In this document: one piece after another, positions 1 to 22,195 of the stretch
Layout of the letters: the number at the start of each line of letters is the position of its first letter
Numbering within the stretch: position 1 is the first letter of the stretch
DNA from: an uncultured Pseudanabaenaceae cyanobacterium
GTDB lineage: Bacteria > Cyanobacteriota > Cyanobacteriia > PCC-9006 > JAAUQQ01
Length of the DNA: 22,195 nt
Direction: 5' to 3'
NCBI GenBank assembly: GCA_938015405.1
Contig: CALLPZ010000256.1
Location: 1 to 22,195, forward strand
The notes under the pieces: model-generated
What the model was told of the DNA's origin: nothing
The model's input: the letters and a program-made list of their open reading frames with translations, nothing else
Database searches by the model: none
Made by a program: the position numbers and the translations under genes

Positions 1-135
1 CCGTCGTAGCGCCACGATTTCGGCGTAGGATGATAGCTTCTCAAATCGGTTGAACCGAGCCGCAGCAACCATCACTGCGACTCAAATCGCACCGACCACA
101 ACATTCATTGGCACCACTGGGAGAGGAGACACAGC

Positions 136-1059
136 ATGGGAGCACTCACCGGACGTAATCTACTCAGCCTTGCGGAACTTAGCGCGGGCGAGATCGCCGA
201 GCTCCTCAAACTGGCGGGCGAGCTCAAAGCGGGTAAGCTCAAGCCTCGCACCGACAAAACCCTCGGCCTCGTCTTCTCCAAAGCTTCGACCCGCACCCGC
301 GTCAGCTTCTCCACGGCCATGTTCCAAATGGGGGGCAACGTTCTGGATCTCAATGCCAGCATTAGCCAGGTGGGTCGCGGTGAGCCCGTGCAGGATACGG
401 CAAGGGTGCTGAGCCGGTATTTGGATGCGATCGCCGTCCGTACCTTCGCCCAAGCCGACCTGGAAACCTACGCTAAATACGCCGACGTCCCCGTCATCAA
501 CGCCCTAACTGACCTCTACCACCCCTGCCAAGTCCTAGCTGACTTGCAAACCCTCCAGGAAAACTTCGGCGACCTTAAGGGCCTGACCCTGACCTACTGT
601 GGTGACGGCAACAATATGGCCCACTCCATTCTCTTGGGTTGTGCCCTCACTGGCGTCAACTGCCGCATCGCTGCTCCAGAAGGCTTCCAGCCCCTGCCCG
701 AGGTGGTAGAGCAGGCCAAGGCCCTGCGCATCGACAGCAGCAGTGAAATCACCATCACCACCGACCCCCAAGCTGCCGCCACCGGAGCCGACGCCCTCTA
801 CACTGACGTTTGGGCCAGCATGGGGCAAGAGGACGAAGCTGACGATCGCCTCCCCCGCTTCACCCCTTACCAAATCAACGACGACCTAATGAAACTGGCC
901 AAGCCAGAAGCCATCGTCCTCCACTGCCTCCCCGCCCACCGGGAAGAAGAGATCACAGAATCCGTCCTCGAAGGTTCCCAATCCCGAGTTTGGGACCAGG
1001 CCGAGAACCGCCTCCATGCTCAAAAATCACTACTCGTCAGCTTGTTAGGGCTGCTGTAA
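136..1059 (+). CDS. argF: ornithine carbamoyltransferase
   Basis: 307-aa ORF with the carbamoyl-phosphate motif STRTRVSF, the SMG motif (WASMGQE) and the C-terminal HCLPAHREEE ornithine-binding motif. The HCLP and SMG motifs are typical of OTCase rather than ATCase. Confidence 0.93.
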   Translation: MGALTGRNLLSLAELSAGEIAELLKLAGELKAGKLKPRTDKTLGLVFSKASTRTRVSFSTAMFQMGGNVLDLNASISQVGRGEPVQDTARVLSRYLDAIAVRTFAQADLETYAKYADVPVINALTDLYHPCQVLADLQTLQENFGDLKGLTLTYCGDGNNMAHSILLGCALTGVNCRIAAPEGFQPLPEVVEQAKALRIDSSSEITITTDPQAAATGADALYTDVWASMGQEDEADDRLPRFTPYQINDDLMKLAKPEAIVLHCLPAHREEEITESVLEGSQSRVWDQAENRLHAQKSLLVSLLGLL

Positions 1060-1190
1060 GCGCAACTGACTTGCTGTACGAACCACTCAGTTCGCTTTCT
1101 CCAGAGCTGTAAGGGCAACCCTCCCAAAACCGCCATCGCCAGGCGATACAGACGTTCTAGATTAAATTATTTGGGTCATCGCCCAAACAA

Positions 1191-1241
1191 CTAGTACAAA
1201 GGTATGGACAATCCTTCATTTGTAGGATACAAGTGTTCTAG
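1191..1241 (+). promoter_or_regulatory. candidate LexA operator half-sites upstream of lexA (TAGTAC ... TGTTCTA)
   Basis: CTAGTACaaaGGTATG at 1191-1206 fits the cyanobacterial LexA box consensus RGTACNNNDGTWCB with one mismatch. A TGTTCTAG half-site lies at 1234-1241 and a GTTCTAG at 1154-1160. All are within 80 nt of the lexA ATG. Consensus recalled from memory. Confidence 0.25.
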
Positions 1242-1268
1242 GGAACGATGTAAACCCTTACAGACACC

Positions 1269-1877
1269 ATGGAAAAGCTAACAGGTCCTCAACAAGAACT
1301 CTTCGACTGGTTGGTCGAATATATCGGTGAGAATCAACATGCACCGTCTATTCGCCAGATGATGCGAGCGATGGATTTGCGATCGCCCGCTCCAGTTCAG
1401 AGTCGTTTGAAGCACCTTCAAAAGAAGGGCTATATCGACTGGGATGAGGGCCAGGCTCGCACCATTCGGATTTTGACCGAGAAAGGAATTCCCCTCCAGG
1501 GCGCGATCGCAGCCGGTAGCATGGTGGATGTGTTTACGGACAGCGTCGAGCGTCTAGACCTCAGTGACGTGTTCCAAGACCCTGAATGCTATGCCTTGCG
1601 GGTTAGGGGCGACAGCATGATCGATGCCCACATCGACCAGGGCGACATTGTAATTATGCGAAAAGTGAAAGACCCTTCTCGGCTTAAAGAAGGCACCATC
1701 GTCGCAGCTCGCTTTGAGGGACAAACCACCCTGAAGTACTTCCATCGCGATAGCGATAACATCGTGCTCAAGCCTGCCAACGAGAACTACGAGCCCATCG
1801 TCGTTCCTGGCATCAACCTTGAAGTGGATGGCATGTTAGTTGGCGTGTGGCGTGGCTACGGCACCACTTACGTCTAG
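1269..1877 (+). CDS. lexA: LexA repressor (S24 peptidase family)
   Basis: 202 aa. N-terminal winged-helix region (SIRQMMRAMDLRSPAPVQSRLKHLQKKGYI), Ala-Gly self-cleavage site (AIAAGSM), S24 Ser/Lys dyad region (RVRGDSMIDA ... IVIMRK) and C-terminal beta-rich domain. Confidence 0.9.
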   Translation: MEKLTGPQQELFDWLVEYIGENQHAPSIRQMMRAMDLRSPAPVQSRLKHLQKKGYIDWDEGQARTIRILTEKGIPLQGAIAAGSMVDVFTDSVERLDLSDVFQDPECYALRVRGDSMIDAHIDQGDIVIMRKVKDPSRLKEGTIVAARFEGQTTLKYFHRDSDNIVLKPANENYEPIVVPGINLEVDGMLVGVWRGYGTTYV

Positions 1878-1905
1878 AGTTCAGTTCGCCAATAATCTGG
1901 TTGGA

Positions 1906-1940
1906 GCCTCAGTTGCGCGTCGCAGTTGAGGCTTTTGCTT
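1906..1940. terminator. putative bidirectional Rho-independent terminator between lexA (+) and the GNAT gene (-)
   Basis: GCCTCA(1906-1911)...TGAGGC(1927-1932) stem with an inner GC-rich segment, followed by TTTTGCTT. Sits between convergent stops at 1877 and 1963. Confidence 0.45.
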
Positions 1941-1962
1941 GTCTAAGGCCTGAACAACTGTG

Positions 1963-2514
1963 CTAGGCCGGAGAGATGACTTGCAGGCCATACAAGACAA
2001 GCTCACCCTCGTAGTATTTGCCGGTTCGGCCTAAATCTTTCATGCCTAGCCGCTGCATCACTCGCACCGATGCCACGTTCACAGGCTGGGCAACGGCGTA
2101 AATGTCTCTAAGCCCTAATTCGTTAATCCCCCAGTCCATCAGCGACCGAGCCGCCTCAGTTGCATAGCCATGTCCCCAAGCAGACTGACGTAAGTTCCAG
2201 CCAATCTCCCAATCTCCCGTAGGCCTACCTTGGGGATCGGGTAGTTGTTTTAGTACGACTGTTCCGAGAGGCTGCGGTACGGAGGCTTCACCAGCAGGCT
2301 CATTCGGAACAATCGCCAAGTACCAGCCCTCCTGCTGCGCCATCAGCTTCTCCCAGTGGAAAATCTTGGCTGCGGTGTAGTCCAGGCTGGGCATAGGCTT
2401 CCCCTCAGCGAGATATTGCATGACGATGGGGTCGCTGTATATTTCGTAAGCGATCGCCGCTTCTGAAGCATCCCAGGGACGCAGAAGTAATCGTTGCGTT
2501 TTGAGTTGGAGCAT
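1963..2514 (-). CDS. GNAT family N-acetyltransferase (RimJ/RimL-like)
   Basis: 183 aa. Starts MLQLKTQRLLLRPWDASEA, typical of the RimL-type GNAT N-terminus. Acetyl-CoA binding region WNLRQSAWGHGYATEAARSLMDW, and C-terminal VRVMQRLGMK. Confidence 0.8.
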   Translation of the reverse strand: MLQLKTQRLLLRPWDASEAAIAYEIYSDPIVMQYLAEGKPMPSLDYTAAKIFHWEKLMAQQEGWYLAIVPNEPAGEASVPQPLGTVVLKQLPDPQGRPTGDWEIGWNLRQSAWGHGYATEAARSLMDWGINELGLRDIYAVAQPVNVASVRVMQRLGMKDLGRTGKYYEGELVLYGLQVISPA

Positions 2515-2608
2515 CTGAATTTAGCACCGATGAAACTTACGTTTTCACTGCTTCGCGCTGTTGCCCAATAGCCATGCTGCAGGAGCGCACTTTTATTTCA
2601 TAGTGCAT

Positions 2609-4924
2609 TTATTTCACGACACAGTGGGGAAACCGCTGGGCCAGCGCCGTCACAGCTGGGCAAGCTGGTCTTGCATCCACATTCTCCGGCTTACTCCAGC
2701 TAAACGGAGCCTCCTTTGCCGCCCCCATCCACAGCAGTCGCTTCGCCCGCGTCATCGCCACATAGAGCAAGCGAAATTCCTCCCCCTGCTTCAACTGACA
2801 GGCCCGTTTCCAAGCCTCATCTAAATTGGGCAATCGCATCTCAGCCATGGCCTCGGCTTCATGCAAATAGGTGCGAATCTGCGCCCGCGCCACCTCCGCC
2901 AAGGTAAAGTCGCCCAAGAACTTTCCCTGAGGCGGTACCCAGGGCGTTCCAGGAATCATTTGCAACTGCAAAAACGGCAAAAACACATGGTCCCAATCCA
3001 GCCCCTTGGCCTTGTGCATCGTAATCACCGTCACCTGCCCCACCCGCGTATAGCGAGACTCCGCCTCCTCCAAATCCACACCATCAAACCGCTCCGCACT
3101 GACGATATCCACCAGCACCGCAATCACTGCTGCCAGAGACAATTCACCGCCCACGCGACGTAGGGCCTGATCCGCCAACTTATCCGCCGTGGCTAGCTCC
3201 GCTGCTTCATAGTTAAGCGTCATCGCCAGAAATGACATCAGTTCCAAGGTGGGCAGGGCCAGGCGGGCCTGGAGCAGACCATTGCAATAGCGTCTCGCTT
3301 CTTGAACCTTGGGAGGCTGAGGCCCATCCAGCGGGCCAGGATAGAGAAACTGTTCTGGCGAACTGGCCAAAACATTCAAATCCTGAGGTGGAATCAGCTG
3401 TCGCTTGGCCAGGGTCGCGAGGGCTGCCTTGAGGTTATCGGGAGAATGGGGTCGCTGGATAAATTGCAGCAGCGTCAAGATCTCTCGGGGCACAGCGGAC
3501 TGGCGATCGCTTGCCCCCACTTCATAAATGGGAATGTCATGGTCATCCTGAAGCACCGCCAATTGCTGTGCCAACCATCGCCCCTGCTTGTTCTCCCGCA
3601 CCAAAACCGCAGCCTGAGTTCGACCATCTTGCTTAAACAACTGCAGGAGGCGATCGCGAATCTGCCCCACCGTCTCCACAGTATTCTGGGGAAAATGCAA
3701 CTCCAAGCCCAGACCGACCGGCTCTGGATTGGCATTAGGCTGGGGGTCATCCTGGGGAACGGGCTGGATATGCTGGGATTCAAACGGTGCAATGGCATCG
3801 GCACCATATTTAAGATTGACCCAGTCCAAAACGAAGTTGGCTGCATCCAGAATAATTGGGCTACTGCGCCCCGATTGGTTCATAGTGACAAAGCGATTCT
3901 TGGGCTTAGCGCGATCGCAAAATCGTCGAAAGAAAATCGGATCCGCAGGGGTAAACGTGGAATTAATCGCCTGATTGGGGTCACCCACCCGAATCAAATC
4001 TGGGCTTGCCTCCGGCTGATCGGCTCGCCGCCCCAGCACCTCTAGCAGTTGAGTCTGCAACGGTGTGGAGTCCTGGGCCTCATCCTCAAACACCGCGAAA
4101 CATTGCTCCTGCCAAAAAGCGCGAGTGTCTGGGTCACGCAAGACTTTGAGCGCCGCCAAAATCATGTCGTCGTAATCAATCAGTCCCCGACCCTGGAGCA
4201 TGCCCTGGTAGCGATCGTAGAGACCGGCGGCGATCGCCAACACGTCATAGCTAGCTGTAGAGTTTGTTGCGACCTGGGCTCCTTCAGCCAATTCCATTAG
4301 CTGGGGGGGCAGTAATCCCGAACTCTTGGCTTCATGAATCACCGTCGTCGCTAGGCTGGGCAACACCTCCGTGCGCAAAACGCCCTGGCGGCGCAACCGC
4401 TCCGTCTCCTCGCCATCAAACGATTGCCCCAAAATCAGAGATTGGTAAGCGGCAGGAGAATCAGCAATCCACTGGTCAATGCAGCTACGGATGAGGCGAT
4501 GGCTTTGGTTGGCGCTAACCAGGGAGCTGTCTTGCAAGTTGAGGCCGGATAGCTCGGGATGGCGATTGGCAATGCTAAGGGCCAGGCCATGGAGCGTGTT
4601 GACCGAAAAACCAGTCGTGGGGAAGGAGAGCGATCGCAATTCCTGACGAATCTTGGCCTTCAGGTTCGTTGCAGCAGAACGAGTGAAGGTGACAACAATC
4701 AGCTGTCGCCTCAGATTCAGGCGATTCCGAGCAATGGTAATGGCCGCTGCCCCTGCCATCCCGGTAGACTTTCCGGCACCTGGCACCGCTGACACTGCCA
4801 GCTCTCCCCCCTGCCAATCCGCCATTTGCTGCTGCCCCGCCCGCAGACGACGGCGTATGGATTCAATCGCCTCAAGCGTTTGTTGAGGCAAATCAGACTG
4901 GATTGAAACGGGAGCAGAAGCCAT
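2609..4924 (-). CDS. UvrD/Rep/PcrA-family superfamily-1 DNA helicase
   Basis: 771 aa. N-terminal Walker A (AVSAVPGAGKSTGMA), a second nucleotide-binding region, and the C-terminal helicase motif VI LLYVAMTRAKRLLWM. Confidence 0.82.
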   Translation of the reverse strand: MASAPVSIQSDLPQQTLEAIESIRRRLRAGQQQMADWQGGELAVSAVPGAGKSTGMAGAAAITIARNRLNLRRQLIVVTFTRSAATNLKAKIRQELRSLSFPTTGFSVNTLHGLALSIANRHPELSGLNLQDSSLVSANQSHRLIRSCIDQWIADSPAAYQSLILGQSFDGEETERLRRQGVLRTEVLPSLATTVIHEAKSSGLLPPQLMELAEGAQVATNSTASYDVLAIAAGLYDRYQGMLQGRGLIDYDDMILAALKVLRDPDTRAFWQEQCFAVFEDEAQDSTPLQTQLLEVLGRRADQPEASPDLIRVGDPNQAINSTFTPADPIFFRRFCDRAKPKNRFVTMNQSGRSSPIILDAANFVLDWVNLKYGADAIAPFESQHIQPVPQDDPQPNANPEPVGLGLELHFPQNTVETVGQIRDRLLQLFKQDGRTQAAVLVRENKQGRWLAQQLAVLQDDHDIPIYEVGASDRQSAVPREILTLLQFIQRPHSPDNLKAALATLAKRQLIPPQDLNVLASSPEQFLYPGPLDGPQPPKVQEARRYCNGLLQARLALPTLELMSFLAMTLNYEAAELATADKLADQALRRVGGELSLAAVIAVLVDIVSAERFDGVDLEEAESRYTRVGQVTVITMHKAKGLDWDHVFLPFLQLQMIPGTPWVPPQGKFLGDFTLAEVARAQIRTYLHEAEAMAEMRLPNLDEAWKRACQLKQGEEFRLLYVAMTRAKRLLWMGAAKEAPFSWSKPENVDARPACPAVTALAQRFPHCVVK

Positions 4925-5084
4925 GGTGGCATAGAAGGGTGGTTAGAGTCCCTGGAGCGCGCATCCGCTAACACCACGCCTGATTAGACTGGCAGCGAGG
5001 CTGGAAGCAACCGTTTGGGTAAACCAACAACCCCCAGCAGAGAAACCGAGCTCCACTCCATAGGAAGCCCCGGTAGCCCTAGCA

Positions 5085-5348
5085 CTAGTCCTTCGCGACA
5101 GTGAAAATCTGGCGAATCTTTTGCACATTATCCTGGAGCTGTCGGTTAATGTGCTCCTTCAAGGCCTTAACTCGGCCCCCTGCGAAGGTATCAAAACCAG
5201 GAATCTTTTCCGCAAACAGAAATAACAGCGCGAGCAGAACGACAGCAAGCTTAGGCACAACGAACAGCAACGCCGCGATCGCCCACCACTCTAGACCAAA
5301 CGCTTCCAGGCCCAATCCTTCTAAACCAATTCCTTCGAAAATAGACAA
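5085..5348 (-). CDS. divergent TatB/TatA-like small membrane protein
   Basis: 87 aa. Hydrophobic helix (WWAIAALLFVVPKLAVVLLALLFLF) followed by an amphipathic segment AEKIPGFDTFAGGRVKALKEHINRQLQDN. This aligns by eye with the TatB hinge and amphipathic helix ([23 protein letters not shown]). Lies directly downstream of the canonical tatA on the same strand. Confidence 0.4.
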   Translation of the reverse strand: MSIFEGIGLEGLGLEAFGLEWWAIAALLFVVPKLAVVLLALLFLFAEKIPGFDTFAGGRVKALKEHINRQLQDNVQKIRQIFTVAKD

Positions 5349-5550
5349 AGCCTAGCGCTCCTCGGAACAGACAGAACTGACAGTCCGACCTCATCACTGC
5401 AGTGAATATCGGTGCAGGTGATTTAACCTAGTTAGCCGCCTGATGTTTTAAGGCTGCCCAGGATAAGCCGACTGTCAGAGGAAATGAAACATAGTGAAAT
5501 TATTTAGGCAGACTTCAGCATTGACGGTCAATGGAAGCCTCATTAGCTGG

Positions 5551-5733
5551 CTAACGATCAATTATCTTTGATTCGTCCCGTTCAGCGACCTCTTCTCCTT
5601 CGCCCTTAATCTCTTCTTTGAAGCCACGCAAAGTTTTGCCAAAGGCGGCACCGAACTCAGGAATTTTCTTGGGACCAAAGACAAGTACGGCCAAACCAAC
5701 CACTAGGGCTACTTCAACCCAGCCAATGTTCAT
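5551..5733 (-). CDS. tatA: Sec-independent protein translocase subunit TatA
   Basis: Start taken at the internal Met (ATG at 5733), not the longer ORF-track start. The product MNIGWVEVALVVGLAVLVFGPKKIPEFGAAFGKTLRGFKEEIKGE... is a textbook TatA (TM helix, FGPKK hinge, amphipathic helix). Confidence 0.85.
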   Translation of the reverse strand: MNIGWVEVALVVGLAVLVFGPKKIPEFGAAFGKTLRGFKEEIKGEGEEVAERDESKIIDR

Positions 5734-6025
5734 GCGATAACTCCTAACCCCTGGGGATTGTTCAGTAGTCCAACCGGACCATACGCCTGTAGCTTCTAGA
5801 GATGTATTCAGCAACACACTTAAGACACAGCCGCTTTTCCATCTTAGCGGTTCGGGGCTTGGCTTTAGTAGCCTCTTGCACAGCAGCTGTCATCGGATTG
5901 AATTAAGCGAAAAACCAGGATTCTCGCGAAATCAAGAGCCCCAAGCTCTCAGGAAACTCACCCGAATGCAGGCACTCTGCTGACTCATTCAAGATGAGTC
6001 ACCCCTTGATGTAGACCGAAAGGAC

Positions 6026-6154
6026 TTACCCAGCAAACCCTGCTAGAAAAAGAAGCACCGCTAGACTCACGGCCCCCAAAAGAAGGACTTTGCCTGCATT
6101 GGGACTCCCCTTCCAAGAATAATTCGGATCCTTAGCAGGTTTTTTATTGGGCAT
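6026..6154 (-). CDS. candidate small membrane protein (42 aa), absent from the ORF track
   Basis: ATG at 6154, TAA at 6026. Product MPNKKPAKDPNYSWKGSPNAGKVLLLGAVSLAVLLFLAGFAG has a basic/polar N-terminus followed by a single clean TM helix. AAGGAA lies about 13 nt upstream. It is the only coherent ORF in the 600-bp ORF-free stretch 5818-6415. Confidence 0.3.
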   Translation of the reverse strand: MPNKKPAKDPNYSWKGSPNAGKVLLLGAVSLAVLLFLAGFAG

Positions 6155-6415
6155 TAGAGATTCATTCCTTAAAAATTCCGAGACTCACCCCCAATGGGGC
6201 AAGAAATCTAAAGGCTCCAATCCAGTCAAAGTCCATCTATCCAGCACCTGGAAAAGCGCTTTCTGAGAAAGTCTCTGTCGAAGCCTCCATTCAAATGTAA
6301 CAATTCATAGAGGCCTTATTCGCAGTTTCCGCCCGCTGAGCGTTGTCCGTTACAGTTTAAATCTGGTGACATAAGCTCAACTTGGTGTCATAGCTCAAAA
6401 GCCTAAGCCCGCTGC

Positions 6416-7189
6416 TTGACCTTTTCTTCCAAAACCATGACCGAAACCGTTCAAGCTCCAACGACGCCTTCGCTGCGAGAACAACAGCATCCCCTCGTTC
6501 GAAAGCTAGCGGACCGGATCGAGTACATCTGGGCTAAACACCTGGACCTCTCTCCCTATGAGATGCCAGAGGACCTCGGCTATGTAGAAGGTCGCCTGGA
6601 AGGGGAGCGGGTAACCATTGAGAACCACTGCTACCAAACGCCCCAGTTTCGTAAGCTACATCTGGAGTTGGCGAAGGTCGGTCCATCATTGGATATCCTT
6701 CACTGCGTCATGTTTCCTCGGGTGAACTACGCGCTCCCTATGTTTGGCAATGACTTGGTGGGTAGCAGCAAGGCAGGCATCAGCGCAGCGATCGTGGACT
6801 TGTCGCCCATCAATGCTGCCCGTGAGCTGCCCAAAATCTACGACATGCAGCTATCAGCATTGCCTGAGACTGAATTTTCTGAGCACCGGGAGCTACCGGG
6901 TTGGGGGGATATTTTCTCGCCCCACTGCGTTTTTGTGCGCCCCATGGATGAGGATGAGGAACTGGACTTCCTCGCCAAAGTGGAAGCCTACCTCACCATC
7001 CACTGCCAGCACGCCGCCAACGCCAAGCCAGTCGAAACGGCAGCTGAAGAAGCGGAGTTATTAGCAGCCCAGCGCTACTACTGCGCCAAGCAGCATGAAA
7101 ATGACAAGACCAAGCGAGTTTTGCAAAAGGCTTTCGGAGATGAGTGGGCCGAGCGTTATATGAAAACAATGCTATTTGACACGGTTTAA
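6416..7189 (+). CDS. pcyA: phycocyanobilin:ferredoxin oxidoreductase
   Basis: 257 aa with the hallmark ferredoxin-dependent bilin reductase motifs PEDLGYVEGRLEGE, IENHCYQTPQFRKLHLELAKVG, LDILHCVMFP, AAIVDLSP and the C-terminal NDKTKRVLQKAFGDEWAERYM. These match PcyA closely as I recall the Synechocystis sequence. Confidence 0.92.
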   Translation: MTFSSKTMTETVQAPTTPSLREQQHPLVRKLADRIEYIWAKHLDLSPYEMPEDLGYVEGRLEGERVTIENHCYQTPQFRKLHLELAKVGPSLDILHCVMFPRVNYALPMFGNDLVGSSKAGISAAIVDLSPINAARELPKIYDMQLSALPETEFSEHRELPGWGDIFSPHCVFVRPMDEDEELDFLAKVEAYLTIHCQHAANAKPVETAAEEAELLAAQRYYCAKQHENDKTKRVLQKAFGDEWAERYMKTMLFDTV

Positions 7190-7371
7190 GCGACTGCTCT
7201 TGAGGCATTAGCCCAGATACAGCAAAGCTTCGCCCAAGCAATGCCTGAGTTCGCCCAGGCTGCTCAGCCCTCTCCCCAGAAATTAGGGCAAATTCGGAGC
7301 TGCTGAAAAGCCTGTTTTTGCATTTGGTTCCGCTTCTCGCTCAGTAGAAGGGGCTCAGGGATGAGGTCAAT

Positions 7372-7401
7372 GTTAGGCCTGTCGAAGTTAGGCCTATCGA
7401 A
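7372..7401. repeat. tandem 15-nt direct repeat (GTTAGGCCTRTCGAA x2)
   Basis: Units at 7372-7386 and 7387-7401 differ at one position. Located in the convergent 3' region between pcyA and the PPK2 gene. Confidence 0.5.
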
Positions 7402-7530
7402 AACTGAGTTGAAACGATGGCCCGAAACCTTCGAGCCGGGCGAGGTTTTGTCTTGCAAGAATGGTTTGCTTTTACGAGCCTTAGACCCAGACCTCGCCCC
7501 CAGTGCATAATCAACCGAATCAAGCAGCGC

Positions 7531-8403
7531 CTAATCCTTTTCCGCTTCTAGAGCAGCTTTGGCTTCCTGAAGTCTCTGCTTGTGCTCATCACTAACTTCG
7601 GGGTACTGGAGCTTGAGCGCCTTGAGGCGATCGCTAATAATCTCTGCAACGGTCCAGCGCATAAACTTCTTATCGTCCGCTGGAATCACATACCAAGGAG
7701 CAGCCTCGGTGCTGGTATTGCTCAACATGTCCTCATAGGCCTTTTGGTAGTCATCCCACAGGGCACGCTCCTTAAGGTCAGAATGGGAGAATTTCCAGTT
7801 TTTCTCGGGCCGATTGATGCGGTCTAAAAAGCGCTTCTTCTGCTCAGCTTTGGAGACGTTCAAGAAAAACTTGATCACCATGACGCCATTATTCGTCAGA
7901 TACTCCTCAAAGTTGTTGATTTCCTGGAACCGCTGCTTCCAAATCCCCTTGCCAGTTTTGAGTGCCTCCGGCAGCTGCTGCCCAGCCAAAAACTCGGGGT
8001 GGACTCGCACCACCAAGACCTCCTCGTAATAGGAGCGATTAAAGATGCCGATCCGCCCCCGCTCGGGCAGAGCTTTCATATTACGCCAGAGGTAAGTGTG
8101 GTCACGTTCCTCGGCAGAGGGAGACTTGAAACTAAACACCTGACAGCCCTGGGGGTTCACCCCAGACATCACATGTTTGATTGTGCTGTCCTTGCCCGCC
8201 GCATCCATCGCCTGGAAAACCAGCAAAACGGAATGGGTATTGGAGGCATAGAGGACATCCTGATACTTGGCTAATCGCTCCACACCTACTTTGAGCGCAG
8301 CCTTGGCTTCCGCCTTATCCTTAAACTTGCCGCTTTCTTGGGTCTTATGTTTTTTGAGGGAAACTTTGCTACCGGGCTTGATTAGAAAGGGAGAGGAAGC
8401 CAT
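7531..8403 (-). CDS. PPK2-family polyphosphate:nucleotide phosphotransferase
   Basis: 290 aa. Walker A-like MDAAGKDSTIKHV, Walker B/lid regions (IFNRSYYEEVLVVRVHP) and characteristic PPK2 C-terminal segments (WYVIPADDKKFMRW). Confidence 0.88.
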   Translation of the reverse strand: MASSPFLIKPGSKVSLKKHKTQESGKFKDKAEAKAALKVGVERLAKYQDVLYASNTHSVLLVFQAMDAAGKDSTIKHVMSGVNPQGCQVFSFKSPSAEERDHTYLWRNMKALPERGRIGIFNRSYYEEVLVVRVHPEFLAGQQLPEALKTGKGIWKQRFQEINNFEEYLTNNGVMVIKFFLNVSKAEQKKRFLDRINRPEKNWKFSHSDLKERALWDDYQKAYEDMLSNTSTEAAPWYVIPADDKKFMRWTVAEIISDRLKALKLQYPEVSDEHKQRLQEAKAALEAEKD

Positions 8404-8526
8404 AGAGTGGGGGCGATCGCGTCAGAACTAACCGCAGTCTAAGAGCTTCGACAGGAACAAACAGAGATTCGTCAGCTTTCTTAGTGCAAGTCTGCCACCC
8501 AAGCAAGACTCGGCCAGCAAGAGTCC

Positions 8527-9042
8527 ATGATTAAGCGACGTAGACCCAAGCAATGGTTGATTGATGGACCGGCAGGGGTGGGCTTGATGACGATCGCCCT
8601 GCTGAGCATCGTCGTCGCCATCAACAACATGGTGCTGTCAGCAACGCTAAAATGCGATCGCAACCTCGACCAAACTATTAGCTGCCAAATCACAACCCGG
8701 CTTCTCAACGGTCAAGAGCAACTCACCCTCCATCCCGTGACCTCAGCCAAAGCAGACAGCATCCCCAATACCTACAAAGAAGGCAAAGGTTACAGCTACC
8801 TCCACCACGTGGCTCTCCATACCCCCACCAAATCTGCCTTGCTCCCGCTACCTCGCCCCAATGCCCAAAGCCAGGCTGAGCTCACAACCGAAATCAATCG
8901 GTTCATCAACTCCAGCCAGACTCAATTCAACCTGACCCTTCACCCCAGTACCAAGACTTATCTAGGCAATGCCTTCATCGGCCTCATCTTAATGAGCATG
9001 GGCATTTGGGGTGGAATCTTCCTCAGTCGCGGCATGGATTAA
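8527..9042 (+). CDS. hypothetical membrane protein (two terminal TM helices)
   Basis: 171 aa. N-terminal TM (GVGLMTIALLSIVVAINNMVL) and C-terminal TM (FIGLILMSMGIWGGIFL) flank a polar domain of about 110 residues. Ends 53 bp upstream of the lyase-like gene on the same strand. Start codon uncertain. Confidence 0.45.
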   Translation: MIKRRRPKQWLIDGPAGVGLMTIALLSIVVAINNMVLSATLKCDRNLDQTISCQITTRLLNGQEQLTLHPVTSAKADSIPNTYKEGKGYSYLHHVALHTPTKSALLPLPRPNAQSQAELTTEINRFINSSQTQFNLTLHPSTKTYLGNAFIGLILMSMGIWGGIFLSRGMD

Positions 9043-9095
9043 ATCCCCTCAGCGCCATCAATTCCTGATTCATTTCCCAGCGTTCGCACAACTCC

Positions 9096-10016
9096 ATGCC
9101 ACTCTCTAACTGCCCTAAACCTCATGCTCGAACCTCTGCCCTGGCCCTGGCATTCCTAGGGAGTAGCCTCATCTTCTTAAGCGCATGCCACTCCCAAAGA
9201 CCAGCCAACAATACAAGCCATCGCTCCGAGACCGTTCAATCAGAAATGACTGAGGAGCAAACAGACCAGGCTATGGCAGCCTCCGTTCTATGGGCTGACA
9301 ACTTCCAAGGAGATTGGCAGTCAAACTGGCAGATCCAAGCAAAAGGCAAATGGGGGGAGGAAAACTTTGAGGTCATGGGCGATCGCGACAACCGCTTTGC
9401 CCGGCTTCTACGCGTCCACTATCCCGCAGGCTCTGCCAGCCCCAAGGTCAGCCGAAACCAAGACAGTCCATCCGGTGGCGGGCAATTTTATGGCACCCTC
9501 GGCATCCCTCCCCAAGATCGACTCAAACTCAGCTATAACCTTCGTTTTCCAGAAGATTTTGACTTTGTACGAGGCGGGAAATTACCAGGCCTCTACGGCG
9601 GCAAGGGAGCTAGCGGCGGCAATATCCCCAACGGTCGTGATGGATTTTCAACCCGGTTGATGTGGCGGGCAGGCGGTGCAGGGGAGGTCTATGCCTATCT
9701 CCCCACCAGCGAAGCCTACGGGACTTCTCTGGGCCGAGGCAGCTGGCATTTTCGTCCCGGCCAATGGCATCACATCGAACAAGAGGTTCAGCTCAATCAG
9801 CCTGGCCAGAAGGATGGCTGGGTTCGCATCTGGATGGATGGCCGCCTTGTTCTGGAGCAGAAAAATTTAGTTTTTCGCACGACACCGGAGCTGAAATTGA
9901 ATGGGGTGTTCTTTTCAACATTCTTTGGCGGAGGCGATCGCAGTTGGGCCACCCCCCAAGACACCCATATCGATTTTGCTGACTTCCAAGTCAGCAAAAT
10001 CAGCAAGACTCCCTAG
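9096..10016 (+). CDS. secreted lipoprotein, concanavalin-like polysaccharide-lyase (PL14-like) family candidate
   Basis: 306 aa. Lipoprotein signal (ALALAFLGSSLIFLSAC). Gly-rich motifs GGKLPGLYGGKGASGGNIPNGRDGFSTRLMWRAGGAGEVYAY, then WHF...W.HIEQEV.LN.PG..DGW..IWMDG. From memory these resemble the bacterial/viral 'polysaccharide lyase' beta-sandwich family. Family assignment is unverified. Confidence 0.5.
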   Translation: MPLSNCPKPHARTSALALAFLGSSLIFLSACHSQRPANNTSHRSETVQSEMTEEQTDQAMAASVLWADNFQGDWQSNWQIQAKGKWGEENFEVMGDRDNRFARLLRVHYPAGSASPKVSRNQDSPSGGGQFYGTLGIPPQDRLKLSYNLRFPEDFDFVRGGKLPGLYGGKGASGGNIPNGRDGFSTRLMWRAGGAGEVYAYLPTSEAYGTSLGRGSWHFRPGQWHHIEQEVQLNQPGQKDGWVRIWMDGRLVLEQKNLVFRTTPELKLNGVFFSTFFGGGDRSWATPQDTHIDFADFQVSKISKTP

Positions 10017-10028
10017 GCTTCTAAATCG

Positions 10029-12062
10029 CTACTGCTCCAGCAAAGCAGCCGATTTGGGGTCCAGAACCTGAGTCAGGTCATCCGCCGGCATAGGCATCAG
10101 TCGAAGACTAAAGTCCTTGAACACCAAGTTCTCTTGATCCGATGGTGGCGAGAGCAGCTGAGGCACTGCCGTAACAATGGAATCAGGGATGACCTGATCA
10201 AAAGCATCAGATTGAGCAACCGCGTCCGAGTTCAACCCAGCGAGCGTCACCCGTGAAGCCTGTTGTTGAGACACAACAGTCTGGGGGACAAGCACCACCG
10301 TACGGCCTTTACCCTGCCCCTTAACCGTTACGTCACCCCGACGAATTTCTAAGGGCTGCCGAAACTCCAACTCACCAATCGGCAAACGCACTTCTAAATG
10401 CTTAGCCTGAGACTGATTAATCAGGGACTGCAAGGCAGCAGCATCATCCAGACCATCATGGGGAACCACACCGTAATCAATGGCTTGAACCCGAGTGATG
10501 CCCTGGGATGAAGCTTGGTATTGGCTCTCCAGCTGCCAGCCCTGCAAATCGGCAATGGGGTTCATCACGCCATTTAGCCAGAGCACACCGATGATAAAAC
10601 TCGCCACCTGGGTCCAGAGCAAAAATCGCGACAGATTGACTTTCAGCCCTAACTTCCAAGCTGCACCTCCAGCATCAATACTCTGGTTACCTCGGTTGGT
10701 CCATTTCTGCTTAACCAGATTCATCTGAGTCCAGATTTTAACCAGTGAGCCCAGCCACTGGGTCAATAGCAAAATCGGCAAATGCAGCAGCTTGAGATGA
10801 GACGGCCGACCCGCAAAAATCGCCAGCAACATCGCCAGACGGCTCAGAATAATCCAGCTACCAATCAACTGAAAGCTGACCCAATGGCCCTGCAAAGCAG
10901 CAATTAGCAAAAAGCTAGGACTGAGCAAAGAGGTCCACATACTCAGCCGCTGATCCAGCAAGCTATACCAGAGGAAGCCTCCCGTCTTTCTGGGCCCCAA
11001 CGCCAATGCCCGGCCATTATTGCGCAGCATGTTGCCGAACCAACGGCGCATGTTCTGGTAAGAGCGTTCCACCACTGAACCGGACAGGGTCTCAATGGAA
11101 TAGACCAGCACATCAGGGATGTAGAGCATGTCATAGCCCTGACGCAGCAGCCAAAACCAAGTGCTCTTGTCATCCCCCGAAAGGAACTTGAATCGTCCCC
11201 ACAACCAATCGTCAAGCTGGTCATTGCACAGTTGTTCGGCAAAGCCAGGGTCGAGAGCCGCTTCCGCCCGAAAAAGGGAAAAACGTCCCGTCAAGCACAT
11301 GACCTTACGATCCAGCGAATCAGAACACATCTGATAGTGGCGCTGGGCAAAGCGCATGTGGAACCATTCCGAGAAAAAGGAGGAGCCTTTGACCACAGGC
11401 AATTCATCCGTGGTCAGCGCGCCCATTTTAGGAAACAGGGTAAAGAAAGGCAGGCAGCGCAGCAGGGTCGCTGGCGTCAACTCAGAATCCCCATCCATCA
11501 AAGCAATCACACCATGCTTCGGGAAACCCTCCTCAGACAAGACCTCCAACCCATCTGCCATGGCCTTGCGCTTGCCATCCTTTTGAACCATCAAAATCAG
11601 GTTGATGGACTGGAGCTGGGGGTCAGTCTCTTCCAGGATTTCGCGAATGCGCTGGTTTTCGGCGTTGCTACTGCTGTTGGCTAAGACTGTCAGTCCCTGG
11701 GGCAGTAACTGCGCTTCCCGAGCGATCGCCCGAAAAACTCGCTCAGTAATCCAGTCCTTCTCTTTATAAGTGGGCACCACCAAACAAACCGGCGGCAAAG
11801 CTTCCAGGGGAACCTGGCGCGCTCGCTTACGCCAACGGCGAAAGGTCCAACGCAAATAGAACTGGCCGCGCACCCAGCGCAGCAATAACAGTGACCAGCG
11901 CCAACTGCCAATCACGCCAAAGCCCACAAAGGCAGGCAGCTCCCAAAACATGCCGTACAAAGCCTTGAGATGCCAAATATGATTGAAGGCCAACCACATC
12001 ACCCAGGCAATCAGCCCTAGATGCAGCCAAGGCAATAGTTTCTGCAATCTTGCTTTCATCAT
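10029..12062 (-). CDS. processive family-2 glycosyltransferase, polysaccharide synthase of the NodC/HasA/Alg8/chitin-synthase type
   Basis: 677 aa. Two N-terminal TM helices, then GT2 motifs: PTYKEKDW, QKDGKRKAMADG (GKRxA motif), ALMDGDSELTP (DxD), LSGDDKSTWFWLLRQGYDMLYIPD (compare SGDDRxLT...Y.PdA of NodC/HasA) and SYQNMRRWFGNMLRN (QxxRW-type). A multi-TM C-terminal channel region follows, then an extra roughly 190-aa soluble domain. Confidence 0.82.
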   Translation of the reverse strand: MMKARLQKLLPWLHLGLIAWVMWLAFNHIWHLKALYGMFWELPAFVGFGVIGSWRWSLLLLRWVRGQFYLRWTFRRWRKRARQVPLEALPPVCLVVPTYKEKDWITERVFRAIAREAQLLPQGLTVLANSSSNAENQRIREILEETDPQLQSINLILMVQKDGKRKAMADGLEVLSEEGFPKHGVIALMDGDSELTPATLLRCLPFFTLFPKMGALTTDELPVVKGSSFFSEWFHMRFAQRHYQMCSDSLDRKVMCLTGRFSLFRAEAALDPGFAEQLCNDQLDDWLWGRFKFLSGDDKSTWFWLLRQGYDMLYIPDVLVYSIETLSGSVVERSYQNMRRWFGNMLRNNGRALALGPRKTGGFLWYSLLDQRLSMWTSLLSPSFLLIAALQGHWVSFQLIGSWIILSRLAMLLAIFAGRPSHLKLLHLPILLLTQWLGSLVKIWTQMNLVKQKWTNRGNQSIDAGGAAWKLGLKVNLSRFLLWTQVASFIIGVLWLNGVMNPIADLQGWQLESQYQASSQGITRVQAIDYGVVPHDGLDDAAALQSLINQSQAKHLEVRLPIGELEFRQPLEIRRGDVTVKGQGKGRTVVLVPQTVVSQQQASRVTLAGLNSDAVAQSDAFDQVIPDSIVTAVPQLLSPPSDQENLVFKDFSLRLMPMPADDLTQVLDPKSAALLEQ

Positions 12063-12095
12063 AATTTCTCCTAGGTCAACCTAATCTCGGGCAAC

Positions 12096-13694
12096 CTATT
12101 GGGCAGCACTAGGAGAAAACGCACTCAAGAAAGGCAACTTCGACTGGGAACGCTGGGTCCCAAAACTCAAACTCGCCATCTGGCCAACGCCACAAAAACG
12201 ATTGGCAGCCTGAACATGGTTCTCAGGAGCAAGACGCACTGTCACTCGCGCGAGAGCCTGCTGTTGCATATGGGCAGGTAGCGCAGGCAGAAGCCGCTGC
12301 TCTCGGTTTTGCACCACCGACAAACCACTCACCGATTCAATCAAATCCACCTGACCCACCACCGGGGCCTTCTTATCCTTCAAATAAACACTGACCGGCT
12401 GGCTCTCATCTATCCGCTCAGCATCCTTGCTGGTCACGAGAGTCTCAACCCAGAGATCCTCACAGTCCAGAAGCGTCAACAATTCATCGGAACGCTCCAC
12501 CTGCTCTCCAGCATCGTGGCTCGTCTGATACACGACACCGGCGAAGGGAGCAGGTAAATCACCCAGGGGCTGAATCGGATTGAGGCCTTGACCATTGACC
12601 TTGGCCATCTGGCTTTTGAGCTGCTCTACCTTGACCTGTAGCCCAGGCATCTTCGCCATGCTGGTTTGGTAGTTCTGTTGAATTTTCTGCTGTTGCTGCT
12701 GAAGGCTCAAGCTGAGCTGCTGCTGGCGCAGCTGATCCCCCACAGGCTGAGATGAAGGCGCTGATGCGGCGATCGCCATCTGCTCCTGGGTCATCTGAAC
12801 CTTCTGCTGGGCAGCCGCAAGGGCAGCTTGTTGAGCAATGATTTGATCCTGGGCAATCTCCCAGTCTGCCGCCAACTCATCCACCTTTTGCTGAGCAATG
12901 AGTTGCTGCTCCCAAAGGGACTTGTAGCGTTGATGAACTTGTTTAGCCGCCTTGGCCTTCGTTTTAGCCTCGCTTAACTTTGCACTGGCCAGCTCCACAG
13001 CTCCTTGCTGCACGGCTTGCTGCTGACGCAATTGCTGTAGCTCCAGCAGGCGCAGCTGCTCATCCTCTTCGCGCTGCAGACGAACGCTGTCCTTCGACAT
13101 CGCTGCCAACTGACTGGCCTGGACATTCAAAGACTGAGCCTGCTGCTCCAGCATGGCAAGCTCCTGCTGCTGAGCGGCGAGCTCTAAAGATGCAGCTTGA
13201 AACTGCAAAGCCATCTCCTCCGGAGACGCTACTCCACCGACAAAGCCAGAGTCATCGGCAACGAAATTAATCCGAGCCAAGGGTTGGCCGGCACTCACAC
13301 TCGCACCAGGACGAGCAAAAAAGTCTTGAATCGTGCCTCGCTCAGGTGCTTTAACCGTAATCGTGCGCCCATTGACAACGGCATAGTCTGTCGTGACATG
13401 GAGCCAGCGATAGCTGAGGGAACTCCCCCAAATCCCTAAAGCAGCACCACCACATCCCAAGGCAGCCAACCCAATTAAGCCTCTCTGGACAACGCGCTTA
13501 CCCAGAAAAACGGAGGAGCTGGAAGCATCCCCCTGAGACGATAGCGAATCTGAGGCCTCGGCATTCACCAAAGGACTGGAGAAAGGAGGCGACACCACAC
13601 TCACGGCTTGGGTCTCAACCCCGACATCCGATCTGGCATAACCGCTAGATGGAGTCAGCGGATCGCGTCCGTGGGGGTTAGGAGCAGCAGTCAT
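12096..13694 (-). CDS. HlyD-family membrane fusion (periplasmic adaptor) protein
   Basis: 532 aa. Ser-rich disordered N-terminus of about 65 aa, one TM (GLIGLAALGCGGAALGIW), the lipoyl/beta-hairpin signature YAVVNGRTITVKAPERGTIQDFFARPGASVSAGQPLARI, a Gln/Ala-rich coiled coil of about 230 residues, and a C-terminal beta-barrel segment (PAPFAGVVYQ...). The gene's stop (12096) lies 33 bp upstream of the GT2 start codon (12062), which suggests one operon. Confidence 0.8.
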   Translation of the reverse strand: MTAAPNPHGRDPLTPSSGYARSDVGVETQAVSVVSPPFSSPLVNAEASDSLSSQGDASSSSVFLGKRVVQRGLIGLAALGCGGAALGIWGSSLSYRWLHVTTDYAVVNGRTITVKAPERGTIQDFFARPGASVSAGQPLARINFVADDSGFVGGVASPEEMALQFQAASLELAAQQQELAMLEQQAQSLNVQASQLAAMSKDSVRLQREEDEQLRLLELQQLRQQQAVQQGAVELASAKLSEAKTKAKAAKQVHQRYKSLWEQQLIAQQKVDELAADWEIAQDQIIAQQAALAAAQQKVQMTQEQMAIAASAPSSQPVGDQLRQQQLSLSLQQQQQKIQQNYQTSMAKMPGLQVKVEQLKSQMAKVNGQGLNPIQPLGDLPAPFAGVVYQTSHDAGEQVERSDELLTLLDCEDLWVETLVTSKDAERIDESQPVSVYLKDKKAPVVGQVDLIESVSGLSVVQNREQRLLPALPAHMQQQALARVTVRLAPENHVQAANRFCGVGQMASLSFGTQRSQSKLPFLSAFSPSAAQ

Positions 13695-14276
13695 AATATT
13701 AAAAATGAATTAATCGGCCTGAGCCAAACCAGCTCAAAACCGCAGGGATACACAAACGGACAATACAAATGACCCAATTTAATAGGAGTCAGGGGTAACA
13801 GCACAACCAAACCGCAAATTTTGTGGATTGATTAAACACCGAATCTCTCCCAACTTTGCTCCCAAACAATTGAGCTAGCCATATCTATATCCAGCAGAGG
13901 AGCCCCAAACGACACTTGCGTGAATCTCACCAACACTAAGCCATTTCAAGGGAAAGTTCTTCAGCGAACCAGCGGATTTCACGGAGGATTCATAGCAGCC
14001 AGAAATTTATAAGAAGCTGCAGTAAAGTTTTATTTTTATCCGGCCAGATTAAACAAAAATTAACTTCCTATGCCAACAGAGCAATGACGCTGTAAACGAG
14101 GAAAAACCACAGCTTGACGAGGAATGGACAGAAATACCTATTGCCAATCTCCTCGACATACTACAACATAATACAAGCGATAAAAGAGCCAATAAGCTAG
14201 GCCCCGCAGAACATCATCTAGTCTGATTTTGCTTTGACGGATGGTGGCCTAGACAACTGTAAAAGGAATAACAATC

Positions 14277-15458
14277 ATGGGCTACCAACAGGTCCCTTTT
14301 AAGACTGAAAAACCCGTCCTTTCTTGGGCGAACCATGCTCTGAGTTCTGCTGAGATCACAATGGCCCAGAATGTCGCCTCGCTGCCATTTGTGTTTAAGC
14401 ATGTCTCCCTCATGCCGGATGTGCATTTGGGGAAAGGCGCATTGGTCGGGTCTGTCGTCGCGACGAAGGATGCGATCGTTCCCGCTGCTGTAGGTGTGGA
14501 TATTGGCTGCGGCATGTGCGCCATCAAGCTTCCCTTCCAGGCCAGTCAATTGGAGGGCAAACTCAAAAACATTCGCAAGGATATTGAGGCTGCGATTCCG
14601 ACAGGCTTCAATGAGAATAAGGACGTGGAAAAGTCCGTTCAGAACTGGTCCGGATGGAAGAGCTTTAAAGAGCTCCATCGGGGAGTCCAGGATCGACATA
14701 CCAAAGCGGAGCGGCAGTTAGGAAGCCTTGGCGGTGGCAACCACTTTATTGAGGTTTGCCTAGATGAGGCAGATCAAGTGTGGCTGATGCTCCACTCCGG
14801 CTCGCGCAACATAGGCAATAAGCTGGCCCAGTGCCACATGAGCACTGCCAAGAACTTGGCAAAGCTCTCCGAGGAGAAGCTGCCGGATCTGGATCTGGCC
14901 TACTTCGTCAAAGGTACAGCAGAGTTCGAAGCCTATTGGCGCGATCTGCAATGGGCTCAAGCCTATGCTCTATTCAACCGTGATGTGATGATGGCGCGTT
15001 TCAAACGCATTGTTGAGCAGCATTTAGCCGGAGGAAAGCCAACGAAGCCGATCCTCTCGGTCAATTGCCATCACAACTACGCAGAGAAGGAAATCCACTT
15101 CAACGAAGAGGTGTACGTCACTCGTAAGGGAGCCGTGCGCGCTCGCGAAACGGATTACGGCATCATTCCAGGCTCCATGGGGGCAAAATCCTTCATTGTG
15201 AAGGGCAAGGGCGATCATGCGAGCTTCTGCTCCTGTAGCCACGGAGCTGGAAGATTAATGTCCCGTTCCAAGGCGAAGCGCACCTATTCGCTGGATGATT
15301 TGATCCAGCAGACAGAAGGAATTGAGTGCCGTAAGGATAAGGGGGTATTGGATGAAATTCCTGCGGCTTATAAGCCGATTGAACAAGTGATGGAGAATCA
15401 GAATGACTTGGTGGAGGTGGTGGCAACCCTGCGGCAGGTCGTTTGTGTGAAAGGCTGA
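14277..15458 (+). CDS. rtcB: RNA-splicing ligase RtcB (3'-phosphate/5'-hydroxyl RNA ligase)
   Basis: 393 aa, near-collinear with E. coli RtcB as I recall it: LPFVFKHVSLMPDVHLGKGALVGSVVATKDAIVPAAVGVDIGCGM, GGGNHFIEVCLDE, NCHHNY, SCSHGAGR, and C-terminal LVEVVATLRQVVCVKG. Confidence 0.95.
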   Translation: MGYQQVPFKTEKPVLSWANHALSSAEITMAQNVASLPFVFKHVSLMPDVHLGKGALVGSVVATKDAIVPAAVGVDIGCGMCAIKLPFQASQLEGKLKNIRKDIEAAIPTGFNENKDVEKSVQNWSGWKSFKELHRGVQDRHTKAERQLGSLGGGNHFIEVCLDEADQVWLMLHSGSRNIGNKLAQCHMSTAKNLAKLSEEKLPDLDLAYFVKGTAEFEAYWRDLQWAQAYALFNRDVMMARFKRIVEQHLAGGKPTKPILSVNCHHNYAEKEIHFNEEVYVTRKGAVRARETDYGIIPGSMGAKSFIVKGKGDHASFCSCSHGAGRLMSRSKAKRTYSLDDLIQQTEGIECRKDKGVLDEIPAAYKPIEQVMENQNDLVEVVATLRQVVCVKG

Positions 15459-15477
15459 TCTAAGGATCCTGCAAGGC

Positions 15478-16239
15478 TCAAGGGCGGAGCCGATTCTTTG
15501 TATTACGGGCTAGTGATCGCAGCTTTTCTGACAGGGGCGGGTCACGGTAGAACTCGATCGCCAAGCCTCGAAATCCCCCATCGTCCAACACCTCAAATCC
15601 ATGGGGCTCCCCCCCTCTGTAGTACATCAAGCTAGGCGAATTTAATCGGTTCCCCTCCAGTTCAATGTCACCCGCCAGCCCCAGCATCAACACGCCATGG
15701 TCACGATGCTGATGAACCGGCACAGCATCACCTGCCTCCAGGGTCAAAAAGAAGCAGTGCAAGCGCTTTAGGCTAGACGTTTCCCCATCAAAGGCGAGGG
15801 TTTTCCCTTCTACATCACTCCCATGCTGGGCAATTGCCTCGCTAGGACAAGCAATGGCTGGCTCCATCAAGGAGCCCTCCAGCTTCTGACGTCTCGCCCC
15901 CATGAGCTTCACCCTAAGGGTGATTGCAGAGACATTGCCTAAGTCATCGATGAGACATTCCGTTTGGGCGGGTTGGTACAACACAGAGCCGGGCTCTGTG
16001 AGCTGGCGATCGCCTCTCGAAGAGGAGACCTTCACTCCCCCCCGCAGCAGCACATAAAGCTGGTCATCATCGCTTAACCCAGGCCGCGAAGTCCCAGGCT
16101 TCACCAAACCGACTTCCAAGCGAGACAGATTCAGAGGCTCGCAGGAGAGCAAAGGCTGGGCCTCTGTCCCAGCCTCGTCAACTCCCAGCGACTCTAAATC
16201 CAGAGGCTGAATATGACTGCTTTGAACGTGGGATTTCAT
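15478..16239 (-). CDS. bicupin-domain protein
   Basis: 253 aa. The C-terminal half carries both cupin motifs (PVHQHRDHGVLMLGLAGDIELEGN and YYRGGEPHGFEV). The N-terminal half is a degenerate second cupin. Its start codon (16239) is 30 bp downstream of the stop (16269) of the secreted-protein gene on the same strand. Confidence 0.65.
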   Translation of the reverse strand: MKSHVQSSHIQPLDLESLGVDEAGTEAQPLLSCEPLNLSRLEVGLVKPGTSRPGLSDDDQLYVLLRGGVKVSSSRGDRQLTEPGSVLYQPAQTECLIDDLGNVSAITLRVKLMGARRQKLEGSLMEPAIACPSEAIAQHGSDVEGKTLAFDGETSSLKRLHCFFLTLEAGDAVPVHQHRDHGVLMLGLAGDIELEGNRLNSPSLMYYRGGEPHGFEVLDDGGFRGLAIEFYRDPPLSEKLRSLARNTKNRLRP

Positions 16240-16268
16240 AGAAGCCTCAATGCCATCACAACCATCCT

Positions 16269-17534
16269 CTAATCAATGATCGCCGGAGCCAGAGGCGCTC
16301 TTGGCCTTCCCCCACCACCAATACGATTGGGACCATTGTTATCCACAACATGGAGTGAATTCATAATCAACCGCAGGTCTTGCTCCCAGGGATGACCAAT
16401 CCGCTGCTTCCAGCCAAATTTCCAATCCCGTTCGAAGGAGCGGAGAACATTACCTCGGGGCGATCGCTCCACCGCCAGACCATAGAACTGCCAGGCCGTG
16501 TCATCCACCACATAGGCGCCATAGTCTTGCATGGTGCGGGCCACAATCTTGCCAGGCTCTGTTTTCAATTGGTCAATATCAAAATCTGGTTTGAGGGCCA
16601 GCAAGGCTCCCATTTCTAGTTCGGGAACAGTGCCACCATATTCCTCTGCCGCATAGCTATCCGCCACAGTGGCAGGCCAGCGATAACCATTGGTGCCATC
16701 CTGGTTATAGGCGATGTGGTGCTTGGCCCAGATGATGACTTTGAGGGCATGGGGAATCACTTTTTTCCCCGGTGCTAACTCTCCCACACGGATCGTGCCG
16801 CCCAGACTGGATAGTCGGCTGCCGCCATGGGCACCGGAAATGCCGGGACCATAGATATCCACAAAGGGAGCATCCGTCTGCTGATCACCAAAGTCATATT
16901 GCGACGTGGCATAGTTGTATCCACTACAGCGATGAAAGGGCTGGGTTTGATACAGCGATCGCCCATCCGCCAGTAAGATTGCCGCCGCATTATTGGGCGT
17001 AGTCCATTGTTCATGGTCAACGGAGAACCAGGGCGGAATCGGGACCTCGATCAATTTTCTGCCTTCCTTCTCGCAGCGCGCCTGGCCTTTTTCTAGGGCG
17101 GCTCGCGACCAACCTTTGAAATTCTCATAGACCGGTGTCAGCGGTGCCCTGGGCTCCATCACAATGATGTCTTCGTCCACGCCAGGCGTACTTTCTGGGC
17201 GGATCTGAATGCCTGATGGGACATACTTAGCCCTCCGTCCAATCGGCATATTCCAAATGCTATCGCAAGAGAAGGGCTGCAAAAGTTTGCTGCGCCGGCC
17301 CGGCCCACAGCCAGCCTGAGCCACGAGGGTTTTAGAACGAGCAAGGGACTGAGCAACAGCATCGCTGGAGCTGCGATCCACGGTTGTGCGGCAGGCTTGC
17401 AACACAAGCGCCCCCAGCAGCAAGGTTATCCCGGTTCGCCATAAAGACTTCAACTTCAAATCGACTCCAATCCCGTTTAAAGAATTCAATAAAAGCAACC
17501 CATATGGCCTTAGCCTAGACAACACAAAGGGCAA
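16269..17534 (-). CDS. secreted or lipid-anchored protein of unknown function (possible carbohydrate-active enzyme)
   Basis: 421 aa. The signal/lipobox region is ...LKLKSLWRTGITLLLGALVLQAC. In-frame TTG codons at 17459 and 17453 would give a classical signal peptide MKLKSLWRTGITLLLGALVLQAC, so the true start may lie downstream of the ATG at 17534. The mature part is rich in aromatic and Gly residues, with no motif I can assign. Confidence 0.5.
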   Translation of the reverse strand: MPFVLSRLRPYGLLLLNSLNGIGVDLKLKSLWRTGITLLLGALVLQACRTTVDRSSSDAVAQSLARSKTLVAQAGCGPGRRSKLLQPFSCDSIWNMPIGRRAKYVPSGIQIRPESTPGVDEDIIVMEPRAPLTPVYENFKGWSRAALEKGQARCEKEGRKLIEVPIPPWFSVDHEQWTTPNNAAAILLADGRSLYQTQPFHRCSGYNYATSQYDFGDQQTDAPFVDIYGPGISGAHGGSRLSSLGGTIRVGELAPGKKVIPHALKVIIWAKHHIAYNQDGTNGYRWPATVADSYAAEEYGGTVPELEMGALLALKPDFDIDQLKTEPGKIVARTMQDYGAYVVDDTAWQFYGLAVERSPRGNVLRSFERDWKFGWKQRIGHPWEQDLRLIMNSLHVVDNNGPNRIGGGGRPRAPLAPAIID

Positions 17535-17588
17535 GCTGCCAACTCTGGGTCAAGCCTTTAAGAAATCTGCATACCGCATTTCCCTGCG

Positions 17589-18500
17589 ATGAAGACCTGC
17601 GCAACTCCCTCCACTCCAACAACTGCGACTTCGGTAGTGGCGACAACAAACTCAGATGGGAAGTTGGGTGGGAAACTGCTCCCAGCTAGCGCCCCCCTCT
17701 CATCCAATCAAGCTGGAAATCCAATCTTACTGGACCAATTGATTGCAGATGGTTTGGGCAAGTTACTGAGCTATCCCCAGGGTGATACCGCAACAATCCA
17801 ACAGCGTCTGGCCTGGCTCAAGGAACAAGGTATCGATAGCGTTTATCCCTACGGTCCCAAACCCATCGATGGATTTCATGTCTTGGGCTTGGGATATGGC
17901 GGGCTAGTGATGTTAGTAGATCATAACAATTCTCACTGCGCCATCAAGCTTCGACGCAGTGATTCTCCCAGCACCAGCTTTCGGGCTGAAGCGGAGGCGA
18001 TCGCCACTGCAAACACCCTCAAAATTGGCCCGCAGCTCATTAGCCACAGCGACGACTGCCTGCTGATGGAATACCTAGCTGGCCCTAGGTTTATCGACTG
18101 GCTCCATAGTTCTGCTGCCACCTTCGAGACCACTTGGGCCATACTTCAATCCCTGCTGGAGCAAGCTTTCCACCTCGACCAGGCTGGGCTAGACCATGGC
18201 GACCTGCGCTGCATCACCGAACATGTCCACATTGAGACGAGCCTCCACGGCCCCCGTCCCGTTTTGATTGACTTTGGTAAGGTCAGCCGAGACCGTCGCC
18301 CGTCCAATGTCACGACGTTGACCCAGGGACTATTCCTCAGCACTACGATTGCTCGGACCATCAGTAATCGATTTGCGGGGACGGTTTTGGACTGTCAGCA
18401 AGCGCCGAGGCGATCGCAACTCATCAGCCTGCTAAGAAACTACAAAAATAATCCCTGTCACAAGGCTCACAAAATACTGCTAAGTTTCCTTACGCCGTAG
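17589..18500 (+). CDS. atypical protein-kinase-like fold protein (RIO/Bud32/Kdo-kinase-like)
   Basis: 303 aa. Gly-rich loop GLGYGGLVMLV, VAIK-like lysine in CAIKLRR, hinge LLMEYLAG, catalytic-loop-like LDHGDLR, and DFG (VLIDFGKVS). It lacks the eukaryotic-type HRDLKxxN motif. N-terminal 90 residues are low complexity. Confidence 0.5.
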   Translation: MKTCATPSTPTTATSVVATTNSDGKLGGKLLPASAPLSSNQAGNPILLDQLIADGLGKLLSYPQGDTATIQQRLAWLKEQGIDSVYPYGPKPIDGFHVLGLGYGGLVMLVDHNNSHCAIKLRRSDSPSTSFRAEAEAIATANTLKIGPQLISHSDDCLLMEYLAGPRFIDWLHSSAATFETTWAILQSLLEQAFHLDQAGLDHGDLRCITEHVHIETSLHGPRPVLIDFGKVSRDRRPSNVTTLTQGLFLSTTIARTISNRFAGTVLDCQQAPRRSQLISLLRNYKNNPCHKAHKILLSFLTP

Positions 18501-18575
18501 TATCATCTGCTCGATCCATCGCTTGAATGGGATCGAAAACCCTCACGTTTGTTCTGAATTCAATAAGGATTTGGC

Positions 18576-19013
18576 ATGGCTATCGTAGAGATTGAAGACC
18601 TCCGCGAAAAACGCATCGCAACTGAAGTTCTCATTGATACAGAAACCGATGAAGAACGGGCAACTGCTTGGTACTACTACCTGGATGGCAAGGTCACCTT
18701 TCCCTTTCAAGCAACCCTAGAAGGGGATGATGATGTAGAGGTGATCTCCTTGGCAGTGGAGGAGGATTGCCTCGATGAAATGAAGATGGAGGTGCGCCAC
18801 AGTGATAGCTTTGGCGAGGAACCTTTTACAGCGATCGTCATGGAGCTAGAGCCCTTAGATGCCGATGACGATAGCACTGAGGCCATTGAAGACTGGCAGT
18901 ACTGGATAGAGCGGGGCAACCGCTTAAATGAGCCAGAGGAGAGCCAGGTGGATGATTTCCCAGATGATGACTTGGATGATGAGGATGATGTTGACATCAA
19001 TGAGGATGATTAA
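18576..19013 (+). CDS. highly acidic hypothetical protein
   Basis: 145 aa, of which 52 are Asp/Glu and only 8 Lys/Arg. The C-terminus is DDFPDDDLDDEDDVDINEDD. No enzymatic motif recognised. Confidence 0.55.
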   Translation: MAIVEIEDLREKRIATEVLIDTETDEERATAWYYYLDGKVTFPFQATLEGDDDVEVISLAVEEDCLDEMKMEVRHSDSFGEEPFTAIVMELEPLDADDDSTEAIEDWQYWIERGNRLNEPEESQVDDFPDDDLDDEDDVDINEDD

Positions 19014-19032
19014 AGTCAGCGCTGTAGATTTT

Positions 19033-19063
19033 TTGTAGTATTTACTAGCGATTTGTACTACAA
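19033..19063. promoter_or_regulatory. 8-bp inverted repeat TTGTAGTA(19033-19040)/TACTACAA(19056-19063), candidate operator or promoter for the downstream tRNA-like cluster
   Basis: Perfect 8-bp IR 20 nt after the acidic-protein stop and about 130 nt upstream of the tRNA-like gene. The arms also read as TTGTAG, 17-nt spacer, TACTAC, a sigma-70-like -35/-10 arrangement. Confidence 0.25.
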
Positions 19064-19194
19064 GGCGTTATCTTGAAGTTGGATCGTAAGGTTGCTGCGC
19101 GGCAGCGGCTCAGGTTCTGTATACCTGTCTGGCACGCCAAGCTTTGCTTCGGCGCGTACCGCCAACCACAATTCAAGCGAACCACCAAAACACC

Positions 19195-19279
19195 GCACGA
19201 TTAGCTTAGTGGCCTAAAGCATCCGTCCGACTGTTGTCGTGACGGAGGATCGTAGGTTCGACTCCTACATCGCGCTCCA
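19195..19279 (+). tRNA. tRNA-like gene with non-canonical anticodon arm (no 7-nt anticodon loop); possible tRNA mimic or pseudogene
   Basis: Manual cloverleaf: acceptor GCACGAT/ATCGCGC (one A-C mismatch), U8A9, D-arm GCTT-AGTGGCCTA-AAGC, 5-nt variable loop GGATC, T-arm GTAGG-TTCGACT-CCTAC, discriminator T, encoded CCA. The anticodon position is occupied by a 25-nt hairpin TCCGTC-CGAC-tgtt-GTCG-t-GACGGA, which is 10 bp plus one bulge and a tetraloop. Confidence 0.4.
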
Positions 19280-19281
19280 AC

Positions 19282-19356
19282 TGAAAGTTAGCTCACTGGT
19301 AGAGCATCAGACTCATAATCTGCTTGTAACAGGTTCGATTCCTGTACTTTTCACCA
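19282..19356 (+). tRNA. tRNA-Met or tRNA-Ile2 (anticodon CAU)
   Basis: Manual fold: U8A9, D-arm GCTC-ACTGGTA-GAGC, anticodon arm TCAGA-CTCATAA-TCTGC (U33, CAU, A37), 5-nt variable loop, T-arm ACAGG-TTCGATT-CCTGT, discriminator A, encoded CCA. The acceptor stem is AU-rich with a mismatched 1:72 (T-C) and one GU pair. Starts 2 nt after the CCA of the preceding tRNA-like gene. Confidence 0.6.
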
Positions 19357-19368
19357 CCCCGCCCTGGG

Positions 19369-19498
19369 TATGGGCAACTGATTTGGGATCAGTCAACGCC
19401 TTTTAAGCGTTAAACGCCTTCCACGCGTTCCGAGGCGAAAGCCTCGACCTTTGGTAAAGCGGAGTAATCCGCTGTGGTTCGAATCCACATCTTTTAAG
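19369..19498 (+). ncRNA. structured tRNA-related RNA element (tRNA-Lys-like anticodon hairpin + two GNRA hairpins + T-arm), not a canonical tRNA
   Basis: D-arm-like CTGA-TTTGGGA-TCAG (19378-19392). Hairpin AACGC-CTTTTAA-GCGTT (19395-19411) has the anticodon-loop form of tRNA-Lys(UUU). GNRA-capped hairpins GAGGC-GAAA-GCCTC (19431-19444) and GCGGA-GTAA-TCCGC (19459-19472). T-arm TGTGG-TTCGAAT-CCACA (19473-19489). No complementary acceptor strands. 8-nt direct repeat CTTTTAAG at 19400-19407 and 19491-19498. Confidence 0.25.
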
Positions 19499-19851
19499 AC
19501 CCCACAATACTCAGTTCAGTGGCATAGGCAAGATGAACCTGCTTCGGCGGGAATATCAAACCTGTACCGCAGCAGTTGAGGGCTTGCGCGATCGCGACGC
19601 GAGCTTCCAAAAGAATTGCCCTCTCTTCTAGCTTGAGTCTGTTCTTCTAATATTCCATCTTGCTGCCTTGCGAGGCAGTGGGAACGAGTCCCAAGAACGA
19701 CAGATTTGTTTGATGAATTTGCCAAGCTGTCCTACGGGTCATGGAGGCAGAAGCATTCAGGCTTAATCCAGCTAGGGAGAAGCGATTTCGACAGAAGCTT
19801 GCTTTGCGATCGCCCGCCCAACCCTGTGAACAAGAGCCATTGTGGGGTCTT
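19496..19851. repeat. 13-bp perfect inverted repeats (AAGACCCCACAAT / ATTGTGGGGTCTT) flanking a 330-bp ORF-free segment; MITE-like or recombination-site-like
   Basis: Left arm at 19496-19508, right arm at 19839-19851 followed by TTTTT. The interior has no credible ORF, carries two HIP1 sites and a CTGCCT-TGCG-AGGCAG hairpin (19664-19679). Confidence 0.4.
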
Positions 19852-19975
19852 TTTGATTTCATGTAGCGTGCATACTACATTTTGTGCTACATTCAATTCA
19901 GTGATGAGTCTCCAAGCGTGCTGAGAAATCCAGCGTTGCATCGCTGTCGCTCTCCAGAGGAGAGGAGAAGAAATA

Positions 19976-21496
19976 ATGTTCAGAACCTTTTACATCAAAC
20001 CCAGCGAGCGGGGCATTCTTTACCACCGCAGCGATTTTAAGCGCGTCCTGCGTCCCGGCACCCACCGTTTCTTAGGCTGGCATTGGCAGGTCAAGAAGTT
20101 CGATCTCAACCAGCCCAAAGCTAAGCTGGACAATCCTGAGCTACTTCTGCAAAACCACAATGTCCAGATCCGCCAGCATTTCCATGTGGTGCGAACCGGC
20201 TTTAACGAGGCCGCACTGGTGCGAACCGGACAGCGCTGGCTGCTGGTCAGTCCAGACCAATTGCTGCTGTTTTGGCGAGGCTTTGTAGAGGTCGAAGTCT
20301 TTCAGTTCAACCTGGAGGAAAGCCGTGAGTTGCCTCAAAAATTGGCTCAGCAACCGCATGGAAACTTTACTGGCCTCAAGCAGGTTAGCATCGCCGAGTT
20401 TGAGATTGGTCTGCTCTATGTGGATGACAACTTTGTTCGCCCCCTAGAGCCTGGCGACTACGGGTTTTGGACCTACCGTCGCAAGGTGGAGGTGCGCAGC
20501 CTAAACCGCACCCAGCCCAATCCTGTCTTCCCTTTTGAGGATGTGCTGATTGCTCAGCATCCCCAGTTTGTGGCGGACTACTGCACGGCAGTGGAGCTGG
20601 GGGCAGATGAGGTGGCCATTGTGCGGTACAAGGGAAAGGCGATCGCGGTCCTGCCGCCCCACAGCCGCAAGCTGTTTTGGCAAGATGCTGCAGTAGAAAC
20701 CATCAACGTTCAAGCTGAGCCTAAGCTGCCCCAGCGCCTAGTGTCTGAGTTTGTCTCAGGCTCATCCACCGCCATGGCCCTAGCCCTGGACCACATCCAC
20801 GCCCTAGAGGTGTCTGCACAACATGTAGGCCTGCTTTACCTAGATGGCGCTTTGCAAGAGACGCTATCGGCGGGCATTCATGTCTGGTGGGAGTTTGGTC
20901 GCAGCTTTAAGAGCGAAGCGATCGATCTGCGATTGCAAAGCCTAGAGGTTTCGGGTCAGGAGATCTTGTCTAAGGACAAGGTGCCCCTGCGCTTGAACCT
21001 AACGGCGGATTACCGTGTGGTGGATGCGGTACAGGCCCGGACAGCGCTGAAGGATATTGCAGGTTTCCTGTACAAGGAACTGCAATTTGCCCTGCGCGGT
21101 GCAGTGGGGACGAAGAACCTAGATGCTTTGCTGGAGGATAAGGGAGCGATCGACCAGGCCATTTCTGAGTACATGGCGGAGAAGGTTCCGGCCTACGGTT
21201 TGGAGCTACGTTCTGTCGGCGTCAAAGACATTATCTTGCCCGGTGAAATCAAGGCGATTTTGGGTCAAGTGGTAGCGGCAGAGAAATCGGCCCAGGCCAA
21301 TGTGATCCGCCGCCGCGAGGAAACTGCTGCCACGCGCAGTATGCTCAACACTGCCAAGGTGATGGAGGACAATCCCATTGCGCTGCGGCTGAAGGAGCTG
21401 GAGGTGCTGGAGCGCATCGCGGAGAAGATCGAGCAGATTAATGTAAATGGCAGCTTGGACAGTATCTTGACTGAGTTGATTAGCATTAAGCAGTAG
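19976..21496 (+). CDS. SPFH (band-7/stomatin/HflK-C-like) domain protein with reiterated N-terminal SPFH-type segments
   Basis: 506 aa. The C-terminal 200 aa form a clear SPFH domain and coiled coil (LRLNLTADYRVVDAVQARTALKDIAGFLYKELQFALRGAVG...ILPGEIKAILGQVVAAEKSAQANVIRRREETAA...LKELEVLERIAEKIE). The N-terminal 300 aa contain three further copies of the SPFH opening beta-segment pattern (IKPSERGILYHRSDFKRVLRPGTHRF; VSIAEFEIGLLYVDDNFVRPLEPGDYGF; VAIVRYKGKAIAVLPPHSRKLFW). No N-terminal TM helix. Confidence 0.8.
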   Translation: MFRTFYIKPSERGILYHRSDFKRVLRPGTHRFLGWHWQVKKFDLNQPKAKLDNPELLLQNHNVQIRQHFHVVRTGFNEAALVRTGQRWLLVSPDQLLLFWRGFVEVEVFQFNLEESRELPQKLAQQPHGNFTGLKQVSIAEFEIGLLYVDDNFVRPLEPGDYGFWTYRRKVEVRSLNRTQPNPVFPFEDVLIAQHPQFVADYCTAVELGADEVAIVRYKGKAIAVLPPHSRKLFWQDAAVETINVQAEPKLPQRLVSEFVSGSSTAMALALDHIHALEVSAQHVGLLYLDGALQETLSAGIHVWWEFGRSFKSEAIDLRLQSLEVSGQEILSKDKVPLRLNLTADYRVVDAVQARTALKDIAGFLYKELQFALRGAVGTKNLDALLEDKGAIDQAISEYMAEKVPAYGLELRSVGVKDIILPGEIKAILGQVVAAEKSAQANVIRRREETAATRSMLNTAKVMEDNPIALRLKELEVLERIAEKIEQINVNGSLDSILTELISIKQ

Positions 21497-21568
21497 GCTT
21501 GGGCTGTCTCGGTCCTCGGCAAGGCGAGCGCCGCGAACGGGATCTCATTGTGAACACGATCGCCTCGC

Positions 21569-22195
21569 TCAATCGCTCCGCTCCAACAGCTGAAGGGCTG
21601 TCTGTTCACCCATACCTGTATTAGCAACTCCTGCTAATATCCTGCCATCAGAATTGATGGCGATCGTCCTAAGATTTTGCTCACTTAACTCCCCTTGGGG
21701 TCGAGCCCATTTGAAGTCCCAGGTCGCAAGGACGCCATTGGCTTGACCCAGCACCTGGGCATCACTCACTGCTATGGCACCCTGGGGAAAGGAGCGGCGA
21801 GAGTAGTCCATTTCTCCCTCCGCTTGAAGCCTACCCTGGCTCAGGTCCCAAACTTTGAGGCGAGTTTCAAATTTGCGCCAGCCATTGTCATGTTGAGAGA
21901 CCGCGATTTTTCCGTTGGGGCTGATGGCTACTTTGCCGATGTGAGACCAGTGGGCGTTGTGGGGCAGCTTGACCTGTTGGTCGGTCTCTAAATTCCAGGC
22001 CAGCAGGTCGTTGTCTTGTTGGATGATGGCAACCTGGCCTGGATCATTAATACCCAGAACTCGACTGTAGGGGCCGGTGGTTACAGTTGTCTCGATGGGA
22101 CCGAGTTTGATGAGTTTGGGTTCACGCTTGAGCCGTTCTGTAAGCAGTTCTCCAGTGGAGAGATCCCACTGTTTCAACTCGTTAAAGCTTGAACT
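21569..22195 (-). CDS. WD40/beta-propeller repeat protein (5'-partial, continues beyond window end)
   Basis: Frame is open to the window edge. Repeated WDL/VWDL blade signatures (KVWDLSQG, ATWDF, QWDLSTG, LAWNL) and spacing typical of WD40 blades. Confidence 0.7.
   Translation of the reverse strand, partial: SSSFNELKQWDLSTGELLTERLKREPKLIKLGPIETTVTTGPYSRVLGINDPGQVAIIQQDNDLLAWNLETDQQVKLPHNAHWSHIGKVAISPNGKIAVSQHDNGWRKFETRLKVWDLSQGRLQAEGEMDYSRRSFPQGAIAVSDAQVLGQANGVLATWDFKWARPQGELSEQNLRTIAINSDGRILAGVANTGMGEQTALQLLERSD

Follow-up and report, generated by a model that had tools for sequence, protein, structure and literature searches.

A conserved cyanobacterial gene module for a putative Alg8-type synthase, an EmrA/HlyD-like adaptor and a predicted PL14 lyase

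The XcsA/XcsB/XcsC unit of cyanobacterial cellulose synthesis consists of a GT2 synthase, a HlyD-like adaptor and a polymer-cleaving enzyme, and TolC-like export is proposed for it (Maeda et al. 2018, as reviewed in PMC12430437). The rhizobial mixed-linkage beta-glucan synthase BgsB/BgsA is encoded by a bicistronic operon, in which the gene of the membrane-fusion protein (MFP) precedes the GT2 gene, and its need for TolC was proven genetically (PMC13438883). A clear alginate pathway in cyanobacteria was not found by published surveys, and the sole claim of alginate from a cyanobacterium rests on chemistry and is not backed by genetics. According to a review, PL14 alginate lyases originate mainly from molluscs and viruses.

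The stretch of DNA analysed here (the window) comprises 22,195 nucleotides of an uncultured Pseudanabaenaceae cyanobacterium (GCA_938015405.1, CALLPZ010000256.1). Based on the family membership of three encoded proteins, their predicted folds and their conserved linkage, we propose that their genes form the core of a synthase-dependent pathway to an acidic homopolymer. With some reserve, we consider poly-beta-1,4-mannuronate (alginate-type) to be the most likely product. If true, an alginate-like acidic polysaccharide would be made and exported by a route that is experimentally undescribed in cyanobacteria.

Gene layout and conservation

The ORF map agrees with the first-pass annotation for all four genes of the region. 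The minus strand encodes the membrane-fusion protein, hereafter the adaptor (12096-13694, 532 aa), and the GT2 synthase (10029-12062, 677 aa), while the PL14 lipoprotein (9096-10016, 306 aa) and a protein with two putative transmembrane (TM) segments (8527-9042, 171 aa) are encoded on the plus strand. The spacings given before, 33 bp between adaptor and synthase and 12 bp between the convergent genes, were confirmed by the sequence. The stop codon TAG of the adaptor gene is located at 12096-12098 and the ATG of the synthase gene at 12062, which leaves a minus-strand spacer of 33 nt (12063-12095) with AGGAG 7 nt before the ATG. This spacer is consistent with co-transcription of both genes in a putative operon. 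The convergent PL14 and GT2 genes end with stop codons at 10014-10016 and 10029-10031, respectively, and no terminator-like hairpin was found in the 12-nt gap between them (10017-10028, neither strand). Between the adaptor gene and rtcB, which is divergently oriented, lie 582 bp of intergenic DNA (13695-14276, neither strand) with a GC content of 0.48, lower than the value of about 0.54 used for comparison. This DNA is presumed to contain the promoter of the adaptor-synthase operon; a consensus promoter scan of the region gave nothing informative.

In 76 of 80 cyanobacterial loci the adaptor gene was found directly upstream of the synthase gene on the same strand, and a PL14 gene lies within the flanks of 55. 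Since the arrangement recurs in this many independent loci, the adjacency of MFP and GT2 genes is far beyond chance. Apart from adaptor and PL14, no neighbour is kept in more than 12 of the 80 loci. The gene adjacency is kept across cyanobacterial orders, and a non-cyanobacterial relative also harbours the MFP-GT2 pair, there with overlapping genes. The view of synthase and adaptor as the core of an exopolysaccharide system is upheld by this linkage and by the lack of any ABC or RND pump tied to the pair.

The 171-aa protein features two hydrophobic segments (residues 14-32 and 149-167) and yielded no match in Pfam or NCBIfam. In tblastn searches it was matched in locus L003 alone, with 45% identity, and was absent from L001 and L002, which together with L003 are the nearest relatives in synteny, as well as from the other 77 loci. 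Because this protein is not conserved, the module consists of three genes instead of the four suggested at first.

Synthase and adaptor

The synthase matches PF13641 with an E-value of 2.4e-32, placing the cytoplasmic GT2 catalytic domain at residues 90-343 (11034-11795, minus strand). Two N-terminal TM segments precede the domain, and further hydrophobic segments were found at residues 373-391, 399-417, 423-441 and 481-499. The motifs reported in the first pass (GKRKA, DGD, SGDDK and a QxxRW-like motif) are present as GKRKA163, D190-G-D192, S295-G-D-D-K299 and N337-M-R-R-W341, together with TTDE217; NMRRW corresponds to the xxRW motif with Q replaced by N. The motif residues are invariant across 24 homologues (alignment A1). 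In Alg8 of P. aeruginosa, the residues D188, D190, D295, D296 and K297 have been mutagenised.

With the GT2 in the Alg8 position of a Loktanella plasmid cluster, which served as Alg8 reference in place of the P. aeruginosa or A. vinelandii protein, the synthase shares 35% identity over 461 aa (E 2e-85). This cluster also codes for an AlgD-like dehydrogenase, an AlgG-like beta-helix protein, an AlgI-like MBOAT protein, two ALGX-domain proteins and AlgF, the latter named by PGAP. Only 501 cluster representatives of 1.8 billion proteins matched the synthase at E<1e-3, which is why the family is considered narrow. Cyanobacterial homologues are labelled 'glycosyltransferase Alg8' or 'mannuronan synthase' by JGI. 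By sequence, the protein is a member of this narrow family, that of Alg8 (mannuronan synthase). Its AlphaFold2 (AF2) model (pLDDT 70.6) matches the class of processive membrane synthases, as had been proposed: the top Foldseek matches are hyaluronan synthases (E 5e-13), BcsA and chitin synthases, and there was no Alg8 structure among the PDB matches.

A C-terminal extension of the synthase (residues 520-677; 10032-10505, minus strand) resembles a beta-helix stub and is missing from the Alg8 proteins of Loktanella (489 aa) and Jannaschia (494 aa). It carries an invariant D536..D539-D540 cap motif, and in the model beta strands at residues 523-592 (pLDDT about 80) are followed by a disordered stretch (598-643). 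Most homologues have about 700-745 aa and an extension that is longer and less degenerate than that of the window protein; homologues score 22-25 bits against PF12708 (Pect-lyase_RHGA_epim), under the cut-off of 27 bits. Judging from the positive-inside rule and from one homologue in which the synthase ends in a PL14 domain within a single polypeptide, the extension is probably periplasmic.

The adaptor yielded Pfam matches to HlyD_3 (E 1.5e-15) and HlyD_D23 (E 5e-9). A disordered cytoplasmic tail (residues 1-63), one TM helix, lipoyl-like and beta-barrel domains and a very long alpha-hairpin are predicted. In the AF2 model (mean pLDDT 73), the hairpin assigned by DSSP spans residues 158-366 (12597-13223, minus strand) and consists of a 105-residue helix (158-262) and return helices (268-311 and 318-366), with pLDDT values of 83-96 over most of its length. 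At 1.5 Å per residue, its predicted length is about 150 Å. Foldseek returned EmrA (4tko, E 6e-18) as the top match, together with EmrAB-TolC, MacA, AcrA and HlyD. The model matches an EmrA/HlyD-type periplasmic adaptor with a fold like that of TolC-docking adaptors, in line with the HlyD-type hairpin, long coiled coil and beta-barrel domain described earlier.

Neither Pfam nor NCBIfam revealed a PilZ domain in the adaptor, whose N-terminal 63 residues are predicted to be disordered, and in Pfam neither synthase nor adaptor of the window showed a domain for c-di-GMP, PilZ included. An EAL domain is absent from the window adaptor and present on 20 of 78 adaptor homologues. No similarity was detectable between the adaptor and the protein in the Alg44 position of the Loktanella cluster (BLASTP E 1.4), which itself lacks a Pfam match and stands in for a genuine Alg44. 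The adaptor shares with Alg44 a single TM helix, an MFP-like periplasmic domain and a gene beside that of the synthase, in the order adaptor then synthase.

The adaptor might instead serve a pump for efflux or type I secretion, with the inner-membrane transporter encoded elsewhere; the GT2 would then be non-processive and the gene order without functional meaning. Such a role is hinted at by NCBIfam matches of the adaptor to CzcB, RND MFP, HlyD, EmrA and DevB and by the JGI name 'multidrug efflux' for some of its homologues. However, these matches are weak, with every score far under the cut-off, and no ABC, RND or MFS gene is conserved beside a pair that is adjacent in nearly all loci. Together with the resemblance of the GT2 model to processive synthases with a membrane channel and the overlapping gene pair of the non-cyanobacterial relative, this makes a pump adaptor very improbable.

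Lyase and predicted polymer

The lipoprotein is composed of a signal peptide, the lipobox LSAC with Cys31, a linker and a PL14 beta-jelly-roll domain (residues 102-297; 9399-9986, plus strand). The match to PF21294 (Polysacc_lyase_14) reached 219.9 bits against a cut-off of 27 (E 4e-65), which bears out the PL14-like motifs noticed before and the statement that the lyase is not AlgL-like, as the family is PL14 and not PL5. The closest solved relative is the poly-M lyase AkAly30 of Aplysia (PDB 5gmt, E 2.6e-35), compared to E-values of 1e-11 to 2e-13 for PL36 lyases and 1e-7 for the chlorovirus glucuronan lyase vAL-1 (3a0n). The motifs GGK162LPG, S185-T-R187 and Y199-A-Y201 are conserved, and K162, S185/R187 and Y199/Y201 are identical in AkAly30; we take these to be the catalytic positions, going by the structures of vAL-1 and AkAly30. 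The window protein lacks the Cys115-Cys124 loop, whose cysteines adjust the specificity of AkAly30 for poly-M. By family, the lipoprotein is firmly assigned as a bona fide PL14 lyase with predicted activity. Fold class, lyase fold, gene adjacency and the search for a pump partner all came out in favour of the first-pass annotation.

A lipobox was found in at least 41 of 59 PL14 homologues, while some copies bear RTX repeats and are probably secreted. Those copies would fit a catabolic enzyme that degrades external alginate or other polyuronates, taken as food or belonging to the matrix of a competitor, and merely happens to be a frequent neighbour of an unrelated exopolysaccharide synthase, as would the varying orientation and distance of the gene and the 25 of 80 loci without PL14 in the examined flanks. 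We regard this explanation as improbable, since most copies are lipoproteins and not secreted enzymes, PL14 is adjacent in most loci with enough flank from many cyanobacterial families, and a synthase-PL14 fusion protein exists. Uptake, oligo-alginate lyase or DEH-pathway genes are not among the conserved neighbours, and alginate and cellulose systems as a rule have a glycanase linked to the synthase.

Relatives of the module provide additional means to predict the polymer. In six loci (L063, L069, L070, L074, L077, L080), a dehydrogenase gene lies between those of adaptor and synthase. The one dehydrogenase tested matched GDP-mannose 6-dehydrogenase of P. aeruginosa with an E-value of 5e-118, compared to 3e-69 for UDP-glucose dehydrogenase. 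A mannose-6-phosphate isomerase domain is added in two of the six loci, and five encode a protein of roughly 1150 aa with RTX repeats that matches A-modules of the mannuronan C5-epimerases AlgE4/AlgE6 (E 4e-34). PL14 is also present in four of the six. In a neighbour-joining tree, which carries no support values, the clade of AlgD-linked synthases is sister to the minimal-module clade, to which the window belongs. Proteobacterial Alg8 proteins fall outside both cyanobacterial clades, and the window is therefore bracketed by mannuronate-linked relatives. GDP-mannose 6-dehydrogenase homologues are present in other cyanobacteria; the 22-kb window itself, like most of the 80 loci, has no gene for a GDP-mannose dehydrogenase, AlgA-like protein, epimerase, acetyltransferase or outer-membrane component.

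The sister-clade genes suggest that the polymer is mannuronan/alginate and not a new one. Of the hyaluronan-, chitin- or polyuronate-like products considered earlier, the polyuronate is favoured, and the other options were not selected. The suggestion of an uncharacterised polymer is not followed; in view of the GDP-mannose 6-dehydrogenase and AlgE-type epimerases of the sister clade, we are probably dealing with a known polymer and an undescribed variant of the machinery.

The same machinery could use UDP-glucuronic acid or another nucleotide-uronate and yield glucuronan or a related acidic homopolymer, with a PL14 lyase of the glucuronan type. The clade of AlgD-linked synthases is paralogous to that of the window and both types occur in one MAG (L030 and L070), so that the specificity of the synthase could have diverged. 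Counting against mannuronan, the PL14 family also holds the glucuronan lyase vAL-1 (EC 4.2.2.14), which the window lipoprotein does match, although AkAly30 is much nearer. The missing specificity cysteines of the lyase, the absence of PilZ and of Alg44 similarity in the adaptor, the lack of alginate supply and modification genes in the window and the negative surveys of cyanobacteria speak against it as well. Non-mannuronate uronic acids are common in cyanobacterial exopolysaccharides, and six Coleofasciculus loci harbour a true UDP-glucose 6-dehydrogenase (PDB 4a7p, E 2e-122) about 4 kb upstream of the module. This linkage is weak, however, because the gene is on the opposite strand, 4 kb off and confined to closely related genomes. 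Given an Alg8-family synthase whose outgroup and sister clade are both tied to GDP-mannose/mannuronate genes, we consider glucuronan possible but rather unlikely.

For the mannuronan reading, we propose the following model of substrate, export route, lyase role and topology. The Alg8-family GT2 would polymerise a nucleotide-uronic acid on its cytoplasmic GT-A domain, probably GDP-mannuronic acid supplied by a dehydrogenase encoded elsewhere, and pass the chain through its own membrane channel. The adaptor, anchored by its TM helix, would sit beside the synthase, form a periplasm-spanning tube via its hairpin and deliver the chain to an outer-membrane channel of the TolC type, whose gene would lie elsewhere; the 22-kb contig holds no gene for an outer-membrane factor, and none was found among conserved neighbours. 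The TolC route is supported by the BgsBA synthase and HlyD-type pair, which needs TolC (PMC13438883). Adaptor and channel would thereby stand in for Alg44, AlgK and AlgE of Pseudomonas. The PL14 lipoprotein would face the periplasm and cut escaped or stalled chains or trim chain length, a role parallel to that of AlgL (PL5) for alginate and of the endoglucanase XcsC or BcsZ for cellulose. The beta-helix stub of the synthase may contact polymer, adaptor or lyase.

Comparison with known systems

AkAly30 and vAL-1 share the PL14 beta-jelly-roll and the GGK, S-x-R and Y-A-Y positions with the window enzyme, which differs from both in being a bacterial lipoprotein encoded beside a synthase and from AkAly30 in lacking the Cys115-Cys124 loop. 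The BgsBA glucan is neutral, in contrast to the predicted product of the window; c-di-GMP binds to the C-terminus of the BgsBA synthase, and no linked lyase or glycanase is described (PMC13438883).

The likeness to the cyanobacterial HlyD-type cellulose system, already drawn in the first pass, proved apt. Both systems have a three-gene layout of synthase, HlyD-type protein and glycanase, and BcsB/BcsC- or AlgK/AlgE-type parts are absent from both. The window synthase belongs to the Alg8 family instead of BcsA and lacks PilZ, a PL14 lyase takes the place of the endoglucanase, and the predicted product is a polyuronate, whereas Xcs produces cellulose.

Compared to Alg8/Alg44/AlgL of Pseudomonas and Azotobacter, the partner in the window is a full EmrA/HlyD-type adaptor with a hairpin of roughly 150 Å and without PilZ; c-di-GMP sensing is suggested by EAL on adaptor homologues rather than by PilZ. 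The lyase is PL14 and AlgL is PL5, a beta-helix-like domain is added at the C-terminus of the synthase, and AlgK, AlgE, AlgG, AlgX, AlgI, AlgJ and AlgF are unlinked. The two systems nevertheless share the GT2 synthase family, with near-identical spacing of DxD, GDDK and xxRW, an inner-membrane partner with an MFP-like periplasmic domain and a polyuronate lyase encoded with the synthase, and relatives of the window module carry algD-, algA(PMI)- and AlgE-type epimerase genes.

Gene layout and conservation of the module

The window is one entire 22,195-bp MAG contig and its nearest relatives are Pseudanabaenaceae MAGs. The ORF map showed the four genes that the first-pass annotation had read as a synthase-dependent exopolysaccharide module at the places claimed for them: a 171-aa protein (8527-9042, plus strand) with the expected two hydrophobic segments, a 306-aa lipoprotein (the lyase, 9096-10016, plus strand) with the lipobox LSAC (Cys31), a 677-aa glycosyltransferase (the synthase, 10029-12062, minus strand) and a 532-aa membrane-fusion protein (the adaptor, 12096-13694, minus strand). 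Pfam assigned Polysacc_lyase_14 to the lyase (E 4e-65, 220 bits against a cut-off of 27 bits), the GT2 domain PF13641 to the synthase (E 2e-32), and HlyD_3 and HlyD_D23 to the adaptor. Direct reading of the junctions bore out the reported spacing, with 33 nt between the adaptor stop and the synthase ATG, AGGAG 7 nt before this ATG, and 12 nt between the convergent stops of lyase and synthase. Promoter and terminator scans of 8300-14400 yielded fewer matches than shuffled sequence and nothing usable.

The genes on either side are common housekeeping genes of cyanobacteria (ornithine carbamoyltransferase, LexA, UvrD-like helicase, bilin reductase, PPK2 and RtcB). The gene at 18576-19013 (plus strand) encodes a calcium-binding protein of the CcbP type (PF11535, E 7e-25) whose C-terminal tail is very acidic. 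The only Rfam match in the window is the tRNA region 19195-19356 with two adjacent tRNA genes; ARAGORN called the second tRNA-Met and gave the first an odd 4-base anticodon. A doubtful ARAGORN 'tRNA-???' at 7989-8064, inside the PPK2 gene, is probably a false positive. No ORF above 90 aa and no Rfam match were found in the roughly 1.4 kb at 4980-6400, where the GC content is lower (0.48-0.50) and relatives align only in part, at about 70% identity. A lipoprotein-like 421-aa protein (LVLQAC; 16269-17534, minus strand) was considered as a module part and rejected, having neither a Pfam or PDB match nor a link to the module. It adjoins a 253-aa weak cupin (15478-16239, minus strand), and the related locus L002 keeps both (74% and 68%).

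A scan of one genome per species yielded 80 cyanobacterial loci with a synthase homologue (49-77% identity). The window proteins were searched against these loci by tblastn, and all flanking ORFs were clustered. The adaptor gene lies directly upstream of the synthase gene on the same strand in 76 of the 80 loci, the remaining four being cut by contig ends. PL14 genes were found inside the flanks of 55 loci, mostly immediately downstream and in either orientation, and no other gene family occurs in the flanks of more than 12. The 171-aa protein was matched in L003 only and is missing from L001 and L002, although both share the PPK2 to RtcB synteny with the window; as it is not conserved, it was dropped as a fourth component. 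The conserved unit thus consists of three genes: synthase, adaptor and lyase stand as previously proposed, while the two-TM protein does not. That this module is real and widespread, in at least 80 cyanobacterial species, is well supported.

Compared to L001-L003, the module (9300-13486) shows 69-73% DNA and 59-77% protein identity, whereas the flanking housekeeping genes reach 80-86% and 88-96%, respectively. This higher divergence at a fixed locus suggests faster evolution or replacement of surface-polymer genes. A metagenomic homologue of 777 aa (P0122, L086:259-2592) combines an Alg8-like synthase core and a C-terminal PL14 domain (PF21294, E 1e-57) in one polypeptide; the PL14 domain stands where the usual C-terminal extension, a beta-helix stub, would be. 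This fusion, found on a single 2.7-kb metagenomic contig, lends slight independent support to a functional link between synthase and PL14 and to a periplasmic C-terminus of the synthase. On a non-cyanobacterial-looking metagenomic contig (L085:8487-12880) the adaptor gene again precedes the synthase gene, and the two overlap. The synthase encoded there (959 aa) has a much longer C-terminal extension, as do several others of about 880-960 aa (P0125-P0132).

Family assignment of synthase, adaptor and lyase

The motifs listed for the synthase in the first-pass annotation (GKRKA163, D190-G-D192, TTDE217, S295-G-D-D-K299 and N337-M-R-R-W341) were all present, and invariant in 24 homologues. Homologues are about 700-745 aa long and, where named, are called 'glycosyltransferase Alg8' or 'mannuronan synthase' by JGI. 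Of 1.84 billion cluster representatives searched exhaustively with HMMER, only 501 matched at E<1e-3, among them proteins of about 490-550 aa and 880-960 aa (33-42% identity). BcsA, HAS, NodC and PgaC scored below threshold or not at all against the synthase sequence, and together these results indicate a narrow family distinct from those enzymes. NCBIfam, which apparently holds no Alg8 model, gave sub-threshold PgaC and NodC matches only, and a sequence search of solved structures gave one marginal match (E 0.1). In a Foldseek search, the best matches of the AF2 model (mean pLDDT 70.6) were hyaluronan synthases, BcsA and chitin synthases, i.e. the predicted fold is closest to processive membrane-channel synthases; no Alg8 structure was among the PDB matches.

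Hydropathy and the positive-inside rule suggest two N-terminal TM helices, a cytoplasmic GT domain, two further TM helices, an interface helix, a conserved basic loop (KQKWTNRGNQ) and a last TM helix (481-499), which would place residues from about 520 to 677 in the periplasm. The C-terminus of Alg8 is periplasmic. In the synthase, the C-terminal extension opens with an invariant D536/D539/D540 motif. The window and its nearest relatives have a shorter form of this extension, part of it disordered; in homologues the extension scores just under threshold against PF12708, a pectate-lyase/epimerase beta-helix family.

Searches of plasmids (tblastn) located synthase homologues on Roseobacter-group replicons and, as Alg8-like proteins, on Rhizobium megaplasmids. 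Alginate-type clusters, with AlgD-like, AlgG-like, MBOAT, two ALGX and AlgF genes, surround the Alg8-like homologue on a Jannaschia plasmid (L081) and on the Loktanella salsilacus plasmid NZ_CP072993.1 (L082, 172505-191824). The latter is an alginate-type operon, encoding an AlgD-like nucleotide-sugar dehydrogenase, a sugar-phosphate nucleotidyltransferase, a NosD/beta-helix (AlgG-like) protein, an MBOAT (AlgI-like) protein, two ALGX-domain proteins and a PGAP-named AlgF. Its Alg8 shares 35% identity with the window synthase over 461 residues (E 2e-85), and the window synthase is a true member of the Alg8 family. A 493-aa 'Alg8' representative (P0198) was discarded as an alginate-context case: its contig stops just past the gene and shows no such context.

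The AF2 model of the adaptor (pLDDT 73) consists of a disordered N-terminal tail (1-63), one TM helix, beta domains and a hairpin of about 150 Å formed by a 105-residue helix (158-262) and return helices (268-366). Foldseek ranked EmrA, EmrAB-TolC, MacA, AcrA and HlyD first, all of them TolC-docking adaptors. The protein occupies the place expected for a co-polymerase or adaptor. Pfam detected no PilZ domain in it, and the Loktanella protein at the Alg44 position does not resemble it (in the plasmid clusters L081 and L082 an unannotated protein of 347-350 aa without a Pfam match), so the adaptor cannot be counted as an Alg44 protein. An N-terminal cytoplasmic EAL domain, missing from the window adaptor, is carried by 20 of 78 adaptor homologues (Pfam E 1e-35 to 1e-49; L040:7676-9820, L060:5663-8551, L080:5359-7611 and 17 other loci), which hints at c-di-GMP control in those lineages. 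By eye, their DDFGTGYSS loop is replaced by sequences such as DNFSGRELTL, so the domain may serve as a c-di-GMP sensor rather than as an active phosphodiesterase. It would then be an analogue of the PilZ domain of Alg44.

Among solved structures, the closest to the lyase is that of AkAly30 (E 2.6e-35), an alginate lyase of PL14 from Aplysia that is specific for poly-M; PL36 alginate lyases come next, and then vAL-1 (E 1e-7), a glucuronan lyase from a chlorovirus. Conservation covers the GGK, S-x-R and Y-A-Y positions but not the two cysteines that tune AkAly30 towards poly-M. PL14 homologues are for the most part lipoproteins. A few of about 510 aa (L013:12379-13920, L018:12398-13918 and L072:9110-10636) carry N-terminal RTX calcium-binding repeats and no lipoprotein signal, and are probably secreted. 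Each of these three loci also has an ordinary PL14 gene upstream of the adaptor gene, the RTX form being encoded downstream of the synthase.

Candidate polymer

Six loci (L063, L069, L070, L074, L077 and L080) have a dehydrogenase gene inserted between adaptor and synthase. The L077 enzyme matches the GDP-mannose 6-dehydrogenase of P. aeruginosa at E 5e-118, compared to 3e-69 for the best UDP-glucose dehydrogenase. L077 and L080 add a mannose-6-phosphate isomerase (PMI) domain (E 2e-50). Five of the six loci encode a protein of about 1150 aa matching the A-modules of the mannuronan C5-epimerases AlgE6 and AlgE4 (E 4e-34 and 2e-31); this protein also has RTX repeats and matches the R-module. 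Four of the six carry PL14. The extended cluster (as at L074:6472-16627) reads, on one strand, adaptor, GDP-mannose 6-dehydrogenase of the AlgD type, the PMI domain where present, synthase, C5-epimerase of the AlgE type with RTX repeats, and PL14. Further genes encode a GDSL-hydrolase with RTX protein (L063) and a beta-helix with PPC protein (L069, L074 and L080). With these genes, the extended cluster resembles a complete cyanobacterial set for alginate.

In an NJ tree of the synthase core, calculated without support values, the dehydrogenase-linked synthases are sister to the minimal-module clade that holds the window, with proteobacterial Alg8 and other relatives outside both. Relatives linked to GDP-mannuronate thus lie on either side of the window synthase in the tree, which makes mannuronan/alginate its most parsimonious product. 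One Elainellaceae MAG (JBHJGR01) harbours both a minimal module with PL14 (L030) and an extended AlgD/AlgE-type cluster (L070), so that the two synthase clades are coexisting paralogues. Precursor enzymes are encoded neither in the window nor in most loci; GDP-mannose 6-dehydrogenase homologues are present in several other cyanobacteria. Glucuronan is a less probable candidate, in view of a true UDP-glucose dehydrogenase gene near the Coleofasciculus modules; as a substrate clue this gene was judged weak, because it lies on the opposite strand, 4 kb off, and in closely related genomes only.

Proposed mechanism and relation to known systems

Family assignments, folds and gene linkage are what the analysis shows; beyond these, we infer that the Alg8-family enzyme would polymerise the chain and move it across the inner membrane, the adaptor tube would carry it to a TolC-like channel, and the PL14 lipoprotein would act in periplasmic housekeeping, as AlgL does in the Pseudomonas alginate system. 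The proposed route builds on two precedents. The XcsA/XcsB/XcsC cellulose operons of cyanobacteria have exactly this layout of synthase, HlyD-type adaptor and polymer-cleaving enzyme, and their export through TolC has been proposed (PMC12430437). For the rhizobial mixed-linkage beta-glucan synthase BgsBA, a requirement for TolC was shown genetically (PMC13438883).

Taken together, we tentatively put forward, at somewhat below even chances, that a reduced alginate machinery of their own is widespread among filamentous cyanobacteria. In it, the Alg8-family synthase, bearing a beta-helix stub in the periplasm, would be coupled directly to the EmrA-like adaptor of about 150 Å and a TolC-type channel, without Alg44, AlgK and AlgE. 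The PL14 lipoprotein would take the place of AlgL, and the c-di-GMP sensor of certain lineages would be the adaptor's degenerate EAL domain instead of PilZ. If so, three genes would be enough to make mannuronan/alginate, and this polymer would be common but overlooked in the sheaths, mats and biocrusts of cyanobacteria.

Neither an Alg44 architecture nor a clear pathway for alginate is reported in phylum-wide surveys of cyanobacterial EPS genes, and later genome papers apply the names 'Alg8' and 'Alg44' to generic GT2 and HlyD proteins. Our literature search found no paper describing a module of Alg8-family synthase, adaptor and PL14. Alginate from a cyanobacterial isolate is the subject of one chemical report, without genes. 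For cyanobacterial EPS that is rich in uronic acids or alginate-like, this lone report included, the module supplies a concrete genetic basis open to testing, and as a compact three-gene cassette it could be used in engineering photosynthetic alginate production.

The module is not a new kind of system: the name Alg8 is already given to the synthase by automated KEGG/JGI annotation, and the gene layout is parallel to that of Xcs. What the analysis adds is the fixed association, in cyanobacteria, of a genuine member of the Alg8 family with an adaptor and a lyase, which would widen the export principle of synthase, HlyD-type adaptor and TolC from neutral glucans to a polyanion.

Follow-up and report, generated by a model that had tools for sequence, protein, structure and literature searches.

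Each synthase-dependent polysaccharide operon includes an enzyme that degrades the operon's own polymer, and in the alginate system this enzyme is AlgL, whose role is to clear alginate from the periplasm (PMC8829089). Cyanobacteria were reported to have Alg8-like genes and no clearly identifiable synthase-dependent pathway, in surveys that sought AlgL, of polysaccharide lyase family 5 (PL5), and PilZ-Alg44 (Pereira et al. 2015; Chrismas et al. 2016). An alginate-like polymer was claimed in cyanobacteria in a chemical report that contains no genetics (PMC10629183). For cyanobacterial cellulose, the XcsA/XcsB/XcsC system was described and proposed to use TolC (PMC12430437). In the literature that we searched, no description of a PL14 lyase paired with an Alg8-like synthase in cyanobacteria was found.

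We analysed a stretch of 22,195 nucleotides (hereafter, the window) from an uncultured Pseudanabaenaceae cyanobacterium, where a PL14 lyase gene lies beside genes for an Alg8-like synthase and a membrane-fusion protein (MFP). We consider it probable (about 0.68) that the lyase is the dedicated degradative partner, equivalent to AlgL, of the synthase and MFP in a module for an alginate-type polymer.

The PL14 lyase: family, active site and predicted lipid anchor

The lyase gene is located at 9096..10016 on the + strand and encodes 306 amino acids including the signal peptide, as assigned from the ORF, PF21294, and phmmer and Foldseek matches to 5GMT. The Pfam search proposed in the initial annotation gave a match to Polysacc_lyase_14 (PF21294) that scored 219.9 bits (E 4.1e-65), where the cut-off is 27. 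This match spans profile positions 6-215 of 215 (210 of 215 covered) and, as a sequence match, is far past chance level. The glycine-rich block GGKLPGLYGGKGASGG (residues 160-175) and the block WVRIWMDG (residues 242-249), whose IWMDG had already been pointed out together with the ORF, were both found, and both lie within the PF21294 match. No NCBIfam model matched the lyase.

Among solved structures in the PDB, phmmer matched the lyase to AkAly30 (5GMT; E 2.6e-35, 33% identity) and also to Aly36B and vAL-1, the latter two in the range of 34-53 bits. The AlphaFold model of the lyase was all-beta with a mean pLDDT of 81; within the catalytic domain, the values for most blocks of 10 residues were 85-98. 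With this model, the top Foldseek match was again 5GMT (E 1.5e-20, TM 0.75-0.77), followed by Aly36B (6KCW) and vAL-1 (3A0N), both with E ~4e-15. The PL14 beta-jelly-roll catalytic domain was assigned to residues 63-302 (9282..10001, + strand) from the high-confidence model and the invariant residues described below. With a profile score above the threshold, a jelly-roll fold and the conserved residues all present, the lyase is a member of PL14; the family named in the initial annotation was thus borne out by Pfam, by phmmer matches to solved PL14/PL36 lyases and by Foldseek. Membership in the AlgL-type family PL5 was also considered and rejected, given that Pfam showed no PF05426 (PL5, AlgL) match in the lyase and that the model is a jelly roll, not an alpha toroid.

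Five residues of the lyase, K162 (codon 9579-9581), S185 (9648-9650), R187 (9654-9656), Y199 (9690-9692) and Y201 (9696-9698; all on the + strand), were invariant in 25 aligned homologs. In Aly36B, the positions aligned with K162 and Y201 are K143 and Y185, as examined by comparing the wild-type with the K143A/Y185A mutant chains, and we take the AkAly30 equivalents of the five positions to be K99, S126, R128, Y140 and Y142 (5GMT). Note that the residue roles in the lyase draw on a review and the Aly36B mutant chains. Judging from sequence and model, the protein would catalyse beta-elimination on a uronate polymer. A non-catalytic, lectin-like lipoprotein that binds polymer through a retained PL14 fold is extremely improbable: the fold is common to many carbohydrate-binding jelly rolls, which appear at lower Foldseek ranks, but the invariance of the five active-site positions and the strong similarity to active lyases both argue for catalysis.

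As to the substrate, the closest solved relative, AkAly30, appears in a review as an alginate lyase of the polyM type (EC 4.2.2.3), whose polyM specificity is set by a loop that includes Gly118 and the disulfide Cys115-Cys124. In the phmmer alignment, this specificity loop is shorter in the lyase and both cysteines are missing. PL14 also takes in endo-beta-1,4-glucuronan lyases (vAL-1, EC 4.2.2.14; subfamilies 1 and 5). Both points would suit a module of the same architecture for another polyuronate, such as beta-1,4-glucuronan or a uronan of mixed or modified type, instead of mannuronan/alginate. However, by phmmer the lyase is far nearer to 5GMT, an alginate lyase (125 bits), than to vAL-1 (34 bits).

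The signal peptide with lipobox covers residues 1-31 (9096..9188, + strand) and was assigned from the PROSITE PS51257 pattern, the hydrophobic stretch 13-31 and the Cys of homologs. A lipobox Cys in LSAC (residues 28-31) had been noted from the sequence, and our analysis agreed: LGSSLIFLSAC (21-31) fits PS51257, and Cys31 (codon 9186-9188), the predicted lipidated residue, is inside the 15-35 range. The h-region (residues 13-31) is preceded by K8, H10 and R12. An ancillary PROSITE rule for lipoproteins asks for K or R among the first seven residues, and the lyase narrowly misses it, the first such residue being K8. The signal recurs across homologs, a Cys ending the hydrophobic N-terminus being found in 93 of 115 full-length homologs by a relaxed pattern and in 58 of 115 by the strict one. 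Between the anchor and the catalytic domain lies a low-complexity tether (residues 32-62; 9189..9281, + strand), assigned from low pLDDT and homolog variability; pLDDT was 41-55 over residues 1-60, and in homologs the region is S/T/P/Q-rich and variable in length. The lyase therefore appears to be a lipoprotein form with a disordered tether, predicted to be lipidated. It probably faces the periplasm, and the membrane that holds it may be the plasma membrane, the outer membrane or the thylakoid.

The Alg8-like synthase and its neighbours

The GT2 synthase is encoded at 10029..12062 on the - strand (677 aa), and was assigned from Glyco_tranf_2_3, identity to Alg8, JGI names and transmembrane (TM) analysis. 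Its gene lies tail-to-tail with the lyase gene, as the initial annotation had claimed, with 12 bp between the stop codons, and this convergent arrangement makes a shared transcript impossible. A promoter/terminator scan of 8300-10200 showed no sigma-70-like promoter, and terminator-like hairpins were at chance level only.

In Pfam, the synthase matched Glyco_tranf_2_3 (E 2.4e-32), and six membrane segments were predicted. Residues 231-494 were 39% (E 5e-54) and 42% (E 2e-48) identical to fragments of the P. aeruginosa mannuronan synthase; these fragments are C-terminal, so that the comparison covers the C-terminal half of Alg8 only, and there the synthase aligns with authentic Alg8 up to the C-terminal end of the latter. 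Note that the evidence consists solely of the database proteins returned by the search, whose clusters are named by NCBI. In addition, orthologs of the synthase carry the JGI name 'mannuronan synthase/Alg8'. When plasmids were searched by tblastn for a named Alg8, the only matches were alphaproteobacterial genes with the label 'glycosyltransferase', and phmmer with the synthase against all PDB chains gave nothing at E <= 0.01. The synthase had been called Alg8/HasA-like before. The first half of this name stood, at 39-42% identity; the second did not, and a HasA-type hyaluronan synthase was rejected, given no PDB match at E <= 0.01, weak NCBIfam PgaC/NodC matches far below threshold, and Alg8 as the best named relatives.

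Alg8 stops at its last membrane helix. The synthase continues beyond this point by about 180 aa (residues ~505-677, window 10029-10550), and the extension is ~235 aa in most of its relatives. Its domain architecture does not match that of Alg8 in having this added C-terminal domain, which looks beta-helix-like from the model and from weak matches. A fold search with the domain gave weak matches only, none at E <= 0.001, and we regard its beta-helix nature as suggestive. Because the domain is absent from Alg8, we refer to the synthase as Alg8-like and place it in a distinct cyanobacterial subfamily.

The HlyD-type MFP gene (12096..13694, - strand, 532 aa) is located 33 bp upstream of the synthase gene on the same strand. 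It was assigned from HlyD_3 (E 1.5e-15), HlyD_D23, Biotin_lipoyl and NCBIfam MFP subfamilies, and the protein has one TM segment (~72-90) and a long Q-rich coiled coil. With phmmer against all PDB sequences, nothing was obtained at E <= 0.01. No PilZ domain was detected in the MFP by Pfam, and an Alg44 identity was rejected, HlyD_3/HlyD_D23 being present and the N-terminal PilZ absent. This agrees with the report that cyanobacteria have no PilZ-HlyD_3 protein (Pereira et al. 2015). An N-terminal EAL domain was present in 11 related MFPs.

A small ORF (8527..9042, + strand, 171 aa) with two TM segments (14-32 and 149-167) lies 53 bp upstream of the lyase gene and has no Pfam or NCBIfam match. 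A homolog was found in the nearest relative only (locus L010) and was missing from locus L003. Its membership in the system is doubtful, and it was rejected as a core component because its conservation does not extend past the nearest relative.

The 22-kb window was found to lack a GDP-mannose dehydrogenase, an epimerase and an outer-membrane component, and the polymer product was therefore inferred from relatives.

Linkage in other cyanobacteria and the likely polymer

Of 80 related cyanobacterial loci, 51 had the synthase near a PL14 gene; among the 45 loci flanked on each side by 5 kb or more, the number was 35. Given that the other 10 of these 45 had PL14 and no nearby synthase, the PL14 family is not strictly bound to the module; in Phormidesmis priestleyi the PL14 copy was unlinked, against expectation. 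The two genes were directly adjacent in 34 loci (24 convergent and 10 co-directional, with PL14 downstream of the synthase), and close adjacency is the commonest arrangement. In 45 of the 51 linked loci, the MFP gene accompanied that of the synthase. Hosts that have the module include Leptolyngbya, Tolypothrix, Nostoc and Calothrix (loci L035, L072, L087 and L070). The pairing had initially been judged unusual, which holds relative to Pseudomonas/Azotobacter, where the enzyme is AlgL of PL5, but not within cyanobacteria, where PL14 is the regular partner. The trimming or clearing role that had been suggested for the lyase gains support from this conserved linkage.

The same counts bear on nutritional scavenging of exogenous alginate or other uronans, with the proximity of the synthase being incidental. 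Most characterised alginate lyases are catabolic and some PL14 copies are unlinked, yet neither the window nor the sampled loci contain uptake or downstream catabolic genes, the synthase linkage is kept across many cyanobacterial genera in two orientations, and the hosts are photoautotrophs. We consider scavenging very improbable.

A GDP-mannose-6-dehydrogenase-type gene was present in 9 of the 51 linked clusters, and a beta-helix protein also in 9 of 51. AlgD-type and AlgE-type assignments were made in one cluster (L007), where the dehydrogenase scored 397 bits against AlgD (1MFZ) and 245 bits against the best UDP-glucose dehydrogenase, and the beta-helix protein matched AlgE4/AlgE6 epimerase A-modules (E ~4e-40). 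The window synthase and the L007 synthase are 47% identical over 640 aa and have the same architecture, so synthases with and without AlgD/AlgE-type neighbours appear to form one family. Mannuronan as the substrate has several points against it, namely the altered specificity loop, the glucuronan lyases within PL14 and the AlgD-type gene in only 9 of 51 clusters; in addition, a nearby GDP-mannose dehydrogenase is missing from the window and from most linked clusters, as would fit another polyuronate. However, the alignment of the synthase with authentic Alg8 through the C-terminal end, the single synthase family, and the L007 dehydrogenase, which is AlgD-type and not UDP-glucose type and adjoins the AlgE-type epimerase match, speak for an alginate-type product. 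A different polyuronate is unlikely in our view.

PL14 homologs also occur in other forms. RTX-repeat homologs (P0010, P0012 and P0014; 498-513 aa) have no lipobox, and a CBM2 module was found on P0016 and P0111. In locus L006, one MFP-synthase pair has a PL14 gene of the lipoprotein type on one side and one of the RTX type on the other. The RTX forms without lipobox and the CBM2 forms clearly suit secretion or matrix binding, and, together with the arrangement in L006, the unlinked paralogs and the biofilm detachment also proposed for AlgL (PMC8829089), they would favour a lyase at the cell surface or outer membrane that acts on the polymer of the mature sheath or matrix by remodelling it or setting it free (dispersal, motility, filament release). 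However, the window lyase has a short tether and is of the lipoprotein type, the commonest arrangement places PL14 tightly beside the synthase, and precedent from synthase-dependent systems points to the periplasm (PMC8829089). Surface action of the window lyase thus seems quite unlikely to us.

Proposed role of the lyase and comparison with known systems

Our preferred reading, a degradative partner of the synthase and MFP, can be put as follows. After export, the lyase would carry a lipid on Cys31, and a flexible tether of ~30 residues would keep it at a periplasm-facing membrane surface. The Alg8-like synthase and the HlyD-type MFP would make and export an acidic polymer, for which poly-beta-D-mannuronate (alginate-type) is the most likely candidate. 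With its conserved Lys/Tyr beta-elimination machinery, the lyase would cut chains that miss the export conduit, or trim nascent chains, so that polymer would not build up in the periplasm, as with AlgL in Pseudomonas. The family, the fold, the conserved active site, the lipobox and the gene linkage are observed, and the enzyme activity, mannuronan as the substrate, the periplasmic orientation and the role in homeostasis are inferred.

The combination of Alg8-like synthase, MFP and PL14 lyase, to which AlgD/AlgE-type genes are sometimes added, constitutes a concrete and testable candidate pathway for a cyanobacterial alginate-like polymer, in which the polymer-degrading enzyme of a synthase-dependent system would be supplied by non-orthologous replacement. 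For enzyme discovery, these lyases add a bacterial PL14 clade that is new and that includes RTX and CBM2 variants besides the lipid-anchored form. Tentatively, and with rather less than even confidence, we suggest that many filamentous and other cyanobacteria have a complete, unrecognised alginate-type synthase-dependent pathway rebuilt from non-orthologous parts: PL14 for AlgL, a HlyD adaptor (sometimes with a degenerate EAL) for PilZ-Alg44, a synthase with a fused beta-helix stub and, in some lineages, AlgD/AlgE-type enzymes. If this is true, alginate-like polymers would be a widespread component of the cyanobacterial matrix, and the bacterial PL14 clade, whose nearest solved kin are mollusc alginate lyases, could be the source of the animal enzymes.

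Among characterised lyases, AkAly30 of Aplysia kurodai (5GMT) is the closest solved relative, and its fold and Lys/Ser/Arg/Tyr/Tyr set are kept in the lyase; however, AkAly30 is a eukaryotic, secreted, catabolic digestive enzyme, whereas the window lyase is predicted to be lipid-anchored and is associated with biosynthesis. The chlorovirus vAL-1 (PL14, 3A0N) and the Chitinophaga Aly36B (PL36, 6KCW) share the jelly roll and the equivalent catalytic Lys/Tyr, but are much more distant; vAL-1 is listed as a glucuronan lyase and degrades algal cell walls, and Aly36B is a catabolic alginate lyase.

Among synthase-dependent systems, PgaB of the PNAG system is a lipid-anchored enzyme that modifies or cleaves the polymer it is encoded with, and when PgaB is lost, polymer accumulates in the periplasm (PMC8829089). 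PgaB differs from the window lyase in fold, in its hydrolase/deacetylase chemistry and in its polymer. The cyanobacterial XcsA/XcsB/XcsC system also combines a GT2 synthase, a HlyD-type MFP and a product-cleaving enzyme, often in synteny, but XcsA is BcsA-like with PilZ, the product is a neutral glucan, and XcsC is a glycoside hydrolase (endoglucanase) (PMC12430437). In the window module, on the other hand, an Alg8-like synthase that has no PilZ is combined with a lyase as the cleaving enzyme, and a lyase implies that the polymer is a uronate. AlgL (PL5) of Pseudomonas/Azotobacter is, like the window lyase, encoded with an Alg8-type synthase, and AlgL acts on the polyuronate of that synthase and clears periplasmic polymer (PMC8829089). 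However, AlgL is a soluble periplasmic (alpha/alpha) toroid, whereas the window lyase is a beta-jelly roll with a lipobox, and in contrast to the Pseudomonas operon, the lyase belongs to a minimal three-gene module without AlgK/E/X/I/J/F. The window lyase is an analogue of AlgL, not a homologue.

Lyase family, fold and anchor

The reading frame placed at 9096-10016 on the forward strand by the initial annotation was confirmed, and it encodes 306 amino acids. Its proposed PL14 membership was borne out by a Pfam match to Polysacc_lyase_14 (PF21294) of 219.9 bits (E 4.1e-65), far over the cut-off of 27 bits and covering nearly the full profile, while an NCBIfam search returned no model matching the lyase. 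The glycine-rich block GGKLPGLYGGKGASGG and the W...IWMDG block that had been pointed out are both present, at residues 160-175 and 242-249 (WVRIWMDG), respectively. Among all PDB sequences, the top match was 5GMT, the PL14 alginate lyase AkAly30 of Aplysia kurodai (E 2.6e-35), followed by the PL36 alginate lyase Aly36B (6KCW/6KCV/6KZK) and then the chlorovirus PL14 enzyme vAL-1 (3A0N); the fungal glucuronan lyase 2ZZJ was a weak match. In an AlphaFold model based on 25 homologs, residues 1-60 were disordered (pLDDT 41-55) and residues 61 to ~302 formed a confident all-beta domain, for which Foldseek against the PDB again ranked 5GMT first (E 1.5e-20, TM 0.75-0.77, 33% identity), with Aly36B and vAL-1 next (E ~4e-15). 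K162, S185, R187, Y199 and Y201 were invariant in the 25-sequence alignment, and the catalytic Lys/Tyr of Aly36B, as located by aligning its wild-type and K143A/Y185A chains, fell on K162 and Y201. In AkAly30 (5GMT), the residues corresponding to these active-site positions would be K99, S126, R128, Y140 and Y142. As judged from these comparisons, the lyase belongs genuinely to PL14, its active site is intact and catalysis is predicted; together with its relatives it represents a new bacterial PL14 clade. For this clade, the nearest solved relative is neither a viral PL14 nor a bacterial PL36 enzyme but 5GMT (33% identity), with which a mollusc digests alginate. This hints at an evolutionary link between animal and bacterial PL14 enzymes.

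The LSAC stretch (residues 28-31), previously read as a lipobox, lies within LGSSLIFLSAC (residues 21-31), which fits the PROSITE PS51257 lipobox pattern and puts the putative anchoring Cys31 at codon 9186-9188, preceded by K8/H10/R12 and ending a hydrophobic segment (residues 13-31). Among the 115 Met-starting sequences out of 120 homologs listed, 58 carried the strict pattern and 93 the relaxed one, and the stretch after the lipobox Cys was rich in S/T/P/Q and variable in length. The lyase is predicted to be of the common lipoprotein form among its relatives, and by its sequence it may reside on the plasma, outer or thylakoid membrane. Three PL14 relatives of 498-513 amino acids have RTX (HemolysinCabind) repeats instead of a signal peptide, and two have a CBM2 module. 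Such variant architectures, with RTX repeats and no lipobox or with CBM2, were seen in the retrieved proteins P0010, P0012, P0014, P0016 and P0111. At one relative's locus (L006), a lipoprotein-type PL14 gene (2330-3259, reverse) and an RTX-type PL14 gene (8001-9497, forward) flank a single pair of membrane-fusion protein and synthase genes.

The synthase and its membrane-fusion protein

The tail-to-tail placement noted earlier holds, as the lyase gene is convergent with a synthase gene (10029-12062, reverse strand) and 12 bp separate their stop codons. The synthase is a GT2 protein of 677 amino acids (Glyco_tranf_2_3, E 2.4e-32) with six predicted membrane segments, and many of its orthologs are labelled 'mannuronan synthase' or 'glycosyltransferase Alg8' by the JGI pipeline. 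Alg8 fragments were retrieved by seeding with a P. aeruginosa Alg8 sequence, and only the returned database proteins were used as evidence; the P0245 cluster is made up of proteins to which NCBI gives the name P. aeruginosa mannuronan synthase. Residues 231-494 aligned with the Alg8 fragments at 39% (E 5e-54) and 42% (E 2e-48) identity, reaching the very end of Alg8, indicating that the synthase is Alg8-like by sequence. The initial annotation, which had called it Alg8/HasA-like, is supported in its interpretation and refined to Alg8-like; the HasA-like part is ruled out by the identity to authentic Alg8 fragments.

The synthase extends ~180 residues beyond the Alg8 end, and most relatives ~235. 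Of this extension, the first ~100 residues are conserved in the cyanobacterial family. The tail of the window copy has diverged, and 208 amino acids follow residue 470, versus a family median of ~235. This extra C-terminal domain (10029-10550, reverse strand; residues ~505-677), absent from Alg8, was modelled confidently over ~75 residues only, and these bore a weak likeness (best E 3e-3) to the start (N-terminal cap plus first rungs) of polysaccharide enzymes with a right-handed beta-helix, the A-module of the AlgE4 epimerase among them (27-28% identity, rmsd 2.6 Å). Given that the loop 444-480 has six K/R versus one D/E and the C-terminal domain is net acidic, the positive-inside rule suggests that this domain is periplasmic.

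The gene for an HlyD-type membrane-fusion protein of 532 amino acids (12096-13694) shares the strand of the synthase gene and lies 33 bp upstream of it. The protein has one membrane segment and an extended coiled coil, and Pfam/NCBIfam profile searches detected no PilZ domain in it. Its counterparts in 11 scanned loci (L016, L024, L028, L039, L040, L042, L043, L047, L052, L055 and L059), and likewise in L005 (3636-5756), have an N-terminal EAL domain, which the window protein does not have. These EAL domains retain the EVL and ELTE motifs without DDFGTG, and may serve as c-di-GMP receptors in place of the PilZ domain of Alg44.

Conservation and surroundings of the locus

In all seven homologs on long contigs that were inspected singly, the synthase was adjacent to the lyase or one gene away. 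With one genome scanned for each species, 550 stretches encoding a lyase relative were obtained, and the best 80 loci (78 titled cyanobacteria, two 'uncultured bacterium') were analysed, the closest to the window lyase being from Pseudanabaenaceae MAGs. A synthase ortholog lay inside the fetched flank in 51 of these 80, a linkage that supports the earlier proposal of a lyase trimming or clearing the synthase's polymer, and a membrane-fusion protein accompanied the synthase in 45. Of the 45 loci flanked by at least 5 kb in both directions, 35 had the synthase nearby; the PL14 genes of the other 10, including the Phormidesmis priestleyi copy, lacked it, indicating that unlinked PL14 paralogs exist. 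In 34 of the best 80 loci, lyase and synthase were immediate neighbours (within 600 bp), 24 of these pairs being convergent as in the window and 10 co-directional with the lyase downstream. The nearest relatives were syntenic throughout (LexA, UvrD, bilin reductase, PPK2, lyase, synthase, membrane-fusion protein, RtcB) and GC content was even along the window, which argues that the module is resident and not a recent insertion.

A two-TM reading frame of 171 amino acids (8527-9042, forward) precedes the lyase gene by 53 bp. It had no family match, and since the one homolog seen was that of the nearest relative (L010), its link to the lyase system is doubtful. Among the final lyase codons, ahead of the 12-bp gap, lies a perfect 9-bp inverted repeat, TTTGCTGAC-N6-GTCAGCAAA (9976-9999, forward), which has no T-run and may simply mirror the conserved DFADFQVS peptide. 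In two relatives' loci (L005, 8937-13563, and L024), a protein of ~850 amino acids with a filamentous-haemagglutinin N-terminal domain is encoded right beside the lyase gene; the L024 frame (862 amino acids) lies 162 bp downstream of it, and the L005 protein is followed by a ShlB/POTRA transporter, forming a two-partner secretion pair. A tRNA (19195-19276, forward; Rfam 48 bits) has ~14 nt at a place in the anticodon loop where the model has 6, and was assigned a four-base 'anticodon', actg, by ARAGORN; a normal tRNA-Met(CAT) lies 5 nt downstream (19282-19353). A further tRNA, of undetermined type, was called by ARAGORN within the PPK2 gene (7989-8064, reverse); this call had no Rfam match and is therefore probably a false positive.

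Polymer identity, proposed role and known systems

A sugar-nucleotide dehydrogenase and a large beta-helix protein were each added in 9 of the 51 synthase-linked clusters. Extended clusters of this kind, with the added genes located between or beside the synthase and lyase, were noted in L007 (9041-16133), L093 (10931-17020), L043, L058, L059, L061, L080, L082 and L085. The L007 dehydrogenase scored 397 bits against AlgD, the GDP-mannose 6-dehydrogenase of P. aeruginosa (1MFZ), versus 245 for the best UDP-glucose dehydrogenase, its beta-helix protein matched the A-modules of the Azotobacter mannuronan C5-epimerases AlgE4/AlgE6 (E ~4e-40), and its synthase was 47% identical to that of the window over 640 residues, extra C-terminal domain included. 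With such extended clusters, some cyanobacteria have an almost complete set of alginate-type genes. Given these AlgD-type, AlgE-type and synthase matches, and since the nearest solved lyase, 5GMT, is listed as polyM-type (EC 4.2.2.3), the product is likely a mannuronan/alginate-type polymer, with the caveats that the lyase has not kept the specificity loop of AkAly30 and that glucuronan lyases also belong to PL14. A further caveat is that dehydrogenase and epimerase are both absent from the 22-kb window. Synthases ~40% identical to that of the window also occur on alphaproteobacterial plasmids (Rhizobium, Loktanella, Jannaschia, Tateyamaria, Salipiger). One such cluster (L090; Jannaschia sp. 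M317 plasmid NZ_CP081156.1, 14813-33928) encodes a sugar-nucleotide dehydrogenase, a nucleotidyltransferase, a NosD beta-helix and an AlgX-like protein, with no PL14 among the seven proteins scanned.

The literature searched described neither cyanobacterial PL14 enzymes nor this three-gene module. Pereira et al. 2015 sought AlgL (via PF05426) and PilZ-HlyD_3 proteins in cyanobacteria and found neither, Chrismas et al. 2016 could identify no clear synthase-dependent pathway there, and a 2023 paper used chemical evidence alone to report an alginate-like polymer of a Synechocystis isolate (PMC10629183). Public annotation already labels these proteins 'polysaccharide lyase' and 'mannuronan synthase', so the family assignment was known and the novelty is the recognised system with its non-orthologous replacement. 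It constitutes a candidate, testable cyanobacterial alginate-type pathway, in which lyase substrate, localisation and role are predicted.

In the proposed pathway, the synthase and membrane-fusion protein would polymerise a polyuronate and move it across the plasma membrane, and the latter would pass it to an outer-membrane channel, by analogy with the XcsAB-TolC cellulose route proposed in cyanobacteria (PMC12430437). The lyase, fixed to a membrane through a lipid anchor and a flexible ~30-residue linker, would cut chains by beta-elimination and remove polymer building up in the periplasm. AlgL likewise clears alginate from the periplasm, where accumulation during synthesis is otherwise lethal, and each synthase-dependent operon encodes an enzyme degrading its own product (PMC8829089). 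Alternatively, the lyase could control chain length or release matrix; judging by the RTX and CBM2 variants, certain PL14 family members probably act outside the cell. By analogy, AlgL-like periplasmic clearance is the best-supported role. The system would work in the same way as AlgL/Alg8/Alg44, but its parts are not orthologous: unlike AlgL (PL5), the lyase is a PL14 protein of different fold that did not match PF05426 in the Pfam search, the adaptor is without the PilZ domain of Alg44, and the synthase, unlike Alg8, bears an extra C-terminal domain.

Follow-up and report, generated by a model that had tools for sequence, protein, structure and literature searches.

The tRNA-shaped element at nucleotides 19195–19279 (module 1) of the analysed DNA, a stretch of 22 195 nucleotides from an uncultured Pseudanabaenaceae cyanobacterium (the window), may well be a non-decoding tRNA mimic embedded in a conserved structured RNA, with its tRNA-shaped modules serving as probable processing or tethering handles, as judged from comparative sequence analysis. 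Module 1 would be the first of the tandem tRNA-derived modules at the front of this RNA, which lies upstream of a slipin gene. The features of the locus are listed in Table 1.

Table 1. Features of the RNA locus and its surroundings in window coordinates.
Feature	Position	Strand	Basis or remark
Predicted −10 box, TATCTT	19069–19074	+	Alignment with the orthologues' conserved TGCTAnnnT box; assigned by homology
5' domain: closing stem GCGGC/(U)ACCGC, hairpin A, variable hairpin B	19102–19163	+	RNAalifold, 10 genomes
Module 1, tRNA cloverleaf without anticodon loop	19195–19279	+	Direct reading, ARAGORN, Rfam, covariation of stems
Module 1 acceptor stem	19195–19201/19269–19275	+	A3·C70 mismatch
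Module 1 D-arm; T-arm	19204–19220; 19252–19268	+	Acceptor, D and T stems covary
Module 1 over-long 'anticodon arm': 6 bp, U bulge, 4 bp, UGUU tetraloop	19222–19246	+	RNAfold
Module 1 discriminator U; CCA	19276; 19277–19279	+	
Spacer AC, 2 nt, between modules 1 and 2	19280–19281	+	0–5 nt in orthologues
Module 2, tRNA(CAU)-shaped, complete anticodon arm, U1·C72 mismatch, encoded CCA	19282–19356	+	ARAGORN, Rfam
ACCCCGC segment, stem-loop GCCC-UGGGUAU-GGGC, hairpin ACUGAU-UUGGG-AUCAGU	19356–19393	+	Covariation
Three lineage-specific hairpins, the third with a GAAA loop	19395–19446	+	Alignment
Module 3: GCGGA-GUAA-UCCGC (GNRA cap), T-arm-like GUGG-UUCGAAU-CCAC, U-rich run	19459–19489	+	Compensatory changes
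3' core domain, long-range helices	19496–19839	+	RNAalifold, per-helix strands
Terminator hairpin 3' strand UUGUGGGGU and U-run, predicted RNA 3' end	19840–19854	+	Conserved GCGGGG(U)CUUUUU in orthologues
Slipin/SPFH (Band-7) gene, outside the RNA	19976–21496	+	Pfam PF01145, E = 5 × 10−30

Transcription unit and structured flanks

A conserved non-coding unit of ∼775 nt, containing modules 1 and 2, spans positions ∼19081–19855 of the window, with transcription predicted to start at about 19081–19083. This larger structured RNA locus, which possesses a promoter and a terminator of its own, was overlooked in the preliminary description of this DNA. Published transcriptomes of Nostoc contain the whole block as a single mapped transcription unit, TU00468 (554 nt, 860584–861138), which is annotated only as the tRNA gene allrt08. 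Its primary transcription start site, 860584, was mapped 7 nt after a TACATT box equivalent to the predicted −10 box, while 861138 is the equivalent of the terminator in the window, so that both boundaries match the start and end predicted from sequence. The earlier proposal that module 1 shares a precursor with the element that follows it is thus upheld. No conserved ORF within the unit is shared among the orthologues, and a protein-coding reading was rejected.

The sequences on either side of the modules are structured. In the 5' domain, hairpin A (CAGG-UUCUGUAU-CCUG) has a near-invariant loop; 93.5% of cells are paired and double changes occur in 14 of the 20 pairs. None of 500 shuffles reaches the score of this domain, and registers slid along the alignment are 31–41% paired. 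Immediately 3' of module 2, the ACCCCGC segment is complementary to the 3'-terminal GUGGGGU, and both of the hairpins that accompany it covary (GCUU/AAGC and GUCC/GGAC in one; CUCG/CGAG and CUACC/GGUAG in the other). The three hairpins that follow are confined to the clade of the window, L006 and L007, and different inserts are carried by L009.

The 3' core domain comprises the helices CAGCAG (19570)/CUGUG (19824), GCGAUCGC (19588)/GCGAUCGC (19806), GGGC/GCCC, AGCUUGA (19630)/UCCAGCU (19767) and GUCUGUUC (19637)/GAACGACAGAU (19695), together with a hairpin around CCUACGGG (19726–19744). On leaving out one genome at a time, 77–93% of the pairs are found in register, compared with ∼35–50% when shifted. 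The held-out L033 locus forms 51 of 69 pairs in register (20–29 of ∼65 shifted) and 34 of 42 long-range pairs (12–15 of ∼40 shifted). A pairing of GAACGACAGAUUUG with the anticodon stem of module 2 was also considered and was rejected, because neither Nostoc nor L031 shows covariation for it and the partner is GUCUGUUC.

Structure of module 1

The tRNA shape reported for module 1 is real, and both the ARAGORN and the Rfam tRNA models detect the cloverleaf. ARAGORN calls it 'tRNA-???' on the forward strand, and RF00005 matches with 48.2 bits (E = 1.1 × 10−7; gathering score 29) in an alignment in which 14 nucleotides occupy six loop positions of the model. Running both programs had been proposed in the preliminary description, and the covariance model does not turn the element into a tRNA with a normal loop. 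Direct reading of the sequence gives an acceptor stem GCACGAU/AUCGCGC followed by U8-A9. The stem had been described as 7 bp long and consists instead of six Watson–Crick pairs and the A3·C70 mismatch. The D-arm, GCUU-AGUGGCCUA-AAGC, is followed by A26, and the arm UCCGUC-CGAC-UGUU-GUCG-U-GACGGA by a variable loop GGAUC, a T-arm GUAGG-UUCGACU-CCUAC and the discriminator U preceding CCA. RNAfold reproduces the claimed bulged 25-nt hairpin exactly, as ((((((((((....)))).)))))), with a free energy of −15.2 kcal/mol.

Module 1 therefore has the cloverleaf stems, the G18G19 pair of residues and the UUCRA T-loop of a decoding tRNA, and departs from it in the 25-nt arm with a 4-nt loop, which stands in place of the expected 5-bp stem and 7-nt loop (U33, purine at position 37). 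The same anticodon and identity are not kept among the orthologues of either module 1 or module 2; for module 1, ARAGORN assigns conflicting identities (Glu, Val, Leu, Ser or '???').

Conservation of module 1 among orthologues

Across ten orthologues, 96.3% of cells in the acceptor, D and T stems of module 1 are paired and compensatory (double) changes are found in 10 of the 16 stem pairs; the pairing score is reached by none of 500 shuffles and slid registers are only 30–48% paired, so that the pattern is well outside what chance would give. The proposed alignment of relatives thus yields covariation in these three stems but does not extend it to the enlarged arm, which is replaced by an arbitrary hairpin of 12–25 nt (12, 16, 16, 16, 17, 17, 17, 24 and 25 nt in the orthologues) with a loop of 4, 6, 7 or 8 nt. 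In more distant relatives the arm measures 12–17 nt with the same range of loop sizes, and some orthologues have a 17-nt arm with a 7-nt loop. No other segment evolves as fast as the arm (42% identity, 10 of 24 positions, between the window and L007, compared with 85–95% for the other module sequence), and the two strain-level substitutions in the arm both preserve pairing. Such a combination of covarying stems and an arbitrary arm agrees with the earlier suggestion of tRNA mimicry rather than random decay.

A suggested alternative origin, an 8-nt insertion into a normal tRNA, finds no support: the long arm of L007 occupies the same position with an unrelated sequence, and the surviving part of the L006 arm is closer to that of L007 than to that of the window. 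No second copy of the 25-nt arm was found in the window (allowing up to three mismatches), in the fetched loci or in the viral collection, and an inserted repeat or MITE was rejected as its origin.

Where module 1 is retained, its stems do not accumulate uncompensated mismatches as those of a decaying pseudogene would. It is degenerate in Nostoc PCC 7120 and absent from one clade (L033), so that its role is not essential to the unit.

The top half of module 1 is intact and ends in a discriminator and CC(A) in most lineages. These features, and the unusual position 3:70 (A·C in the window, C·A in L024 and L028, G·U in L009), would suit a chargeable non-canonical tRNA acting outside decoding, as an aminoacyl donor or regulator, and recognized by a synthetase without regard to the anticodon; the 3:70 pair is the one read by AlaRS. 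Such a function is improbable. Neither the acceptor-stem sequence nor the discriminator (U, A or C) is conserved, so that the identity determinants of any one synthetase are not maintained; CCG, CCC or AGG takes the place of CCA in several genomes; and the module has been lost in two lineages.

The conservation pattern agrees better with a processing element: the acceptor/T-arm half and the elbow are kept, the anticodon arm is dispensable and module 1 lies within a longer transcript with flanks of conserved structure, a location that applies to the window by homology. Selection would act on the acceptor stem, the T-arm and the D-arm/T-loop elbow, the parts read by RNase P, RNase Z and the CCA-adding enzyme. 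The anticodon arm would need only to be some hairpin and would therefore be free to drift in length and sequence. The modules would most probably act as recognition and cleavage handles, with RNase P cutting each module at its 5' border and 3' trimming releasing the 5' and 3' structured domains. Alternatively, they may tether tRNA-binding proteins to the transcript. Weighing against this reading, module 1 is dispensable in some lineages and an encoded CCA occurs only in roughly half of all lineages.

Modules 2 and 3

Module 2 had been taken for a canonical tRNA(CAU), a designation that does not hold. ARAGORN does report tRNA-Met(CAT) at 19282–19356 (+) and RF00005 scores 55.6 bits, and module 2 is the best-conserved part of the unit (93.9% paired cells, with a covarying anticodon stem). 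The acceptor stem is, however, A/U-rich with one G·U pair, position 1:72 is U·C in the window and is unpaired in nine of 11 orthologues, and the anticodon differs between genomes, being CAU, GUU, UGU, GAA or none. A natural-looking 7-nt anticodon loop is present in 11 of 12 genomes, a feature superfluous in a pure processing handle. In the remaining genome, L033, the loop lacks U33 and module 2 falls below the Rfam tRNA threshold, with the flanks and the strands of its acceptor and T-arm still present. Module 2 of Nostoc (allrt08) has been listed with the expressed housekeeping tRNAs and may thus still decode there. Pairing of the module 2 anticodon with a 'codon' in the UGGGU-containing loop just 3' fits only five of 11 genomes and was rejected.

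Module 3 retains compensatory changes in both of its elements. Its GNRA hairpin varies from GCGGA/UCCGC to GGGGA/UCCCC with GUAA, GCAA or GAAA loops, and its T-stem occurs as GUGG/CCAC, GGGG/CCCC or ACGG/CCGU. It is missing from L024, Nostoc, L009 and L033. The segment was also flagged as terminator-like.

The three modules could be read as a relic tRNA array, with module 2 a working tRNA, modules 1 and 3 dying duplicates and the flanks a long pre-tRNA leader and trailer. The degeneration or loss of module 1 in two lineages, the half-tRNA nature of module 3 and its absence from four genomes, the 17-nt arms with 7-nt loops that persist in some module 1 orthologues and the treatment of allrt08 as a housekeeping tRNA all accord with such an origin. 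A neutral relic should nevertheless lose its stems, and those of module 1 remain 96% paired, with compensatory changes in 10 of 16 pairs, in genomes that are deeply diverged. A disposable leader or trailer would not be expected to contain long-range helices that covary and withstand held-out tests, and module 2, the supposed working tRNA, switches anticodon and has lost its loop in L033. We therefore regard a relic array as unlikely.

Genomic distribution and association with slipin

An nhmmer search retrieved the whole block of ∼0.55–0.8 kb from 12 genomes (E values from 1 × 10−285 to 1.5 × 10−35). Cyanobacteria carrying the unit beside a slipin (Band-7) gene include Nostoc PCC 7120, Leptolyngbya NIES-3755 and Altericista, and in ten of the 12 genomes, from several cyanobacterial orders, slipin follows the unit on the same strand at a distance of 0–2.8 kb; the L009 contig stops before any downstream gene and the L006 contig starts inside module 1. 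All 12 genomes were sampled through slipin synteny or the module 2 pattern, and all loci but one through slipin, so that the apparent linkage and conservation are biased and the linkage is partly a matter of ascertainment. A metagenome scan with the module 2 pattern returned mostly ordinary tRNA-Met genes, with L009 as the only true homologue. A D-arm/T-arm pattern, which was too specific, recovered nothing but an unrelated insect-endosymbiont tRNA-Ser from the genome contigs, a viral scan gave an unrelated tRNA pair, and the plasmid and phage collections contained no homologue of the unit.

The co-oriented position upstream of slipin, with the terminator 120–150 nt before the gene, raises the question of whether the unit is a cis-regulatory slipin leader, in which the whole structured RNA, its modules included, would respond to a ligand, a tRNA-binding protein or a processing enzyme and thereby control whether transcription reads through the terminator into slipin. 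The 3'-terminal GCGGGG can pair either locally, in the terminator, or with the ACCCCGC that follows module 2, so that a switch would be possible; in addition, a separate slipin transcription unit was undetected in Nostoc under the conditions used. Against this, two opposite-strand genes lie between the unit and slipin in L008 and another gene intervenes in Nostoc, where the mapped transcription unit ends at the terminator. A promoter-like motif resembling the −10 box of the unit is found between the terminator and slipin, A. thomasi has a slipin gene with no unit within 6 kb, and the linkage carries the ascertainment noted above. A leader function thus appears unlikely.

The rtcB gene noted previously is indeed present about 4 kb upstream (14277–15458 in the window), but the functional link that this position might imply did not survive comparison, since rtcB is near the locus in no relative. 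The reported absence of a Ro-like gene was borne out, with a Ro/TROVE domain in none of the ten neighbouring ORFs tested; no informative Pfam match was obtained for three neighbouring ORFs or for slipin in its N-terminal half. An rtcB, Ro or Y-RNA connection was rejected on the basis of the YrlA score (see below), the domains of the neighbours and the gene tables of the relatives, and the proximity of rtcB is coincidental.

Comparison with known RNAs

RF00005 is the sole Rfam 15 family matching inside the unit in 11 loci, scanned with cut-offs of E up to 5 for the window, E up to 1 for four homologous loci and the gathering score for six more; GOLLD, ROOL, OLE, RNase P RNA, 6S and others were unmatched. 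The resemblance to tmRNA and Y RNA that had been pointed out does not amount to membership of these families. Neither ARAGORN nor Rfam calls a tmRNA, and a conserved ORF is also absent. YrlA (RF02553) scores 21.3 bits (E = 2.2) against a gathering score of 69, in a match that merely spans the junction between the modules, from the T-arm of the first to the D-arm of the second. Like module 1, tmRNA is a bacterial mimic of the acceptor/T-arm half without an anticodon, but there the two termini of the RNA together form the mimic, which is coupled to a tag ORF and pseudoknots, whereas the modules described here are contiguous cloverleaves. YrlA shares with the unit a tRNA-like module (T-arm, D-arm and acceptor-like stem) within a larger non-coding RNA and differs in scoring far below its gathering threshold here; the unit has no adjacent Ro60 gene and rtcB is not conserved nearby.

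In plant mitochondria, t-elements and tRNA punctuation keep the acceptor/T-arm half with no need for an anticodon, and cleavage by RNase P and RNase Z defines the ends of neighbouring RNAs. The t-elements are, like module 1, tRNA-like and located inside longer transcripts, but they are organellar and flank mRNAs, whereas the unit belongs to a free-living cyanobacterium, has structured non-coding flanks and is only predicted to be cleaved. MALAT1 mascRNA and the TMERs of murine gammaherpesvirus-68 are non-aminoacylated tRNA mimics that act as RNase P/RNase Z handles in long non-coding transcripts; in contrast to the unit they are eukaryotic or viral, have a single tRNA-like element each and are unrelated in sequence. 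GOLLD and ROOL are multi-domain structured bacterial RNAs of more than 500 nt that are tRNA-associated and of unknown function. The unit resembles them in being large, multi-domain and tRNA-associated and differs in lacking an Rfam match to either (11 loci), in taxonomic range and in genomic context.

The trn operon of Anabaena 7120 is a plasmid-borne array of 26 mostly chargeable tRNAs, three of which are treated as pseudogenes (PMC8421152). Both it and the unit consist of cyanobacterial tandem tRNA genes on one RNA with some non-functional members. Unlike the array, the unit is chromosomal, its one to three modules lie inside conserved structured domains and its non-decoding member is kept by compensatory changes. 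No description of the unit was found in the literature and the supplements of Brenes-Alvarez (2016) have no entry at its coordinates; overlap with an unnamed candidate of a 2026 screen of 202 genomes is possible. The unit is thus apparently undescribed so far.

There is perhaps an even chance that these loci define a new cyanobacterial RNA family of ∼0.55–0.8 kb with its own promoter, composed of one to three mimic modules, a covarying three-helix 5' domain and a multi-helix 3' domain, linked to slipin across orders and hidden in Nostoc PCC 7120 under the annotation allrt08. Such an RNA would act as RNA itself, for example as a scaffold or a slipin-tied regulator, rather than as a mere tRNA precursor.

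Significance

To our knowledge, few cases of tRNA mimicry within bacterial non-coding RNAs have been reported (tmRNA and YrlA). Large structured bacterial RNAs without a known function are rare and have repeatedly opened up new biology. Orthologues of one element at this locus receive the labels Val, Leu, Ser, Glu, Asn, Thr, Phe or Met. Modules of this kind can thus be misidentified by tRNA-finding programs, with consequences for the number of tRNA genes counted in cyanobacterial genomes. The unit is a conserved and expressed multi-domain RNA present in the tractable model Nostoc PCC 7120, where it has been annotated merely as a tRNA, and this organism makes it possible to test what the modules recruit, whether the flanks are released and why the unit stays beside slipin.

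Structure of module 1 and its orthologues

Module 1, the flagged tRNA-shaped element, is a non-decoding module that is kept by selection within a conserved, highly structured non-coding RNA, which is expressed as a transcription unit in Nostoc sp. PCC 7120. ARAGORN reports it as an undetermined tRNA, and the Rfam tRNA model matches it at 48.2 bits in an alignment that must skip 14 inserted nt at a loop modelled with six positions. Reading of the sequence bears out the U8, D-arm GG, 5-nt variable loop, UUCGA T-loop, U discriminator and encoded CCA of the preliminary description, together with the 25-nt hairpin in the anticodon-arm position (the arm; UCCGUC-CGAC-UGUU-GUCG-U-GACGGA, −15.2 kcal/mol in RNAfold). 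The acceptor stem, given there as 7 bp, contains an A3·C70 mismatch, and module 1 does not qualify as an ordinary decoding tRNA. At pair 3:70, several lineages have a mismatch or wobble (A·C in the window, C·A in L024 and L028, G·U in L009) and others a Watson–Crick pair. A third ARAGORN call (`tRNA-???', 2-base anticodon) falls within a PPK2 ORF (Pfam E 1.8e-69), lacks an Rfam match and is a false positive.

Coordinates of the features (window unless stated; L numbers denote homologous cyanobacterial loci)
Feature	Position	Strand
False-positive ARAGORN call	7989-8064	−
PPK2 ORF	7531-8403	
rtcB	14277-15458	+
Conserved unit (extent predicted by homology)	~19081 to 19855	
Module 1	19195-19279	+
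Pair 3:70 of module 1	19197 and 19273	
Arm of module 1	19222-19246	
Module 2	19282-19356	+
ACCCCGC	19356-19362	
Module 3	19459-19489	
Module 3 with U-run	19459-19495	
HIP1 copies	19588-19595, 19806-19813	
GUGGGGU	19842-19848	
TGTAG(T/C)A-type motif	19861-19893; L030 (Nostoc) ~5297-5330; L031 ~5955-5985	
Slipin gene	19976-21496	+
TU00468 (Nostoc)	860584-861138 (L030 4743-5297)	forward
Modules with similar arms (Leptolyngbya NIES-3755)	L031 5506-5655	

Relatives were traced by synteny from homologues of slipin, the Band-7/SPFH protein encoded downstream, to their contigs, and L009 was added by a metagenome pattern scan, giving 12 genomes, all but one reached via slipin. In the window, which derives from an uncultured cyanobacterium, the unit is flanked by the genes for CcbP and the 506-aa slipin/Band-7 protein; contigs with an identical CcbP represent the same or near-identical strains. 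A pattern scan of species-representative genomes returned nothing relevant, and plasmid and phage collections contained no homologue of the unit. Searches with an nhmmer profile built from the intergenic sequence detect the entire non-coding block, beyond the tRNA-like pair, in all lineages examined other than Acaryochloris thomasi (E 1e-285 to 1.5e-35), with matches that include Nostoc sp. PCC 7120 (BA000019.2), Leptolyngbya sp. NIES-3755 (AP017308.1) and Altericista sp. CCNU0014 (CP137338.1). The rtcB gene noted 4 kb upstream is real (Pfam E 1.8e-125) and is absent near the unit in all other genomes examined.

Module 1 in homologous loci
Locus	Arm or state of module 1	ARAGORN
L007 (slipin 84% identical)	24 nt, unrelated sequence GCUG-C-ACCG-UUCUCAG-CGGU-CAGC	Glu
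L006 (slipin 94% identical)	13-nt fragment at contig start, like arm of L007, unlike window	none
L008	12 nt, 4-bp stem and CUUG tetraloop	missed (Rfam 63.5 bits)
L025, L027, L031	16 nt; loops 6 nt (L025, L027), 8 nt (L031)	???
L024	17 nt, 7-nt loop	Val
L028	17 nt, 7-nt loop with C37	Leu
L009	17 nt, 7-nt loop with A33	Ser
Nostoc 7120	reduced to 7-bp acceptor-type stem around 35 nt	none
L033	no module 1	none

The acceptor, D and T stems of module 1 are 96.3% paired in 10 sequences, with double changes in 10 of 16 pairs and a covariation score reached by 0 of 500 shuffles; slid registers are 30–48% paired. Arm identity is 42% among the closest genomes, compared with 85–95% for the rest of modules 1 and 2, and the window differs from its sister strains at just two positions in ~235 nt, both in the arm and both pair-preserving (C-G to U-G, U-A to U-G). 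This combination of covarying stems and a freely varying arm indicates that selection acts on the tRNA shape of module 1 and not on an anticodon. A relic tRNA array is an unlikely reading, and a chargeable non-canonical tRNA a very improbable one. The behaviour of module 1 does not fit a decaying pseudogene, and the arm as a repeat element was ruled out. In Leptolyngbya NIES-3755, the module 1 arm GUCGUCUGAAAUCGAU is nearly identical to the module 2 anticodon arm AUCGACUGAAAAUCGAU minus one base, which suggests gene conversion between the modules or a recent duplication.

Module 2

The neighbouring module 2, called tRNA-Met(CAT) by ARAGORN (Rfam tRNA 55.6 bits), had been taken for a canonical tRNA(CAU), a view that its U1·C72 mismatch and A/U-rich acceptor stem do not support. 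Pairing in the cloverleaf reaches 93.9%, with covariation in the anticodon stem, and position 1:72 is unpaired in nine of 11 sequences. The loop is natural-looking except in L033 (UGUAUCG, without U33), a locus with no tRNA call from ARAGORN or, at gathering score, from Rfam. The anticodon varies between orthologues: CAU in seven genomes including the window, GUU in L025 and Nostoc, UGU in Altericista and GAA in Leptolyngbya NIES-3755. Since orthologous decoding tRNAs normally keep their identity, module 2 must presumably be redundant for decoding, at least when the anticodon switches. The C1·U72 mismatch and C73 discriminator of the Nostoc copy are atypical for tRNA-Asn. A caveat to redundancy is that this copy is annotated as allrt08 and belongs to the 48 chromosomal tRNA genes considered to be expressed housekeeping tRNAs (PMC8421152).

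Architecture and expression of the enclosing RNA

An alignment of 11 genomes gives the order −10 box (conserved TGCTAnnnT; TATCTT in the window), 5' domain, modules 1 and 2, two covarying hairpins, an optional module 3 (a half-tRNA of GNRA hairpin and T-arm), a 3' domain with the invariant blocks CUUGAGU, GAACGACA-AUUUG, CUUAAUCCAG and GCGAUCGCCCGC, and a terminator hairpin with U-run. Pairing in the 5' domain is 93.5%, with double changes in 14 of 20 pairs and a score reached by 0 of 500 shuffles (slid registers 31–41% paired). RNAalifold places long-range helices with clear compensation in the 3' domain, for example GUCUGUU/ACAGAU in the window, GUAUCAG/CUGAUAU in L009 and GUAGAUU/GGUCUAU in L027. 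Two HIP1-like GCGAUCGC octamers there pair together, with compensatory versions in Nostoc (GCGGAU/AUUCGC) and L033 (GCUAAG/CUUAGC). These copies of the HIP1 palindrome of cyanobacteria (GCGATCGC) are conserved in fixed positions and partner each other, not themselves. In leave-one-out structures the omitted genome satisfies 77–93% of pairs in register versus ~35–50% shifted; L033, outside model building, satisfies 51 of 69 pairs (20–29 of ~65 shifted) and 34 of 42 long-range pairs (12–15 of ~40 shifted). The window and Nostoc have no ORF in common, and Rfam 15 over the unit in 11 loci matches only its tRNA model.

A terminator scan flags module 3 (T-arm GUGG-UUCGAAU-CCAC) with the UCUUUU that follows it; most homologues have a U-rich run 3' of this position, including L024, where module 3 is missing. 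A shorter RNA could arise here if the site is an internal terminator, a site of pausing or a target of RNase E/Hfq.

For Nostoc, a start 7 nt after a TACATT box (860584-860587) and an end at the terminator (~861141) were predicted from sequence only. The published transcription units, built from RNA-seq coverage, an earlier dRNA-seq TSS set and terminator predictions, include TU00468 (554 nt, primary TSS gTSS_860584f, gene allrt08; PMC10287535, Data Set S1). The predicted ends match this unit, and the conserved block thus forms a single transcription unit, of which the annotated tRNA occupies 75 of 554 nt.

The ACCCCGC directly 3' of module 2 and the 3'-terminal GUGGGGU before the U-run are complementary, with a compensatory Nostoc counterpart (ACCCUGU/GCAGAGU), and their pairing is in competition with the local terminator hairpin (CCCGC...GCGGG). 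The helix may close the entire 3' domain or work as a terminator/antiterminator switch. Of the 12 genomes, all but one found via slipin, 10 have the block upstream of slipin in the same orientation; the L009 contig stops before any downstream gene and that of L006 starts inside module 1. The two are mostly direct neighbours, with one gene between them in Nostoc and 2.8 kb in L008. The downstream alr0739-slipin genes have no transcription unit listed under the published conditions (PMC10287535). A cis-regulatory leader for slipin is unlikely; it would be compatible with a handle role of the modules, because the 3'-terminal GCGGGG can pair either locally (terminator) or with ACCCCGC. A conserved motif of the type TGTAG(T/C)A, in many cases doubled or inverted (ATGTAGCGTGCATACTACATTTTGTGCTACATT in the window, GTGTAGTATGTGTAGTAT in Nostoc), lies between the terminator of the unit and the gene that follows; it resembles the −10 box of the unit (TGCTACATT) and may be a promoter or operator of the slipin operon.

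Functional implications

RNase P, RNase Z and the CCA-adding enzyme recognise the acceptor stem, T-arm and elbow of a tRNA. Because these are the parts retained, the most economical mechanism would be a role of the tRNA-shaped modules as handles for processing or recognition, by which the structured 5' and 3' domains would be separated or marked. Two observations speak against a pure handle model: in most genomes module 2 has kept a proper anticodon arm, and two lineages can dispense with module 1.

The t-elements of plant mitochondria and the mascRNA of MALAT1 work as tRNA-like processing handles. Module 1 appears to work like such known mimics; it does not qualify as a tmRNA or a YrlA RNA. 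The literature searched contained no description of the enclosing RNA. Mimicry of a tRNA inside a longer RNA is of an already known kind, and the chances are about even that the entire unit represents a new family of large structured RNAs, functional in its own right.

Follow-up and report, generated by a model that had tools for sequence, protein, structure and literature searches.

What is the stretch at 19357-19498, which follows directly on a tRNA-like gene and holds hairpins arranged like the arms of a tRNA, but offers no strands from which an acceptor stem could be built? It lies in a window of 22,195 nt (the whole stretch of DNA analyzed here) from an uncultured Pseudanabaenaceae cyanobacterium. 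The initial annotation had described it as a tRNA-derived element with a lysine-like anticodon hairpin, split by an insertion, or else as a folded regulatory RNA. Read along the plus strand, the module comprises hairpin P0 (GCCC-UGGGUAU-GGGC, 19361-19375, read from the sequence); a D-arm-like hairpin (CUGAU-UUGGG-AUCAG, 19378-19392); hairpin h1, the supposed mimic of a lysine anticodon arm (AACGC-CUUUUAA-GCGUU, 19395-19411); hairpin h2 (AACGC-CUUCCAC-GCGUU, 19413-19429), an 18-nt tandem copy of h1 (TRF: period 18, 1.9 copies); hairpin h3 (CGAGGC-GAAA-GCCUCG, 19431-19446); an 11-nt joiner, ACCUUUGGUAA (19447-19457); hairpin h4 (AGCGGA-GUAA-UCCGCU, 19458-19473); a T-arm with a canonical T-loop (GUGG-UUCGAAU-CCAC, 19474-19488); and a U-rich variable linker, AUCUUUUA (19489-19496). 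Since h4 directly abuts the T-arm, the two could stack coaxially. The hairpins reported earlier, the AACGC-CUUUUAA-GCGUU arm and the TTCGAAT T-arm among them, were all confirmed, as was the presence of two GNRA hairpins in the presumed insert, although its second AACGC hairpin (19413-19429) had been overlooked.

We also confirmed that no acceptor stem can be drawn for 19357-19498, the D-like hairpin and the T-arm being without complementary flanking strands. An acceptor-like UGGG/CCCA pairing appeared in the single-sequence minimum-free-energy fold, but it is not conserved and competes with a covarying closing helix described below. Pairing of the two CUUUUAAG copies, or of the relatives' h1/h2 loops, with the linker after the T-arm, whether to form a pseudoknot or to stand in for an acceptor stem, was likewise rejected: RNAduplex energies ranged from +2.6 to -3.7 kcal/mol, and shuffled linkers were not beaten in any lineage. 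The 8-mer CTTTTAAG is present as described, once in the anticodon-like loop of h1 (19400-19407) and once at the 3' end (19491-19498); it occurs three times in the window where 0.72 occurrences are expected, barely above chance, with 3 of 100 shuffles reaching that number. Overall, a 157-nt stretch folded better than 200/200 shuffled versions (z = -3.69).

For a canonical tRNA we required a cloverleaf with a 7-bp acceptor stem and either an ARAGORN call or a score that reaches Rfam's 29-bit gathering threshold. Searched by itself, 19357-19498 gave no match to the tRNA model RF00005 even at E <= 10, and ARAGORN called no tRNA there. Nor did the Rfam-wide scan that had been proposed as a check return any family, tRNA included, that matches the module. 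Like a canonical or class II tRNA, the module has a UUCGAAU T-loop, a hairpin abutting it on the 5' side (compare the long variable arm) and a GG-containing loop upstream; unlike one, it lacks an acceptor stem and a conserved anticodon loop, and its h3 and h4 are separated by an 11-nt joiner. The segment can be called "tRNA-derived" only loosely: it has a canonical T-arm but is rejected both by ARAGORN and by the Rfam tRNA model.

The YrlA-type bacterial Y RNA (RF02553; gathering score 69 bits, a Ro-binding stem and an adjacent rsr gene encoding a TROVE protein) invites comparison, being another case of non-decoding tRNA mimicry with a T-arm and a loop-closed stem, and one with a genomic and regulatory link to RtcB RNA repair. 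YrlA is encoded with rsr and rtcBA, and the acceptor-like stem of its tRNA-like domain is closed. The order of elements is different in the module, whose stem precedes its T-arm. The one YrlA match obtained (21.3 bits, E = 0.093) was an artefact spanning the junction of the tandem tRNA-like units; the model did not match the module alone, and none of the 10 neighboring ORFs scanned contained a Ro/TROVE domain.

The module is present in the window and in loci L002, L005, L007, L016 and L018, and the whole ccbP-slipin spacer can be aligned across lineages of Pseudanabaenaceae. In these lineages CcbP identity to the window's protein is 79-90%; all Pseudanabaenaceae copies come from metagenome assemblies. 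Purifying selection acts on the module: identity between relatives is 79-87%, compared to 47-56% at fourfold degenerate sites of the adjacent slipin gene. In the module alignment, 96.4% of cells are paired, as against 21-41% when the partners are slid. The four compensatory pairs all lie in h3, where three of six pairs have changes on both sides, and in h4, with one C-G to G-C exchange in L007; this covariation is thin, since only about five independent lineages carry the module. The stems of the D-like hairpin, h1, h2 and the T-arm do not vary, save for one U.G pair in the D-like stem; the GG of the D-like loop is conserved, and the T-arm is invariant in seven homologues. The U.G pairs show that it is the plus strand that is read. 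The conservation and compensatory changes on which the folded-RNA reading had been staked are thus both seen, the latter in two hairpins.

Other details of the window's module vary. Its GAAA and GUAA tetraloops are real, but the GNRA character put forward earlier is not conserved: relatives have UUAA, UUCG or 7-nt loops, with GAAA or 7 nt at h3 and, in Parabeggiatoa, an h4 equivalent of AGCC-UUCG-GGCU. Two copies of the AACGC hairpin are found in the window, L016 and L018, which rules out a window-specific duplication, and one in L005 and L007 (a different one in each). The loops equivalent to that of the supposed anticodon hairpin read CGACAAA, CGAAAAA, CUGUAAA, CUGCAAA and CUGAAAA in relatives (CGACAAA and CGAAAAA at h1), and CUUUUAA is seen in the window's lineage alone. 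No conserved 7-nt anticodon loop with U33 was found among the relatives' equivalent loops, nor do these have a UUU anticodon, and the hairpin itself is tandemly duplicated in a copy number that varies, so the lysine-like anticodon had to be abandoned. The CTTTTAAG repeat was not found in any compared relative outside the window's own species, five related Pseudanabaenaceae lineages among them. The joiner motif GG(U/A)(A/U)A accompanies the T-arm in 7/7 homologues (in Parabeggiatoa as ACUUUGGAUA). The linker after the T-arm is U-rich in all relatives and not conserved in sequence.

Beyond these lineages the module is cut down or gone. In the Parabeggiatoa locus (L019) it consists of a hairpin, the joiner, h4 and the T-arm; in L024 only the D-like hairpin is found, with no T-arm; and in the homologous RNAs of L021 and L027 no module was found. 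A P0-equivalent hairpin occurs in L021, L024 and L027, with a compensatory change in the last (GUCC-UGGGUAC-GGAC). Since the D-like hairpin occurs without a T-arm in L024 and the T-arm without a D-like hairpin in L019, the elbow partner of the module's T-loop is uncertain. On comparative grounds, the module is lineage-variable, missing in Nostocales and reduced in Parabeggiatoa, and is dispensable in most cyanobacteria.

The bounds 19357-19498 themselves cut through a larger conserved plus-strand RNA of about 800 nt (about 19048-19855), to which the module is internal, and which runs from a 5' three-way junction through two CCA-ending tRNA-like units and the module to a 355-nt rod domain. The 5' domain (19090-19167), with an invariant hairpin loop UUCUGUAU, comprises 18 pairs, 8 of them compensatory (RNAalifold, 11 homologues), and its covariance model, CM R1, scored 89.6 bits on the window. 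CM R1 also matched Photobacterium, which was not in its training set, at the expected place (E = 0.018); with E-values of 0.018 and 0.74, the case for homology of the 5' domain in Proteobacteria is borderline. A CM R1 match in L008 proved to be a false positive on a GGCTGG low-complexity repeat, the one metagenome match to the 5'-domain motif in L020 was due to chance and lay inside a coding region, and a viral scan with the motif gave no match.

Tandem tRNA-like units follow on the plus strand, each with an encoded CCA directly succeeded by an invariant CCCCGCCC. Unit 1 (19195-19279), which ARAGORN calls "tRNA-???", scores 48.2 bits with the Rfam tRNA model with a 14-nt insert; a long hairpin, hypervariable among relatives, replaces its anticodon arm (13-14 nt for the 7-nt loop). 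Unit 2 (19282-19356), recognized by both ARAGORN and the Rfam tRNA model, has the anticodon CAU and an A/U-rich acceptor stem with a U1xC72 mismatch. It is the conserved band-7-associated tRNA-type unit, and its orthologues keep the body with anticodons UAU (L018), GUU (L021), AAA (L019) and CAU (L024). The 3' rod-like domain (19497-19854, plus strand) has 121 pairs, 14 of them compensatory (RNAalifold). Its closing helix, AGACCCCACAA (19497-19507) with UUGUGGGGUCU (19840-19850), covaries from A-U to G-C and runs into a U-tract (19850-19854), and an inner helix, GAGUCUGU with ACAGAUUU, covaries in L021, L024 and L027. Homology to the RNA was found by nhmmer in L024 (E = 3e-64 and 6e-20, the latter for the 3' domain), in the Anabaena-type L021 (E = 8e-20), where the 3' domain is homologous too, and in Parabeggiatoa L019 (6e-9 and 1e-6), while that in L027 was recognized by reading the sequence. 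The likely start of the RNA lies a little way past a TrcR-type box (19034-19041), and its end at about 19855, approximately 120 nt before the slipin gene; we infer these transcription limits from the sequence. Of the two readings first offered, the fallback of a folded RNA is thus the one upheld, by purifying selection, by plus-strand G.U pairs and by membership in a large conserved structured RNA.

The gene downstream (19976-21496, plus strand) encodes a 506-aa slipin-family SPFH/Band-7 protein (Pfam Band_7, 5e-30) with two N-terminal beta-rich repeats. Its homologues carry the name "slipin family protein", a slipin gene follows the RNA at every homologous locus, and a PADLOC scan of the slipin gave no defense-system match. 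A putative promoter/operator for the RNA (19034-19062, plus strand) contains TGTAGTAT at 19034-19041, with a TAGTAT -10-like hexamer within it, and an inverted near-copy, GTACTACA, at 19055-19062. A second, exact TGTAGTAT box with a -10-like element lies on the minus strand before the slipin gene (19872-19879). Exact TGTAGTAT occurs at only three sites in the window, before the RNA, before slipin and before rtcB (14277-15458, plus strand; Pfam RtcB, 1.8e-125), the last with an operator-like ATACTACAACATAATACA at 14158-14175. In Anabaena, TGTAGTAT is the box of the TrcR repressor and overlaps the -10 box; TrcR represses alr0739-alr0740 (slipin) together with rtcB, and translation stress induces them (PMC10272220). 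The Anabaena-type locus has two such boxes before alr0739, and in Citrobacter RtcR adjoins slipin. TrcR also represses the trn operon of Anabaena PCC 7120, a translation-stress-induced array of CCA-encoding tRNA genes (PMC10272220), which resembles the present locus in its TGTAGTAT promoter box, its tightly spaced CCA-encoding units and, as seen in Anabaena, its co-regulation with rtcB and slipin (alr0740). The present RNA differs in having one to three units between conserved non-tRNA domains, and these are syntenic with slipin across phyla, with an anticodon region that is variable or replaced by a hairpin.

Homologous RNAs precede slipin genes in other cyanobacteria, including Anabaena (alr0739-alr0740), and in Parabeggiatoa. 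The window's adjacent and co-oriented arrangement of tRNA-like units (19195-19356) and Band-7 gene (from 19976) recurs in L005, L007, L016, L018, L019, L021, L024, L027, L028, L029 and L030. In Burkholderia and Photobacterium, tRNA-like genes lie 200-330 nt upstream of slipin, and since Burkholderia adds an acceptor plus T-arm minihelix, truncated tRNA-like units are a trait of the family. The slipin start of E. coli and Citrobacter is preceded by a leader with a T-arm, itself downstream of a sigma-54-type promoter; among 5426 complete E. coli genomes, PGAP leaves the equivalent leader unannotated in 1632. Burroughs and Aravind reportedly predicted a band-7-associated tRNA-like RNA (b7a-tRNA) in NAR in 2016, and we know of no experimental validation or annotation of it so far. 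Rfam has no model for this RNA. A preprint that cites their paper describes RtcB with a Band-7 protein and a predicted b7a-tRNA as neighbors, and in it Wolin and colleagues propose that b7a-tRNA is functionally redundant with YrlA (bioRxiv 10.1101/312249). As far as that citing preprint describes b7a-tRNA, the likeness lies in a tRNA-like gene beside a Band-7 (slipin) gene in cyanobacteria, Parabeggiatoa, Burkholderia and Photobacterium, together with the RtcB link, seen here as an rtcB gene in the window with a TGTAGTAT box in common. Compared through the same source, the RNA of cyanobacteria, at ~800 nt and with its conserved 5' junction and 355-nt rod, is by far the larger, and the module is an extra piece without an acceptor stem, downstream of a tRNA-like unit.

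Several other explanations have to be weighed. The initial annotation's model, in which a mobile element entered a tRNA-Lys gene at its anticodon loop and duplicated CTTTTAAG as its target site, was suggested by the two CTTTTAAG copies, one of them within the 7-nt loop CUUUUAA. Both the repeat and the UUU loop are, however, confined to the window's own species; no empty site with a single target was found, relatives keeping the same "insert" with other loops and linkers and without the 8-mer; the loop hairpin is itself a tandem duplicate; and the segment offers neither an acceptor stem nor terminal inverted repeats, nor does the window contain a second copy of the element. A BLAST search of the region against phages and plasmids returned nothing but generic matches of ~60 nt to tRNAs. 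Since relatives share the "insert" hairpins and the T-arm with compensatory changes, any insertion was not recent, and the model, refuted as judged from the comparative data, is hardly tenable. A decayed third tRNA gene of a stress-tRNA array, a functionless spacer like the pseudo-tRNAs of the trn operon, would match the canonical T-arm, the tandem layout with 2-nt spacing and CCA-encoding neighbors, the TrcR-type box, the loss or reduction of the module in other lineages and the 88-nt "tRNA-Phe(aaa)" that ARAGORN calls at the L018 equivalent. We regard it as very unlikely, given an identity well above that at neutral sites, the compensatory changes in h3 and h4, the retention of the joiner-h4-T-arm core in another phylum (Parabeggiatoa) and the lack of a match to any tRNA model.

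Processing or termination offers a different role, with the module as the 3' trailer of the tRNA-like pair. The T-arm and U-rich linker would then act as a weak intrinsic terminator or as a site for RNase P, Z or E, freeing the CCA-ending units from the 3' rod or giving short and long isoforms. RNase P recognizes T-arm/elbow shapes, the encoded CCA is followed at once by the invariant CCCCGCCC, the linker is U-rich throughout the relatives, and a scan of 18900-20100 flagged a single, weak terminator-like site, the T-arm hairpin with UCUUUUAAGA after it. But its stem has just 4-5 bp, shuffled sequences yield as many sites (1 found against 1.0 expected), the linker differs in sequence between relatives, the conservation of the joiner, h3 and h4 is left unexplained, and in Nostocales, which lack the module, the tRNA-like unit and 3' domain are still joined; a trailer is accordingly unlikely. 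Still somewhat harder to credit is that the whole RNA is a cis-regulatory 5' leader of slipin, its closing helix and U-tract forming a conditional terminator and its tRNA-like parts sensing tRNA-related stress. The helix and U-tract are there, the RNA always lies on the same strand directly upstream of slipin or of alr0739-slipin, and E. coli and Citrobacter have the T-arm leaders mentioned above. The TGTAGTAT box and -10-like element between the RNA and slipin, together with the two boxes before alr0739, nevertheless suggest separate promoters, and no conserved pairing was found that could form in competition with the closing helix.

On balance, 19357-19498 is probably an accessory module inside a noncoding plus-strand RNA of ~800 nt, the cyanobacterial form of the band-7-associated tRNA-like RNA. 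Conservation, pairing, strand, synteny and operator boxes are observed directly. The module itself we read as an extra, closed mimic of the tRNA shape: h4 stacked on the T-arm would give a look-alike of an acceptor/T minihelix, with the T-loop docked by the conserved GG of either the joiner or the D-like loop. The RNA would thereby gain a third surface shaped like a tRNA elbow, without an anticodon or a free CCA end. Translation stress would induce the whole RNA along with rtcB and slipin, and the RNA could serve as a cofactor or scaffold for a slipin oligomer and the RNA-repair machinery, its tRNA-shaped units attracting tRNA-handling enzymes.

A bolder and doubtful extension takes up the domain order that the slipin shares with the major vault protein, namely beta-rich N-terminal repeats, an SPFH "shoulder" and a C-terminal helix. 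Slipin and the ~800-nt RNA might form a soluble, vault-like ribonucleoprotein, switched on by translation stress, whose tRNA-shaped units, the closed third mimic without CCA included, dock enzymes that handle damaged tRNA (RtcB, nucleotidyltransferase, RNase P) in or on the cage. If so, the number of such units (one to three) would tune valency between lineages, and the particle would be the first bacterial SPFH-cage ribonucleoprotein, perhaps related to the vault by descent. As for the family, its cyanobacterial version is large and ornate: its non-tRNA domains are conserved, its tRNA mimics (full, modified or truncated) vary in number, and it has a TrcR-type operator in common with rtcB and slipin. 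It accounts for the "tRNA-???" and odd tRNA-Met/Asn/Phe calls beside slipin genes, and provides the genetically described translation-stress regulon of Anabaena PCC 7120 with a testable RNA partner, directly upstream of alr0739-alr0740.

The flagged segment (19357-19498) lies in a 963-nt spacer between the CcbP gene ccbP (18576-19013) and a slipin family SPFH/Band-7 gene (506 aa; 19976-21496), with rtcB 4.5 kb upstream. The window is of cyanobacterial origin: it carries HIP1 GCGATCGC sites and the CcbP gene, and its nearest named relatives by DNA motif scan are Pseudanabaenaceae MAGs. Since no ORF of at least 60 aa was found across 19014-19515 and the lengths of spacer indels are not multiples of three, we consider the region non-coding. 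Around the segment, ARAGORN and Rfam called only two upstream tRNA-like units, both with an encoded CCA: unit 1 (19195-19279; anticodon loop +14 nt) and unit 2 (19282-19356; anticodon CAU). In unit 1, an extended hairpin (UCCGUC-CGAC-UGUU-GUCG-U-GACGGA) replaces the anticodon loop and is hypervariable among relatives (GUAA-capped or other), while the remaining cloverleaf and the CCA are conserved. The body of unit 2 is nearly unchanged in its orthologues (L018, a related Pseudanabaenaceae locus, 2174-2249; L021, Anabaena type, 1906-1980; L019, Candidatus Parabeggiatoa sp. HSG14, 416-489), but its anticodon is CAU, UAU, GUU, AAA or a non-canonical loop depending on lineage, and annotation pipelines would label these orthologues tRNA-Met, Ile, Asn or Phe. 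Judging from sequence, units 1 and 2 resemble mimics of tRNA more than they do decoding tRNAs. A separate ARAGORN "tRNA-???" at 7989-8064 (-), with a 2-nt anticodon "ta", falls within a long ORF (7531-8403, -) and below the Rfam gathering score, and is probably a false positive.

The hairpins listed in the initial annotation were present as described on the + strand: a D-like hairpin (CUGAU-UUGGG-AUCAG, 19378-19392), the "anticodon" hairpin h1 (AACGC-CUUUUAA-GCGUU, 19395-19411), the GAAA-capped h3 (19431-19446), the GUAA-capped h4 (19458-19473) and a canonical T-arm (GUGG-UUCGAAU-CCAC, 19474-19488), together with two copies of CTTTTAAG starting at 19400 and 19491. Overlooked was h2 (AACGC-CUUCCAC-GCGUU, 19413-19429), which with h1 forms an 18-nt tandem repeat (19395-19429; Tandem Repeats Finder). 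A 157-nt stretch folded at -52.9 kcal/mol (z = -3.69), beating 200 of 200 shuffles. In agreement with the initial annotation, no acceptor stem could be drawn for 19357-19498, and no Rfam 15 family matched the segment, even when scanned alone at E <= 10. Taken alone, the 8-mer repeat is poor evidence: CTTTTAAG occurs three times in the window against 0.72 expected, and 3 of 100 shuffles reach three.

We then compared the segment across syntenic loci, gathered via CcbP homologues and the motif scan. The entire ccbP-slipin spacer was alignable in five further lineages, whose CcbP is 79-90% identical to that of the window. In the module alignment, the loop of the supposed anticodon-arm mimic reads CGACAAA (L005, L018), CGAAAAA (L016) or CUGAAAA (L007) in related Pseudanabaenaceae. 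The linker after the T-arm is ACUUUUCGA, AGUCUUGGA, AUUGUUUGA or GUUUUUUGA, two copies of CTTTTAAG occur only in the window's own species, and the supposed "insert" (h3, h4) plus T-arm was found in all relatives aligned. We therefore rejected insertion into a tRNA-Lys gene with the 8-nt repeat as a target-site duplication. Nor did the two 8-mers, or the relatives' loops, pair with the linker with RNAduplex energies better than shuffles. Two AACGC hairpins occur in the window, L016 and L018, but L005 and L007 each have a single one (with an h1-type and an h2-type loop, respectively), so the duplication is old or recurrent.

In alignment A6, the six named helices were 96.4% paired, compared to 21-41% with their 3' partners slid, and both-sided changes were seen at four pairs (three in h3, one in h4); U.G pairs identify + as the folded strand. 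The stems of the D-like, h1, h2 and T hairpins are invariant, which shows constraint and is uninformative on pairing. The modules of relatives are 79-87% identical to that of the window; for the same pairs of genomes, identity is only 47-56% at those third positions of the neighbouring slipin gene that are four-fold degenerate. Together, identity, pairing and compensatory changes uphold the folded RNA offered as an alternative in the initial annotation and indicate that selection maintains the module as a folded stretch of RNA. Overall, the initial annotation is partly confirmed. The GNRA caps hold for the window, but across relatives h4 is capped by GUAA, UUAA, GCAA, GAAA or UUCG and h3 by GAAA or a 7-nt loop, so the GNRA motif itself is not conserved.

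The module is embedded in a larger RNA. Its 5' domain (19090-19167), upstream of the tRNA-like units, folds as a three-way junction in which the loop UUCUGUAU never varies; in 11 homologues, 8 of 18 pairs show compensatory changes. Beyond the T-arm, a helix of AGACCCCACAA (19497-19507) with UUGUGGGGUCU (19840-19850) runs into a U-tract; this helix covaries from A-U to G-C and bounds a rod-like 3' domain, for which 121 pairs are predicted and 14 show compensatory changes (three lineages only). An inner helix GAGUCUGU/ACAGAUUU becomes GAGUAUGU/ACAUAUUU in L021 and L027 and GAGUUUGU/ACAAAU in L024. Using a profile of six Pseudanabaenaceae RNAs, homologues were detected upstream of slipin in L024, another cyanobacterium (E = 3e-64, 5' part; 6e-20, 3' domain), in L021, an Anabaena FACHB-709/PCC 7120-type genome (8e-20), and in L019 (tRNA-like unit, 6e-9; 5' domain, 1e-6); the RNA likewise occurs in L027, whose slipin belongs to a 660-aa subfamily. 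The module is full in the Pseudanabaenaceae group, reduced in L019 (AACGAU hairpin, joiner ACUUUGGAUA, AGCC-UUCG-GGCU, T-arm), only the hairpin P0 (19361-19375 in the window) plus the D-like hairpin in L024, and P0 only in L021 and L027, which makes it an expansion of variable extent that sits after the conserved tRNA-like unit and before the 3' domain. An ~80-nt insert between 5' domain and unit 1, with hairpins and HIP1-like GGCGATGGC/GGCGATCGC, is further modular variation (L005, ~4610-4700; L016; L015; L018), without counterpart in the window or L007. The L019 slipin (998-2090) is split, by a frameshift or through an assembly error, into two overlapping ORFs (998-1495, 1407-2090) and has one N-terminal repeat only.

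Searching plasmid and chromid records by tblastn with slipin returned homologues in E. coli, Citrobacter, Burkholderia and Photobacterium. In Citrobacter, slipin and rtcR lie in divergent orientation and a nucleotidyltransferase gene comes after slipin; E. coli has the same gene pair. In E. coli STEC639 (L025, 3680-3995) and Citrobacter freundii (L026, 3750-4065), a sigma-54-type promoter (TGGCACGCTTCTGGCA / TGGCACGCTTCTCGCA) precedes an unannotated ~300-nt leader containing a T-arm-like GGGUUCGAUUCCC (GGGTTCGATTCCC), with the slipin-nucleotidyltransferase operon downstream. This leader occurs in 1632 of 5426 complete E. coli genomes and matched neither Rfam nor ARAGORN. In Burkholderia and Photobacterium, ARAGORN placed aberrant tRNA-like genes 200-330 nt before slipin; directly 5' of that in Burkholderia stagnalis (L028, 2620-2665) is an acceptor plus T-arm minihelix (GGGCGC...CCUGGGUUCGAAUCCCGGGGCGCCC-ACC) without D or anticodon arms. 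With our CM of the 5' domain, Photobacterium gave a hit precisely where one was expected (E = 0.018), and B. cenocepacia gave a weak one (E = 0.74).

In Anabaena PCC 7120, TrcR acts through a box, TGTAGTAT, overlapping the -10 to repress rtcB, the trn tRNA operon and alr0739-alr0740, of which alr0740 is the slipin gene; antibiotics that inhibit translation induce these genes (PMC10272220). Perfect copies of TGTAGTAT occur at three places in the window and nowhere else in it, all in promoter regions: ahead of rtcB (14158; region 14158-14175), of the RNA (19034; region 19034-19062, which includes an inverted near-copy at 19055) and of slipin (19872-19879). In the Anabaena-type locus, a pair of these boxes lies downstream of the RNA and ahead of alr0739. 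Two conserved hairpins precede the slipin start codon (CAGCG-UUGCAU-CGCUG, 19931-19946; CUCUCC-AGA-GGAGAG, 19950-19964), the latter of which would mask a GGAG ribosome-binding site.

Comparative sequence evidence thus shows a conserved, predicted structured + strand RNA of ~800 nt with tRNA-shaped units, linked to slipin across phyla and sharing operator boxes with rtcB. We favour a reading in which it would serve as a stress-induced RNA cofactor or scaffold for the slipin/RNA-repair system, with 19357-19498 as a third, closed tRNA-shape. Abutting the T-arm, h4 could stack on it as an acceptor/T minihelix with a tetraloop cap, and a conserved GG, from the joiner or the D-like loop, could dock the T-loop as tRNA G18/G19 do; joiner and T-arm co-occur in 7 of 7 homologues. 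That the T-arm and U-rich linker act as a processing element or weak terminator seems unlikely, the linker differing among relatives. Slightly less probable is a cis-regulatory leader; the genes downstream of the RNA at L019, L021, L024 and L027 are slipin homologues without exception, which would fit, but slipin in the window has its own box. Despite its tRNA-like parts, we doubt still more that the module is a neutral pseudo-tRNA, given its identity above that of degenerate sites, and give almost no credence to the target-site duplication.

The flagged segment is an accessory module, tRNA-like yet not a tRNA, and by synteny and composition the containing RNA belongs among the tRNA-like RNAs predicted to be associated with band-7 genes. 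In 2016, Burroughs & Aravind reportedly put forward SPFH/Band-7 modules, together with "a novel tRNA-like molecule", as cofactors that scaffold RNA repair. In the literature searched, such RNAs came up in one preprint that cites this work (bioRxiv 10.1101/312249), and Rfam has no model of them; the large 5' and 3' domains and the variable number of mimics appear uncatalogued so far. For this Pseudanabaenaceae genome, the three operator sites predict a TrcR-type translation-stress regulon.
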